A stretch of 62,231 nt of DNA, the filler included, from Sphacelaria rigidula (taxonomy: Eukaryota), in assembly GCA_964200075.2 (NCBI GenBank). It is 7 parts of 7 records of this genome, joined end to end, with 100 filler letters (N's around TTAATTAATTAA, not from the genome) between each part and the next. Parts side by side here need not be neighbours in the genome. Positions count along the whole stretch, not along the records: positions 53,429 to 62,231 come from CAXNAA020010055.1; 6 more parts are not named here. The stretch is one strand, 5' to 3'. This document shows positions 1 through 62,231 of the stretch, one piece after another; position 1 is the stretch's first letter; each line of letters begins with the position of its first letter. Under the pieces are notes generated by a model, which was not told the origin of the DNA, ran no database searches, and saw only the letters and a program-made list of their open reading frames with translations. A program made the translations under genes and the position numbers.

Positions 1-830
1 GGACACCAGAAGGACTACAGACACAGATAAACGAGGCGCTAGAATACACTAGGAAATGGAGAGTGACAGCGAACGTAAACAAATGCGCGGTACTCGTCTG
101 TAACGCAGATAAGAAAAATCCGATAGAGTTCAAACGGAAGTGGGCAGAAGAGGAATTGCCGATCGTAGACCAGTATACATACCTTGGCATAGAGATCTCA
201 GAAAACTGTTCTTGCGACGCACACATAAACAGTGTAATAGAAGAGGGTAAGGCACAGATAGGCAGGTTGGACGTGATCCACAGAGATAAGCGCCTAGACA
301 CTAGGATTAAGGGACGTATCCTGATGAACGTGATCGTACCAAAGCTTAAATATGCAGGAGAAGTATGGGAGGGGAACGCGAAGTTGGTTGAGAGGTTAGA
401 AACAGTACAGATGGCGGCAGCTATGAAGATACTTGGATGCTCGAAAACGACGAGTAATACAGTTTTGAGAGCAGAGTAGGGGGTGTACTCACTGAAAACA
501 GACAGAGACATGAAGAAATTGCGATGACAGTACAGCGTAAAGAACATGCAGCTTTAGTTGATAGGGCTGTATGGAGGAAAAGTACGAAAGGGCGTGCGAT
601 AAGGTGGGATAGAGAAGTCGAGAAAGTGTGGAAGGAGATGGGCGGAAACCAAGACGAAATCCTGTCCACAGATAAAGGCGCGGGGTACAAGGAGAAAGTA
701 AGGAACATGATTGAAGTAAGAGGATAAGGAGCGCTCACACGCTCACACGCAAGGTGGACGAGAAAGAACACCTGGAGATGTACGGGTGGTTGAGAGAGGG
801 GATAGGGATGAAAGCATGTTCTGCAATCAA
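1..830 (+). pseudogene. Decayed LINE (non-LTR retrotransposon) ORF2 fragment: end of reverse transcriptase domain and downstream region
   Basis: Frame 3 reads TPEGLQTQINEALEYTRKWRVTANVNKC...YTYLGIEI...IVPKLKYAGEVW...ILGCSKTTSNTVLRAE, the typical LINE RT motifs that follow YADD. In-frame TAG at 477-479, then further stops and frameshifts. Confidence 0.88.
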
Positions 831-1823
831 GAATGGGATGGTCGTGGATGCCGCCAACTTGAGAAATGTTTCCCGGACATTCCAATACCAGTATCCGGGA
901 CTACTACAATAGTCTTCGGAAGGTACCACCTTCACCATGTAGCCGTGGTACTTGAACGGGGTAATGGGCAAACACCAAGTAGGACTGGGTATTATGTTCA
1001 CGGACGTTTGAAAGTATGACGTGCTTTATCGGCACGCGAAGTACGTACACGGCACATGTGATTGTAGTGGTGCATCGACCCTGCCTTCGTGATGGGGGCA
1101 CATCACACATGAGGGTTTGAGGTTTTCACAGTCAAGCCTTGTTTACTGTATGTGCCATTGCCAAGCACATGACAATATGAAAGTGCGTACTACGCTTGAT
1201 GGACAGTTTTTCATATGGTCGGCATTTCATTCGTACCTCCCCCACGCGTCCATCTTTTTGAAGTGGTTCAACGAGGGTCCTGTGAGATTTTCATTTTTGC
1301 CGTCCGGTTCTCAGACAGTCACTCGAGACCTCAGCCCGGCTGAGAGATGTTCACGCGAGAGCTTGCCATCCGCGTCAGATGGATCGATTGTTTCGATGCA
1401 TCTTGATGTGAGCACACTCAAAATTCACTGAGTTGCACGTGCCCAGACGAAACATAGCGTTGTGTTGTTGGCGATAGAACAGCATAGTACACAGGTTAGC
1501 ACACACAGAGGGGCATTGGCAAGCGTCTCTGCAAACGATCGTTTTTGCTCCAAATGTCCTCACGAGTGCACACCATCTAGTGTCTCGGGAGTATGCGTAA
1601 CCCTGTTTCCCCTTCAACCAAGGTCCTGAAACACCCTGTACCCGTCGTGGTGCTAGTGGGAATGTTTCGGCTTTCAAGACACAGCTGCCCCGGACCGAAT
1701 TTGAACGAAATGGGGGGTAAGATGTTGTACAGGCTGCGCCGCCCAAGACGCTGACAGGGATGTGAACACGCGATTCAGCAGCTCATTGTTGGGTCGTTTC
1801 CTATGAAAGTGTGACACAATATT

Positions 1824-2003
1824 CAGGACGGATGTGCTAAGACGCCCCCATTTGCCCCGTACATTTATTTTTGTTTTGTTCGGAGTTATTTACGATTTTG
1901 TTCCGAAACAAAACTGTTCTGCAATGTTTGGTCGCCGACAACTCACGGAGAGAACAAAAATGATGTACGGGGCAAATGGGGGCGTCTTTACACATACATC
2001 CTG
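1824..2003. mobile_element. MITE / fold-back with ~40 bp terminal inverted repeats (TIRs)
   Basis: AAGACGCCCCCATTTGCCCCGTACAT (~1839) is the exact reverse complement of ATGTACGGGGCAAATGGGGGCGTCTT (~1963-1988). The match extends imperfectly to CAGG...CCTG ends. No clear TSD. Confidence 0.65.
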
Positions 2004-3389
2004 TACATCGTGTCGAACGTTCATAGAAAACAGCCTGAAATTAAGCTGCTAAATCGTGAATTTGTGTCCAAGATTGGTTTCCATGTGGAGAATTACCGGC
2101 CACGAAAAAATGAAACGCGGTTATGCTGTTCATATTCAAGTATTTCTGCACGGGATTCCGACACGATGCGCATGAGGTAAGCTGTGAATTCTCTATTGTC
2201 CCCCCTTGACACTTTTTTTCAATGAGTTGTCGACGCTTTTGTAACAGGAAAAAATGTTGCGAAATTTAGATCACCAATCACAGACGAGGAAAATAAAATT
2301 AATAGGGGCAACGGTAGGGGCTCCACATATACCTTAAGTATATCGTGTCAAACTTTCATGGAAAACAACTTCAAAATGAGCAGTGAAATCGCGTTTTTCT
2401 GTCGAAAACCGGTTCGCTTGCTTTTAGAGTATAACAACCTCAGCCGGGACTTTGACGTTTTCTACAAGCGCGACGCCTTGGCGCGCTGGAGGTCTCGTCT
2501 GCGTGACATCTCAGACACTGCGTGCCCACAGTACGACATGCTTTGTTGTACAACCACAACTGGTGCAGCACCATCACTTTACGGCCGCGGCACAACTGAT
2601 CGTAACCGTAAATGCGATTTCAGCCGTTTTTCCCCCCATAATTCCGCCGCACATGCCACCCTCAACTCTCTACACTCCTCTCAATCAAGACTCTGAAACA
2701 CCCTGTACTGCTAGACACAGCTGCCTCGGACCGCATATGACCGAAATGGAGGGTAAACTGTTGTATTGTGCCTGATCGCGGGTCTGGATTTGCGAGTTTT
2801 TCACGGGAGAACCCGACCTTTGACAAGCTTACGCAGGCGCACTGCTCATAGGTTCCATGTCCGCCTTTGCACATGGCGTGCCTGGTGCACACTTGAAGGG
2901 TGCTTGAAGGGTAATGAAACATTCGTTTATTGTAGCTATGATGATTGGGAAGACAGGTGCAATATGTCACAGAATATGGACTGGAATCACATGTCACAGT
3001 AGCAGCAAATAAACGGCGACCCTTCCCATTCGTTCAGGCACTTTATTCGTCAACTTGCATCAAACATATACAGTTGACCTCGAACCACAATCACTACAGT
3101 ACCCCACGCGTTAAGCATCACTGAACATAGAACATCTCCTCACTTGAAAGCACATGTGCCAGACATGTGTACAATACCGTTTTCCTTCCAGACGTTTGTG
3201 CCCTACTAGCGTAGCTTTCTCGTTTATGTAGCATTTATCGGCGCGGCATATGTAAAATGCGTGTCCATTTTAGAACGCATTTGTTCACGACAGGTAAAGT
3301 AGTACATGTTCACTGTAGGATGTATGTCCGACACAGGCGGGATGATTCCTCATCACGCTTGAAGGTACGTCTAACAATGGTGATGTTCT

Positions 3390-3712
3390 GATAGTGTAGA
3401 AAACGTTTCCCCAACGTTTGGTCATCTATGGGTGGGTTTCGAAAACTTCACCCTTCTCACGCGTCGGCTGGTTTCCACAAGGACCGTAAAGGGAAGGATC
3501 CTTACGGTGACGACTATGGTCATGTCGGCATCATCTAGAATATTTGCACCAACCGCGTACAGTCGTGATATACTCATCCAACAGATGTGCAATGCACTGT
3601 ACTGGAAGCCTCGATGTGTCTCCCAACAGTTTTTCGCTCCGCTCAACTTCCGGCGTTTTCCTGTCATGGCACTCTGATCCTGGCGACAACCAAGTACTAC
3701 CATGCACACCAT
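3390..3712 (-). pseudogene. Possible hAT-type transposase relic (frameshifted)
   Basis: Minus-strand pieces in different frames read VLGCRQDQSAM, PVQCIAHLLD and MTKRWGNVF, resembling the hAT D, CxxH and (T)RW motifs in the expected order. Stops are present. Confidence 0.35.
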
Positions 3713-4588
3713 GTAGACGCGATACGAGCCGTGAAGTCCAAGAGATAAGTGGCTGAGACAAACATCAGGTTACCCAACATATGAACGCACTTGTGGTTGA
3801 AGTGGAAAACAGAGCAATACATTACTTTTGTTTCCGACGGTACCCGATAAGGCAAAAGGGATAAAGACACCCATGCATGGGAGCACATGTGCGCGTGTAT
3901 TGAGATTCGGCAGCTATGTGTACGTATCTGCGCGTGTGCACATACCAGGTTCGGTATCAATATTGATATCATTTGCTTTCAACGGTCGCGTGTACCGCTG
4001 TTGAAAACAAAAGTCATCCCTCTTCCATTTATATTCCTAGCAGTGAAATAGAACAGGACCAAACCAGGCCAGTAGTTCGGAACCTGGTCAGGCATCTTTG
4101 AGCTCAGCACGATTTCCCCTTACTTGTAGGTATATATGATATTCTCCAACAATGTCAGGTATTCTGCCAGTGTAGAGCAGCTTCATAGAAGGTTCGGCAA
4201 GTGTTCTACAGGCCCTGAATGCTACGATACTACATGTACCATGCCCGGTGAATCACGACTCGGAAATATGCGTTCAAGGGTTTCTGCTTTCATTCGCCTC
4301 TTGTACTCTATCGATGCTATACGTGCTTTAGATCCATATTGCCGTATTGATGAGGAAGTCCTACTCGCTTGGATTACCTCGGGCACTAAGGTTGTAGTCA
4401 CGGAGATGCGTTCATGTAAAGTGTCATTTCAGTAAGGACGGGCAGCTCCTGTCCTTCCCGTTCATGTGCGACGATAGTGTTTTTTTTCAACGCTGTTTCT
4501 CGTGAGCTGACATCAGAACCCTCCGGTGTTATGCCAATTGTGCTACCGCGAGCAGTTACTCCTCAACAAAAACCGCGTGACAAAGCTG

Positions 4589-6505
4589 ATGGCCAGCGTG
4601 GCGAGGAGAGAGTGCATACACGAGGGCTGCCCGAAGCGACCATGGTATGGTGTACCGGGCTACAAGGCGGAGTTCTGCTCTCAGCATGCCAGGCCGGGGA
4701 TGGTAGATGTTGTGTCAAAAAAATGCGGCGACGAGTTCTGCTCGAAGAAGCCGTCGTATGGTGTGTCAGGAAGCAAGAAGGCGGAGTTCTGCTCTCAGCA
4801 TGCCAGGGCGGGGATGGTGGATGTTGTGTCAAAGAAATGCGGCGACGAGGGCTGCTCGAAAATTCCGTCGTTTGGTGTGGCGGGAAGCAAGAAGGCGGAG
4901 TTCTGCTCTCAGCATGCCATGGCGGGAATGGTGAATGTGGTCCACCAGACGTGCGGTGATGATCGCTGCTCCAAGACGCCGTTATATGGTGTGGCAGGAG
5001 GCAAGAAGGCGGCGTTTTGCTCCAAGCATGCCAGGCCGGGAATGGTTGATGTGGTGGGGGAGAAATGCGGCAAGGAGGGCTGCTCAAAGAAGCCGTCGTA
5101 TGGTGTGGCAGGAAGCAAGAAGGCGGAGTTCTGCTCCAAGCATGCCAGGGCGGGAATGGTTGATGTGGCGACAAAGAAATGCGGGAACGAGGGCTGCTCC
5201 AAGCAGCCGTCGTTTGGTGTGGCAGGAAGCAAGAAGGCGGAGTTTTGCTTGAAGCATCCCACGGCGAAAATGGTGAACGTGTTGGGCAAAAAGTGCGGCG
5301 ACGAGGGCTGCTCCACGACGCCGTCGTATGGTGTAGCGGGGAGCAAGAAGGCGGAGTTTTGCTTGAAGCATGCCAGGGCGAGAATGGTAAATGTGTTGGG
5401 CAAAAAGTGCGGCGACGAGGGCTGCTCCACGACGCCGTCGTATGGTGTAGCGGGAAGCAAGAAGGCGGACTTTTGCTTAAGGCATGCCAGGGCGGGAATG
5501 GTGAATGTGGTGCACAAGAAGTGTGGCTACCAGGGCTGCCCTACGCGCCCATCGTATGGTGTGGCGGGAAGCAAGAAGGCAGACTTCTGCTCTCAGCATG
5601 CCGGGGCGGGAATGTTCAACGTGGTGAACAAGAAATGCGGCGATGAGGGCTGCTCGAAAACGCCATCTAATTATGTGGCGGGAAGCAAGCAGGTGAAGGT
5701 TTGCGCGCAGCATGCCAGGGCTGGAATGGTGGATGTGGTGACAAAGAAATGCGACGATGAGGGCTGCTCGAAGAAGCCGTCGTATGATTTGGCGGGAAGC
5801 AAGAAGGCGGAGTTTTTCTCTCAGCATGCCAGGGCGGGAATGGTTCATGTGGCGAGCTACAAACCTAGCAGAGAGGGATGCTTGAACTTGGATATTCTGA
5901 AGGACGACAACCGTGATGAGGCAAAATTGTGCTGGCAGCATCCTACTGCTGCGCATGATTTAGCTACAGTGTACGACACGGGAGAGCTCAGCACTGGGAA
6001 GGCCACCTCCACTCGTTGCATTACAGAGGGTGGTGGAGGAAGCGTTGCTGGCGTGCGAGGAACAAAACGCAAGCGCGCACCATGCTTGAGTTTTGGCACA
6101 AGCGACGTTATGGATGCTCGACGTTGTGTGTACCCTGTTGCCAGGCGGATTGGTGTAACACCACCGTTGTTTTCGGGCCAGCTACCCTCATGGGGCGATC
6201 ATCAGGTGTCTTCCGTGCCAAGGGTAGGAGCAGGAGTGAAGGTAGAGGTGGCAGCTCCTTTTTCTATACACAATTGCGCTGGAATGGGAGAGTTTTGCAA
6301 GCATACTGCCCCTTTGAGGGATTGGAGCAGTGCAGGTAGTAAAAGTAGCCCCAGCAGCAGCAGTTGTGGTGTGAATGCGGGACGGCTTTGTGGTTCCCAG
6401 GCAGTTGTATCTGGGTCTCCTGGCGGGTTTGTTGGTGTGGAACCAGTAGAGACGTTGGAGGGTTCAAGCGTGAAGTTGGAGCTAGGAGCGGCGTCCGACA
6501 GATGA
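4589..6505 (+). CDS. EsV-1-7 cysteine-rich repeat protein (IMM/EsV-1-7 family), 11 tandem C-X4-C-X16-C-X2-H-X12 repeats, intronless
   Basis: Long open ORF with first ATG at 4589 (the ORF-track start at 4526 is GTG). One 37-aa and ten 38-aa repeats such as CGDEGCSKKPSYGVAGSKKAEFCSQHARAGMVDVVSKK at 4613-5863. The C-terminal tail has a KRKR NLS-like motif. An upstream exon cannot be excluded. Confidence 0.92.
   Translation: MASVARRECIHEGCPKRPWYGVPGYKAEFCSQHARPGMVDVVSKKCGDEFCSKKPSYGVSGSKKAEFCSQHARAGMVDVVSKKCGDEGCSKIPSFGVAGSKKAEFCSQHAMAGMVNVVHQTCGDDRCSKTPLYGVAGGKKAAFCSKHARPGMVDVVGEKCGKEGCSKKPSYGVAGSKKAEFCSKHARAGMVDVATKKCGNEGCSKQPSFGVAGSKKAEFCLKHPTAKMVNVLGKKCGDEGCSTTPSYGVAGSKKAEFCLKHARARMVNVLGKKCGDEGCSTTPSYGVAGSKKADFCLRHARAGMVNVVHKKCGYQGCPTRPSYGVAGSKKADFCSQHAGAGMFNVVNKKCGDEGCSKTPSNYVAGSKQVKVCAQHARAGMVDVVTKKCDDEGCSKKPSYDLAGSKKAEFFSQHARAGMVHVASYKPSREGCLNLDILKDDNRDEAKLCWQHPTAAHDLATVYDTGELSTGKATSTRCITEGGGGSVAGVRGTKRKRAPCLSFGTSDVMDARRCVYPVARRIGVTPPLFSGQLPSWGDHQVSSVPRVGAGVKVEVAAPFSIHNCAGMGEFCKHTAPLRDWSSAGSKSSPSSSSCGVNAGRLCGSQAVVSGSPGGFVGVEPVETLEGSSVKLELGAASDR
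4613..5863 (+). repeat. 114-bp coding tandem repeat x11 (EsV-1-7 units)
   Basis: The first Cys codon of each unit recurs every 114 nt from 4724; the first unit is 111 nt. Confidence 0.95.
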
Positions 6506-7016
6506 TGGATGGTGCTGTTCCTTGTACTGATCTTGTTTAGATACGCGGGGAGTATGCTGAACGCCAGCTTGCACGACCCGCCCCCTCAAACGGAAGGTGG
6601 CTGGTACGCATGGTTTGCTCTCTCGATGTGGAGGAGCTCGCAAGGTTGTGGGGTCCTGATATCCCAATGCTATGTTCCACCAGGATGTCGTGGACACTTG
6701 GGCTTTACAGGTGTGATCGCCATGTGTCTTGCAGCCATGTACCAAGAGCTGCCACAAGGTAGATGCACTGTGGAAGTCGGCCGCCATGTGAACCGTGATA
6801 CAACTCAGGCAGTAATCATATCTAGCTTTCTCTAGATGATGCAGTACGACTATCGAGGTGCAAGTCTCGAGCACCGGGATGAAGGCACGGAGACGGAAAG
6901 AGGCCTTTAACTTGCCATCCTCGTTCATTTTACACCTGCGTGTGTATTCCAAACCACAGCGCACGTAGTGTCGCACACTTATGGAAGGACAATAAAGCTA
7001 TGTCGTCGCCCCCTCT

Positions 7017-7545
7017 CCAACTTCACGAAGTGAATTGGTCTCTGCTCCGGGTAGAAACTTCGACTCACCGGTTTTCCGCGACTTGTTTTTTGCTGTAGAT
7101 GTTTGGCGACTCGAATTTTGCGGCTCGTTTTTCGCCACAGGTTTTTTGCTACAGTTTTTCCACTCTTCAACCATCTCTGATTTCGTGTCATGGGGAAACC
7201 TTTTTTCAAATAGAAACTAAACACAAATTTCTCCAAGGGGCACCTCGACACGCAGCAGTTCCTGCTGCGTATCTAGTATCATGCTTCAGATCGAAGTCTT
7301 GAGGGAGAAGCTTGCAGCTGCTTGACGCTTGACGCTGTCGCCTGTCTTCCCGATAAACAGCAGTTGATTTCCATGTACAAGGATGACATAGTGAGTTCCG
7401 GCTACCGATGTCTACAACGACAGTGATCGGCCGTGTGTGCTCCTTAGAGCCCCACTGCGGCCAAAAGGGGCGCCTGGACACACAGCAGGTGCTGCTGCCT
7501 AGCTAGTATCATGCTCCAAATCGAAGTCTTTAGTGAGAAAATATA
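7017..7545 (+). mobile_element. Dispersed repeat family X (no TIR, unclassified), copy 1
   Basis: Shares CGAAGTGA..TTGGT.TCTGCTCCGGGT..AA.TTCGA and TATCAT.CT.CA.AT.GAAGTCTT.AG.GAGAA with 16318-16689 and with the reverse complement of 53485-54016. Confidence 0.7.
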
Positions 7546-7938
7546 TAATATTTGACTCGCAATTTCGAGCAACAAATGGCCCAAAATACCTCCCCCCCCT
7601 ATCGTAGGATGACTCGTGAGCATTAATAAAAGATAATAATGTGCCCGTGCAATGTATTTTGCGCACGAATCACACCCGTGCCGTGCCTTCCCCGACTTTC
7701 CGTGAAAAATAGAATCCTCGAAGAACGAGCACGACGCCCAAACTAGTCGCGATGCTATCAACAATGTCGATATTGTTGAAAGAAATTGATGACTGAACAC
7801 TGACGAAACCTATATTGTCTGGCGGGTTTTGCGAGGTTCGTATATTTGCCTCTGCTCCTTGACCACCCTGTCCCAATGACTTCGGATGCCGGCAACGCCC
7901 ACACACATCTATATGCACAATACACGAGCGTACGGTAG

Positions 7939-8151
7939 CTGTAATGCGTGAGAGGACCGCGTGCTTAGAGGACCGCGCCGTGGTCCAAAACACCTCAGGA
8001 TCGACGTTTTTCAAAACCAATCAGGCCAGTACCTGCAGGTACCACGTCCCTGACTATAACCCTAACACTAACCCTAACGCTAACCCTAACCATAGGGATG
8101 TTCAAATTCCGATGCGGTCCTCTAAGCCCGCGGTCCTCTCACGCATTACAG
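7939..8151. mobile_element. MITE with 38-bp TIR, 3-bp TSD (TAG) and internal CCCTAA telomere-type repeats
   Basis: CTGTAATGCGTGAGAGGACCGCGTGCTTAGAGGACCGC ... GCGGTCCTCTAAGCCCGCGGTCCTCTCACGCATTACAG, with TAG on both flanks. TAACCCTAACACTAACCCTAACGCTAACCCTAACC lies at ~8057-8091. Confidence 0.85.
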
Positions 8152-8529
8152 TAGCGACAGCCTGTAGCCAAAGTAGCAACATTATCTCATGCCTAGCCAA
8201 ATTTTCCCGGGCTACTTATGGTAGGTAGTCGAGGCACACGGCACGGAACATGATCCCATAGGGTAATCATGGTAGGTGATGGGGTTGGGGGCGGTGTGTG
8301 CCCATCATCTCAGCGGTCACCCTACCAAGGATCTCTGTACACGGCAGCTGACCGCATCCGCCAACGCCTCGGCAATAAACAAGGAGACAGCATCCTGGGT
8401 GCACCCCCCCCCCCCCCCCCCCCCCCAGAAGTATAAAAGGAGGAGCGGGACGTGCTAGAGGGCGAAATGCGGGTCGTGAACGAAAGTGGCATGGCATCGT
8501 TTGATGCATTAGTAGGGAGAAAACGATGG

Positions 8530-8745
8530 TTATACTAGGAGATGGATGGTGGCCACAGACGGCGAAACAGCACGGGGGTAATATATGTAAAATGTTTTTG
8601 TGTAATGTGTGGAAGAAACGTAATGAGCACCAGAATGTTGGAGGTGGCTCTACGAGGAGTAGGAACGGTGCTCTGTCTCGGAGGGGAGGCGTGGTCAACG
8701 GTCAAACGACCAGGGCAAGCAATGAATGAGTACGCCCCACCCCAA
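8530..8745 (+). mobile_element. C-tailed dispersed repeat, subfamily A
   Basis: Aligns with 43285-43520 (ACAGACGGCGAAACAG...CGTAATGAGCACC..AATGTTGGAG...GCAAGCAA..AATG.GTAC-polyC). Confidence 0.8.
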
Positions 8746-8806
8746 AAAAACAGGGGACATCAACCGACCCCCCCCACCGTAACACACCACCAAGGGACTA
8801 GGACAC

Positions 8807-8906
8807 NNNNNNNNNNNNNNNNNNNNNNNNNNNNNNNNNNNNNNNNNNNNTTAATTAATTAANNNNNNNNNNNNNNNNNNNNNNNNNNNNNNNNNNNNNN
8901 NNNNNN
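8807..8906. other. Artificial contig linker (N44-TTAATTAATTAA-N44)
   Basis: Identical 100-bp spacer with stop codons in all frames, recurring every ~8904 bp. Confidence 0.99.
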
Positions 8907-8990
8907 TTTGTAGGGATGCGAGGTCAACGGTCTTATGACTATGGCACGCATGATCACGAGTACCCCCTCCTTCCCCCCCTCCCTCCTTCG
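8907..8990 (+). mobile_element. C-tailed dispersed repeat, subfamily B 3' end
   Basis: GGGATGCGAGGTCAACGGTCTTATGACTATGGCACGCATGATCACGAGTACCCCC, the same motif as at 26546 (+) and 30610, 35488, 61185, 62158 (-). Confidence 0.85.
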
Positions 8991-9836
8991 AGTTTCCGTC
9001 GAGTTTCGCCGTGTTTATTTACGACACTTTCCACGATATCCCCCCCCCCCCGAACCAGCCCAAAAGTGTAACGAAAAAAATGACGATACAGTGCCTGATG
9101 CTTGGATTGAGGCTGCATGAAGCGCCTCATATGGGCGACATTGGCGAGAACGAACCCAAGAGTGGGACTTCACAGCTGCTCGTTGCACTCGGCTTTTTCC
9201 ATTTCGATTTACGTGAAGAATTTGCTTCCCCAAACCATTCATTTTTTGGGGGGGGGAGTATCTCGGAAAGTGTCCTACCTTGGGCACATGCATCAGTAAC
9301 CGCGGCTGGATTGCTAGGGGATGAGTTGATGTGTGACGACTCACCTCACTCAATCCCCCATAGGTTGCGGCTCGTTCTGGAGGTGATCACACAAATCAGC
9401 CGCGTCACTGATGTATACCAATGACAACAGTTCGGTCTTTCCGATTTTCTGTCAATTGATATCGATGCCTGCAAAGGCAGTGCAGTGTACTGTACAGTGT
9501 CGGTATATTCTTGCTCCGAGTCCAGAAGGGTACTTTCAACTCGTGAATCAAGCTCATTGTCGCACATCTGACCGCTTGTAGCGGCCTAATTACTTGGTTT
9601 TAGAGTGTACGCTCCTGATTTGGACTCACAGAAAAAAACTTGGGTATGGTACCTGGACTGACCATCCCGCGGTGCGACGGCATGTCTGTTTGAGCCGGGT
9701 CAACAGGCACAAGATGCTGGTACTGTCTCCCGCTCGAGCCCCGCTCCCTGTGTACAGTACAAAGCGATCGATTTCATTTATTGAATCTCTTCGTTCTCGC
9801 GTGCTATTTGTTCATCACCAATGCGAACTTCTGCAG

Positions 9837-9988
9837 AGATGGACGGACGAGAGTTTGATGGAGCTCGCATCGTTGTTCAGCACGGCCGTGGACACCGACC
9901 CAACGGCCCAAAGTTCACCTCCCGACGCACGGATCACCGGGTCATTGTTGAAGGACTAGACTCGCGCACTAGCTGGCAGGACCTCAAG
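9837..9988 (+). CDS. SR splicing factor (SRSF1/SRSF4-6-like, RRM + pseudo-RRM + RS), internal exon A
   Basis: ctgcag|...EMDGREFDGARIVVQHGRG...TDHRVIVEGLDSRTSWQDLK|gtcggt. The diagnostic SWQDLKD motif is completed by the next exon. The 5' exons were not found on this contig. Confidence 0.93.
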
Positions 9989-10545
9989 GTCGGTCGGTCG
10001 ATCCCTGCGAAATATCAAGCACGAGTCACTTGAGATGGTATCGTCTGCAACTATTGTGAGAAAATTCCTTGTGTTGTGAATTCGGACAAGAAAATATATA
10101 CTTGTAGGCGGCGATTCCTGCGAGGAAACCGTGTATTTTGCTGTCTCACTCAGACGTGGAGTCGAATTAATTGCATGCTATTTTTGTGTCTTGAATGAAT
10201 GAAGCACATGGAGAAGAGCAGACGCATCATACGGCGTTGTATTTATGTTTCATGTGTATTTCTATCGTAACGGATCATTTCCCTGTGTGTACGACCAGAT
10301 CCCCTGTTATCAAAATGATACACAAATCTTGCGTTTGGTCATGTTCCATTATCGGTATGATTTCATTCCACTTACCTGAGCGTGGTAAATGCTGTAGGTG
10401 GAGGATGACGTAGGTCGCTGCGGCGCATGTCATTCATAAAGACATGTTGTGGTGCGCCTCCCCCCCCCTCCTCCTGTTGATGGTGTCGTGTTTCAACTTC
10501 CTGATGCCATGATGTCATGATGCCGTGATGCCGTACTCTACGCAG

Positions 10546-10612
10546 GATTTCGGACGCCAGGCAGGTCAGGTGTTGTACAGCGATGTTTTCTTCCGCAACG
10601 GCCGGCGCTGGG
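10546..10612 (+). CDS. SR splicing factor exon B
   Basis: acgcag|DFGRQAGQVLYSDVFFRNGRRW-G|gtgagt; 67 nt, phases fit both neighbours. Confidence 0.9.
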
Positions 10613-10889
10613 GTGAGTCCATGAGTTGACCGTTTGAAAGCGCGGGACCATACTTGTTGCAGGCAAAACAGTATGACGGGTATCCATCTCATCGATGTGA
10701 AGTGCCGAGCTATTTAGTCTCTTCGGGAGTATCATGTGATTCCACGATGTTACCGATGATTTCAACGCCCCTCTGTCGTGCCCGACGCTGCTGCTGGTGC
10801 TACTGCTGCTGCTTGTTCTGCTGCTTGTTCTGCTGCTTTTCCGTCGGACTGTGGGATGCATGTCATGTGGTGTTGCTCGGTCGATTCAG

Positions 10890-10984
10890 GCGTTGTGGAG
10901 TACTTGTCGCGAGATGACATGAAGTCGGCCATCAGAGTTCTGGACGACACCCGCCTGGGCGGGAAGTATATCCGCGTAAAAGAG
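10890..10984 (+). CDS. SR splicing factor exon C
   Basis: attcag|GVVEYLSRDDMKSAIRVLDDTRLGGKYIRVKE|gtgaga; end of the pseudo-RRM. Confidence 0.92.
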
Positions 10985-11829
10985 GTGAGAGGAGGCTGTT
11001 TGTTGCTTTACCCGCCCCTCCGTGCCTCACCCCCTTCCAGTTAGTGGATCTGTAACCGTGCGTCTTGGATTTGAAGTTGTGTGGTATCCATCAACGCACC
11101 GCCCCCGGTTGTAGTGTAGCTGTAGGTACATGAGACGAAAGAAGAAAATGATGATGCAGCTCCTCGCCTGTTCAGATGTTGATGCAATATTTTTTTCGGG
11201 AACCCCATATTTGAGCGGAATTCTTGTGCACATATGGCAGTATGATTGAGGGCAGTCCGAATGTTGCTACTTTTTCGGATGAGTACCAAACCTGGCAGGG
11301 TTCAGGGTTACCTTGTATGTAAATCCCATGACTGCATGGATCTCTTCCTCCCCTCACGTACCGGACATACTAGATCGCCGCAAATGCTGCTGAAGATCCC
11401 ATCCACTCAGTCGGCCATCCCTCTCTTCCCTCTGGTGGTCCTGTACTGGTACCCTCGTACTCGTACTCAAAACCGTTGTGGGAATGAGAGGCTTGCGTTG
11501 ATTGAGACTGAGTTTTATTATTCGCTCTAACTCGACCAATTTGTCATTTTGTGTGTGCTTTCCTTTGCCTGTAACACTGTCGTGTGCTTACAGCTTCACG
11601 TCGATACCCTCCTCGGGTATATCAATGACTTCAGTGTTGAGCTCCTACTGGAAGCGTGTCAGACCTCGTTCAAGACCCGTAAGGGTATTTTGGAACTAAA
11701 TTTATTTCATTAATGAATTGATCACTTGTCACTCTCCATCATATCCTAGACCCTCAATATCATGAAAATATTGCTACTCGTTGTACAATCCTTTCCCATG
11801 CGTGTCATCATTCCCGTTTGTGTTAACAG

Positions 11830-12014
11830 GAAAACGCGGGGCGCGACAGCCGCTCCCGTAGTCGCTCCCGCTCCCGCCGTTCTCGCAGCGAGTCTCGCTC
11901 TCCTCCGCGCCGCCGCCGCTCTCGCGACCGCCGCTCACCATCGCCCGACGACAGGGACAGGGGGCGCCGCCGCGAGCGTGATTACAGCCGCAGCCGCTCG
12001 CCTGCCCGGCGCAG
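11830..12014 (+). CDS. SR splicing factor exon D (RS domain)
   Basis: taacag|ENAGRDSRSRSRSRSRRSRSESRSPPRRRRSRDRRSPSPDDRDRGRRRERDYSRSRSPARR|gtgaga. Confidence 0.92.
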
Positions 12015-12112
12015 GTGAGAGTTACAGGGAAGGGTTTCTGCCTTTGCCGTTACTGTCATCGATGGCGTCTGGATATTATGCTCATCAAGGTTACGCTTCG
12101 CTTACTAGTTTC

Positions 12113-12208
12113 CACACCCTGGACAATATATGATCAATGGATGCAATAGACGAGAAGTGTACTGCATAAAGTATAGGCCTATTGCAACCACATATTGTCC
12201 AAGGTGTG
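12113..12208. mobile_element. MITE, CACACCCTGGA family, perfect 8-bp TSD CTAGTTTC
   Basis: CACACCCTGGACAATAT...ATATTGTCCAAGGTGTG, flanked on both sides by CTAGTTTC. Confidence 0.88.
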
Positions 12209-12238
12209 CTAGTTTCACAGGTTGGCGTCGAAATGTTG

Positions 12239-12497
12239 CACATGTCGGACAACTCCTGAGCTACCTCAAAACACCTTCTTATTAGTGTACTCTAGATCAT
12301 GAGCTATTAGCAGCCATTTTGACCCCTTTTCCATATTTACTCCCTACGGCGCTGGACGCCTAGCACGCGGAGTAGCACGAAGGTTGCACTTTGGTTTCTC
12401 TGACCTCGCGGTCACGTATTTGCGGTTTGGGACAAATGGATCCTGGAGTCCCCTTTGATGATTTGAATCAGGTAGGTGATGAGCTGTCCGACCTGTG
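12239..12497. mobile_element. MITE, CACACGTCGGAC family
   Basis: CACATGTCGGACAACTC...GAGCTGTCCGACCTGTG; flanks AAATGTTG/AGATATTG (6/8); homologous to 36236-36842. Confidence 0.75.
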
Positions 12498-12769
12498 AGA
12501 TATTGCATTGCTATGGTGGGACTTTTTTTCTTTGTCAAAGTTGATTCTTCGGTGTCTGCTGTCGTATTCGACTTGTAGTTATTACACTTACGGAAGAGTG
12601 AAGCGTCCCGTGGAGACTACATGCGAAAAAGCTCAGGCTGGACCCTCGTGTTCGGATGGACACCGGCCATACACCCCTCCTCCCCTCGTCCCTCGCCCTC
12701 GCCCCTCCCACGACGACCGTTTTCATTGTTGTGTTGTGCTGATCTTGCATTTGTATTTCATTTCAACAG

Positions 12770-12797
12770 CCGCAGCAGGAGCAGGTACTCGCGCTAG
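12770..12797 (+). CDS. SR splicing factor last coding exon
   Basis: caacag|(S)RSRSRYSR-TAG; phase 2 matches exon D. Confidence 0.8.
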
Positions 12798-13130
12798 ATG
12801 GATTTCCCGGAGCGCGACTGGTGTCGAGCAACGGCCGCACTATGCGGTGGCGAGCTGAGTCTTCACTAGCACCACGGCAATGACATGGCATGGGTGCCAC
12901 CATCGCACCATCCACCACGTTCCGTTCCCATTTTTGGCTGCACATCATCGATTACTCCAACGCCAATATGGTCAAGATCTGCGGACAATATCCACCACCT
13001 GTACTACCTGTGCAAGGGATCTATGTGGGAGGTATTGGGGGCTCTGCGGTCGCGGTGGGGGGCCCGAGCAGTGAGTACCCTGCTTCTATCGGGAGGGGAG
13101 GGGGGGGGAATGGGGGGAAAGGGGGGGGTT

Positions 13131-13192
13131 GCGTGTATGCGTGTATGCGTGTATGCGTGTATGCGTGTATGCGTGTATGCGTGTATGCGTGT
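13131..13192 (+). repeat. (GCGTGTAT)n 8-bp microsatellite
   Basis: About 7 perfect units. Confidence 0.95.
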
Positions 13193-15975
13193 GTACATGT
13201 TGTGTCCCGGTTATTAGGATGGAGAAAAATCGTAGTTCATCTATCTTACAGCGGCGCGGGCAGCTCCTAGTGGTCCCGAATTGCGGTTGACATTGTTGCT
13301 TTTGTTGGTTAAATGTGGTAAGAGCGGCCATCCGCCTTTGCTGTCTTGGCTCGATTCGATCGCAGTAGTTGATTATTTTAATTTTCAACGTTGGGACCAA
13401 CAATGATCCAAGTTCGCAAAGTACAAATCGGGCTGTGAACTCACCAGTACATGCTCTCGAGTGCAAACACTCTGGACAGGTACTTGTATTATCGTTTTGA
13501 GTCTGTCCGGTAAGGTGGCGTACGTTTCATGAGCTGTGAACGTGTCATGCCTTTCCCTATGCTTATTTTCGTCTACGGTGTATGTAGTGTAATGCGTGGT
13601 GTAGTTTAGTCTGAAGGTTCCTTCAGGCTCCCGTCAAGCATCCAATTGTGTTACTTGCTGCCGTAGTGTTGTATGATGCCGTCCATATGACGTACGTCCT
13701 GAGTTCTTGCGCGCGAACACACTACATGCCAAACTGTTGAACGGGTCGCGTCGCCGTTACCTTACATAATACGAAGTATATCGGCGCGCGGTGATGTATG
13801 TACGCGTGAGGTAAAAGTATGCACGAAAAGAGGTGACACCGTCGTGTTTTATTCGCTCACTTGTCACTCACATATTTGTAACCTGAAAAGTAGGTACAGT
13901 GGGGAAATAGGCAAATTTGTTTTAGTGTACATCAAAACATGGGTTGGCACTGTTTTTTCATGCATCCTCATCACATGTAGTCTCTGAACAAAAAATGAGC
14001 AGTAGTAGCAGCAGCAGCAGCGGAAATATGATGACAGGCTTGTCGGGCCCAGCTTTTCCTCCTCTTGCCCCTGATATTCTTACTGCCACATAAGGATTCA
14101 GGTGTGCGGGCTCTCTCCTGGGTTGTGGCGGAGACCCTGCCGGCCTGGGTGCCGGTAGGCTCTCTCTTTTCCGAGAGAGAGAGAAATCTATCTGTACCGT
14201 ACATACACAGGTGTCGTCCGATGAGGGAGTGACTTGGACTGGGTTCGATCATGGAAACGAGTATCGTACTGGGTCTGTATTTCCGGTGGGCTGGAGTTCT
14301 GGCTGGGATGTTGGATGGTGGTCTGTCAATGCGGAGAAGGGAAGAGCGGCGGTGGTGGTGTTCGATGTTCTGTGGGCGCGTTCTATTGTTATTCGGGATC
14401 TGTGGTCTGGTCTGGTCTGGTCTCATATGATCTGGAGGCAGAAGAATCTGGATATCGCTGTGGGTGACAGGGCCGCGGGGTCTGCGATGAGGAAAAGGCG
14501 GTATGAATCAACGCATTGAAAGTCGATTGCAAGGTTTGAGATGCTGCTCAAAAACGTCGCTGCCATGATCGGGCGTTTACCCTCCTTTGACCCCTACAGT
14601 TTCACGTCTTGTTCTTCACGTTTTCCCTCTCCGTGTCTAGCCGTGCCATTTGTTGGAACGACTGGGCTGTCCCCCCTAGTACAGTCTCTTTTATACTTTC
14701 CTATACTGTCCTTCCTACATCGCGTCATTTTTTCGATGCCCCCCATGTAAGGAGGGAATGGTAATGCCTCTGCGCCGTACCTAGTCGCTGACAATATAGC
14801 AAATTTTGGCCCAGTTCAACGCTTGGCGAACTGCTGCACCTGAAAAGAAAGTCTGATCATTTTTTGGAGTTGCAGGTACCTTTTGTTTTGTATAATGTCT
14901 TGACCCTGTTCGCTCTCGTTCACCTGGCTCGCCCTCTTTTCTCAACTTGTAAGAACTACGCGATTAATTCCACGATCTACTGCTGACCCAGTGTTGCCGT
15001 TCCTACGGATTCGCCCCATCGAATAAACCCCAGTGCTTACTTACCTGCGACACGCGCAGACGTTGGACGAAACGAAAGGGCACATATGGTCACCAGGCCT
15101 GGTTGCGCGAACTTCGGTCGTGGGTCTGGAAAATCTGGGCGTGTGGGGTCCATGCCGCGCATGTAGGTGTGCGGTGTTCAGGCCGTCGTGCGGTAGATGT
15201 AGGCACATCAACCTGCTCTCGAGTGCTTACGTTCTAGAAGTAGATGCTCATGTGTTGTCTTGTTTCATTGCGCTGGCTTTGGTGGAATGCCCATCTGTTG
15301 CATCACCTGTCGAAATTTGGGACTTTCTGTCGTAACTTTGCCGTTCATGTGAACGGGCGTATGATTACTAAGCGAGGTGTGACGGAGGCACACACCATGA
15401 GAGCGAAACATAACCTTTGGAGTTGCTTACTGCTCGCGTGTCAATGTAGTCGAGGAACGTGTGCCCATGCTTGCTGCGTTGCTGATACGTCTGAAGCGCT
15501 GTCTGAGGGATGGGGTAAGAGATGTTGCACAAGTAAGTTCAGGGGATATGCATTGTAGTTTGCACATTGTTGACAGCGTGTCCCTCCGTTAGCTTGTATC
15601 CGTGGTGGCGGAAAGTCCACGTGCTAACATAGTTTCAAGGGCTGATGTGGCTGTAGCAAGTAATGTTGGATATTAAATAGATGGTGTTTTACTATCGCGA
15701 TTTGTATTTCCTTGAATGTGGCACAGTATGACACCATGATACAAGGAGGCCTGTGGCAGTAGGCACAACCAGTACGTGCATGTGTGCGTAGGTTGCTTGC
15801 ATTTAGCTATTGTTTGAGGGGCACCCGACAATACTATTCTCACTAACAATATTGTACCCAGACAACGCATTGCCCATAGGTACCTTAACTTATGAGACAG
15901 AGAAAGTACCGTCTCATTGACATGTGTCACCTCTTCATGAAGTGACGTGTCAAGAGCCTATATCAGCTCATGGTG

Positions 15976-16320
15976 CAAATCTCACGCCACTCGATGCATC
16001 TCTGCGCCGGCAAGGTGAGTTCATAAGCTCTCCTGTCTTCTGAGCAGTTGCCGTCTTCTGCGGCATGCGAAAGTCGATGCCGTGTCTTCAGACGACAGGG
16101 CAAACGATCCTGTTACGGTGACTTTTATACCGATATCATTTCACAGTTCAAATCTCGCGCCACTTGATCCACCTCTGTTGGCACAGTAACTGTGTACGCT
16201 CTCCCATGTTTTTTGAGAAGCTATCCTCCTGCGGGTGGAAGTCGATGCTGCGCTTTCAGACAACAGGTTATGCGTTGAAGCTGCCCCAGATCCTCAAGTA
16301 AACACGATCCTGTCATGATC
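15976..16320 (+). repeat. Degenerate direct duplication of ~170 bp
   Basis: CAAATCTC.CGCCACT.GAT.CA.CTCTG...AAGTCGATGC...TTCAGAC.ACAGG...ACGATCCTGT occurs twice (~15977, ~16149). Confidence 0.7.
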
Positions 16321-16689
16321 ATTTCAATTTCGCGAAGTGAGTTTGGTTTCTGCTCCGGGTGAAAATTCGACGAACCGGTTTTTGGGACTGGATTTTTGCG
16401 ACTCTTTTGCTACAGTAGTGGGCGGTCTAACTACTCCATTTGGGGCATGTTGCGATTTTTTCGTAGTTGGCGATTTTCTTTGGTATCATCCTCCAAATTG
16501 AAGTCTTGAGTGAGAACCCCGAGCGTGCAGCTGCTTGAGGCGACCACTGCGTCATACCACGGACGCTTCCCCACGTATCCAAGGGGGCAACATCCCCGTA
16601 CAGACAGTAGCAATGCTAGCGGATCCTACGTGCTGACAGTTTGGCAGCCGGCAAGGTGGTTATGGTAATGTCCTCCTAGCGATATCAAC
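16318..16689 (+). mobile_element. Dispersed repeat family X, copy 2
   Basis: Ends GTAGCAATGCTAGCGGATCCTACGT...GCCGGCAAGGTGGTTATGGTA.TGTCCT.CTAGCGATATCAAC, the reverse complement of 53485-53580. Confidence 0.8.
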
Positions 16690-16916
16690 CCACAGTGCAC
16701 TGAAGCAGAGTTCGCAGGTGGATATTTTGGCGATTGCCTCGCCTGCGGTTCGCCCGGGTATTGCGGTTTTTTTTCACGACCTCACTGAGTAACGTGACAT
16801 ACATCTACAAGTGGGAATTTACCTGTGACCCTCATTTATATGTGGAAATGTACCATACCATGGACAAAGATCTCTGCAGTCAGTATGAACACGATGTTGA
16901 AAGTGTACTGCGCACA

Positions 16917-16986
16917 GTGTGTGTCTTCTCGTCCCACGTATTCTGGACGCCGGTCTTGACCTGTCGGTACATGGGCGCACCAGCCG
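16917..16986 (-). mobile_element. 5'-truncated copy of the tRNA-derived SINE (3' end only)
   Basis: Reverse complement CGGCTGGTGCGCCCATGTACCG...AGACCGGCGTCCAGAATA...GACACACAC matches 21975-22050. Confidence 0.75.
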
Positions 16987-17711
16987 CGCCTGTGTTACCA
17001 TACAGCTTCACCCAAGGTATAGCTGTATGGCAATACAGTAACAACGGCCGACGCAGCCTTTCACTCCTGCGCGCGCCACCTGGGGCAAAAGCACGCTGTA
17101 GCTGCAACACGAACAGCTTTGCAGAATATGGCGTAGCCATATAGCGCGTAGCGAGGGGTGATATCCTGCGTACACCTTGGCTGCAGATACAAGCGGCTGC
17201 GTTCATGATGTGGCGAACTGCACAGGTCAACGCGAAATCAATGCCGGACAGGGATAGTCTAAGGATGTGACGTCCTGTGCTGTGCTTTGTCGCCCCCCCT
17301 GCCGCTGTGCAGTGAGCAGCATTGAGCCCTCCTCGACTCAGAACAAGGTCCACAAGACTGCTCCAAGGGCTTCCTCCATCACTAGGGCTTGGAGACTTCA
17401 AGACAGTTGTTAATCACAGACACACAGTCTTTTATATCTGAAGTGAACACATGCGTGAAGCATGTGATGCTCAAATCCACATCATCTGATACAAACGGAA
17501 TAATGTTGGCCATAGTGGTCGTCCACATGCGTGTCTCTACTGTACAAGTCGAGTACTAGAGCGAACAACAATAGTGTCATGGTACGATACTTACCACCTG
17601 GGTAGGAAGATGCCAGTTCAGTCGGCCCCGGGGCTAGCAGGCCCAAACACAGTCTTTAGTATCGAAGCCATTGAGTTCGACGTTACAGAGTGTAAAGTCA
17701 GCCACCGCACC

Positions 17712-17811
17712 NNNNNNNNNNNNNNNNNNNNNNNNNNNNNNNNNNNNNNNNNNNNTTAATTAATTAANNNNNNNNNNNNNNNNNNNNNNNNNNNNNNNNN
17801 NNNNNNNNNNN
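17712..17811. other. Artificial contig linker
   Basis: N44-TTAATTAATTAA-N44. Confidence 0.99.
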
Positions 17812-20800
17812 ACCAATGTACCGCGCAGATATCGGAACGGCTTTTAATGTGAAGACAACAACAACAACAACAACAACAAATGACGCAAACGATGAAGCGC
17901 CAGCTTGCCAAGCTCGATATTGAGGGTTCCATTCGTTTTTATCGTTATGCTGAAATAGTGGAGATTAAAATTCTGTTCCATGAACCATTCAGCGAACCAA
18001 TATTTAGCAAGTTACCTTGGCCGCAATGACGCAAAGAGGCGGAGACGCAGACTATGCCGCGAGATTTGCCCCCCAGGGCGAAACCCTGTTCCATGCTACT
18101 GTTTCATGCTACTTGAAGTGAGCCAGCGCCGACACTGACGTCCTCACATTATCAGATCGTTCTTGTGACAAAAGGTCGCACGCGCTCTCAGTTTCAGCAC
18201 AAATAACGACGGTTAAGGTTTAGGACGAACACCCACGAACGGGGTGGGGGTGGGGGGGGAAGTCGTCACAGTATCACCCCGCTGAACCACTTTTCAAAGA
18301 ACATACACATGGAGGTAGCGTAATTTTGTAGTCGTGATGAAGATATGTCAGCCGTCGTGTTCACCGGAAAGCGCGTCACGTTGTGGACACGCTCCTTCAA
18401 CTCGCACAGTAAACGGCTGAGCTGCGATCGCGACAGCAAAGGCATTCCAATGTAGTCTTATCATGCTGGATCCTCTTGCTTGGTCATGTCCTGTCCAGTT
18501 TTGAACAAATGCATCCCGCATTCAGCTCCGAAGTTTGTGTTTGGAAGGTCTTGGAGATGTACCCTCAAACCTGCAGTAGGTTATTTGCCGATGCTTCAAG
18601 TCAATGTCGAAACGTTTGGACTTGAGGCAGCAGCCGCACACGAAGACACGCTCGCAAATCATACAGGTGCAGACTTTGCTCACCAGCGTGGCGCTTTGAA
18701 GGTACCGGCGTTGACATTTGTCTCAACCCCGTTCATTTTTGGACGCATTTTGCGCCCGTGCACCTTTGGTTTGCGAATTTGTGCTGAACAGTGTTTCCAG
18801 ACAGCTCGCAACCTGCGTCCACAGCCTTGTTTATTTCCCGGTTTCGTTGATTTTGGTTTTGTTGATTTCGTACGGCCTCCTCACCTGAAGTCATGCATGA
18901 ACAGCGGGCATTCTCCTTCTCGTTTCCATGTCTTCAGCAGGACCAGTACTTTTTTAGATGCATCACGGGATCATGTCTATTCTCCTATCCTTCTCGTTCC
19001 TTCCTGTCATTTCCTCGTCTTCGTGTGTGCGTTTGTCTTCTGTTTGTCGTTGTTGAGTTTACTCCGTTCGGGTATGTCGAACGTCTGATCGTGAGACTTT
19101 CTCTCCGCGAAGTGTGGTGTCCAGATAGTGGAGGCGTAACCTGATTCAACCCTTTATTTTTCTGTACGGCTTGCTCACCCGGCCATGTAGCAGGAGTCTG
19201 ATCGTTCTTTTTCGGGATCCCAAGCTGCCGTCTGGTCTTTTCCTCCTCTTTCCGTCTTTCCTTCTTCCACTGTACTCTGAGGGGTTTGTCCTTCCTCACT
19301 TCGTTTTTTTTACTCACAAGTAAAATTGCGTCCCCGTTTTTACATGGTATACAAGTCTATCCTATTCCCCCGACTGTGTTCGTGGCTTCTTAATGTGTGA
19401 CAATTACATATGTGGGAAGTTTTATTACCAGTAGTAATTGGTTGTTGGGTACTGAGTATATCCACCACGCCCCCCCGCCTACTCCTCGAGTAGTGTGTTA
19501 TTGGGTTGTCCGCTGCTGATGTATTTGTCCTTTGTTCTCAATCTAAACGTATTGATGTAGATATTGTTTCTTGTGATGATCGCCCCGTCCCAGTGGTATA
19601 AGTGGTACCTCGTACTCCAGTCTAGGCGGAGGAGAGAAAGTACAAGGTCCGAATCCTGACAGCAATTGAATACTCATTTGACTGGTTTTTATCTTGGGCG
19701 CTCGGAGATGTGAGTGATGGGACAACGGGCGAGGCGAGGCCCTTGAGAGTGCTGATCTACTGCAGGACACAATCAATCTGGAAGATACGTACTGTATCGG
19801 GGAAGAGACCGGTCGACCCCCTGGGTCAAAGGATTCCTTCCGAGGAAGGAGGAGGAGAGGGTCGAGGGTCGGCAGTATACCGAGAAACAGCAGAACGTTA
19901 CTTTGACACATAAGAAAGTTTTGATGGACACATTTATAGTTTTGGCTGTTGAGTATAACGTGTACCTGCATTTTTTAGGAAGAAAACCAATTATTCAAGT
20001 GCAGCTTAGACGTTTCGGATGATGTTTTTACAACGAATGTGAACATTTGTATGTTTTCGTTTGATAACGAGACTTCTGATCGCGGCGTTTGATGTTTGTT
20101 GCTTGCTTGGCCCTTTGGTATCTGATTACTTTGTTCTTTCGAGATGGTACGAAGAGATAAGAGTAGTAGTGATCATGGCTGAAAGTTAGGGTTCGATGTG
20201 TTTCTTTTATTTTGGTGGGCGTGTTTATGGAAGCTTGGAAGCAATATATAGGAACAGGGGGTAATTCTATGACCGATCCATCTTCGACTTCTCAAGTCAT
20301 ATTGCTACGGCGCCCTGATGGTTCAAGTTATACGTGTACATCGTGAGGGTCAGGGCTGAAGGGGAAGGGTTGGAATCCAGGCTGTACTGTAATACATGCT
20401 TTCACTTTCCGAGGAGTTGTGATACCTTTCATTGAAAGCGTGCGCTTGTGAGTAGCGGAAAATTGCTGACGAAAGGTGACGCGGTGCGGGCGGTGCCGAG
20501 TGTTGATTCAATCCGCAATACGAATGTACCGGCCATGTAGAAGGAGAGATAGGTTGGGAATGATACAGACTTGTCTGGAGGAAGGGAGACGCGTGCGGGT
20601 ATAAAGGGTGGAACAGCACATCGTAGTGCACTGACGCTTCCTTGTAGTGTTTCCGTCTGTACACATTTTCGACATACCACATTCTTGGAGAAAATCGGGC
20701 GAAGCGTTTGCGGCCACTTATTTTTAAATCCAGAGGTTGGCACAACACAGGTACCCTGTCTCTACTCTACAGCACAGCACATTCACAGCGGCACACCACA

Positions 20801-21258
20801 CAATGAGGCGACATGACATGCACTAACGTGGCTTTAATCCGACAGCGACGACATCTTCCCCGATGATGCTGCTGTGCACTTGCTGTGCCTTAGGTGTACG
20901 GTTTACTGTTGCGGGGCAGACACATATCGCACCTTGTATATGTCGACTCGGTGTCTCCCAACTGGGACATCTCCCTGCTGCACGTCTGTGCCAAAAGCGA
21001 TATTGCGGCTGGTCATAGTAACAGTTCCTCATGAGCACCAGAGCATTTGTATTCACGATTGGTCGCCACCCGTGTCGCTCGTACATGTGGCTATACCGAG
21101 ATCCGCTTCTCCCCGCTTTTTGCGGATGGCATGTTCGGCAATTGATCGACACGTGGTCTGTTTCATAATCGCACTGAAGTGGCCATGGCACTGTTCATGG
21201 GTGACCGTACGTGATGTGGTCGTGGTCTGTCCTTGATATGATTCTCTCCTCTGGTCAG

Positions 21259-21330
21259 GCGATATCCCGCGGGAGTTGGCTCGCCTCGGTCGTCTTCGAA
21301 AGCTGAACCTGTGGTTCAACAAACTAACTG
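21259..21330 (+). CDS. Single 72-nt, phase 1-1 leucine-rich-repeat exon (24-aa LRR of the brown-algal ROCO/LRR type)
   Basis: ctctcctctggtcag|(G)DIPRELARLGRLRKLNLWFNKLT(G)|gtgagt, matching G.IP.EL..L..L..L.L..N.LT. Confidence 0.9.
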
Positions 21331-21692
21331 GTGAGTCAAAAGTCGAGTAAGTGCCGCGACGAAGGCCGTGTTGCTTTGCAGGTTTGTTTTTGTGTATGTG
21401 CCCGGTGTTGGAAGCAGGTTCTTCGACGACCGTCACGTGCTGGTTTGATATTTCACTGTCGCGTCGTCCCTCGTACGCACGATGCAAGCACCGACACAGC
21501 TGTACAAATATGAGATGGAGTACATGGTTCAGGTATCGTGCCGTAGGTGGTATGTGTGTTGAATCACACGGGTTACAGTGTACGGTGGCGAAGTGCAACG
21601 TCCTTTTGTCTCCAGCCAGCCTTCCTGCAGTACGTTGCGTTGGATGGTATTGCCCTACACTACTGTACAATATGTGTTGTAGTGTACGAGCC

Positions 21693-22055
21693 GGTTCCCC
21701 CCGTGGCTCAGTTGATAACTTCGAAACCATCTGATGGGTGGGCCATGGGTTCAAATCTCGGAGCGATTGGGGAATTGTTTCTCACACAATGCCCAACGGT
21801 GGAGAGCGACTATATCGTGGGTACACAATACTCGGCGTAATGGTCGACGAGGGAAAAGGACTGCTGAACCCCTCTCGCGATAATAAATACAAGGCAAGCA
21901 CCGCAGAAGGAAGTTGGAGCACTACACGAACAAAAACAAGAAACTCCTGTGTTGATCTTCCTCCTGTGTGACCCCGGCTGGTGCGCCCACATATACTGAA
22001 GGGTGTAGACCGGCGTCCAGAGTAGATGAGACGACAATACACACAACACACACAC
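21693..22055 (+). mobile_element. tRNA-derived SINE, full length (~360 bp)
   Basis: A box TGGCTCAGTTG (21704) and B box GGTTCAAATCT (21748) are 44 nt apart; CA-rich tail; further copies at 25160-25512 (-), 41538-41785 (+) and 16917-16986 (-). Confidence 0.85.
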
Positions 22056-22919
22056 TGTACCGCAGCCCCCGAAGTATGTTTACTTGCCTTGTGTGTTGTG
22101 AGTTTTGTTGGAGATCGTGCGTTTCAATGTAACATGCGAGCATGTGAAGAGCATGCAAGTGCACAAGCGAGTTGGTGCAGAGAAGACGCATCCCTGTGAT
22201 CCGCGGCCACTTTGGAAGAAGCTGGCCGTGTGTTGTAACGGATTTCAGGCCGTTGGTTTCAACATCTTGTTGATGGTGTTTTCATCCATTTCTCTTCAAT
22301 CTAGCCTGTTTTGATTATGGACATATTGTTATGGTGAGCTGTATGGCCATCCACCACTACTATGTAAGTGTTTTTGTTCACCAACCGAAGTATCATCCCC
22401 TTCTGCGGTGATGCTGTCCCTATAGCCTTCACGCGTCTGGTGGTCCGCAGCAAGCTGCAGGGGTAGATGATTCAGAGTACGGTGTTGTTTTTTTCATCTC
22501 CGTTTGTTTATATTCACTAGCGTCCAATCGTCCCGAAAATAAATTTGGAGTTCCTAACGGCGTTACTGACACGTACGTACGTCAAAAAGCAGTACAGCGT
22601 CCACTCTGAGGGATGAATGCTACATACATACTACAACGCACCGTTGTGTAAGACTCCAAGAATAATCGCTGCCAGGTAGAAATGAGTGCCAGGGTGGGAG
22701 TCAAGATGACATACCGTATCGCCCTGTCCGTCGTCTTGGGCCATATTTCTCCCCACGGTAATCTCTCGCCGCCAACGCTAATTCGTCATACCTCATCGTT
22801 TCCCCCTTTTATCACCGTTCCAAGGGTGGGTGTTTATCTCGTCATCTGTACATACCCGTAGCTCGCTAAGCGGTAAGTTTTTGACCCGACACGGTTTTGT
22901 TTTTCTTCGATTCACTACC

Positions 22920-23725
22920 CCCTTGTGTTGATTGGCAAAATCGTGGAAATCGGCGAATCAGCACTCATTTTACCCCACGTGCACTGCCGCTGTAGGTTCA
23001 TGATAATCGGCGAATGTGTCATCCAATCTAAAATGGCACTGTGAAAAAATATTCACTCCCTGCGTGTGCTCATCCGCGACTTATATCGTCTCCCGTTCGT
23101 GCTCATCGGCGAATCTGTAATGATTTTACTCGACCTCCGCTGCCACTGTACGTTCGCTAGGATGGGCGAATTTATAAATGTAATAAATTGGTACGTTGCG
23201 ACGCGACATAAACAGCCGATCGTGGTTATCGGCAAATTTGAACGTTTTCCTCGCGCCATTTGTTTTGTTCTTGTGCTCAACAAAAATTTGATAGGTTTTA
23301 CCTCTTTTATGGTGGAGATTTTGATACGTTGAATTGCACGGACGACCCGACGTCTACAGCCGCTTTGCAATCGCTCATCGGCTAATGTATCAAATTTTGC
23401 TCCCCGCTCGTGATCGTCGGCGAATTGGTAAATTATCCCTTTGTTTTGGTGCAGATTTCGATACATTGCATTTCTCGGTTGAGCCGACGTGTATAGCCGC
23501 TGTACAATCGTGCTCATGGGCATTTCTTTCAAATTTTACTCTCCGCTCCTGATCGTCGGCGAAGTGGTGAACTATCCCCATTTTTTGTGCAGATTGCGAT
23601 ACGTTGCATTTTTCGGACGAGCCGACGTGTACGTACTTGTCGGCTATTTTTTCGAATTTAACCCCCCGCTCGTCCTCGTCGGTGACCTGGTGATTTTTCC
23701 CTCCGATGGATGAACCGATATATCA
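22920..23725 (-). pseudogene. Decayed repeat-protein ORF: three ~138-bp units plus shorter FADEH-like units
   Basis: Units start at ~23317, 23454 and 23592. On the minus strand they read HQVTDEDERGVKFEK..., HHFADDQERRVKFER... and YQFADDHERGAKFDT..., joined by VGSxEKCNVSxSA, with frameshifts. Confidence 0.5.
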
Positions 23726-24492
23726 AACTGTCTCGCCACCACGCAATCCGTTCCCCATCACTATTTCTAGCGCCCCCAACACAGCGTCAGTTGTGCTGCA
23801 CATTTATATGTCGGCCCCACTGATTTCCATCAACGTCCCGAATTGAGTGTAGTGGCTGAGAACGGTTTCTCCACCAAGGGGAACCTCAAGGCACGGGGTT
23901 ATAGCTACCTCCCACACGGGGTCGACGGGATCATACTTTCGTTTTCCTGGGTGCTGCTAGCCCGCGACGCTGAGGACGCCGAGGAGGTCGCATACGATCT
24001 AGCTTGCAGCTTTAAAATACTCATGGAGCTCTTGAGACCTGATGCGACCTCGTTGGTACCCTCAGCATCGCAGGCTGGCAGCACGCGGGAAGACGGACGT
24101 ATGTCCCCGTCGACCCCTTGTGGGAGGTGCTCATAAAACCCTGTGCCTTGAGGTCCCCTTTGACGGGAAAACCTTTCTCACCAACTATACACAAGCCGCT
24201 CGATCGGGGATGATGATGGATATCACTGGGGTCGCCAACAAAATATACCTACGCTCCTCTTGTGCAGAGGACCGCTGATCTGTTCATTGTTTTTGCTTCG
24301 AAATACTCGCGCCCGCCGCTGTTGTGATTTTGCGGAAATTTTCGAGTCATTGAATTATTTTTCGGTCCAATTTGTCTCCCCCTTGTCCAAAGAAAACAAA
24401 GAAACTATTAACCCCACACAGCAGATAAATTATATATCGCATCCCATCTCAAACATTTACATACTCTTTGAATAATACACAACGGTCCCATG

Positions 24493-24847
24493 AAATGAGG
24501 TTGTAGGCTGCAATGAGGTTCAAGCGCAAAACTTTCAGTGACGGTGACCAACGACTTTATTGTCGGCCCAATGCCCGTTCATTGCTTGAATACTTTTTCT
24601 TTCCCGACTCTGTGAGCTTGCAGCGCTGACCGAAACCGTCATTTCGCCTGATATCACACCCAAAATCAGGGGAAAAGACGGTTTCGGTCACGGGTGTGAG
24701 CTCACAAAGTCGGTAAAATGCGCTGAAGATGTAATCACGCAATTTAGAGGCATTAGGCCGGCGAAAAAGTCTCCGGGCACCATCGCTGAAAGTGTGGAGA
24801 AGCATTGTTTGGAGCTTGAACCACATTTCAGCATACAATCTCATTTT
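24493..24847. repeat. ~350-bp imperfect fold-back (palindromic MITE or hairpin-RNA precursor)
   Basis: Nested inverted blocks TTGTAGGCTGCAATGAGGTTCAAGC/GCTTGAACCACATTTCAGCATACAA, CTTTCAGTGACGGTG/CACCATCGCTGAAAG and TGACCGAAACCGTC/GACGGTTTCGGTCA; loop at ~24652-24664. Confidence 0.85.
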
Positions 24848-25159
24848 TTATATTTGTCTGCTGATACTCCTAACGCTAACCCTAACCCTTGGATAAAATT
24901 GCAACTTTACCTAGAACAATAGACCGGAAGAAATGTCGGTAATTAATGGTTGGTACTCGATTTACTTGATTTCTGAATGAGTTAAGTTCTTAGAAAATTT
25001 ATGGTTTGGGGCAGGTGATGCAATCAGTTTGGTTGTATTGTTTCCTGTACCATACACATAAAACAAGCTTGATACGCACACATGTTTTGCTTCGCAAGAG
25101 TGTGGCTTTGTGCAAGACTTGTTCCACCAAAGCCATGTGGCGAAGGCCGGCCATATACA

Positions 25160-25512
25160 TGTGCGTGTTGTCCCCCTGCCTACACTGGAAGCCAGTGTAC
25201 ACCTTTTGGTATATGTGGTGGCGTCAGCCGGGGTCACACAGGAGAGAGGCCAACACAGGAATGTTTCTTTTTCTTTCGTGTTGGTCTCCACCTTTTCTTC
25301 TGCGTTGCTTGCCATATTTCTTCATTGCGAGAGGGGTTCAGCAGTTTCTTTCCCTCGTCGACCGCGATGTAGAATGTAGAGTACCCAAGACATGGTCGCT
25401 CTTCACTGATGGGTTGCGTGAAAAACAAATCCCAGATCACTCGGAGATTTAAACCTACCACCCAACAGTTGAAAGGTTTCGAGGTTTACCAACTGAGCCA
25501 CCGGGGCGACTG
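25160..25512 (-). mobile_element. tRNA-derived SINE, full length
   Basis: Reverse complement begins GTCGCCCCGGTGGCTCAGTTGGTAA...GGTTTAAATCT and is colinear with 21693-22055. Confidence 0.85.
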
Positions 25513-25517
25513 GCATT

Positions 25518-25549
<32 letters not shown>

Positions 25550-25619
25550 ATTCTTTTGTTTTCGCAGTCTCCTCTGTTCTGTTCTACGTTTTCTGGTTCT
25601 CATTTATTCGTGGGCGAGT

Positions 25620-25707
25620 GTTCCAGTTTTGTTTCGTCTCGGGTACGTCTATCATGTGATCACGGCTGGATCCCTGGGGGTCAGTTGAAAGGCGATAATC
25701 AGTCAGT
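25620..25707 (+). mobile_element. Retroposon-like 3' end with (AATC/AGTC)n tail
   Basis: TGTGA....CTGGATCCCTGG.GG..CAG....AGG.GCGA.AATCA.TCAGT is shared with ~55995-56083. Confidence 0.55.
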
Positions 25708-26064
25708 GAAACCAGAGTGAACAGCTCAAGGAGGGTACCAGCATCGGTACTAGAGCTATGCAAGGTGTGCAGTATCCCCTCCCCCTCCCCCTCCGCAACG
25801 TCGAAATTCACGCTCGTCATCCGTTGTTGTGTGATTTGATTTCAGTGTTTCGACACGAAAGTCAAGTAACTGATGTAAACTCCCGAACTAGATTCGCCGA
25901 GCTGAAACCGAAATTGAAGTAGTTGGTAATACACCTCGAGCTAGAGTAAAGTGGTTGGTGTGGATTACCCCCCCCCCGCCCCCCCCTTCTGTGTTGTGCG
26001 GCGTGGAAGAGCCTCAACTCAGCACAATGGGGATGATTGTACTGCGTAGTGTTTACATGGTGAT

Positions 26065-26616
26065 ACACCCATGAGGCAGAACATGAACCGTGGCTCTCTC
26101 TGGAAGTGGCGACACCAGAAATGAAGCAACTCATTATAGGTTGCCATCCGAATGCAAGGTAATCAGTAGGTCTCGGGCCTAACAATCTCAGCAGGATGCA
26201 GCTCACCCTTCATGCGACTCGCCGAGCACACCACGGCGCTTCGCGCTTGGTGATAGAATGCGAGCCTGGTCCGGCGAAACCCCGGCGTGCTTCCGGCTTT
26301 GTAGGGATGCGACGTCATCTTGTTTTTTCCTTGATGGAAGGAGGAAACCCAACCCATCACTTACCCCGCAAGCAAGTTCGTGTGCTGATTACCCGAAGGC
26401 TCGGCTAGACCACCTCGCGGTAATCATGTGGGGAAGGCGCCAAGAGTGGTGGCTCAAGGCAGTGTGGGGGATGTTCCCACTAAAACCCCCCATCAACTCG
26501 ACGCAGTGCACGCGCCGCCCTGCTTCTAAGAGCTTCTGCCCTCGAGGATGCGAGGTCAATGGTCATATGGCTATGGCATGCATGATCATGAGTATCCCCA
26601 CCCCCCCCACCCCCTC
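26065..26616 (+). mobile_element. C-tailed repeat subfamily B, near full length, interrupted by a ~240-bp insertion
   Basis: Reverse complement of 30595-30905. GGATGCGA.GTCA is duplicated at ~26305 and ~26546 around the insert. Confidence 0.8.
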
Positions 26617-26716
26617 NNNNNNNNNNNNNNNNNNNNNNNNNNNNNNNNNNNNNNNNNNNNTTAATTAATTAANNNNNNNNNNNNNNNNNNNNNNNNNNNN
26701 NNNNNNNNNNNNNNNN
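26617..26716. other. Artificial contig linker
   Basis: N44-TTAATTAATTAA-N44. Confidence 0.99.
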
Positions 26717-27516
26717 TGTTAAATTTTTTTTTTTTTTTTTTTTCCCCCCCCCCGCCCCCCCCCCCCCCCCCAACCCAACCCCCCCCCCCCCCCCCCCCCA
26801 AAAAAAGGAGGAGAAAAAACAGAAATGCGGCAAAAAAAATCAGGACAAAAAGTAGAAGAGATGCTGAAAAAACATAAAAATGGGACAGAAAATTGAGACA
26901 GCAAGCAGAATAGATGCGGAAAGAACAGAGGACGAAAACGAAGAATATGATGCAACAACAAACGATCATTCAAGATCCACGACAACCCTTGCCCGCTCCA
27001 AATTACAGGCTGGATGGGTTCATGTTGCGTATGCCGACGTATTGAAAAAAACACCAAGCACTCTTTTCTGTGGGGCTGTTGGCTGTACGTATCACACGCA
27101 TGCCTCTTCAAGCCATGGATCGGATACACAACACGGAAACTAGACGCAAAAACGACAGGGAACACACGCAGACACAAAAAGCAAGAAAAAAAAAAAAAAA
27201 AACTGGAAAAAAAGAGCAAAACGCCAGCAACTCCCCCACCCACCCACACACACAAGCATAAAGCATAAAGCAAAAGCAAGGAAAAAAAATCCAACTTGTT
27301 AATATTCCACACTCTGTACTCTTGTATATGGTCAACAGATGCAATAGGCCTATACTTTACCCAGTACATTTCCTGTCTGCAGGCATCTGCATCTGTTGAC
27401 CATACGTCAATATGCACACGTGGGACAGCTCTCACGAGATTCCTCAATATTACTTCTCATCAGTGTACTGATCCAGTTTATGAGCTTGCTCGTTTGGCCC
27501 CTTGTTCCAAATTCTC

Positions 27517-27765
27517 CAAGGGTCGGACAAATCAATGATTCGTCTGAAAATTACTTGATTTTAGTGGCATTGATTCGAATCGTACGAATCAATCCCTAGG
27601 CTTTGTTTTCAGCGTTGTCACCCAGGTACACACAGCCTAGACACGTGGAATGGCGCAAAAGTTGCGTTGATACAAGCGGCCAAGTTCCTCCTTCCTTTTG
27701 GGCAATCAGGCCGAATGAATCGTGGATTTGGTGATTCGAGCCCGTGATGATTCGTCCAAGCCATG
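27517..27765 (+). mobile_element. MITE, CAAGGGTCGGAC family copy 1
   Basis: Colinear with 29854-30111; flanks AAATTCTC/AAAGTTTC. Confidence 0.85.
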
Positions 27766-28151
27766 AAAGTTTCTTCTTACAGCGCTGGACACCGAGCACG
27801 GGAAGTAGCACAAAGGTAGCGCTTTGACTTCTCAGACCCTGTTATTTGGAGCGGGCAAGTTTTGCGTTTCTGGACGAGGGGTTCAGGGGTCCTCGTCGAT
27901 TTGTTACTTTAGTTGGCCCATGAGCTGTTCGACGTATGACATATCGTCCGGGGTGAGAGATATCATTCGTGTTCCGTAGGGTATACAGCACCCGGAAGTG
28001 AGGAATTTTGGTTGGCATACCGCACCATACCGGAATGTGTACCAAATATTCCGGGAAGGGTATATATACCGACAAAACATCCCTTTTATTTCTCGTGTTA
28101 GTACCCTACTCTAAACCACTGTACCCAACAGAACATAGCCTTGATATATTC

Positions 28152-28410
28152 CACGGGTCGGACGAAGAAATTATTCATGTAGAAATCACTTAATTCTAGT
28201 GTACTTGATTCCTACCGTACGAATCAACCTTTAGGCAGTGTTACCAGCGTTGCAACCCAAGTACGCGCAGCCCACGCACGTGGAATGGCGCAAAAATTGC
28301 GCCGAAACCTTCTTGATCAGCGGTCAACGTTCTTCTCTTTTCCGAGCAACCAGGCTTGAAAAATCGTGGATTTGTGGAATTCAAACGGGCGGTGATTCGT
28401 CCGAACCGTG
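28152..28410 (+). mobile_element. MITE, CAAGGGTCGGAC family copy 2, lying between two ~110-bp direct repeats
   Basis: CACGGGTCGGACGAA...TTCGTCCGAACCGTG; flanks ATATATTC/AAGTATTC. TACCCTACTCTAAACC.CTGTACCC.ACAGAACA.AGCCTTGATATATTCCA occurs on both sides. Confidence 0.85.
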
Positions 28411-28578
28411 AAGTATTCCGGGATGGTTCGAAGGGGAAAATACCGATAAAGTATTCCCTTATATTCTCGTGTCAATACCCTACTCTAAACCGCTGTACCC
28501 CACAGAACACAGCCTTGATATATTCCATCGCCAATTGTACGCTACAATACACTACACAAGATGCCCCTTGTCACTCAC

Positions 28579-28720
28579 CCTTGAACGTCTTAGTGAGTGT
28601 CTTGTCCACAGCCTCTCGAACCAGGTCGGAAACGGTGTTGCTGTTGTTCTCGGATTCCTGCTTGGCATCCGCCTCTGCCAGTGTCATGCCGGCCTTAACC
28701 TCGAACTCCTCGAGGTCCTC
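28579..28720 (-). CDS. WHIM/WSD + Tudor-like chromatin protein, third visible exon
   Basis: gtatag|EDLEEFEVKAGMTLAEADAKQESENNSNTVSDLVREAVDKTLTKTFK-G|gtgagt; joins the previous exon to give WHVRHDDGDEEDLEEFEV. Confidence 0.85.
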
Positions 28721-29093
28721 CTATACACCGACACACACGCAGGTAGGCAGCATTGGATCCTTTTCTGTCTTTTTTTTTTTTCGTCTACTTTTCGTGTCCC
28801 CTGTTTTGGTTGCCTGGCGACTCGTTTGTCTCTGGAGCTCTAGTATTTTATTTACGTTGCCTTGTGGGTTGGCGTGTTTTGACTGTGTAGTGAGCCCCGT
28901 GTTGCCTTCGGATCCCAAGTGTTTCCTCTGCATCCCCAGGGTCAAGACTGGCGTGTGCTCAATGTGCGGGAGGCCCCGTGTTCTCTTTGTCTTCATAGTA
29001 TTTGTCTTTGTCGTCATAGTATCTCATCTAGGTTGCCCCGATGTAGTCTGGCGTCTGTGTTGTAGACCTCCGTTCCCGACATATTTGTACGTG

Positions 29094-29095
<2 letters not shown>

Positions 29096-29154
<59 letters not shown>
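29096..29154 (+). repeat. (GT)n microsatellite
   Basis: About 29 units. Confidence 0.97.
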
Positions 29155-29158
<4 letters not shown>

Positions 29159-29853
29159 ATTGTATTTTTTCGTTTGACTAACTCGCGTCGAGCGTTTTAA
29201 AGTCCCTGACCCTCGCGAACATTTGACCCTTTCGTATACGCGTTTCGAAGACCCACAACCGATGCCGTCCACAGGGAAGGTCGTCACGGAGTCTACTGTT
29301 ATACTGCTCGACGCTTGATGTCTCGTTGGAGGATTATGACATGGTCACCAGTGTCCGTGTCATGTGTTGCGAGTGCTCGACAAGTCATGCCGCTAAAGCC
29401 GTAGGGCATTTTCATCGAGATATTTTCCTTGTATGATACCGTTCTGCATCAGGCTAGCAGGACATATTGCTCTTTCTGGAACCGATGGTTTTTCAGTTTC
29501 GCTGTTTCAACATTTGGTACGGCCTACCAGGACACAGTCCGCCAAACTCTACTTTGTGATCACTGCTTGCATATTTTATCGTGTATACGGTCAACCGCCT
29601 CGAAAATTGGTGTGATGCTGTGTTGTTTTCTGTGAGGGTTATTGGTGGCGGAGTGACATGACGGTATGCCTGGCTGGCGTCATCTTCCAGTTTGGGTGCG
29701 CACTTCATATGGCTCGTTCGAACGGGCAACCACCGAGGGGGCGGACTGCGTTGGCCCCCGTCATCTGAGTGTTTGTCGCGGTCCAGAAACGTGTCGGGCT
29801 ACCCGCCTCGGATGCATCTCCGATGGTTGTGTATGTTTCAATCACGTTTCTTG

Positions 29854-30111
29854 CAAGGGTCGGACGAACTAATGATTCGTCTGTAAGTTACTTGATTCCA
29901 GTGTAATTGATTTGTACCGTACGAATCAATCCTTGGGCTTTGTTTCCAGCGTTGCAACCCAGCTACGCGCAGCCCAGGCACGTGGAATGGCACCAAAATT
30001 GCGAGGAGACCTGTTTGACCAACGGTCAACTTTTGTCCCTCTTCCGAGCGACCAGGCCTGAAAAATCGTGGATTTGGTGATTCAAACCAGCGATGATTCG
30101 TCCGAACCGTG
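29854..30111 (+). mobile_element. MITE, CAAGGGTCGGAC family copy 3, perfect 8-bp TSD GTTTCTTG
   Basis: CAAGGGTCGGACGAA...TTCGTCCGAACCGTG with GTTTCTTG on both flanks. Confidence 0.92.
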
Positions 30112-30594
30112 GTTTCTTGCAACGGCTACGGACGTTCAATCACTCGTTACCGGTCCGCTGTCCCGTAGATTGATGGGTAAGCGAAACACCTTGCTTCACG
30201 GCTGGACCGTTACCCAGTCGCCGTTGTCAACATGTGACACTCTACAACAATCTAAAACGAGTCCTTTTTTTTTCGGTATCGTGTGTCTTTTTTTTCAGCG
30301 TATTTTACTCCCGAGAAGATGTCTGTCTGTCTCCCGCTGATGAGTCGATTATACGTTGTTGGATTTTTTGCTGATGGATGGGTCGAATGACTAGCACAAT
30401 TTGTTTGGTTCGTGATTAAAACGCCTTGGCGGGCTGCTTGTTCGTTTTTCTCACCCAAAAAGCTGAACAAACGCGAAATTTCCTAAAAAGAGTAATCTAT
30501 TTTTCGGAATGATACAGTGGTGGGGAGTACATGATGATCATTTCGATGCAATATCCACAATGTTTCGGCACAGTTCATGACGGTTGACGACATT

Positions 30595-30905
30595 TGGGGG
30601 GAGGGGAGGGGTACTGATAATCATGCATGCCATAGTCGTATGACCAATGACCTCGCATCCCTCCAAAGCGGGGACGGAGCACGCCGGGTTTTCGCCGGAC
30701 CCGGCTCGCACTCAATCACCAAGCGCGAAGCAGCGTGGTATATTCGTGGAGTCGCATGAAGGGTGTGCTGCATCCCACTGAGATTGTTCGGCCCGAAGCC
30801 TACTGATTATCTTGCATTTGGATGGCAGCCTAAAATGAGTTGCTTTACTTTTTGATATCGCCACTTCCAGAGACAGCTACGGCTTTTACACTGCATCATG
30901 GGTGT
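30595..30905 (-). mobile_element. C-tailed repeat subfamily B, ~300 bp
   Basis: GGGGTACTGATAATCATGCATGCCATAGTCGTATGACCAATGACCTCGCATCCC...CATCATGGGTGT. Confidence 0.85.
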
Positions 30906-33900
30906 CTGAGGGGCGAGGGAGGGGTTCTTTCCAGTTTTCCTCTGCGTTTTTTCTCGGATAGTAGCCCTCGTTAGACCTCGAATGTGCTGGCATCCACAAT
31001 CATTTGAGCTTTACTTTAGTCTGCAACTTTCGTGGTGCGAGAGGAGGTGTGAGTATAGCGCTCTCGTTCCTCCTGATGAAAAACTGCAATCGCTACACCC
31101 AGGGTGGGCTAATGTAATGAGATGCGGACAGTAGTACAAAACTGGTCTTTTGTCATATGCGACGTTTCAACAGATATGACCGGCGAGTAGGAGAGGCGGA
31201 TTTCTAGGCGAATATATATGTACATGACCATTTCACATTTTTCACCACTTTTGCCGAGTTTCCTCTCGCAGGAAGGCATGTAATCCCGCGCTTTCTGCTG
31301 CAGCGCACGAAAAAGGCGCAGCGGTACATTACCATTCAGGTTTGGGTGTCATCTGACACCTGTGGCTCGTGTTCTGGCCACCGAAAGTCACTCGAACTGG
31401 CTCTTTTTCGCGGGGTGTCGATCCCGAACCACGAAAGCCTCTTCAAGATCATGGAGAACTTCAAACAGGAACCCGAACCACAAAGGATGCGTTCGAACAG
31501 GATGAAGTTTGGCAGGGTATTTTTTTCACCGTGTTTCTCTTTGTCGCGTTCTCGTTGATTTGGAGGCACGAATACAGCGGTTATGCAGCGAATGTCACGA
31601 GAACATGAGAGCTAAGCAGTTGAAAACAGTGGAACATTGCCTTGGCCTTAGTCAGCAGTAAACACAAGTGGTTATGGCAGCCCAGCAGTCCGCATTATCG
31701 TTTTACGTAGAACAAGATCCACGAGGAAAGTTCCTCGGGTATCCGCTAGACTGCTGAAGTGGGAGGGGCTGTCTGTGTACTTTGAGAGCCACGGTGCTTT
31801 GTCGACGTTCCAAGCTCAAAGCCAACGCACTCGATGCCATCAATCGGGTGTCGGCTAGACTGCTCTAGGAGATTTGTTGAACTCTCTATGTGCCTTGGGA
31901 GCCACAGAGCTTTGTTTACTCCCAAGCTCAAAGCCGACGCACACGATGCCATCGAGCTCACAGAATATGAGCTTGACAATACACCACACCACGAACGATA
32001 AACAGGTGAACTGGAAATGATCCTGCATGCAGGGCTACACCATCCGTAGATGAATTAGCGATGGTGTGGTGTGTATATATTTTTTCGACTTGCGTCACCT
32101 CAGAGAGGCCCATACCAACCTCCCGAAGGGGAACCTTGCATATATGTATAAAATCAGAATTGGTTATGTTTACAAATCCTGACCATGGTACCTGACGTTC
32201 CATCCGTTGCCTCAATCGCACCTTCTTGCTCAGTTCAGGCCTGGGCATGCAGCGTGTTGCGAACAGACGTCGCTTTGCAGTACAGACTACCTACGCACCC
32301 AAGCCTCGTAGATAGAGGATCGCACTGACAGTAGACACAAGATCATGAATAGTGCCACTGTTGTAGTACTACAGCCAATGCATACAATACAGCATCGTTG
32401 TGTATACTGTTGTCCGTGCTGTCCTTTCAGTTAAGTACTACCGTGCGGTGAAAAGGCACAACCGTCACTTCCACAGTCAAATAGTACAGCAAGGGGGTGT
32501 CCTTTTTGATCGTCTTGCGTCACGTAGCCCACCATGTACTGCCCAGGCAATGTATCCCAGTAGTACAGGCAGTCAGTATACACCACGAGAGGATGGCAGA
32601 GTGCTGCGTCTCTCTCGCGCGCCCCAGAATTTGAAATTATGCCTGCACACCTCATAGAAAACGATGAACACTGCGTTTTCAATGTTGATAGCGCGTTTCA
32701 TTACTCTGTTGAAAAAAGGCTTTTCTGATGACGTGTTTTTTTATACATTAGAAGTAGCCTAAGCAAGGAGTAGAAAACGTGGCGATGTGGAAGGGCTCTC
32801 TGCCGACATCTGCCTTCAGCACAACTACAGCCTACACTCGAAAGGAATATTCAAGAGTCACTGCAAATCTTCAAGCGTCATCACTCTTCAGCCAGAATAC
32901 TAGTACTTACACACCTCCAACAGTAACAAGTGTTTCGACCGTTTCTACTTGAACTGTACCGTTGATGTTCTAATCGTTATCTCAATCGCAACTTCTTGCT
33001 ACATGTCGATCAAATGTAACCATGATCAGGACTTGTGAACATACCCCATGTTAAGTTTATACATGTATATATTCGCCTAGCAATCCACTCCTCCAACTCG
33101 CCAGTTTATAAATAATGCTGTCCGTTTCTCATTACAGGCAAGCAGGCAGGCAGCAAGCGGGAAACAAACAATTACACAGCATCGTACACGTTTGACGAGA
33201 CAAAGTACTACAAAGAAAAAGAGCAATGCTACGGTAGGGGTGCACTTTTTGCCCAGAATCTTGTCTGGTTCAGGGGTCCTAACGATTCCAAATGCACATG
33301 AATATAAGTCGGCGCTTCTCCGTTTGCAAATTCTTCGGTATATCCCTCGCACATCGGAAGAGTAATCCTGGCATACTCTCACATATTTCATTAGTCGTAT
33401 TTTGGATAGATCGAGGGCTCCTAACAATTCTAACCTCAGAAAATATTCGTGGACCCCTACCGTAGCATCACTAAAAAAAAAAAAAAATGAAGAACGAAGA
33501 CTGAGGAAAGAAGAAAAAGAACGACCAGGAGGAAAGAATAAAAAAGAACGAGGAACAAAAAGCACGTCGTTTTCATTACGCGTTCGTTTTGCCCAAGTGA
33601 TGCTTAGTATCTCCGAAGGCAATCCTGCACGGGCTCCGCCGGCGGTAGGTAGCTTTTGATTATACCATTTTGCGCAAGCTAATCCGTAGCAGTTGTTAAC
33701 CTATATGCACCGTATGGTAGGGGTATACATTTCTCGTATCGGTGTTTTTTCAGCCGTAAGACCACTTCTTGTGTGACAGCAAATATCGTAAGAAATATCC
33801 ATCCCTCTCTGTCACATGACCACACACCATCAAAACCAAACGATTTTGATATAAAACTGATGAAGCATATTACTACAATTCTGCTATAAATAAATAAATA

Positions 33901-33949
33901 AATAAATCGACGCCAATGTAAGACACAGTCGAACAGTGAGGGTGACTTT

Positions 33950-34289
33950 TTCTACCCGGACGGTGGGTGTGTGTAGTTTGTAGCTTCTCACTCGGTGAAA
34001 GGGTACGGAGTGTGCGGAGTCGCGACGTGGACTTGAACAGGACGGACTTTGCTAGTCAGGGTTTGGGTTGAGACACAGAGTGGGCCCGTAGGGAGGGCTC
34101 CGGAGAGGGAGCCTCCCTGACGGGAATATGACGAGCCCGGACTGGGGATCGGAGAATGACAGTCCCAGGGTGACAGGCCCGGAAAGACGGTCCGGGTTGA
34201 CTAGCCCGGGGTTATTAGTAAGCGGGCCGGGTCATACAGAGGTCATACAGAGGTCATAATAAATTAATAAATAAATAAATAAATAAATA
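33950..34289 (+). mobile_element. GC-rich, hairpin-rich retroposon-like segment ending in (TAAA)n
   Basis: Stem CCCGTAGGGAGGGCTCC/GGAGCCTCCCTGACGGG and closing pair GCTAGTCA/TGACTAGC; GGTCATACAGA duplicated; (TAAA)n tail at 34256-34289. Confidence 0.5.
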
Positions 34290-34313
34290 CGTCACGCACT
34301 GCTTACGACGTAC

Positions 34314-34491
34314 CTCATCGCCGTCATCGTGGCGAACATGCCAGAGAGCAAGCCCGCCGTTATCCGACGCAGGGACCCACTGAACCACCATAGCGCCCGC
34401 CACACGCCTTCCAAACACGCGCTTCACCCTCTTGTTCAGGTACTTCGATCCAGTGTCGCGCCACTTCACAACCGTGCGCGTCGCCGCGCTC
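34314..34491 (-). CDS. WHIM/WSD + Tudor-like chromatin protein, second visible exon (Tudor-like domain)
   Basis: catcag|(R)SAATRTVVKWRDTGSKYLNKRVKRVFGRRVAGAMVVQWVPASDNGGLALWHVRHDDGDE|gtacgt; phase 2 to phase 0 fits both neighbours. Confidence 0.88.
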
Positions 34492-34747
34492 CTGATGGGG
34501 GTATAAGTGTGGGTGTGGTTTTTGGGGGTTCATGGATATTTATCAAGGTAACATCATGATGCATTCATGATGATACAGAATACATGATACGTGATGCAAT
34601 ATGCATACATATTCTGATTTTAGCTTGTCCTCTGGAGTCGTTGGTATTGTTCTTCCGGACTTCGATGTCTGGCTTCCCTGCTTGCGGAACCCTTCGCCAT
34701 TGCGAGCGCCGAGTCTCTCATCTTCATGGACGCATTACATAATCTTC

Positions 34748-34891
34748 CACACTCTGGATAATGATAGTAGATTGCATTGTCAAAAATTGTACTGGGTACA
34801 GCATCGACTAATGCGTCTGTCGCGACAAACAATAGATTCCATACTGTGCACGGTACATTTTTTTACAATGGGGTCTTTCGTCCAGGGTGTG
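34748..34891. mobile_element. MITE, CACACCCTGGA family
   Basis: CACACTCTGGA...TCCAGGGTGTG; flanks TAATCTTC/TAATTTTC (7/8). Confidence 0.82.
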
Positions 34892-34982
34892 TAATTTTCT
34901 TCCCTTTGTTTTGTCTTTCTCTTGCCATGGCTTTGTGACCGCGAGCGCTTGATTCCTGTGGAAGGGCTAGTGTGAGAAACGA

Positions 34983-35024
<42 letters not shown>

Positions 35025-35328
35025 GAGTAACGTTGCCGCGGCTCGCTGCTGGTCTTGAACAGTAAAACGTTGACCAAAGCGGGTTCGAAATGCCGTCAAA
35101 AACGGGATATTTTGCGTTAGGGAGAACTTTTGTTTTTGTGTTTCATCCAAGGACGGAGGAACGAGAGTAGCTAAGGAAAAGAAAAAAACAACTGAGAGTC
35201 GACGGGGATGCGGACGTGCTGTGCAGTGCAGTGCAACACGGTAGGACAGACCAGCCTGTTCATTTCGGTCGAGAAATAGAACAACAGAAACATTTGCCTT
35301 TGCGGACTCGTCATGATTTTCCGCTGAC

Positions 35329-35450
35329 CTGAGCTTGATGCTTTTTTCAAGCTCGGCCATGTCGAAGGTGTCCCTGAGCGCCTGCTTCAAATCCGCCTCC
35401 TTCTTGCCTCGCTCGTCCAGACTCAGGATCAGCTTGTGGAACTCCTCCTC
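35329..35450 (-). CDS. WHIM/WSD + Tudor-like chromatin protein, first visible exon (WHIM3/WSD motif)
   Basis: gggcag|EEEFHKLILSLDERGKKEADLKQALRDTFDMAELEKSIKL-AG|gtcagc. L..SL..RG..E..L is the WHIM3/WSD pattern of DDT/BAZ-type ISWI partners. The 5' part is cut off by the contig end. Confidence 0.8.
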
Positions 35451-35520
35451 CTGCCCCAATTTCAAGGTCAAGGGGGGGGGGGGGGGGGTACTCATGATCA
35501 TGCGTGCCACAGTCGGAAGA

Positions 35521-35620
35521 NNNNNNNNNNNNNNNNNNNNNNNNNNNNNNNNNNNNNNNNNNNNTTAATTAATTAANNNNNNNNNNNNNNNNNNNNNNNN
35601 NNNNNNNNNNNNNNNNNNNN
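35521..35620. other. Artificial contig linker
   Basis: N44-TTAATTAATTAA-N44. Confidence 0.99.
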
Positions 35621-35747
35621 GAAAGGGATGCGTGGTCAATGGTCAAACGACTAAAGCAAGCAACAAATGAGCACGCCCTCCCGCCCCTCGCTTGTTGACA
35701 TGGATTTGGATTTGTTTTGGTCCGTCACCCAGAGGTCTGAAGTGTTC

Positions 35748-36228
35748 CATACGTCGAACGAGCATGATCATGACTCGTGGCACTTGCGCTCGTTGGGCTA
35801 CTCGTTGGCCGTTTTTGGAGGTCCTCGAGCACTCGAATCATTGCTCGTTCGGGAAAGATCCACATCCTGGACAATAGATTTTATTGTAAAAAAATGTACC
35901 GCGTACAGTATGGAATCTGTTGCCTATTGCAATAGGCGCAATAGTTCGATACTGTACGCAGTACACTTTTTGACTGTGTATTCTTTTGTCCAGGGTATGG
36001 AAAAATCATTAGGGCGAGTTCTCGAGTCATTGCTCCTTGTGCAAAAACCAATGGAGCAAGTACTCGAGTCATGTATGCTAGTGGAAACATCAATAGGGCG
36101 AGTTCTCGAGTCGTTGCTTCTTGCGGAAAAATCAATTGGGCGAGTACTCGAGTCATTGCTCTTTTGTATTTTCAAAAAACATCAACGGGTGCACTCGTTT
36201 CGATGAGTAATGACTCGTCCGACGTGTG
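35748..36228. mobile_element. MITE (CACACGTCGGAC-type ends) with internal 42-bp tandem repeats and a nested MITE
   Basis: CATACGTCGAACGAG...CTCGTCCGACGTGTG; flanks AAGTGTTC/AATTGTTC. GGGCGAGT.CTCGAGTCATTGC units occur 4-5 times. Confidence 0.75.
35861..35999. mobile_element. Nested MITE, CACACCCTGGA family
   Basis: CACATCCTGGACAA...TTGTCCAGGGTATG; flanks GAAAGATC/GAAAAATC (7/8). Confidence 0.82.
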
Positions 36229-36235
36229 AATTGTT

Positions 36236-36842
36236 CACAGATCGCACAGCTCATGAGCTACCTAGAAGGACTAGTTGAAGAGGACTCTAAGATCGAGGCT
36301 AGTTAACCGGCGTTGGGCTACACATGTCCATGGTTGACACGATTTTACGAGTATCCCTACCCCTAGCCCTAACCCTACCCCCAACCCAACGCATACCGAG
36401 AATCCTCGGGCAACGGCGGTACATAACATTCATTCCCTAGGCGGAGTGTGGCCTTTGGTTGTAGACCCCAAATCGGCGCCTGTGGCGCCGATGTCAACGA
36501 AAACGTGTTCTGCGCACGCGAGGAGCACCCGGGACTCTCAGCCCTACTAAAGATCCGATTCTCGTTGGATACACTCAAATCAATTAATTATCAACCATGG
36601 ACATTTGTAGCCCCCGACGCCGGTTAACTCTACTGCAGAGTTCAGTTGTCCAAAAACACAAAATACGTGACTCGGGGTCCGAGAAGCCTTATCATTATCT
36701 TTGCGCTACCCCGTGTGCTGGGCGTCCAGCGCTGTGGGGCGCAAATGGGGGGGGAAATAGGCCAAAATGTGCTAGTTCATGATCCGGATCAGCACACTAA
36801 CAAGAAGTAATACTAAGTAGCTCATGAGCTGTCCGACGTGTG
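36236..36842. mobile_element. MITE, CACACGTCGGAC family, perfect 8-bp TSD GAATTGTT
   Basis: CACAGATCGCACAGCTCATGAGCTAC...GTAGCTCATGAGCTGTCCGACGTGTG. Confidence 0.85.
36307..36623. mobile_element. Nested piggyBac-like MITE (TTAA TSD) with telomere-like repeats
   Basis: TTAA|CCGGCGTTGGGCTACACATGTCCATGGTTGA...TCAACCATGGACATTTGTAGCCCCCGACGCCGG|TTAA, with CCCTACCCCTAGCCCTAACCCTACC inside. A related internal fragment lies at ~44625-44810. Confidence 0.85.
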
Positions 36843-36862
36843 GAATTGTTGCTCGCAAGCAG

Positions 36863-37110
36863 GGGTCGCTGTGTGCCCTGGCGGCCAGGATGAGCCTAGA
36901 ACTGGAAGTGCGGGACAGACACCACCGATTGCGGATATTTCGGTCGTGCTTCCTCGGAGAGGACGCGGTCTCGTGGCTGCAATCAGAGTGCGGCTCTTCC
37001 TCGTGCTCAGTGGAGGAGGCGTTGTCGACGGGGAACAAGATGATCGCCGCTGGTTTGATATACCACTGCACGTACGGGCACGCTTTGGAGAACAGTCGCC
37101 TCTTTTATAA
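36863..37110 (+). CDS. DEP-domain protein, internal exon (DEP domain)
   Basis: aagcag|GSLCALAARMSLELEVRDRHHRLRIFRSCFLGEDAVSWL...EEALSTGNKMIAAGLIYHCTYGHALENSRLFY-AA|gtgagt; canonical DEP motifs. Confidence 0.92.
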
Positions 37111-37851
37111 GTGAGTTGTTCTCGCACTGTAGTACTCCCTGTAATGAATTCCTTCAGTTGTATTGTATTCATGTAGTCATGAATTTATGAATTCATGTAT
37201 TTATGTATTCATGCGTTGATGTATTTATGTACTCACGTACTTGAGTATGTATGTATGTCTTCATCTCTACATGCGTTCATGTGTTTTATTATGGTAATTT
37301 ACCTCGTCATGCATACATTTACTGTATCTATTAATGTATAGATTTTTATGTTCATCTAATTTATTCATCTATGATCAACTCACTTCTTCATTCTACGGTC
37401 GTATGCATCTATTGATTTGTTTTACTTCTGCTGCATGCGTGTATGTATTCCTTCATTCCTTCATTCCTTCACTAATTCCTTCATTCATTCCTTCACCCAT
37501 TCATGTATATATATATTTAGTGAATATGTATTCAACATCAATGTATTCATGTGTTCATTCATGTGTTCTGGCTTGCCAGCACTTCTTCAGTTTCCCGAAT
37601 AAGCCTGCTGTGATTTTCTCGCCACGATGTGCATACCAAGCCGCTGATAGCGCGGGATTTTACAAATTACGTACAGTTTTTTTTTTTAGGATGAGCGTTG
37701 TGAACCTGTCTAAGCATCGAACTGTTTTCAAAAGAAAATACATATGCATTCTCCGGTCGTTATGTGTGTGTGACCTCGTTCATCATAAGAAAACCTACCC
37801 GATATTTGTAAAATCCGGTGCAAAGCAGGGGATTGTGACGAATAAGAATAG

Positions 37852-38110
37852 TTTCGGTTCGGACGAATCATCACCGCTTCGAATAACTAAATCTACGATT
37901 TTGTAGGCGTGATTGCTCGAAAGAGAGAAAAACGTTGACCGCTGGTCAAGAAGGTCCCCATGCAACTTCTGCGTCATTCCACGTCTCCGGGCCGCATGCA
38001 CCTGGGTTGCAACGCTGAAATCAAAGCCTAAGGATTGATTCGTCCGGTACGAATCATTCACACTAAAATCAAGTAGTTAATGGACGAATCATTGATTCGT
38101 CCGACCCTTG
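37852..38110 (-). mobile_element. MITE, CAAGGGTCGGAC family copy 4
   Basis: Ends GATTCGTCCGACCCTTG; reverse complement of 29854-30111. Confidence 0.88.
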
Positions 38111-38349
38111 AATATTTGTTTTCGTACGGGAATGAACGGAGATCGGAATTGTTCGGTATTAACTAGGCTCGTACCGATTACGCTATAATAGCATAATTTC
38201 GAGCGTAATTCCACCTTGGCGGCATCAAAAGCATAACGTTTCGGTGAGGAGGATGAATAGCACAGGATTTCAGTGAGTGGTATAAAAAGCATAACATCTA
38301 CTACGTAGGACATTAGTAGGATAATCGAGCATAATTTTCGACCGTCCTT

Positions 38350-40930
38350 ATTCCAATTTTCAAAATGGTTGTTGTCTCAAGCTATTCCAGATTCGGCATT
38401 GGATTTCTGTGACAGAAAACTGTCTCGTTTTTTTCAGAATACTTGGAAAAAAAACAAGCAGAACTTGAAAAAAAAAACAAGCAGAACTTTTCACACGTCG
38501 GACGGATCATGATCTGTCTGAAACAACAAATCAAAGAAGACCCTCGAGTCCGTCGGTCCAAACACACAAAATATGTGATCGCGGAGTTAATGAAGCCAAA
38601 GCGCAGCCTTTGCACTACTCGGCGTGCTCAGCGTCCAGCGCCGTAAGGAGCAAACGTGGAAAAGGGGGGTCAAATGATTCGGAACATGATTCGGAGAAGA
38701 AGTGCTTTTCAGGCGGATCATGATCTGTCCGACGTGTGGAACTTTTCGAAAAACTGCCCAAGACGTGACCCCATTTTATGGAGCACAGGGTACTACACCG
38801 GACACAACACAATTCTGCAGTGTTTTTTAGAACCTGAACACGGACTGTATACAGTATGCATCAGCTTCTCTTGTTGCAAAATTAGTAGTGTCCAGCTGCT
38901 GCTGCTGCTGTACTACTACGGAAGCACACGCCCTCGAGGTGCCACCCCACTTTTACCGTCACTACGAACATAACAAGACAAGAACACGAACTGCAGCGGT
39001 CGTGGCCGCCACACATCGACGTCACTGCAGTGGAACGTGTGCCTGAACCGACACCATCACACTTTTGGCGTTTCTTCTTGTTGGCGAAAACTTGGGCATC
39101 TAATTTTGGGGCAGGGTCCACCGACTGAGCTGCGTGTTGGGGTGGGGGATCGGACTGCATATGCGCTCATGCACAGTAGAGACGAAATTTTCGAAAAACT
39201 GCCAAAAACGCGACCCCATTATATGGAGTACAGAGTACTACACTGAACACAACACAGCAATATATTTTTTCAGAATATGTAGTCAAACGAACAAGGCGCT
39301 CGCTTCCCACACCCATCATTTCTGTGCTGTAGTTGTCGCTGTGCTGTTGTGCATTTGAACACTTTACGACGAACATGTGTGTGATGTGCGCTGGAGAGTG
39401 CCTCAACAGTTGTAGTGCTGCATGCGGTGTTCCGCTATGCACAGAAGTGGGGTGAGATCAAAGTGCTGTACACTAGCCACTGTCTGTACACAGAGGTGAA
39501 AAGATGAAACGATCACGTGACGACTGTGCAGCTGTCTGTTGCCTCTCCGTCCGTACTTCAGCTATAGTCGGGTGCTGGGATCGGGAAAGACAGGCCAGGC
39601 GGACGCGTGCACGTTGGGGGGAACAAACCGAGCCAGCACGGAGCTGCTCTATCCCAAGCGTTTGATGACAGGAGCTGTGTGCCTTGATGTTCCATGTAAT
39701 AGTTCTTCCTCCCATTTCAGACGGGTCCTCATTTTTTGCCGAGTGCCAATTTTCGAACGCTTGGCCATGATCGCGCTTCGCGTGAAAAGCGCAATTATGG
39801 CCCAGCGTTTGTAAACCGCCATTCGGCCAAAATCGAGCTCATCCGACATCAGGGGAAGAACTATCGCATGGGACATGTCCTATATCACTGTGCTGCAGCA
39901 CAAACACACCCATGCGCTGTCTCTTGTGCTGTAGCTGTCGCTGCGCTGTGGTGTCTCCAGACCTCTTCGAAGACGGTTTGGTCTCCGCTGGGACTGACTG
40001 CGTGAGTTGTTTCGTTACTGTCGTGGCGTTCGTCTCCTCCAAAAATCATGCTGTCAACACGTCGTGCCCTTTAGACACGGTTCCTGTTGACACCTTCATG
40101 GTGTGTTGGCTATTTCGCCTCGAGTCACACGAACAAGGCGCTTCCCAAACCCACCATTTATATGCTGTAGTTGTCGCTGTGCTGTTGTGCATCTAGACAC
40201 TCTACGACGATCACGGTCCGATGGGCACTGGAGAGTGCCTAAACAGTTGTGGTGCTGGATGCGGTGTTTCGGTATGCACAGAGTTGGGGTGGCACCAAAT
40301 TATTTATCGCTTTTTGGAGGAATGATACTTGGTTTGGGACTGAACACGGAAAATACACTTTACAGTACGACCTACTACTGTCTGTTACCTAGAGAGTACC
40401 TGGACGCTCCGCAAATATGGAGAAAATACTACAGGATAAACCCTCACGGCTTTACGCCCACCCGCACTCGAGTGCGGGCAGAGTCAGTATCAGTTGTATA
40501 TCTTCGCTGGACTCAGCAGCAAGAAATAGTGAGCGTGCATCGTTCTGCACTGAACACAGTCTACTGCGCGCTACTGGTGTCTCTACTTAGTGTTCCATAG
40601 CAACACTACAGTTTGGAGCTATGTTGGCAACACAAGAGGGGTCAGGCAGGCGGCAAAGACAGGCCACGAGTAAAAAGTACGTCGTTCGCGCCCATGTGAT
40701 TCATGATTTGTGATCAAAATGATTCTCCTGGTCTACAACAACTTGTGTGCAAACCTGATACACGTGACGTCAATCGCTGTCTGTGTGAAGTTGTGCTCAA
40801 AATACTATCTCTTTGTGCATTTGTTGCTGTGTTGACCTCAAAAGAACACAACAACCACATCATCACCCGTTGATTCGCCATGTTCTGGGCGTGTGCTCTG
40901 GTGCTTGCGCGAGCAGCGAGGTGGTTGGTG
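38350..40930 (+). mobile_element. Large non-autonomous element (family Y) with internal direct repeats
   Basis: 38350-38490 is the reverse complement of ~57930-58066. Internal duplications at 38739-38815/39185-39260 and 39289-39455/40130-40292, with degenerate copies at ~39905 and ~40812. Right boundary uncertain. Confidence 0.6.
38492..38738. mobile_element. MITE (CACACGTCGGAC ends), perfect 8-bp TSD GAACTTTT, nested in family Y
   Basis: CACACGTCGGACGGATCATGATC...GATCATGATCTGTCCGACGTGTG; absent from the 57.9-kb copy of family Y. Confidence 0.9.
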
Positions 40931-41494
40931 TGGTGTGTGTCGTCGGGAGGACGGTTACACGTTACACGTCACGCCTGTTGGCCAATGCATCTCCTATTAA
41001 AAGTCTAAACCAAGCGAAACGCAACCATCGAACTTTGGACAGACTTTGGACTCCGGGGAAGTACAAAGTCGAAGTCCTGACCCGAATTTGGTCTTCGCAA
41101 ACACCGTCACTGCTGTACTCTCTGTGCTTGCAGAGTACAGCCTGCACTCGGACAGGGCAGGTGGACAGCACGCACATAGTTCACATGAACACAGCTACAC
41201 GCATACGCATAGAGAACATGCTCAGCGGGCAGGGTATACTTGTAACCTTGTACTTCTGCATGTCCAAGAACGAAACTGTGACCTACGGGAAACGGAAAGT
41301 TGCTCTGGAACGGTCTCAGCGAGTAGAGCAAGTCATTCCAAGGTGTCAACATCCGCTGAGCCCTCTTTTCGGGGCAAAAACGACGAAGAAGAGTAAAAAA
41401 AACACTCTTCAACAGGTCAATTTTTCGATACACAAGAAGTAGCCTAACAGAGGAAAAGGAAAAAAGAAAATTGGAAGGGCGATGCAAAGCAGAG

Positions 41495-41528
<34 letters not shown>

Positions 41529-41537
41529 CGACTTGTT

Positions 41538-41785
41538 GGTCGACGAGGGAAAGGACTGCTGGATCCGTCTCACGATGAAAAAATATCAGGCAAGCACCAC
41601 AGAAGGAAGGTGCTGGACCCCTCTCGCGATGAAAAATATAAGGCAAGCACCACAGATTGAAGGTGGGGTACTAAAAAGAAAAAACTCCTGTGTTGGCCTT
41701 CCTCCTGTGCGACCCCGGCTCGTGCCCACATATACCGAAAGGTGTAGACCGGCGTCCAGAATAAATGGGATGACAACATACACGC
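41538..41785 (+). mobile_element. 5'-truncated tRNA-derived SINE with internal duplication
   Basis: GGTCGACGAGGGAAAGGACTGCTG...GGTGTAGACCGGCGTCCAGA matches 21842-22050. Confidence 0.85.
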
Positions 41786-41947
41786 ATTTATTCATCTATT
41801 CGGTTATGTGTGCATTTATTAACTCAATCTTTTTGTTCATGCATGTATTCATCTATTTCATGCATTTGTTTACGTGTTTTGTATTAATTATTTCATCAAT
41901 TAAATAATCGATTATTTCATTAATTCATCATTATTTTATTTACTAAT

Positions 41948-42040
41948 TATTTCATTATTTCATTATTTCATTATTTCATTATTTCATTATTTCATTATTT
42001 CATTATTTCACTCCATCCATCCATCCATCCATCCATCCAT
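41948..42040 (+). repeat. (TTATTTCA)n followed by (TCCA)n microsatellites
   Basis: Direct reading. Confidence 0.95.
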
Positions 42041-42058
42041 TCATCCGTTGGTTCGTTT

Positions 42059-42249
42059 CACACCCTGGATGATGACAATGTATGGTGGTCAATATAGATG
42101 CAATAGACGAAAATGTACTGGCTAAGCTATTGGCCTATTACAACTATTGTCGACTGACAATAGTTGCAATAGCTCTATACTTTTCCCAGTACAGTTTTTG
42201 TATACGGTGCATCTATTGACCATGTACTGTTGTCATCATCCAGGGTGTG
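42059..42249. mobile_element. Palindromic MITE, CACACCCTGGA family
   Basis: Perfect 20-bp TIR CACACCCTGGATGATGACAA; flanks GTTCGTTT/CTTCGTTT (7/8). Confidence 0.9.
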
Positions 42250-43284
42250 CTTCGTTTATGCGTTGATCAAGTCACTACGCCGGAGTGTCTCTTGTATTCA
42301 GAGTCGCCGATGTTCTGTTCTCCAGGACAGGTGCCTTCATTGAGAACCGCATCATTTTAGATTAAGCAGTATTCCCAGCTGAAGTCTATAATTCTTGTCC
42401 CAAGGCAGGGACCCCCCCGCTTTACCGCGCGGTAAAAGTATGCTGGGACCCTTCCTCCTCCTCCTCCTCCTCCGGCAGGTGGGAACGTAGGTAGTCATGG
42501 TTCGATTCCGCCGCGCTCTGATGGTAGGAAAAGTTAGGCCTCTGCCCTCTTTTCTTTTTTTTCCCCCCGAAAGACAAGATGGGGATCATGTTGAAGCGGA
42601 AACCCCGCCGAGGCGTCGCAATTACTTGATTTCCGGGTTCAAGACCGAAACACAAGAGCGCATATTTTGTGCGAAGTATACCAAAGCATAAAGGGCAAAG
42701 GTCTAGGAAAAGTACAACCGACACGAAACGTACAACTGATTCCATTGTCTGGGGAAAATACGGGTTCGGTTTCGGGGAAATGCACTTGCAATTTTTCCGT
42801 ACCCTGAAAAATAGATTACACACTGTCAAGAAGGGTACTGCGTACAGTGTCGACTATTGCGTCTATCTGCGATAGACAATAGATCCAGTTCATCCTGTAT
42901 AGATTATGTTGTAAACATGAGTGCTTTTCGACAACGTAATCTGTTGTCCAGGATGTGTGTGTGTGTGTGTTTTTTTTTCACAAAAATCAGGGAAATGCAT
43001 ATTCCGATCCGTTTTTTTTTTTTCCCGTCGTTGAAATCTTATCTTGGCAGCGCGAGAAGGTGAGTAGCAAAGAGAAAGGTTTTATTTGACAAGGGTGGAC
43101 GCCATCCTGTGCCGGAGTGCAATTCCAATGCGCATTGCCAAATTGGAAGGCGTGGACTGTACCGGGAATGGAGACATGAATTGATTCCTTGATACTACGG
43201 AGTCTTGTTCCAAACGGTCGGCAGGCATCATCGAATTAGAAGATGCACTCCCCCCCCTCCTCCCCCTCCTCCCCCTTCGACTAC

Positions 43285-43463
43285 GAGATATATGGTAGCA
43301 ACAGACGGCGAAACAGGACGGGAATAAGACATGTAAAAGGTTTCTGTGTAATGTATGGAAGCAGCGTAATGAGCACCGAAATGTTGGAGTTGTCTCTATT
43401 AGGAATAGGAACGGTGATTTATGGTCAATGGTGAAACGACGAAGGCAAGCAACAAATGGGTAC

Positions 43464-43520
<57 letters not shown>
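43285..43520 (+). mobile_element. C-tailed repeat subfamily A with long poly(C)
   Basis: Colinear with 8530-8745. Confidence 0.8.
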
Positions 43521-43523
<3 letters not shown>

Positions 43524-43708
43524 TCCACCCCACGACACCCCCCCGGCCCCGCACGGGCGCGGGCAGAGGGACGGGGGGGCGNNNNNNNNNNGGGTTTGGT
43601 TTATTAGGAAAAGGAAACGTGATTTTTGGGCAAAGGGGAAACGAAGAAGGCAAACAACAAATGGGTCCCCCCCCCCCCCCCCCCCTCCCCCCCCTCTCCT
43701 CCAACCAG

Positions 43709-44344
43709 ATTTGCGGACTCAGTTATATCCAGGGCAAGGGCCTTGAGTAGCTCAGGGGTGAGAGCAGGCCGAGCGGGAAGCGGCTCGGGCGTCGGCGGAC
43801 GGCGAGGAAGCGGGACTGTAGCAAGGAGAATTGGTCGGTACGGCCGCAGCAACAGCGGCGGCGGCGGTAGCGGCGGAATTGACGAAGAGACCGGTACAGA
43901 GGTTAATGAAACGGAACTAACGGCGGACATGGATGATGGCGTAGGGACGGAAGATCCCGAAGACGATTTCGATGGAGATCAAGATTTTGATGATGATATT
44001 GACGACGTGGATGATGACATATACGACGGTGCGGACAGTGTATCTGAACTGGGTGACGGTGAACGGGCGTCGGGCGGAGTGGGAGAAGGTTCGAGCCGCG
44101 GTGCGACAGGAGGACGGCTTGGGGGCGACGTCGCCAGGAGCAATGTCGATGGACGGGGGGGCAGCGGAGGCGGCGGCAGCGGAGGGGTTGATGACGGTTC
44201 GCGTGTAGCTGCCAAAAATGGTGTGGTTGAACGGTTGTCCGGTGGTGTGGATAAGCCGCAGAAGCAGGCAAATAAGCGAGGGTCTGGCAGAGGGGCGAGT
44301 AGCGGTGGAGGGGGAAATATCGTTTCGTTGAAGAGGGTGGCAAG
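43709..44344 (+). CDS. DEP-domain protein, following exon (Gly/Asp-rich low-complexity linker)
   Basis: aaccag|A-FADSVISRARALSSSG...DDDIDDVDDD...NIVSLKRVA-AG|gtgagt. The phase-2 join to the DEP exon gives LFYKFAD, completing the DEP Y[RK]F motif. Confidence 0.82.
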
Positions 44345-44424
44345 GTGAGTCTTTCCGCGGCCCACCCGGGCCCCCACCCCAAGCCGCGTCGCGGGTGTTT
44401 TTCATGTTTGGTTATGTGTGTTTT

Positions 44425-44524
44425 NNNNNNNNNNNNNNNNNNNNNNNNNNNNNNNNNNNNNNNNNNNNTTAATTAATTAANNNNNNNNNNNNNNNNNNNN
44501 NNNNNNNNNNNNNNNNNNNNNNNN
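44425..44524. other. Artificial contig linker
   Basis: N44-TTAATTAATTAA-N44. Confidence 0.99.
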
Positions 44525-47500
44525 GTGTGACGGTGGGGGTGGGGGGGCGGGACGGGAAGGTATTGCAGCGACCAATCAGCAGTCGTTTTTCAAAAAGAGT
44601 AAATCCCTTTCGATAAGAAGGACTTTAACTGTAGCCCCAACCTTGACCCAAGACATATCAAGAACTCTCGGGGAGAGGGGACGCAAGAATTTTCTTCAGG
44701 CAAGGTGTGTGTTGCAAGACCTCGAATCAGCGCGCGCCGATTTAGACATTAATGCGTTCTGCGCACGCTAGGAGGAAGGTCCCCATAGAAGATCCGGATT
44801 TCGGTGTTCATACTAAAACTAAGTCGGAAAGTGTCACGCCCACCAATGGGTGAACTCTATTGCCCACCGCCGGCCCAACACCCGCCACAGAGGAAGAAGT
44901 CATGTGAAACTGCAACTCGTGCAGACAATATGCACAACTTGGGGCGCCGTCTTTACCGCCTGGTGGCGGCCAGCTTTATTTGAGGCCGACGTGTGGAGCG
45001 AAGTCGCCGACGTTCATCTTCCCCGTTTTGTGTTCGGCACGAGCCTATCGCCACGATAGATATTACTTTCTCAACTCCACGAAGGCGTGCTCCATGTTCT
45101 TTCACATGTGTTTCTCGGCGCTGGTGCATTCACGTCGGGCTGCGGTGGGAATGAATCGCATCAATTCGTTCACATTCCTTCTTTCTTCCGAACAGCGGCC
45201 CGAACGTATCTTGAGGTCCACCTCTTGGAATCGAGCCGAATTTCATCCGCATCGGGTTGAAAAAAAAATGTGCCGATCAGCATTTTCCACAGCCAATATT
45301 TTACGACGCAGTTCTATACCGATCGGCATAAACAACCCTTCGCAAAAGCACGCAAATGAGTCCTCGCGCACGTTCGTATAGAGCTTACTCTCATGCCGCT
45401 CCGCACAGTTCAGCGGATTGACCACGAGGAAATTTCACAACGATGAGGTGATGAGTGATTTTATGTTCTCCGTTTCCTGTTCATGGTCACGGGCGAAAAA
45501 GGAGTCAACAACGGTCCTCGTCAACCTTATTTTTCGTTTCTCGAAGCACGCCCCTATTTTCTTGCCAAGTGTCGCCGCCGCCTGAACCACGGTGCCAATC
45601 GAACCACGCGTCGGCAGGGGTGGAGTACGGTGACTGCACGCCGAGCAGTGTGCCACAATGCCGTCAGGACAACATTTACTTTGTGGATGGTGCGCCCGCA
45701 ATTCCGTTGCTGACTGCACAATGTGTGATTATGTGGATGAGCATCGTCGGCAAAGCTAAACAGTACAGCCCCCGTCACTCTCCGTACTGGCTTCACTACA
45801 CGGGGCAAAACTGCACTCTGATGCAGTGTCCGAAGGTGAAAAACTCTGCACAGCATACACCATGCTCGAGAATTTTCAACGTACGAGGCACCAACACTCA
45901 GACCCCAAGTTGATTCCGGTAGATGAAGGCAAGAATAACCGCGCCCGTAATCTTCAGTCTGTGTTGAAGAGGTATCACGTGGTTTTCCCTTGGCAGAACA
46001 CATCGTTCGAAAGGACTCGGCTTCACGGCGGGGGAACATTGAGGTCAGCAACCTCACACAGATGTGTGTGGAGAAGCCCCGACCGTACATGTTCCTTGTT
46101 ACCTGTGTTACTATGAGGGTCGACCGATGGCCAGGCGGAGGTGAACGACTATGTTGAAAAGATGTGCCGCTATCTCCGCGCTGGCCTGATACCTTACCCA
46201 ACATACTTATCAGGAGGAAGTAAAAAAAATGTTCCGAATTATCTACGGAAGGCTCACAAGTATGATCATCTCATCCCCCACAGCGCCCCGAGCCCCTTGC
46301 GCCACCGAATCTGTGGCTTCAACACCCGTCTTCCGTATCAAGCAGCAAACGAAAAGCTTCCCTCCCGTTTGCTTGCTTCGGTGCCGGCCGGTTACATCGC
46401 ACCCACCACTGTCTGTACTTTCCAACTTGCGTTTCAGACAGTTTGGTGAAGTTGCCTGCCAATCTTCCACCACTCAACAACGTATAGAAGGGGCAAAAAT
46501 GGGGAAATACCCCACACACAATATTCCCACCTGAAAAGGCCGAGAAGTCCGCAGTCGTTTTGCACCGGATATGGGAAATCTTTCAAAATCCGGGACGAAA
46601 CGTGTCTTGTTTTCCTCCTACATGCTCTAGAGACCTTGAGATACTGGAATCTCTAGATCTCGGCCGATTATGGGAGCAGAAGCTGGGCGTTGCGGGCGGT
46701 TATTTTCCCCGACCCTAGCCAAACGCCCGCAGGCGCTCGCGTACCTTGAATTGGACGTGTTCGGTTGCTCCATCTTCAGTTCAAACAAGCTCATCAAGAA
46801 GTTGCCAATGAAGCGAAGCGGATAAATAGTGAGGCATCGAGACAGGGGCACCTCGTGGTGGATGCAGTTGCGGATAGTAATCGTTGCCGAACTCCGCGAG
46901 GTGCAGCGTGGCGCCTACATAGTTCGTTTAGGCTTGGAATTTTCAAATATTGCTACAGGTCAACGTGAAGTTTTACGCCACGAAGAAGCGGATAAAATAG
47001 GGTTCACGGACAACCGGTGCAACGCTTATGGAAGACATCGGCTCAGCGACGTTTGTACAGCAGTACAGTCATCCGGTTTTGTTTAACTTGACGGCATAAG
47101 ACATCTCTTGACGGGAGCTCGCCTTGTCATGACCAAAAGTTTTTCTGGCAAAGCTCGAAAAAGCATCTTCCAGTTCATGACGGGTCTATGCTATCCACAC
47201 AGGATCAACATCAGAATCTCCGCTCGTCTAACATTGCCGCATTTTGTTACACAGTGACGTGCGTGCGCCGAGCTACCAAAAAGGACAACAGGCCCTTCCG
47301 AACCGTCGAGACTGCGACAAGTCAGTACAGCAGATTGCATGCATACTGCTGACCCATCAACCTCATCATTTCCTCCGGAACAACTGTTCCTACATGACAA
47401 CTTGTCCCTGCGGTAATGCACCCGAGCCTCACGTTGCAGTAGATACATGTTGTCACGCTTTCATACAAGGCACCTGCTCTACTTTTGTGTGTGCTATATG

Positions 47501-47724
47501 GGACAAAACATGAGTACAGCCAGTATCGTACAGACAGTACAGTACAATCACGAGGTGACATGTACGAGCCAAGGAAGGCACACAAACTCAACACACCCAC
47601 TACAAGTAATGTATGCACAAGAACATGCACACGTGCCAAGCGAAAATCAAAGGCTGAAGAAGTAGAAACATGTATGTATGACATGCATAAAAGCACGCGC
47701 AACACCCCCCGATAATAAACTCAC

Positions 47725-47940
47725 GTTGGCGAAGTCCCGAGGGAAGTTGGCCGCGAGTGCAGGGTTGAGGCCCATCTGGAGGGGCTGCTGCTGCTGCTGC
47801 TGCTGCCTTGTCGCAATGTTGTTGCTGCCGGGAGTTGGAGTCACCACACGCGACGTGCCGCTGCCGAGGGTGGGTCCCAAGGTAACGAATGCATCGGATC
47901 CTGCGGCCGCAATGCCGAAGAATGCAATCGAGGTCTTCAT
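47725..47940 (-). CDS. First coding exon of a nucleus-encoded, plastid-targeted protein of unknown function
   Basis: MKTSIAFFGIAAAGSDA-FV (signal peptide with ASAF-type cleavage), a Ser/Thr-rich transit peptide ending QQQPLQM, then GLNPALAANFPRDFAN|gtgagt. ctgcag|G immediately before the ATG suggests a 5'UTR intron. Confidence 0.8.
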
Positions 47941-50900
47941 CCTGCAGTGGTTTTCAACAAAATTGGCTGCAACACCTCTCGAGTGCAGACCAGGGAACTG
48001 GAATCCTTGGGGGAAATCTAGACACTTGACATTGACCAGATAATGACCAGTTGTGTGTTAATGTGTTTTGAATAATGCTCAAAATTCGTTGACGTCTTGT
48101 TGTCATTAACCCGACCCGGTTGTGTAAGGAGAACGACCGTGTTTAGCTTGTATTCGCTGGTGGTGTTTCAGCAAGGGTGTTTACGCGCTTCAGTCATGGA
48201 GTTCAGCAAGAAAGGTCTCATGTACCCTGCTCTCCAGCTGTCATGTTTTCGGGTGAGTCAAGAACTTCTCTTCCGGGAAATGCAGCTTATTCTTGAAGAG
48301 TTTCACATTCTCAGCACATCTGTACTCCGAAGGTCGTTAGTGTATTTGAACCGGATATACTGTACGTTTCTCTGGGCTATTTCTCTCTCCAGGCAACAAG
48401 GTTGACTGTGACTAGTGTTGCCTATCGCCGTAGTCTACCACCTTTGGACCGACTGTGCTATATTAGTCTGAAGTGGAATGCGTTGTGCTCGCGATCTACT
48501 TCTCCACCCGTCTATTGTACGAAAAATGATACCGTCTGTGTCCTGGGGATCTGTTGAGGTTCAAGAAGCGGAGGGATTGCGAGCGTCGCCATCGGAGTTG
48601 GTTTTGTTCCATGTGCACCTATAATGTACAGCCTTCGCGAAAAAAAAACATTTGGAACATAATTGGAGCTCTTTTCACCGCCTCGCGCACTGCAGCAACG
48701 CTCAACCTCAGATCTATACGCATAGACTTGTTGATTGTGGTCTGCATGAGATGTTGGCAAAGTTTCAGCTCATGGTAGCGACGACAGCGCGCGCACCACT
48801 GTGCCTCCTGCTCTGAACATCTCGGCAGTCGATACCGGAATGGCTTTTCTACATATTGTCATCATCCAGAGGCGGCGCCAGAACTGATCAATGTTTGCGA
48901 GCACTGCAGCCTCCTAGGTGGTCATGATGCGGAAGTGAGTGCGCTACCATGTCCACGTATGCATTCACTCACGATGCACGGAATCTCGGCCGCGATATGG
49001 CCGTTTGAGGGCATACAGACGGTATTGCCCAAAATCAGAATTCGCTTTGATCAATTTGCTCGAAGAAGGAAAGAGGCTGTGTTCTGGTACATACACTGGC
49101 TGTGGTGTGCCCGAGTGGTGCATCAAGTTTCACGTTGGTGCCTGCAGCGGCGGTCGAGACCTTCACAATCGAAAATAAATTGCAAACGTCGAAAATGGCA
49201 CCGGTCAACCGTCGAAAGATGCACTAGCTCCAGTTACGACGCATAATCCTCACACCAAATGATACTGGCGTAACCACTGCGCCCCTGCGGCAGCACAGGA
49301 GAAATGAGGACAAGTGCACAACCGTATTTCCCAGCACTGTGGGTTACGCACCGCCACATCGCCCCGCCAAACGATATGCCTTCAATCATGTCGGCATTAA
49401 CAGGGCATCTAGTGTTGTGTTCCCAGTGCACGCCGTATTGGACTGCAGGCGACAGAATACTGTGCACGATTGCACTGCAGAGCGCGGTAGCTTTTGTATA
49501 GTCACACAAGAGAAAAAGGGGTGTAGCTCATCACACACTTTCATACTGTAATTTATGTGAAGTTTTCAGTTTTGAAGGCGACGCAATTGCACTGCATAGC
49601 ATGGTAGCTTTGTACAGTCACACTTGAGAAAAAAGAGTGCAGCACATCACACACTGTCGTACTATAATTTATGTGAAGTTTTCAGTTTTGAAGGCGGCGC
49701 AATTGGCTGTACAAGGCATGCATGTGCGCATGCATGCATGCACAAAACTGTACCGTGTTACTTGCTCGTTAAAAGTAAATGGGCCAATTATTTTTTACAT
49801 GGACTGAATACATCATGCACTAGTCGGCACGCGTCCTCTTGGCCTGGTGCCCTGAGCATGGTCGCCGTCTATCGGCGTTGCATTGTGCACGGGATGCACC
49901 AATGAAAAGCAACACTATCTAAATCACCCCACTCGGGAAATCATCACCCTTTCAGCCAGAAATCTACACCGACGATCCCGCGTTGAGCAAAGCTTGCCAC
50001 CGGTGCAACGCGCTGGGCCGGTACTCCCTTGTGTCGGGCCCGCCGCTCGTGTGAACCGTGTCTACTTCACTGATTTCAGCCAGATGCTTATCAAGTGGGT
50101 CTTCTATGCGGGTATTCCGGTATTGCATTTTTTTTTTTTGCGCAAGCCTGTGCAATGTTTCTCTATCGCTGTATAAAGCATAGGTAACACAGACCTGACA
50201 GTCCCGTAAGTACGCCATGCTGTAGTGCAGAAGCGGGCAGGGAGTTGCGGTGGTGCAGTACAATCCACTCCACTTCGTGCAGTGTATTCGGAACAGGCAG
50301 CTGGGATAAATACAGTAACAGAGTACTTGTACAAAACGGTCAGTAAATCCTTTTGGCTTGATGGACGTTTTTCAGGACTATTTTACTGCACCGTCCGCGC
50401 GGTGAGACAGAGGATCACCAACCCGTCCCATTACCGCGAGAGTCGGTGTGGGGTTCTCGTGTCGAGAGATGTCGATTCGCTCGCTCCAATGAACCGTCTT
50501 CAGGTATTTTGCAACAAACTATGAGGAAAAAATATACATCTGGGAAAACACGATAAGAGATGTTGATCTTGCTTACTGTTCCAGATATATTTTTGAGGGG
50601 GGTGGGGAGCCAAAAGTACTGCACTCCTCCACATCAATTTTAGTGCAGCCGTTGTATATTTCCGTCTGCAACCTAACACGTGCGCATGTGTACTGCTGCA
50701 TGCGGCAGGCAGAACAGGCAGTATTGTACTGCTTGGTTTTGTCTGTATTGCACGTTGCCCACATCATATTTATTGCAACCGTTGTACTACTGGCAAACTA
50801 ACATTTCCATCCTACTGTAATGTTGAATGTGGTAGTACAAGCCATGTACTGTCTGCACTGCACGTCGTCCAAACAAATAATTTTCGGCAGCCGTTGGGTG

Positions 50901-52809
50901 CAGCATGGCATGTGGATCCCACTGTTCAATGCTCCAGTGCAAACAGTACAGTACTACCTTGTGTTGTCTGTACTGCACGCTGTACGCATCATTTTTACTA
51001 CAGCCGTGCGTACTACTGTTGTGTGCAAACCGACACCTAGAACTCACTGCATGAGACAGCACAGACAGTATCCTGTGATCTTCGAGCTGGGTACTGTCTG
51101 TGCTGCAGGTTTGCGAGCGCACGATCAATGCCATTAGATTATCAACCCCTCACGACATCTCGCGTGCGCCGGGATGGTGAAGCAAAGCTTGGTCTAGTGT
51201 GTAAACGGCGCTGGGGATGTTCGACATCGCTACCAGGAGAGCCCCGCAGATGTCGAAGGGCACAATCATATTCAGGGCTGTCGGGCGTTGCAAGTCTCGC
51301 CGCGCCGCGAATGAAAAAAACGAGAGAAGAATACAAGTCGATCTCTTCTCGTATTAAAAAAAACATACAAGCCAGGAGGGCCCATCTCGTAAAGTTTCCC
51401 TCGTCTTGTGTTTTTTTCGCGAGAATCTTGTGAAAAAACGAACCGTAACAAGTAGCCATTTTGTATTTTTCCCTCGTTATTTGCAAAAAACGAGGGTCAA
51501 AAACTAACCGGAGGAAACGGCCTCAGGTGTCACTTCGTAACGCAAAAAAAAAATCCTTGATGGAATTTTGCGTTTGGGGAACATGAAAAAAAAAGTAATA
51601 CATTCGTGCGTGTATCAATCGGCGCAAAGTTAAACCGAGAACACGAAAGATTGTGGCTAAATCTGTCACAAGACATGAAAGGTAAACGATGCGCTCCCTA
51701 CTTCAATTTTAGCATGTTTAACGACGCTTGTCGCGCTATCTATCCATTCGCCCCGTCAAAAATCACTGCGCGACAAGGTCAGACGAGACAGCTTACCCCC
51801 AACGTTCGCCCTTCCAGACGAGGTCGCCGGTGCCGTACGGGAGCCGTTACCGAAAGTACGGAGTGTAGCAGTGGAACAGCAGGTGGGTTTGAGGGCAAAA
51901 AAAAATGTGAAACACGCATGCGCATTGCGATGACCATTTGAACTCGAAATAGGGGAGGATGGGAGGTGGCGTCTTTTCAGTCAGCGTCTAGTATCAACAT
52001 CGTAAGTAAACGGGTGCAGGTTTACACGGTGCTGATTTACAAATGGCTGTATCAGGCGCCGTAGAAACTGACCATGTGAACGGTTGTCACCCACGAAGGC
52101 GTCTTATACCCTCCCGGCACACTCTCGAGAAACGACCTTAATTGGCTGGTGAGAGTGGAGAAGGATTACCGTTGCTCTTTCTCTTCCCGAGTATCGTAAA
52201 GCACTGAATTTACAGTGCATCTTCGCTCCACTATGTCAACATGCTTGGGCACATCGGTACGTGAGCGGTCACTGTTGGGGTGGTCAGTCACACATGCCGC
52301 CTACTCTCGGTCATACTGTGGGCGCTCGTTAACAGCTGGAAACGTCAGGGATGGCGGCAAGATGACGCCATCGACGGCTAGAACTGTAAGCAAGCGAACT
52401 GAAAGTCAATACCCCCTGACCCGGTTGCTCCATTTGCCCTCATCAACGGTTCACACGCCGTAGCCAGCGCCGCATATCGTGGTAAGTCTTTGTGTCCTTT
52501 TGTGGTTCTGTTCTCCCCGGAGTATCGAGGTCCACGTACTTATTTTCCACAAAGCCTTTTTGCGCACTTTCTAGTGGCAATACGCCAGCTCTCCGTCAAC
52601 CACATCAACATGCTCCTGGGTAGCGCATGTTTTCTCTTCTGTCGTAAGCATGATGATTGCGAAACGAACACACCCAGACTGTGTCGACGAAGGACGTCCA
52701 TCCATCCAACCTGGTAACGCGTGCCATGGCTCTCCTTGTCGGTAGCTAACCCACTTTGTCGCTTTCTGAAAACACTCGCCGCTCACTCACGTCACCCACC
52801 CGGGAGAAG

Positions 52810-52944
52810 GCCCTTCAGGAAAACCAGAGACTCATCGAGGAGAGCGAACGGGAACGACAAGCTATGCTAGCAGTCATGGCGAAGGAGGAAGAGTTTGCCA
52901 AGAACGAAAAGGCCCGAGAAAGGAACGAGAACGAGATGAAGAAG
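52810..52944 (+). CDS. Coiled-coil exon of an unidentified protein (possible first exon MTPSTART at 52362-52385)
   Basis: ALQENQRLIEESERERQAMLAVMAKEEEFAKNEKARERNENEMKK|gtgtcg, with coding-like composition. The acceptor could be at 52809 or 52818. Confidence 0.65.
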
Positions 52945-53328
52945 GTGTCGCGTACCGTATCGTTTTTTGTTGTAGGTACAATCTTGACCAAAGCATAGTG
53001 TCGAATACCAGCGTCTCATGGGCAAATTTCTGGACGTGCTGCTACTTGCTACGTACGGTAAGTTCATGTGGCTGTCGGTCGCTGAAAGTGTTTCAGGATG
53101 GCTCTGTTTGCGCACTTCCCGCAAACGCCGCCACTCTCGCCCCCCCCCAATTGAGCCTGGCCCGGCGAAAACCCGGCATGCTCCGTCCCGGCTTTGTAGG
53201 GGCGGACCCCCGATGGGGTTGGCGTCGGTTGGTGATGACGCTATAAAACACGCCAATCGCTACAGAAGCTAGGCGACCAGGTTACTTGTTTTGCGCGCTT
53301 GCGTTTTTTTGACGGTAACCATGATGGT

Positions 53329-53428
53329 NNNNNNNNNNNNNNNNNNNNNNNNNNNNNNNNNNNNNNNNNNNNTTAATTAATTAANNNNNNNNNNNNNNNN
53401 NNNNNNNNNNNNNNNNNNNNNNNNNNNN
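53329..53428. other. Artificial contig linker
   Basis: N44-TTAATTAATTAA-N44. Confidence 0.99.
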
Positions 53429-53484
53429 GTTCTCATCCTCAATCAAAAGCACCATCCTCAACATAGATGATCGGCTGTTTGTAA

Positions 53485-54016
53485 GTTGATATCGCTAGAA
53501 GGACACTACCATAACCACCTTGCCGGCTGTCAGACTGTCACAGACTGTCAGGACGTAGGATCCGCTAGCATTGCTACTATCTGTACGGGGGTGTTGCCCC
53601 TTTGTCGGGTACGTTTTGGAGCATGGTACTCGATGTATATCATCCTTGTACATGGGCACCAAACGCTGGGGGTTCTTACTGAAGATTTCGATTTGGAGGA
53701 TGATACTAGGTGGGTAGCAGCAACTAACTGCTGTTTGTCCAGGTCCCACTTGGAGCAGGATGCGTTTGGTGTCCGTATGACGAAGTTATCCCCAGAAAAA
53801 CGAAATCGACAGGGGCTTTGGAGTGGAAAAATCTATCGAAAAAACTATCCCAAGAATCCGATCGCAAGACTCCTGACGCAAAAAAACTATCGCAGGAATC
53901 CGATCGCAAGAATCAGGTCGCAAGAATCCTGACGCAAAAACGGAATCGCAAAAAAACAGTTGGTCGAATTTTTACCCGCAGCTGGAACCAACTTCACATC
54001 GTGAACGTGAAAATGA
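53485..54016 (-). mobile_element. Dispersed repeat family X, copy 3, with internal CGCAAGAATCC tandem subrepeats
   Basis: Reverse complement of 16318-16689; subrepeats at ~53835-53955. Confidence 0.8.
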
Positions 54017-54654
54017 AACCACGAGCTATCACATCGTTTGCTCGACCCCTGTATTTCTTTGAAAGCTACCACGTCGTTCGCTCGACTCCTGAATCTCTTT
54101 GAAATCGAAACCACGAGCTACCACGTCGTTTGCTCGAGTCATCTATTTCTTCATCACGAGCAATGACTCGCTTGCTTGCGTCTTTTCTGGGCAACCCGAG
54201 GATCGATCATCAATAACTGAAGTGATTGACGAATGAGGCGCGAGACCTGGTGGAAGCCTGGTGAAACAGCGGTAGAATATGGTACAGTAGTAAGCGTCAG
54301 AAGTATGGAGGATTCGTAATGTTTTAGTCTCTCAAAGATTTCCGATATGTGTTTTGCTTGCTACCGCTCATCACAGTGACTGTTGGATGCCAAAGAACGA
54401 GCATCTGAAGGTATTCTAATCCTCTTGACAAAAATTGAAAGAAAAAAATCTGCGATCAATACTGGGTGACTTACGGGCTTGACCAATCTTCGGGGGTTCT
54501 GCGGAAGTGCAACCCCACGTTCTAGCTTTTCGGTACTTTCGATGGACCGACTCGATCCCGATCATATAAGTGAAGACTCAAAAATGATCACTTTTTCAAA
54601 ATTCCACCTATTCACTGCGCTCAAGCCGGAAAACCATGTTTCTTGAACCATTTA

Positions 54655-55105
54655 CGGTCAATAACACCCTCCTGATAAATGGGTTCTTTACTCTGTATCG
54701 CTCCCACAACACCAACTTGGGCATTGTGATATGAGCATGTTCTGCTTACTTTGCCAAAACTATCGACGCTAGCACTTTCGAGTGCTCATGGAAAATGTTA
54801 TGCGAAAAGAAAAACGAAAGGAGGCCATCCGCAGAAAATGCTAGACTGAGAACTATGCAGTAAAGGAGGGAAACATGATCTCGATCGCTATTGTGAAAAA
54901 TTGTATATGTATTCATGTATCTGAATATTTACCGTTTCGTTGCGGAAAAGCCAGAAAACTGCTCTATTTGGACCAAAAACGGCCAACAACACCCTCCTGA
55001 TAAACGGGGTATCTAGTTCGTATCGTCCCAAAAACACCAACTTGGGCACTGCAGTTTGAGCGCGGCCTACCCTTTCCCCCTAAATCTACCGGCTCAAGCA
55101 CTTTC
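54655..55105 (+). repeat. Direct repeat pair of ~120 bp
   Basis: CAA.AACACCCTCCTGATAAA.GGG...CACCAACTTGGGCA.TG at ~54659 and ~54984. Confidence 0.75.
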
Positions 55106-57029
55106 AAGTAGGAATGAAGAATAGTACTCGAGAAAAAGTAAAAAACCACGGCAACCACGGATTCCGAAAACTTCTTATGCTGACTACTAAAGTACTGTGA
55201 CCATTACAATCTCACTAACCCTTTGGGACCGGACTGCTCACAATAGTATGTTTGTGGCACCTTTCCCCATCATCGTGCGTTGCTGTTTCGCCAGCATCTT
55301 TACTCGTAGAAGGGCGGTTGCTCATCGGTCGGCACCAAACGGCACTGCTGCTGTCAAATTTGAATGTAAATGCACTACTCGAGAGATACTCTACGCCGCT
55401 TTTCTAGTAGTGCTCTGATCTCTGTGTGTGTGAGGGGGGGGCGGGCTAGGAAAATATATGAAAACGAGCTTTGGAGCTTGACGCTTGTACATGTCATGTG
55501 CAGATGTGCATACGAAGTGGGCCAGCTGACAGTGATTTGCGAATGTTGTATCCGGCCCGGGTGGTGGGTAATCCGAAGCGTCGGGCGCTGAAATTTGACA
55601 CAGCATTTTTATCGTCACTACGCACAACTTTCCCGAGGATGCTAAGGAAGAAAAAAAAACAGAAAGTTAAAGCGATTTGATGTGTCTGCAAAAACAAAAA
55701 AAAATGCTTTATTGTACTTGTACACAAAAAGCTGGCGACGGCAAGGCCGTTGGGACTTACAACCTAACAACCTGTTGTGCTGTGTGAAATAAGTGTTATT
55801 ATTGAAGCTCGGCCTCACCGGGGACTCTGAGATACTCGAGTGCTTCCACAACACCGTGCTCACGGAGACGAGAAATGGAAATATGCTTTCGTCAGGGTGC
55901 CGTTCCAAGAAAAATCACCCTCTCCAATGTGTCAACTACTACTGCTGCATCTCGTCAGGGTCCCGCATAGATGAGCAAAGTGGTTCTCAACCGTTTCCGT
56001 TTTGTTTCTATCCCAGGTTCGTTCATCGTGTGACAACATCTGGATCCCTGGAGGAGCAGCCAAGGTGCGACAATCAATCAGTCGATCGGTCAAGAAAAAG
56101 TTGAGACTCGCCTCGGCGAATGCCGCGAGTGGAATGGCTGCGAACAGCACAGGCTGTCGGCATGCCGCCCCCGCCCCTGTTGCCGGCGACAAGGGGCTAT
56201 TCTAGGGGCTATCGCGATGGAAATCAGTTGCGACCACGACGACGGGTGATGGTCACCCACGAAGGCTGCTGGGCTGCTGCAGACCTCGTCCCGTACATCG
56301 CTAGCTGTACCTGCTTGCTGTGGAGTTTTTGGCTTGCTGACATCCGTGCAGTGCCAGCAATCTTCGATGGCGTGTTGGACGGGGAATGTTCGGAAACACT
56401 GACGTTTTTGCTTGGAAATTTTTCGTTCATCTGTCTGCGCTGCTTTGGGAGAGGTAAAGAGATCCACAGCTGTAGCTGTAGTACATGGGTTCAGAGACAT
56501 ACCACACCTGCGTATCATCTTTCATTACGATTTTGTTCTTGCCCCCTTCTTCGACTCCGTGCCGTCTTTCGAGAGATAATGAAGAACGTGACACGAAATT
56601 GGGCGTAACACTGGGAACAACAGAATTATATTATGCGTGTTCGATCCAACGGTGTTGGAGAAGTACAGGTTGGGTTATCCGTATCGCCACCAACTTCCCA
56701 CCGCGCAAACCCAGACAGAAGCGACAGCACCGCCAAACTATACTCGTGTCGGATGAAATTACAACGGGATTTTACAAATAGATTGCTCTGCTTCGCATCG
56801 CACTTCCAATTTTCCTATATCCTTTCTTGCATTGGAATGGAATGGAAAAGGGGCAGAAGAGACAGACGCCCCCAATGAAGAAAAACAAGAATGGTATACA
56901 AGCAGAAGAAGGGACGGAAAGAAAGTAAGGGCCATAGATTGACGATGACAATTCTTTCGCGCATCGCACCATGCAAATTCCGGACACGGTCGTTCTAGTC
57001 CCAGTGACGTCCTTCCACGTGCGCAAGGG

Positions 57030-58066
57030 CGCGACAGTGAAGACGCTATACTACTACTGTACTGTATTGGCAAAGCACAGCTACCTATACTACTGTGCTC
57101 GCGAGTACAGCCCGCCGTGCTTGTACCCTACATGTAAAAGACAAAATAACGATCCACCTTCACCTTTTGTCATGACCGGTCCCGCGTCATATTTTTTAAT
57201 TCGAGAGCTCACGTTTTAAAATCTGCGGCACGTTACGGATGTTCGCAAACAAAGTGAAGCCTTCACGTAGTCAGTAGTGATACCCTCTGCATCTGCACCC
57301 ACCACTGCCATGTACGTGCATCTGCATGTGGCCTCGAACCCTACAGTAAAGACGGTGTAGCACTGTACTGTAATGGCAAAACACAGCGACCTACTGTGCT
57401 CGCGAGTACAGCCCATGGTTGTAACCTGGCGCTGCTGTATTGTTTCTTCTTCCGGAGTACAGCCCGTGCTTGTAATAATGTGGCACTACTGTATTGTCTG
57501 CGCTTGCTTTCATCCGAAAACCAACTCGAAAACTGCCTGTGAGCACGCCACGATTGGCAAAAAAAACGCGGTGGAAGGGATAAGTGTGTACAAACAGAAT
57601 CGGTTAGCACATCTTCCACGTTCTTACCGTTTCCCGTGAACAGTGCAGATATACTGCACCGCCAGGGTACTGCTTGCACCCGTCAGCATGACGGCTGCTG
57701 CCGTTGGCATCGGCGCAAGCGCTCGCGGCCACGGCGAGATTAATTTTGCAACAAGAGAAGCTGATGCATACTCGTACTAGTGTTGTATACAGTCCGTCTT
57801 CAGGTTTTAAAACTAGAAAACACTGCAGAACTGCCGTGTTGTCTGGTATTCAGTGTAGTAGTCTGCACTTCATATACCACTGCAGAGTTGTCTTGTGCTG
57901 AGTGTACCACACTATACTCCAGTTAATCGGGTTATGTTTTGAGCGGTTCTTGAAAAGTTCTGTTGGTTTTTTGAAAAGTTCTCGCAAAGGTCTGCTCGTT
58001 TTTCTGTCACAGAAATCCAATACCGGATCTGGAATAGCCTGAGACAACAACCAATTTGAAAATTGA
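57030..58066 (-). mobile_element. Family Y element, second copy
   Basis: TTTTCTGTCACAGAAATCCAAT.CCG.ATCTGGAATAGC.TGAGACAACAACCA is shared with 38365-38420; internal repeat TACTGTGCTCGCGAGTACAGCCC occurs twice. Left boundary uncertain. Confidence 0.6.
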
Positions 58067-58463
58067 ATTTGGGGATTGCTTTTTTATTGAGGATGAGAAC
58101 CCGGAGAATTAAAATCTTCGTACCCACACCGAATCTTCGAAATATAGTTCCCCTCCTTCACCTACTGGTAGCTATTGACAACTACTACACGTCATACAAT
58201 TTTTCATCCTGATAACCGACATGTTGGGGTCTTCGGTGAAGAAATATTTGGGGGAATGTGGATGACCCGATCAGATCGCCCAAATTCCCCATAGGACTCC
58301 AACATTTCGGTTATTGAAGTTCAAATTTCTAAGGCGTGTAGTTGTTGTCAATAGCTCCCAGCAAGTGAAGAAATGGTACCACATTTCAAGATTTGGTGTG
58401 GATACGAAGATATTAATTATCTGGGTTTCTCATCCTCAATAAAAAACCCATTCTCCCCAATTT
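58066..58463. repeat. ~400-bp imperfect palindrome (fold-back MITE)
   Basis: TTTTTTATTGAGGATGAGAA/TTCTCATCCTCAATAAAAAA, AGCTATTGACAAC.ACTACACG/CGTGTAGTTGTTGTCAATAGCT and ATAACCGA.ATGTTGG/CCAACATTTCGGTTAT. An end of the same family is at 53429-53465. Confidence 0.88.
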
Positions 58464-58654
58464 GTAAAATCCCGTGCTGGCTTCGTCTCTCTAAATCAAA
58501 ACATGCATCATGCATCCTCCGACGAACCCAACAAGAGTATCCCGCAAAAGTCGTAGTCCTAGCCACAGTTGTTAGCCCTGGTAGTGGCAGCTTGTTCGTG
58601 GACGAAACCTAAACCTATACGATACCTACATAGTTTATCCCATGACTATCATCG

Positions 58655-59155
58655 ATGCTCTTGTGGCTTGTGACGATTTATAGGCAACCGATTAGACTAC
58701 CGTACAGTCTGCGCTGACAGTACGGTAGTCTAATCGGTTGCCTATAAATCGTCACTAAAGTTAGCCGCTGGTTCGATTCCCGTCGGACGCACTTTCGTTG
58801 AAGAAAAAGAGGAAACCCTACCTCCGGTAAAAAAAAAGGGTGATGGGAGAGGGTTTAATCCCCGAGTTGACTGCTAGGGTCCCCAGTGCACACACTCTGA
58901 AAATGAGTGGGGGAGACAAGTAACTCCGAATGGATACGCATGGCAACATTAGACCGATACCCTGAGCGCGAACAGTTGAACAGCGCTAGCAAGGGGAGTC
59001 ACCCTCCTCGGAGTGAAAGTGAAGGGGATCAAACCCGCACGACTAACTTTTGTGACGATTTATCGGCAACCGATTAGACTACCGTACAGTCAGCGCTGAC
59101 TGTACAGTAGTCTAATCGGTTACCTATAAATCGTCACAGGCTTTACAAGTTATTA
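58655..59155. mobile_element. Element with long inverted ends, each made of an 86-bp palindrome plus an inward-facing tRNA-like A/B box
   Basis: Palindromes at 58670-58755 and 59052-59137. TAGTCTAATCGG (58726) and GGTTCGATTCCC (58770), mirrored on the minus strand at the right end. Confidence 0.8.
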
Positions 59156-59698
59156 TCGCAGGAGCAACGGCAAATGACAGAACGACAGCTGACGCCACCA
59201 ACAATGAGTGAATATAAACACAAGAGGGGAGGCAAGAGGGAAGAATAAAAACGCTTGCACGCATGCTGTTTCTCCCCCCCTTTTTGTTATGCGATTCTAT
59301 TCAAGAGGGGGGGATAGCAGATGCGTGTTCGTGTTCGTGTGTGTGTTGCACGAACACTGACGGTATAGAAAGCCTGTCAAGACCGAGTGAACGTGTTCTT
59401 ATTAAAAACATACAACTCATCAACTCCTTGAACACAACCAATACCGTCCGTTCTTCTTTAACGTGGACTCCACTCCCGTTAGCCTCACCCGCGTACCCAT
59501 CAACTGCCGAAAACAAACGACTTATCCACAGAAACACCGAATACCCGCAATCGACGCTTCAACTAGATCATATATTTGATAGAACTACGAAAACAAAATG
59601 TTTGTGATCGTGATACACACACAAAAAAACATATCACAACATCGATGATAACTACTAACAAACACACGTTTTTTGTTGCCAGAGAAAACAGGAATGAT

Positions 59699-60091
59699 CG
59701 GAGCTCGGAAATGGTACCGATATAACTGGCCACTATCATTATAATGGTAATAATGGTAATGGTTATATGAAAAAATTGGATAATGGTTTGAAACCAATAT
59801 TCACCGTTACCAGCTAAATAAGTCGTTACCGGCTACGTATGCTTCATGCAGCCCCTGAAAATTATTGGCCCAAACATGACGTACTTTTTGGCTCTAATGA
59901 AGCCAAATCGTGTAACGACGTGCTCGCGGCACGGCGCCTCAAGCGGGGCCCCCTCTTCCGGGGGGTACTTTTTGGCTCGCGGCTGCGTCGCTCGATAACC
60001 AAACCATTATGTACCATTTGATTGGTCAATGGTTGCACTACGCGTAACCATTCAACTGGTTCATGGTTACACAAACCATTCCCGAGCTTAA
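59699..60091. mobile_element. hAT-like MITE with 8-bp TSD GGAATGAT
   Basis: AGCTCGGAAATGGT...ACCATTCCCGAGCT, many subterminal AATGGT/ACCATT motifs, and GGAATGAT on both flanks. Confidence 0.8.
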
Positions 60092-61176
60092 GGAATGATG
60101 ACGAGTTTTTCACTGTTTTTTTATAATCAAACTTATTGAGAGAAGAAGAAAAAAAACGATGAACAAAACAAAATGCACACTGTACACTGGGCTGGAACAC
60201 GACAGATCATTACTATTCGACCCTAGCAAAAGCAAGAAAAAAAAAACGCGAACTTCAATATTCTACTTGTCATTGTGTTTCTTTTTCTACAAATGCCTTC
60301 ACGATCAAGGTACCGGGATATACGTAGCCGTCTCATCTCCTATCCCATAACTTCTCGTCTCTCCCTGACACAAATACACACAGCACGAGGCAACACACCA
60401 CAACGTCCCCCCCTATCATACACAAAACGCTTGCTTGCTTCTTTTTCTTTTCTCCCCTTGCTGCATCGTTGCGCAAAATAGTTTTTTAAACGACCAAGGA
60501 CGGGAAGGCCGAACCGAACACACAAAGCCACTCTCAACAGCCGAGCTTTTTCGCTGTCGCAGAGAGACGAACTCGTAAACAAAGCAAGGCAAAGCCGTGA
60601 CAGGAGCGTAAAATCGAGCGAGGGTTGGTTACAAGAGCGACACGGACACAAGGCTAGGTCGACCTCACGCGAGTACGAACACCCCGCATATCATCCGGTT
60701 CCTAACAGTCTCACCGATAATATTGGGGCAAGATGCGCCCTTTACCCAGGTGGGGTCTTTGGCAACGGTACTCGAAGGGGAAGATGGACATTTTTCTTTT
60801 TCATAATCAGGCTGCTTCCCGTTCCACGTATTATTCGTCATGGTAATAATAACGATATACTTAGAGAAATAACCAAGCTCATCTCAATCATGTTTTCCCT
60901 ACTTCCTCTCGTCTGATCGATTATGGTTGATTTCTGCTTCATTGCATGCATTCCTTCCTCCCATTTCCTTCTCCGTCATCTTTCCATTTCTCCCTCGCCT
61001 GTTATTATTATTTTCCCACTTTCGTCTATATATATTCTTCTTTTCTCTTGAAAAGAAGAAGGACAAGCAAAAAGTTATGGAAGCCCCTTTTTTTTTCTAG
61101 GGGGGGTGGGATGTTTCGCGAAAAAATGACGAGCAAGAGTCCGCACAATCCACAAAACGGCGACGGCGACGGCGAC

Positions 61177-61235
61177 GGGGGGGGTACTCATGATCTTGCA
61201 GATCATGCCGTAGTGATAAGACCGTTGACCTCCGT
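61177..61235 (-). mobile_element. C-tailed repeat subfamily B 3' end
   Basis: GGGGGGGTACTCATGATCTTGCAGATCATGCCGTAGTGATAAGACCGTTGACCTC. Confidence 0.8.
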
Positions 61236-61822
61236 AAAACGGGGGGGGGAGGGGGTGGGGGAAGGGTGAAAAAGAACAAACTCCAGACAGCATCCGCATT
61301 AGGAAAGGCCGAGCGTGTTACACGCAGGGTCACTAACATCAGTCGTATCACCTCTACTGCTCGCGAAACTAGACGCAAGTTATGAAGTTAAGATAATGGT
61401 GGCTGATGTAGACAGGTCGGGACACGCTCCCCCCCCCCCCCCCCCCCCCCCACCCCCACGGGACACTCTCCCACAACAAAAACCCCCAAAAAAAAAAAAA
61501 AAAAAAAAACAAACAAAACCTTCTTCCAGCCACTTCTTTTTTAAATTTACAGCCCGGGTGAAGTGCGTTTTTTCTTTTGAATAAAAATTCATCAACTTCG
61601 AAGGACATCCTCGATCCATGATCAATCAACGACGATTGAAATAACAACAGATAAACCTTCTCTTCCGACAGCTAATTAACCAGGATGCTGGATGAGCAGA
61701 ACATAATTATTATGGAAGGAGACTATTTTTGTGAGGTACACGACAACGAAGGGAACGAGCGTCTTTCTACCCCCAGTTCCTCTCTCCAAGAAAGAGGAAG
61801 AGGGAGGGAGAAAAACAGACAA

Positions 61823-62092
61823 CTAGCGTGGACACGCCTTCTTGCCCTCCCGTGTGCTTCCCTCTTTGTCCTTGCCCTTTCCGATCGCTCCAACAACCGG
61901 CGCTACCCCCGGGCCACTGTCGGCTGATTCCTTCGCCTCCAAGGATCCCGCGGCGTTGGCGCTGCTGAGACGCTTCTTCTCGCAGGCGAGGGCCTCTCTC
62001 TGGTAGTACTCGCAATTTCCGTTCAGGTTCGTCAGCAGAGGTTCGAGCTTGGGGAAGATTGTCACGAACGGTTCCCACAGCGGCTTCACGAT
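61823..62092 (-). CDS. Terminal exon of a class I 3',5'-cyclic nucleotide phosphodiesterase
   Basis: aaacag|IVKPLWEPFVTIFPKLEPLLTNLNGNCEYY... fits the C-terminal helices of PDEase_I (iv.Plw..f....p.l......L..N...w/y), followed by a low-complexity tail and TAG. Confidence 0.75.
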   Translation of the reverse strand: MVKPLWEPFVTIFPKLEPLLTNLNGNCEYYQREALACEKKRLSSANAAGSLEAKESADSGPGVAPVVGAIGKGKDKEGSTREGKKACPR

Positions 62093-62149
62093 CTGTTTTT
62101 GGGAATGGCAAAAGCAGTGGTGTGCGAGGGGTCGAAAGGAGGGGGGTGT

Positions 62150-62231
62150 ACTCATGATGATCATGCATGCCATAGTCATAAGACCATTGACCTCGCAACC
62201 CTACAATGCCGGGACGGAGCACGCCGGGTTT
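62150..62231 (-). mobile_element. C-tailed repeat subfamily B 3' end
   Basis: GTACTCATGATGATCATGCATGCCATAGTCATAAGACCATTGACCTCGCAACCC...GGGACGGAGCACGCCGGGTTT. Confidence 0.88.

Follow-up and report, generated by a model that had tools for sequence, protein, structure and literature searches.

A repeated 470-bp element with palindromic ends in Sphacelaria rigidula is probably a non-autonomous DNA transposon

Results

Organization of the locus

The window that we analysed is a 62,231-nt stretch of DNA from Sphacelaria rigidula (assembly GCA_964200075.2). At 58669-59138 it contains a 470-bp element without coding capacity, in which the longest stop-free stretch is 58 aa. Each end of the element is a loop-less palindrome, and each palindrome forms the outer part of a terminal inverted repeat of ~116 nt; the two inverted repeats enclose a 236-nt non-inverted interior. 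The features of the locus, from left to right, are as follows.

58665..58668, no strand: GGCT, the left of two candidate target-site duplication copies (GGCTT with an element start at 58670), abutting the symmetric end
58669..58756, no strand: P1, left terminal palindrome, TGTGACG...CGTCACT (last letter A in the family majority), the outer 88 nt of the left inverted repeat
58726..58737, plus strand: A-box-like word TAGTCTAATCGG, an inward-facing motif
58688-58699 (minus), 59070-59081 (minus) and 59108-59119 (plus): further copies of the motif TAGTCTAATCGG
58757..58784, plus strand: inward continuation of the left terminal inverted repeat, with the canonical B-box word GGTTCGATTCC at 58770-58780
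58785..59020, no strand: non-inverted, non-coding interior of 236 nt, with an A9 run at 58829-58837
59021..59050, minus strand: inward continuation of the right terminal inverted repeat, with the degenerate B-like word GGTTTGATCCC running from 59035 down to 59025
59051..59138, no strand: P2, right terminal palindrome, TGTGACG...CGTCACA, pairing 41/44
59139..59142, no strand: GGCT again, the right of the two candidate target-site duplication copies, abutting the symmetric end

Palindromes and inverted ends

The initial annotation described two loop-less palindromes with 41/43 and 40/43 paired arm positions, and our measurements agree with it. A repeat finder returned the left palindrome at 58670-58755 (43-nt arms, 95% complementary, 0 nt between the arms) and the right one at 59051-59138 (44-nt arms, 93% complementary, again loop-less). 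When both are taken as 88-mers (58669-58756 and 59051-59138), 41 of the 44 pairs form in each. P1 and P2 are also 94% identical to each other in direct register, at a distance of 382 nt. A 23-nt word from the arms occurs four times in the window and in none of 100 shuffles. With arms of 25 nt or more and up to three mismatches allowed, the 62-kb window contains no loop-less palindrome besides P1 and P2. Folded as single-stranded DNA, P1 reaches -45.2 kcal/mol (z = -15.9) and P2 -37.5 kcal/mol (z = -13.9), values matched by 0 of 200 shuffles. Rfam gave only sub-threshold miRNA-hairpin matches on the palindromes (mir-199, 25 bits where the gathering score is 60), which are generic hairpin hits.

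The inverted symmetry does not stop at the palindromes. It reaches ~30 nt further inward, giving 102 nt at 92% identity without gaps and 121 nt at 88.4% in a gapped alignment, so that the inner flanks are inverted as well, as had been claimed. The whole 488-nt stretch, folded as RNA, forms a single long stem between its ends (-249 kcal/mol, z = -15.5). Elsewhere in the 62-kb window neither the element nor its core nor its palindromes recur, and no arrays of the 382-nt unit were seen there.

Ends of the element and the flanking repeat

With the family-majority A at 58756 (described below), both palindromes read TGTGACG...CGTCACA and the ends of the element are exactly symmetric. GGCT directly abuts both ends, and GGCTT does so with a 1-nt shift, in this one copy; the context reads TGTGGCT|TTACAAG. 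At 5000 random loci, the chance rate of a flanking repeat within +/-1 nt was 3.2% for 4 nt or more and 0.7% for 5 nt or more. We regard GGCT(T) as a candidate target-site duplication, of which this is a single case. In a systematic test the direct repeats at the flanks did not exceed 5 nt. Thus, duplications of 8 bp or of 9-11 bp are absent. Reading the flanks by eye, we saw none of TA, TTAA or TNA/ANT.

Several other kinds of unit were considered and rejected. Helitron ends are 5' TC and 3' CTRR, and both are absent here on reading the sequence. For an introner-like GT...AG unit of the duplicated length, the sequence holds no in-register pair. A Tc1-like 'TA CAGTC...GACTG TA' at the palindrome centre was dropped, as it points inward. 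No transposase or integrase domain was found in the 15 largest of the 32 ORFs of at least 150 aa in the window.

The element belongs to an abundant family

Part of the stretch is present in 18 public runs from nine studies, all of them partial holders, with a best word share of 0.38. Contigs of four runs (X1, X2, X6 and X14) were placed on positions 57600-60200 at a likeness of at least 85%. The flanks at 58557-58643 and 59166-59687 have a depth of ~60 in X1 and 34 in X2. Bins inside the element have summed depths of 2.2e4-4.8e5 in X1 and 7e3-3.5e5 in X2, and the interior (58785-59020) has 1.2e5-3.1e5 in X1 against ~60 in the flanks, a contrast between element and flank of three to four orders of magnitude in summed contig depth, a quantity that is not copy number. 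The element belongs to a very abundant multi-copy family with dispersed copies.

The contigs that contain the unique flanks end at 58695 on the left (X1 and X2) and begin at 59109 (X1) or 59108 (X2) on the right, with no mismatches in X1 and three to five in X2. Because these contigs break about k-1 nt inside the palindromes, the borders of the repeat lie at ~58666-58669 and 59137-59138. The repeat borders coincide with the outer ends of the palindromes. Contigs from other copies cross the middle of the element in all four runs (X1, 58801-59030; X2, 58786-58987; X14, 58784-58935; X6, 58767-58897), and it is therefore one unit and not two juxtaposed insertions.

Run X6 does not contain the locus, since its depth on the unique flanks is zero. 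Its contigs nevertheless span the junction between P1 and the core (58682-58807 and 58712-58834) and that between the core and P2 (58972-59125), and sets of 88 and 117 of its contigs have loose ends that correspond to a related palindrome terminus (GTGACGTTTTATAA... and ...TATAAAACGTCACA). The palindrome-core architecture is conserved in this second organism. The initial annotation had offered two readings of the locus. Its single element with long inverted ends fits the borders at the palindrome ends, the contigs across the middle, the X6 junctions and GGCT(T); its alternative, a tail-to-tail pair of SINEs, is at odds with the contigs through the middle and with outer ends that have no tails.

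Depth is uneven within the element. In X1 it is ~40-fold lower in the palindromes (2,233 at 58710 and 12,284 at 59064) than at the core ends (506,900 at 58765 and 537,336 at 59037). No bin of the element is deeper in X6 than the palindrome bin, at 53,185. One variant contig has the outer 17 nt of a palindrome arm replaced. Most family members in the organism of X1 may be without the palindromes or carry diverged ones; alternatively, the palindromes may have been clipped when the k=31 de Bruijn contigs were built.

Exact patterns from the element gave no matches in viral contigs (palindrome arm and B-box region) or in metagenome contigs (palindrome arm and core word). A single genome contig (L001) matched the B-box region; the match falls in bacterial coding sequence that contains no tRNA, and we rejected it as due to chance. 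The public runs that contain part of the stretch include none recorded as RNA. Run X14, which is RNA only by guess, contains contigs of other family copies (depth 5-8) and gives no exact cover of this locus, so it is uninformative on expression.

Decay from a symmetric ancestor

We compared the element with the family majority in the four runs, where 40 of the 261 majority differences were listed. The family majority departs from this copy at 15 or more positions inside the element. At 58756 the T of this copy is an A in 190,136 of 192,030 in X1, and further differences include C>T at 58765 and C>A at 59064. When the listed majority letters were put in by script, three of the six palindrome mismatches were restored, which brought P1 to 43/44 and P2 to 42/44, and the end-to-end identity rose from 114/136 to 118/139. 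This copy is old and has decayed slightly from an ancestor of greater symmetry.

A-box and B-box words

The initial annotation proposed that each end carries an inward-facing, tRNA-type Pol III promoter. The words on which this was based are present. TAGTCTAATCGG at 58726 and GGTTCGATTCC at 58770 lie exactly 44 nt apart, as had been reported, and the window has one such strict pair of A and B boxes, where the expectation for a random window of 62 kb is 0.0033 (from 300 Markov windows, in which one pair was found). The left end thus has a canonical pair. The right end does not: its B box, GGTTTGATCCC, has a T at a conserved C (one mismatch), with an A-to-B spacing of 46 nt. The A-box word at 58726 faces inward as described, but the same word occurs four times within the palindromes and two of these copies face outward. 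The part of the inverted ends that holds the B boxes is also their least symmetric part.

Among the 40 of 261 differences listed from the four runs, none falls in the left B-box region (58766-58796) and none corrects the right B box.

The identification of a tRNA-type promoter found no support from tRNA models or folding. At default settings ARAGORN found 0 tRNA genes in the whole window, and the Rfam tRNA model matched nothing up to E = 10, also when the search was confined to 511 nt; no Rfam family reached its threshold anywhere in the window. ARAGORN relaxed to an 80% threshold drew a tRNA-Val(CAC)-like cloverleaf at 58719-58790. We rejected this call as noise, since relaxed calls arose in 106 of 400 shuffles and at 43 places in the window. 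Nor do the tRNA-like stretches fold more stably than shuffled sequence, with z = +1.9 at the left end and z = +0.1 at the right. On the plus strand the only T run of four or more is at the edge of P2, 59048-59051, and a transcript started from the left would be ~340 nt long; the minus strand has a T9 at 58837-58829. Neither end carries an A-rich or simple-repeat tail, both being palindromes, and the sole A9 run is internal, with contigs of other copies running across it.

The window contains further exact matches to the B-box consensus GGTTCGANNCC, at 42499 (plus) and 57340 (minus), where ~0.4 are expected per random window. Neither has an A-box-like word 30-60 nt upstream.

Surroundings of the element

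An unrelated foldback-type repeat lies directly to the left of the element (58075-58451). Its nested arms, at 58075-58231 and 58295-58451, match at 88-89% in the outer 28-40 nt and at 75% inside. Its summed depth in X1 is ~1e6 and many joints of the 'opposite strands' kind fall there; Rfam gave only a sub-threshold hairpin match, to MIR7533 (66 bits where the gathering score is 230). With a different foldback repeat next door, foldback elements appear to be common in this genome. The stretches at 57600-58470 and 59688-60122 are highly repeated, with summed depths of 4e3-1e6 in X1. Because both outer neighbouring stretches are so repeated, the element sits in a repeat-rich, apparently non-coding region. 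Exact contigs of X14 cover 59444-60200 at a depth of 30-67, with zero depth at 59166-59426, and if the guess that this run is RNA is right, this suggests that a transcribed region begins ~300 nt to the right of the element. Further left, the stretches 57056-57113 and 57362-57414 carry direct repeats, 24-32 nt in length and 91-100% identical, at a spacing of 301-306 nt, and additional short ones lie at 57404-57497; a local duplication or one more repeat family may account for them.

At the other end of the window, 4526-6505 on the plus strand is a 659-aa ORF in which 11 cysteine-rich EsV-1-7 motifs were found (PF19114 in Pfam, E = 1e-163), a zinc-finger-like family of brown algae and phaeoviruses. 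An IMG/VR contig (L002) encodes a relative of this protein with 40% identity and contains nothing resembling the element region. Proliferation of the EsV-1-7 domain in brown algae is described in PMC12477816, which makes a brown-algal host for the window reasonable. Between 8807 and 53428, paired blocks of 44 N recur every ~8.9 kb, with one block of 10 N at 43582-43591 (538 N in total). These blocks look like masked stretches and not assembly gaps.

Discussion

We propose that 58669-59138 is a non-autonomous DNA transposon with terminal inverted repeats, of the MITE or foldback type, with integrase-like TG...CA ends and a 4-5-bp target-site duplication. We put the probability of this reading at roughly 55%. 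The anatomy of the element, its repetitiveness, the position of its borders, the repeat that flanks it and its decay from a symmetric ancestor are direct observations. Our confidence is only moderate because the depth of the palindromes is so far below that of the core, and the strict pair of A and B boxes, which is rarer than chance, is left unexplained by this reading. Unusual as it looks, the element is probably an ordinary miniature transposon. According to PMC12477816, non-autonomous DNA transposons abound in Ectocarpus and many families there lack a classification (51 DNA/Unknown and 94 Unknown families).

The first part of our model addresses how the element may move. A DDE transposase or integrase encoded elsewhere would bind the TG...CA ends and would excise or copy the element, perhaps by cut and paste. 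Insertion at a staggered cut of 4 bp, or possibly 5 bp, would then duplicate GGCT(T), and the empty site before insertion would read ...TGTGGCTTTACAAG... On this model the palindromes belong to the mobile unit itself and were not inserted separately.

The second part of our model involves what the palindromes may do. They could extrude as cruciforms in DNA. A read-through transcript would form perfect hairpins of 43 bp, or a stem of ~116 bp between the two ends, and such RNA stems could in principle feed small-RNA silencing.

It is possible, though we think it rather unlikely, that the locus is a composite, in which a core of ~300 bp (~58756-59051, with ends AAAAGTTAGTCG...) is the real and abundant MITE and the palindrome is a separate mobile element or a fold-back extension of a sub-family. 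This explanation stays alive because of the gap in depth between palindrome and core, 2e3-1.2e4 inside the palindromes against 5.1e5-5.4e5 at the core ends in X1. The core ends are also the deepest bins of the element, as expected if several MITE families share them. However, GGCT(T) lies outside the palindromes and not at the core ends, and both types of junction recur in another organism (X6). In addition, the flank contigs break inside the palindromes, which implies that the palindrome ends are repeated beside different flanks, and the palindromes may be under-represented in k=31 contigs in the first place.

We consider it improbable that each end carries a working, inward-facing tRNA-type (type 2) Pol III promoter, whether as a source of convergent dsRNA transcripts or as a pair of tRNA-derived SINEs. 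The spacing and rarity of the left pair of boxes argue for this view, as do a left B box that is free of listed majority differences and T runs that are available on both strands. Against it stand the default ARAGORN and Rfam results, the noise in the relaxed call, the lack of a fold signal, the defective right B box and the two outward-facing A-box words. The ends have no A-rich outer tails and other copies are contiguous across the middle, which is not what a pair of SINEs would give. If the difference in depth is real, most copies of the core would moreover be without the arm that holds the A box. Finally, one such pair of boxes is expected by chance many times over among the ~250,000 windows scanned. 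The words are most likely a captured tRNA-like relic, or a coincidence inside ends that bind transposase. We treat them as a lead and not as a demonstrated promoter, and we think a convergent pair of working promoters unlikely.

We assign a similarly low probability to the view that the 88-nt palindromes are direct repeats of a 382-nt unit. The locus would then represent 1.23 units of a tandem or rolling-circle array, or a small circle that a tyrosine recombinase or hairpin resolvase integrated at a pre-existing palindrome. The 88-nt copies are 94% identical at a distance of 382 nt, and a head-to-tail junction of units with inverted ends would be predicted to form exactly such a palindrome. 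Tyrosine-recombinase elements (Ngaro, PAT-like) are abundant in Ectocarpus according to PMC12477816. Conservative site-specific recombination, however, is not expected to give the GGCT(T) duplication; both flanks are single-copy, the window holds no array, and the borders are whole palindromes on both sides.

More elaborate functions for the ends seem to us very improbable. One could imagine an element in which 88-bp palindromes that form cruciforms are combined with inward Pol III promoters starting at the palindrome centre, giving convergent transcripts of ~270-340 nt as self-silencing or regulatory dsRNA, or an element whose ends are made or resolved through DNA hairpins. Highly unlikely, last, is a TRIM-like miniature LTR retroelement with the palindromes as 88-nt terminal direct repeats and the tRNA-like word tied to priming: the TG...CA ends, the direct repeats, the 4-5-bp flanking repeat and a tRNA-related word (TGG...) 13 nt inside the left repeat would fit it, but no purine tract abuts the palindromes (CGACTAACTTTT adjoins P2 and its mirror adjoins P1), the bases beside them (AAAAGTTAG and CTAACTTTT) include no abutting primer-binding site, the word is in the T-arm sense of a tRNA, not in the complementary sense, and stands apart from the repeat, and an LTR element has no use for the mirrored inner flanks.

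If the locus is a non-autonomous DNA transposon as we propose, it would add an abundant, unclassified family to the poorly charted DNA transposons of brown algae, and its TGTGA...TCACA ends with a 4-5-bp duplication would point to an integrase-type enzyme unreported in this lineage. The perfectly palindromic ends are unusual and would deserve attention as formers of cruciforms or hairpins near genes and as sources of small RNAs. The host group is described as lacking cytosine methylation and classical repressive histone marks in PMC12477816. The presence of Pol III promoters, if true, would matter more because no SINE with such a promoter is known in Ectocarpus, and the evidence for it here is thin. 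The literature that we searched contains no description of the element or its 12-nt words and no comparable palindromic end structure; the family may already be catalogued in a repeat library.

How does the element compare with known systems? It shares with tRNA-derived SINEs the left A-box and B-box words at tRNA spacing and a high copy number. Unlike them, it has no recognizable tRNA head and no tail at its end, its right B box is defective, and it is organized in inverted fashion where SINEs have a head and a tail. No Pol III-promoter SINE is reported from Ectocarpus in the passage of PMC12477816 consulted.

Among DNA transposons, Sola1, which is present in Ectocarpus, resembles the element in its 4-bp duplication, but GGCT does not fit the Sola1 target AWWT/AWDT given in PMC3845634. 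The signature of Ginger elements consists of TGTNR termini, inverted ends of 40-270 bp and a duplication of 4 bp (5 bp in TDD-4/5), and it is common to Gypsy-type integrases, according to PMC2836005. The TGTGA...TCACA ends of our element, its inverted ends of ~116 nt and the length of its candidate 4-bp duplication are alike. Its GGCT, known from one copy, is not the CCGG/CCGT of Ginger1, nor does it lie inside RTATAY as in Ginger2 (targets as stated in PMC2836005). Ginger is absent from the superfamilies of Ectocarpus listed in the passages of PMC12477816 consulted.

Tc1/Mariner and Harbinger MITEs are reported in Ectocarpus in that same text, and the flanks of our element fit neither TA nor TNA/ANT. 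The element also differs from MITEs and foldback DNA transposons in general in that the outer 88 nt of each end form a loop-less palindrome, so that its ends are direct and inverted repeats at once. Like them, it is short, non-coding and present in high copy, it has inverted ends with a strong potential to form hairpins, and it is flanked, in the one copy seen here, by a short direct repeat.
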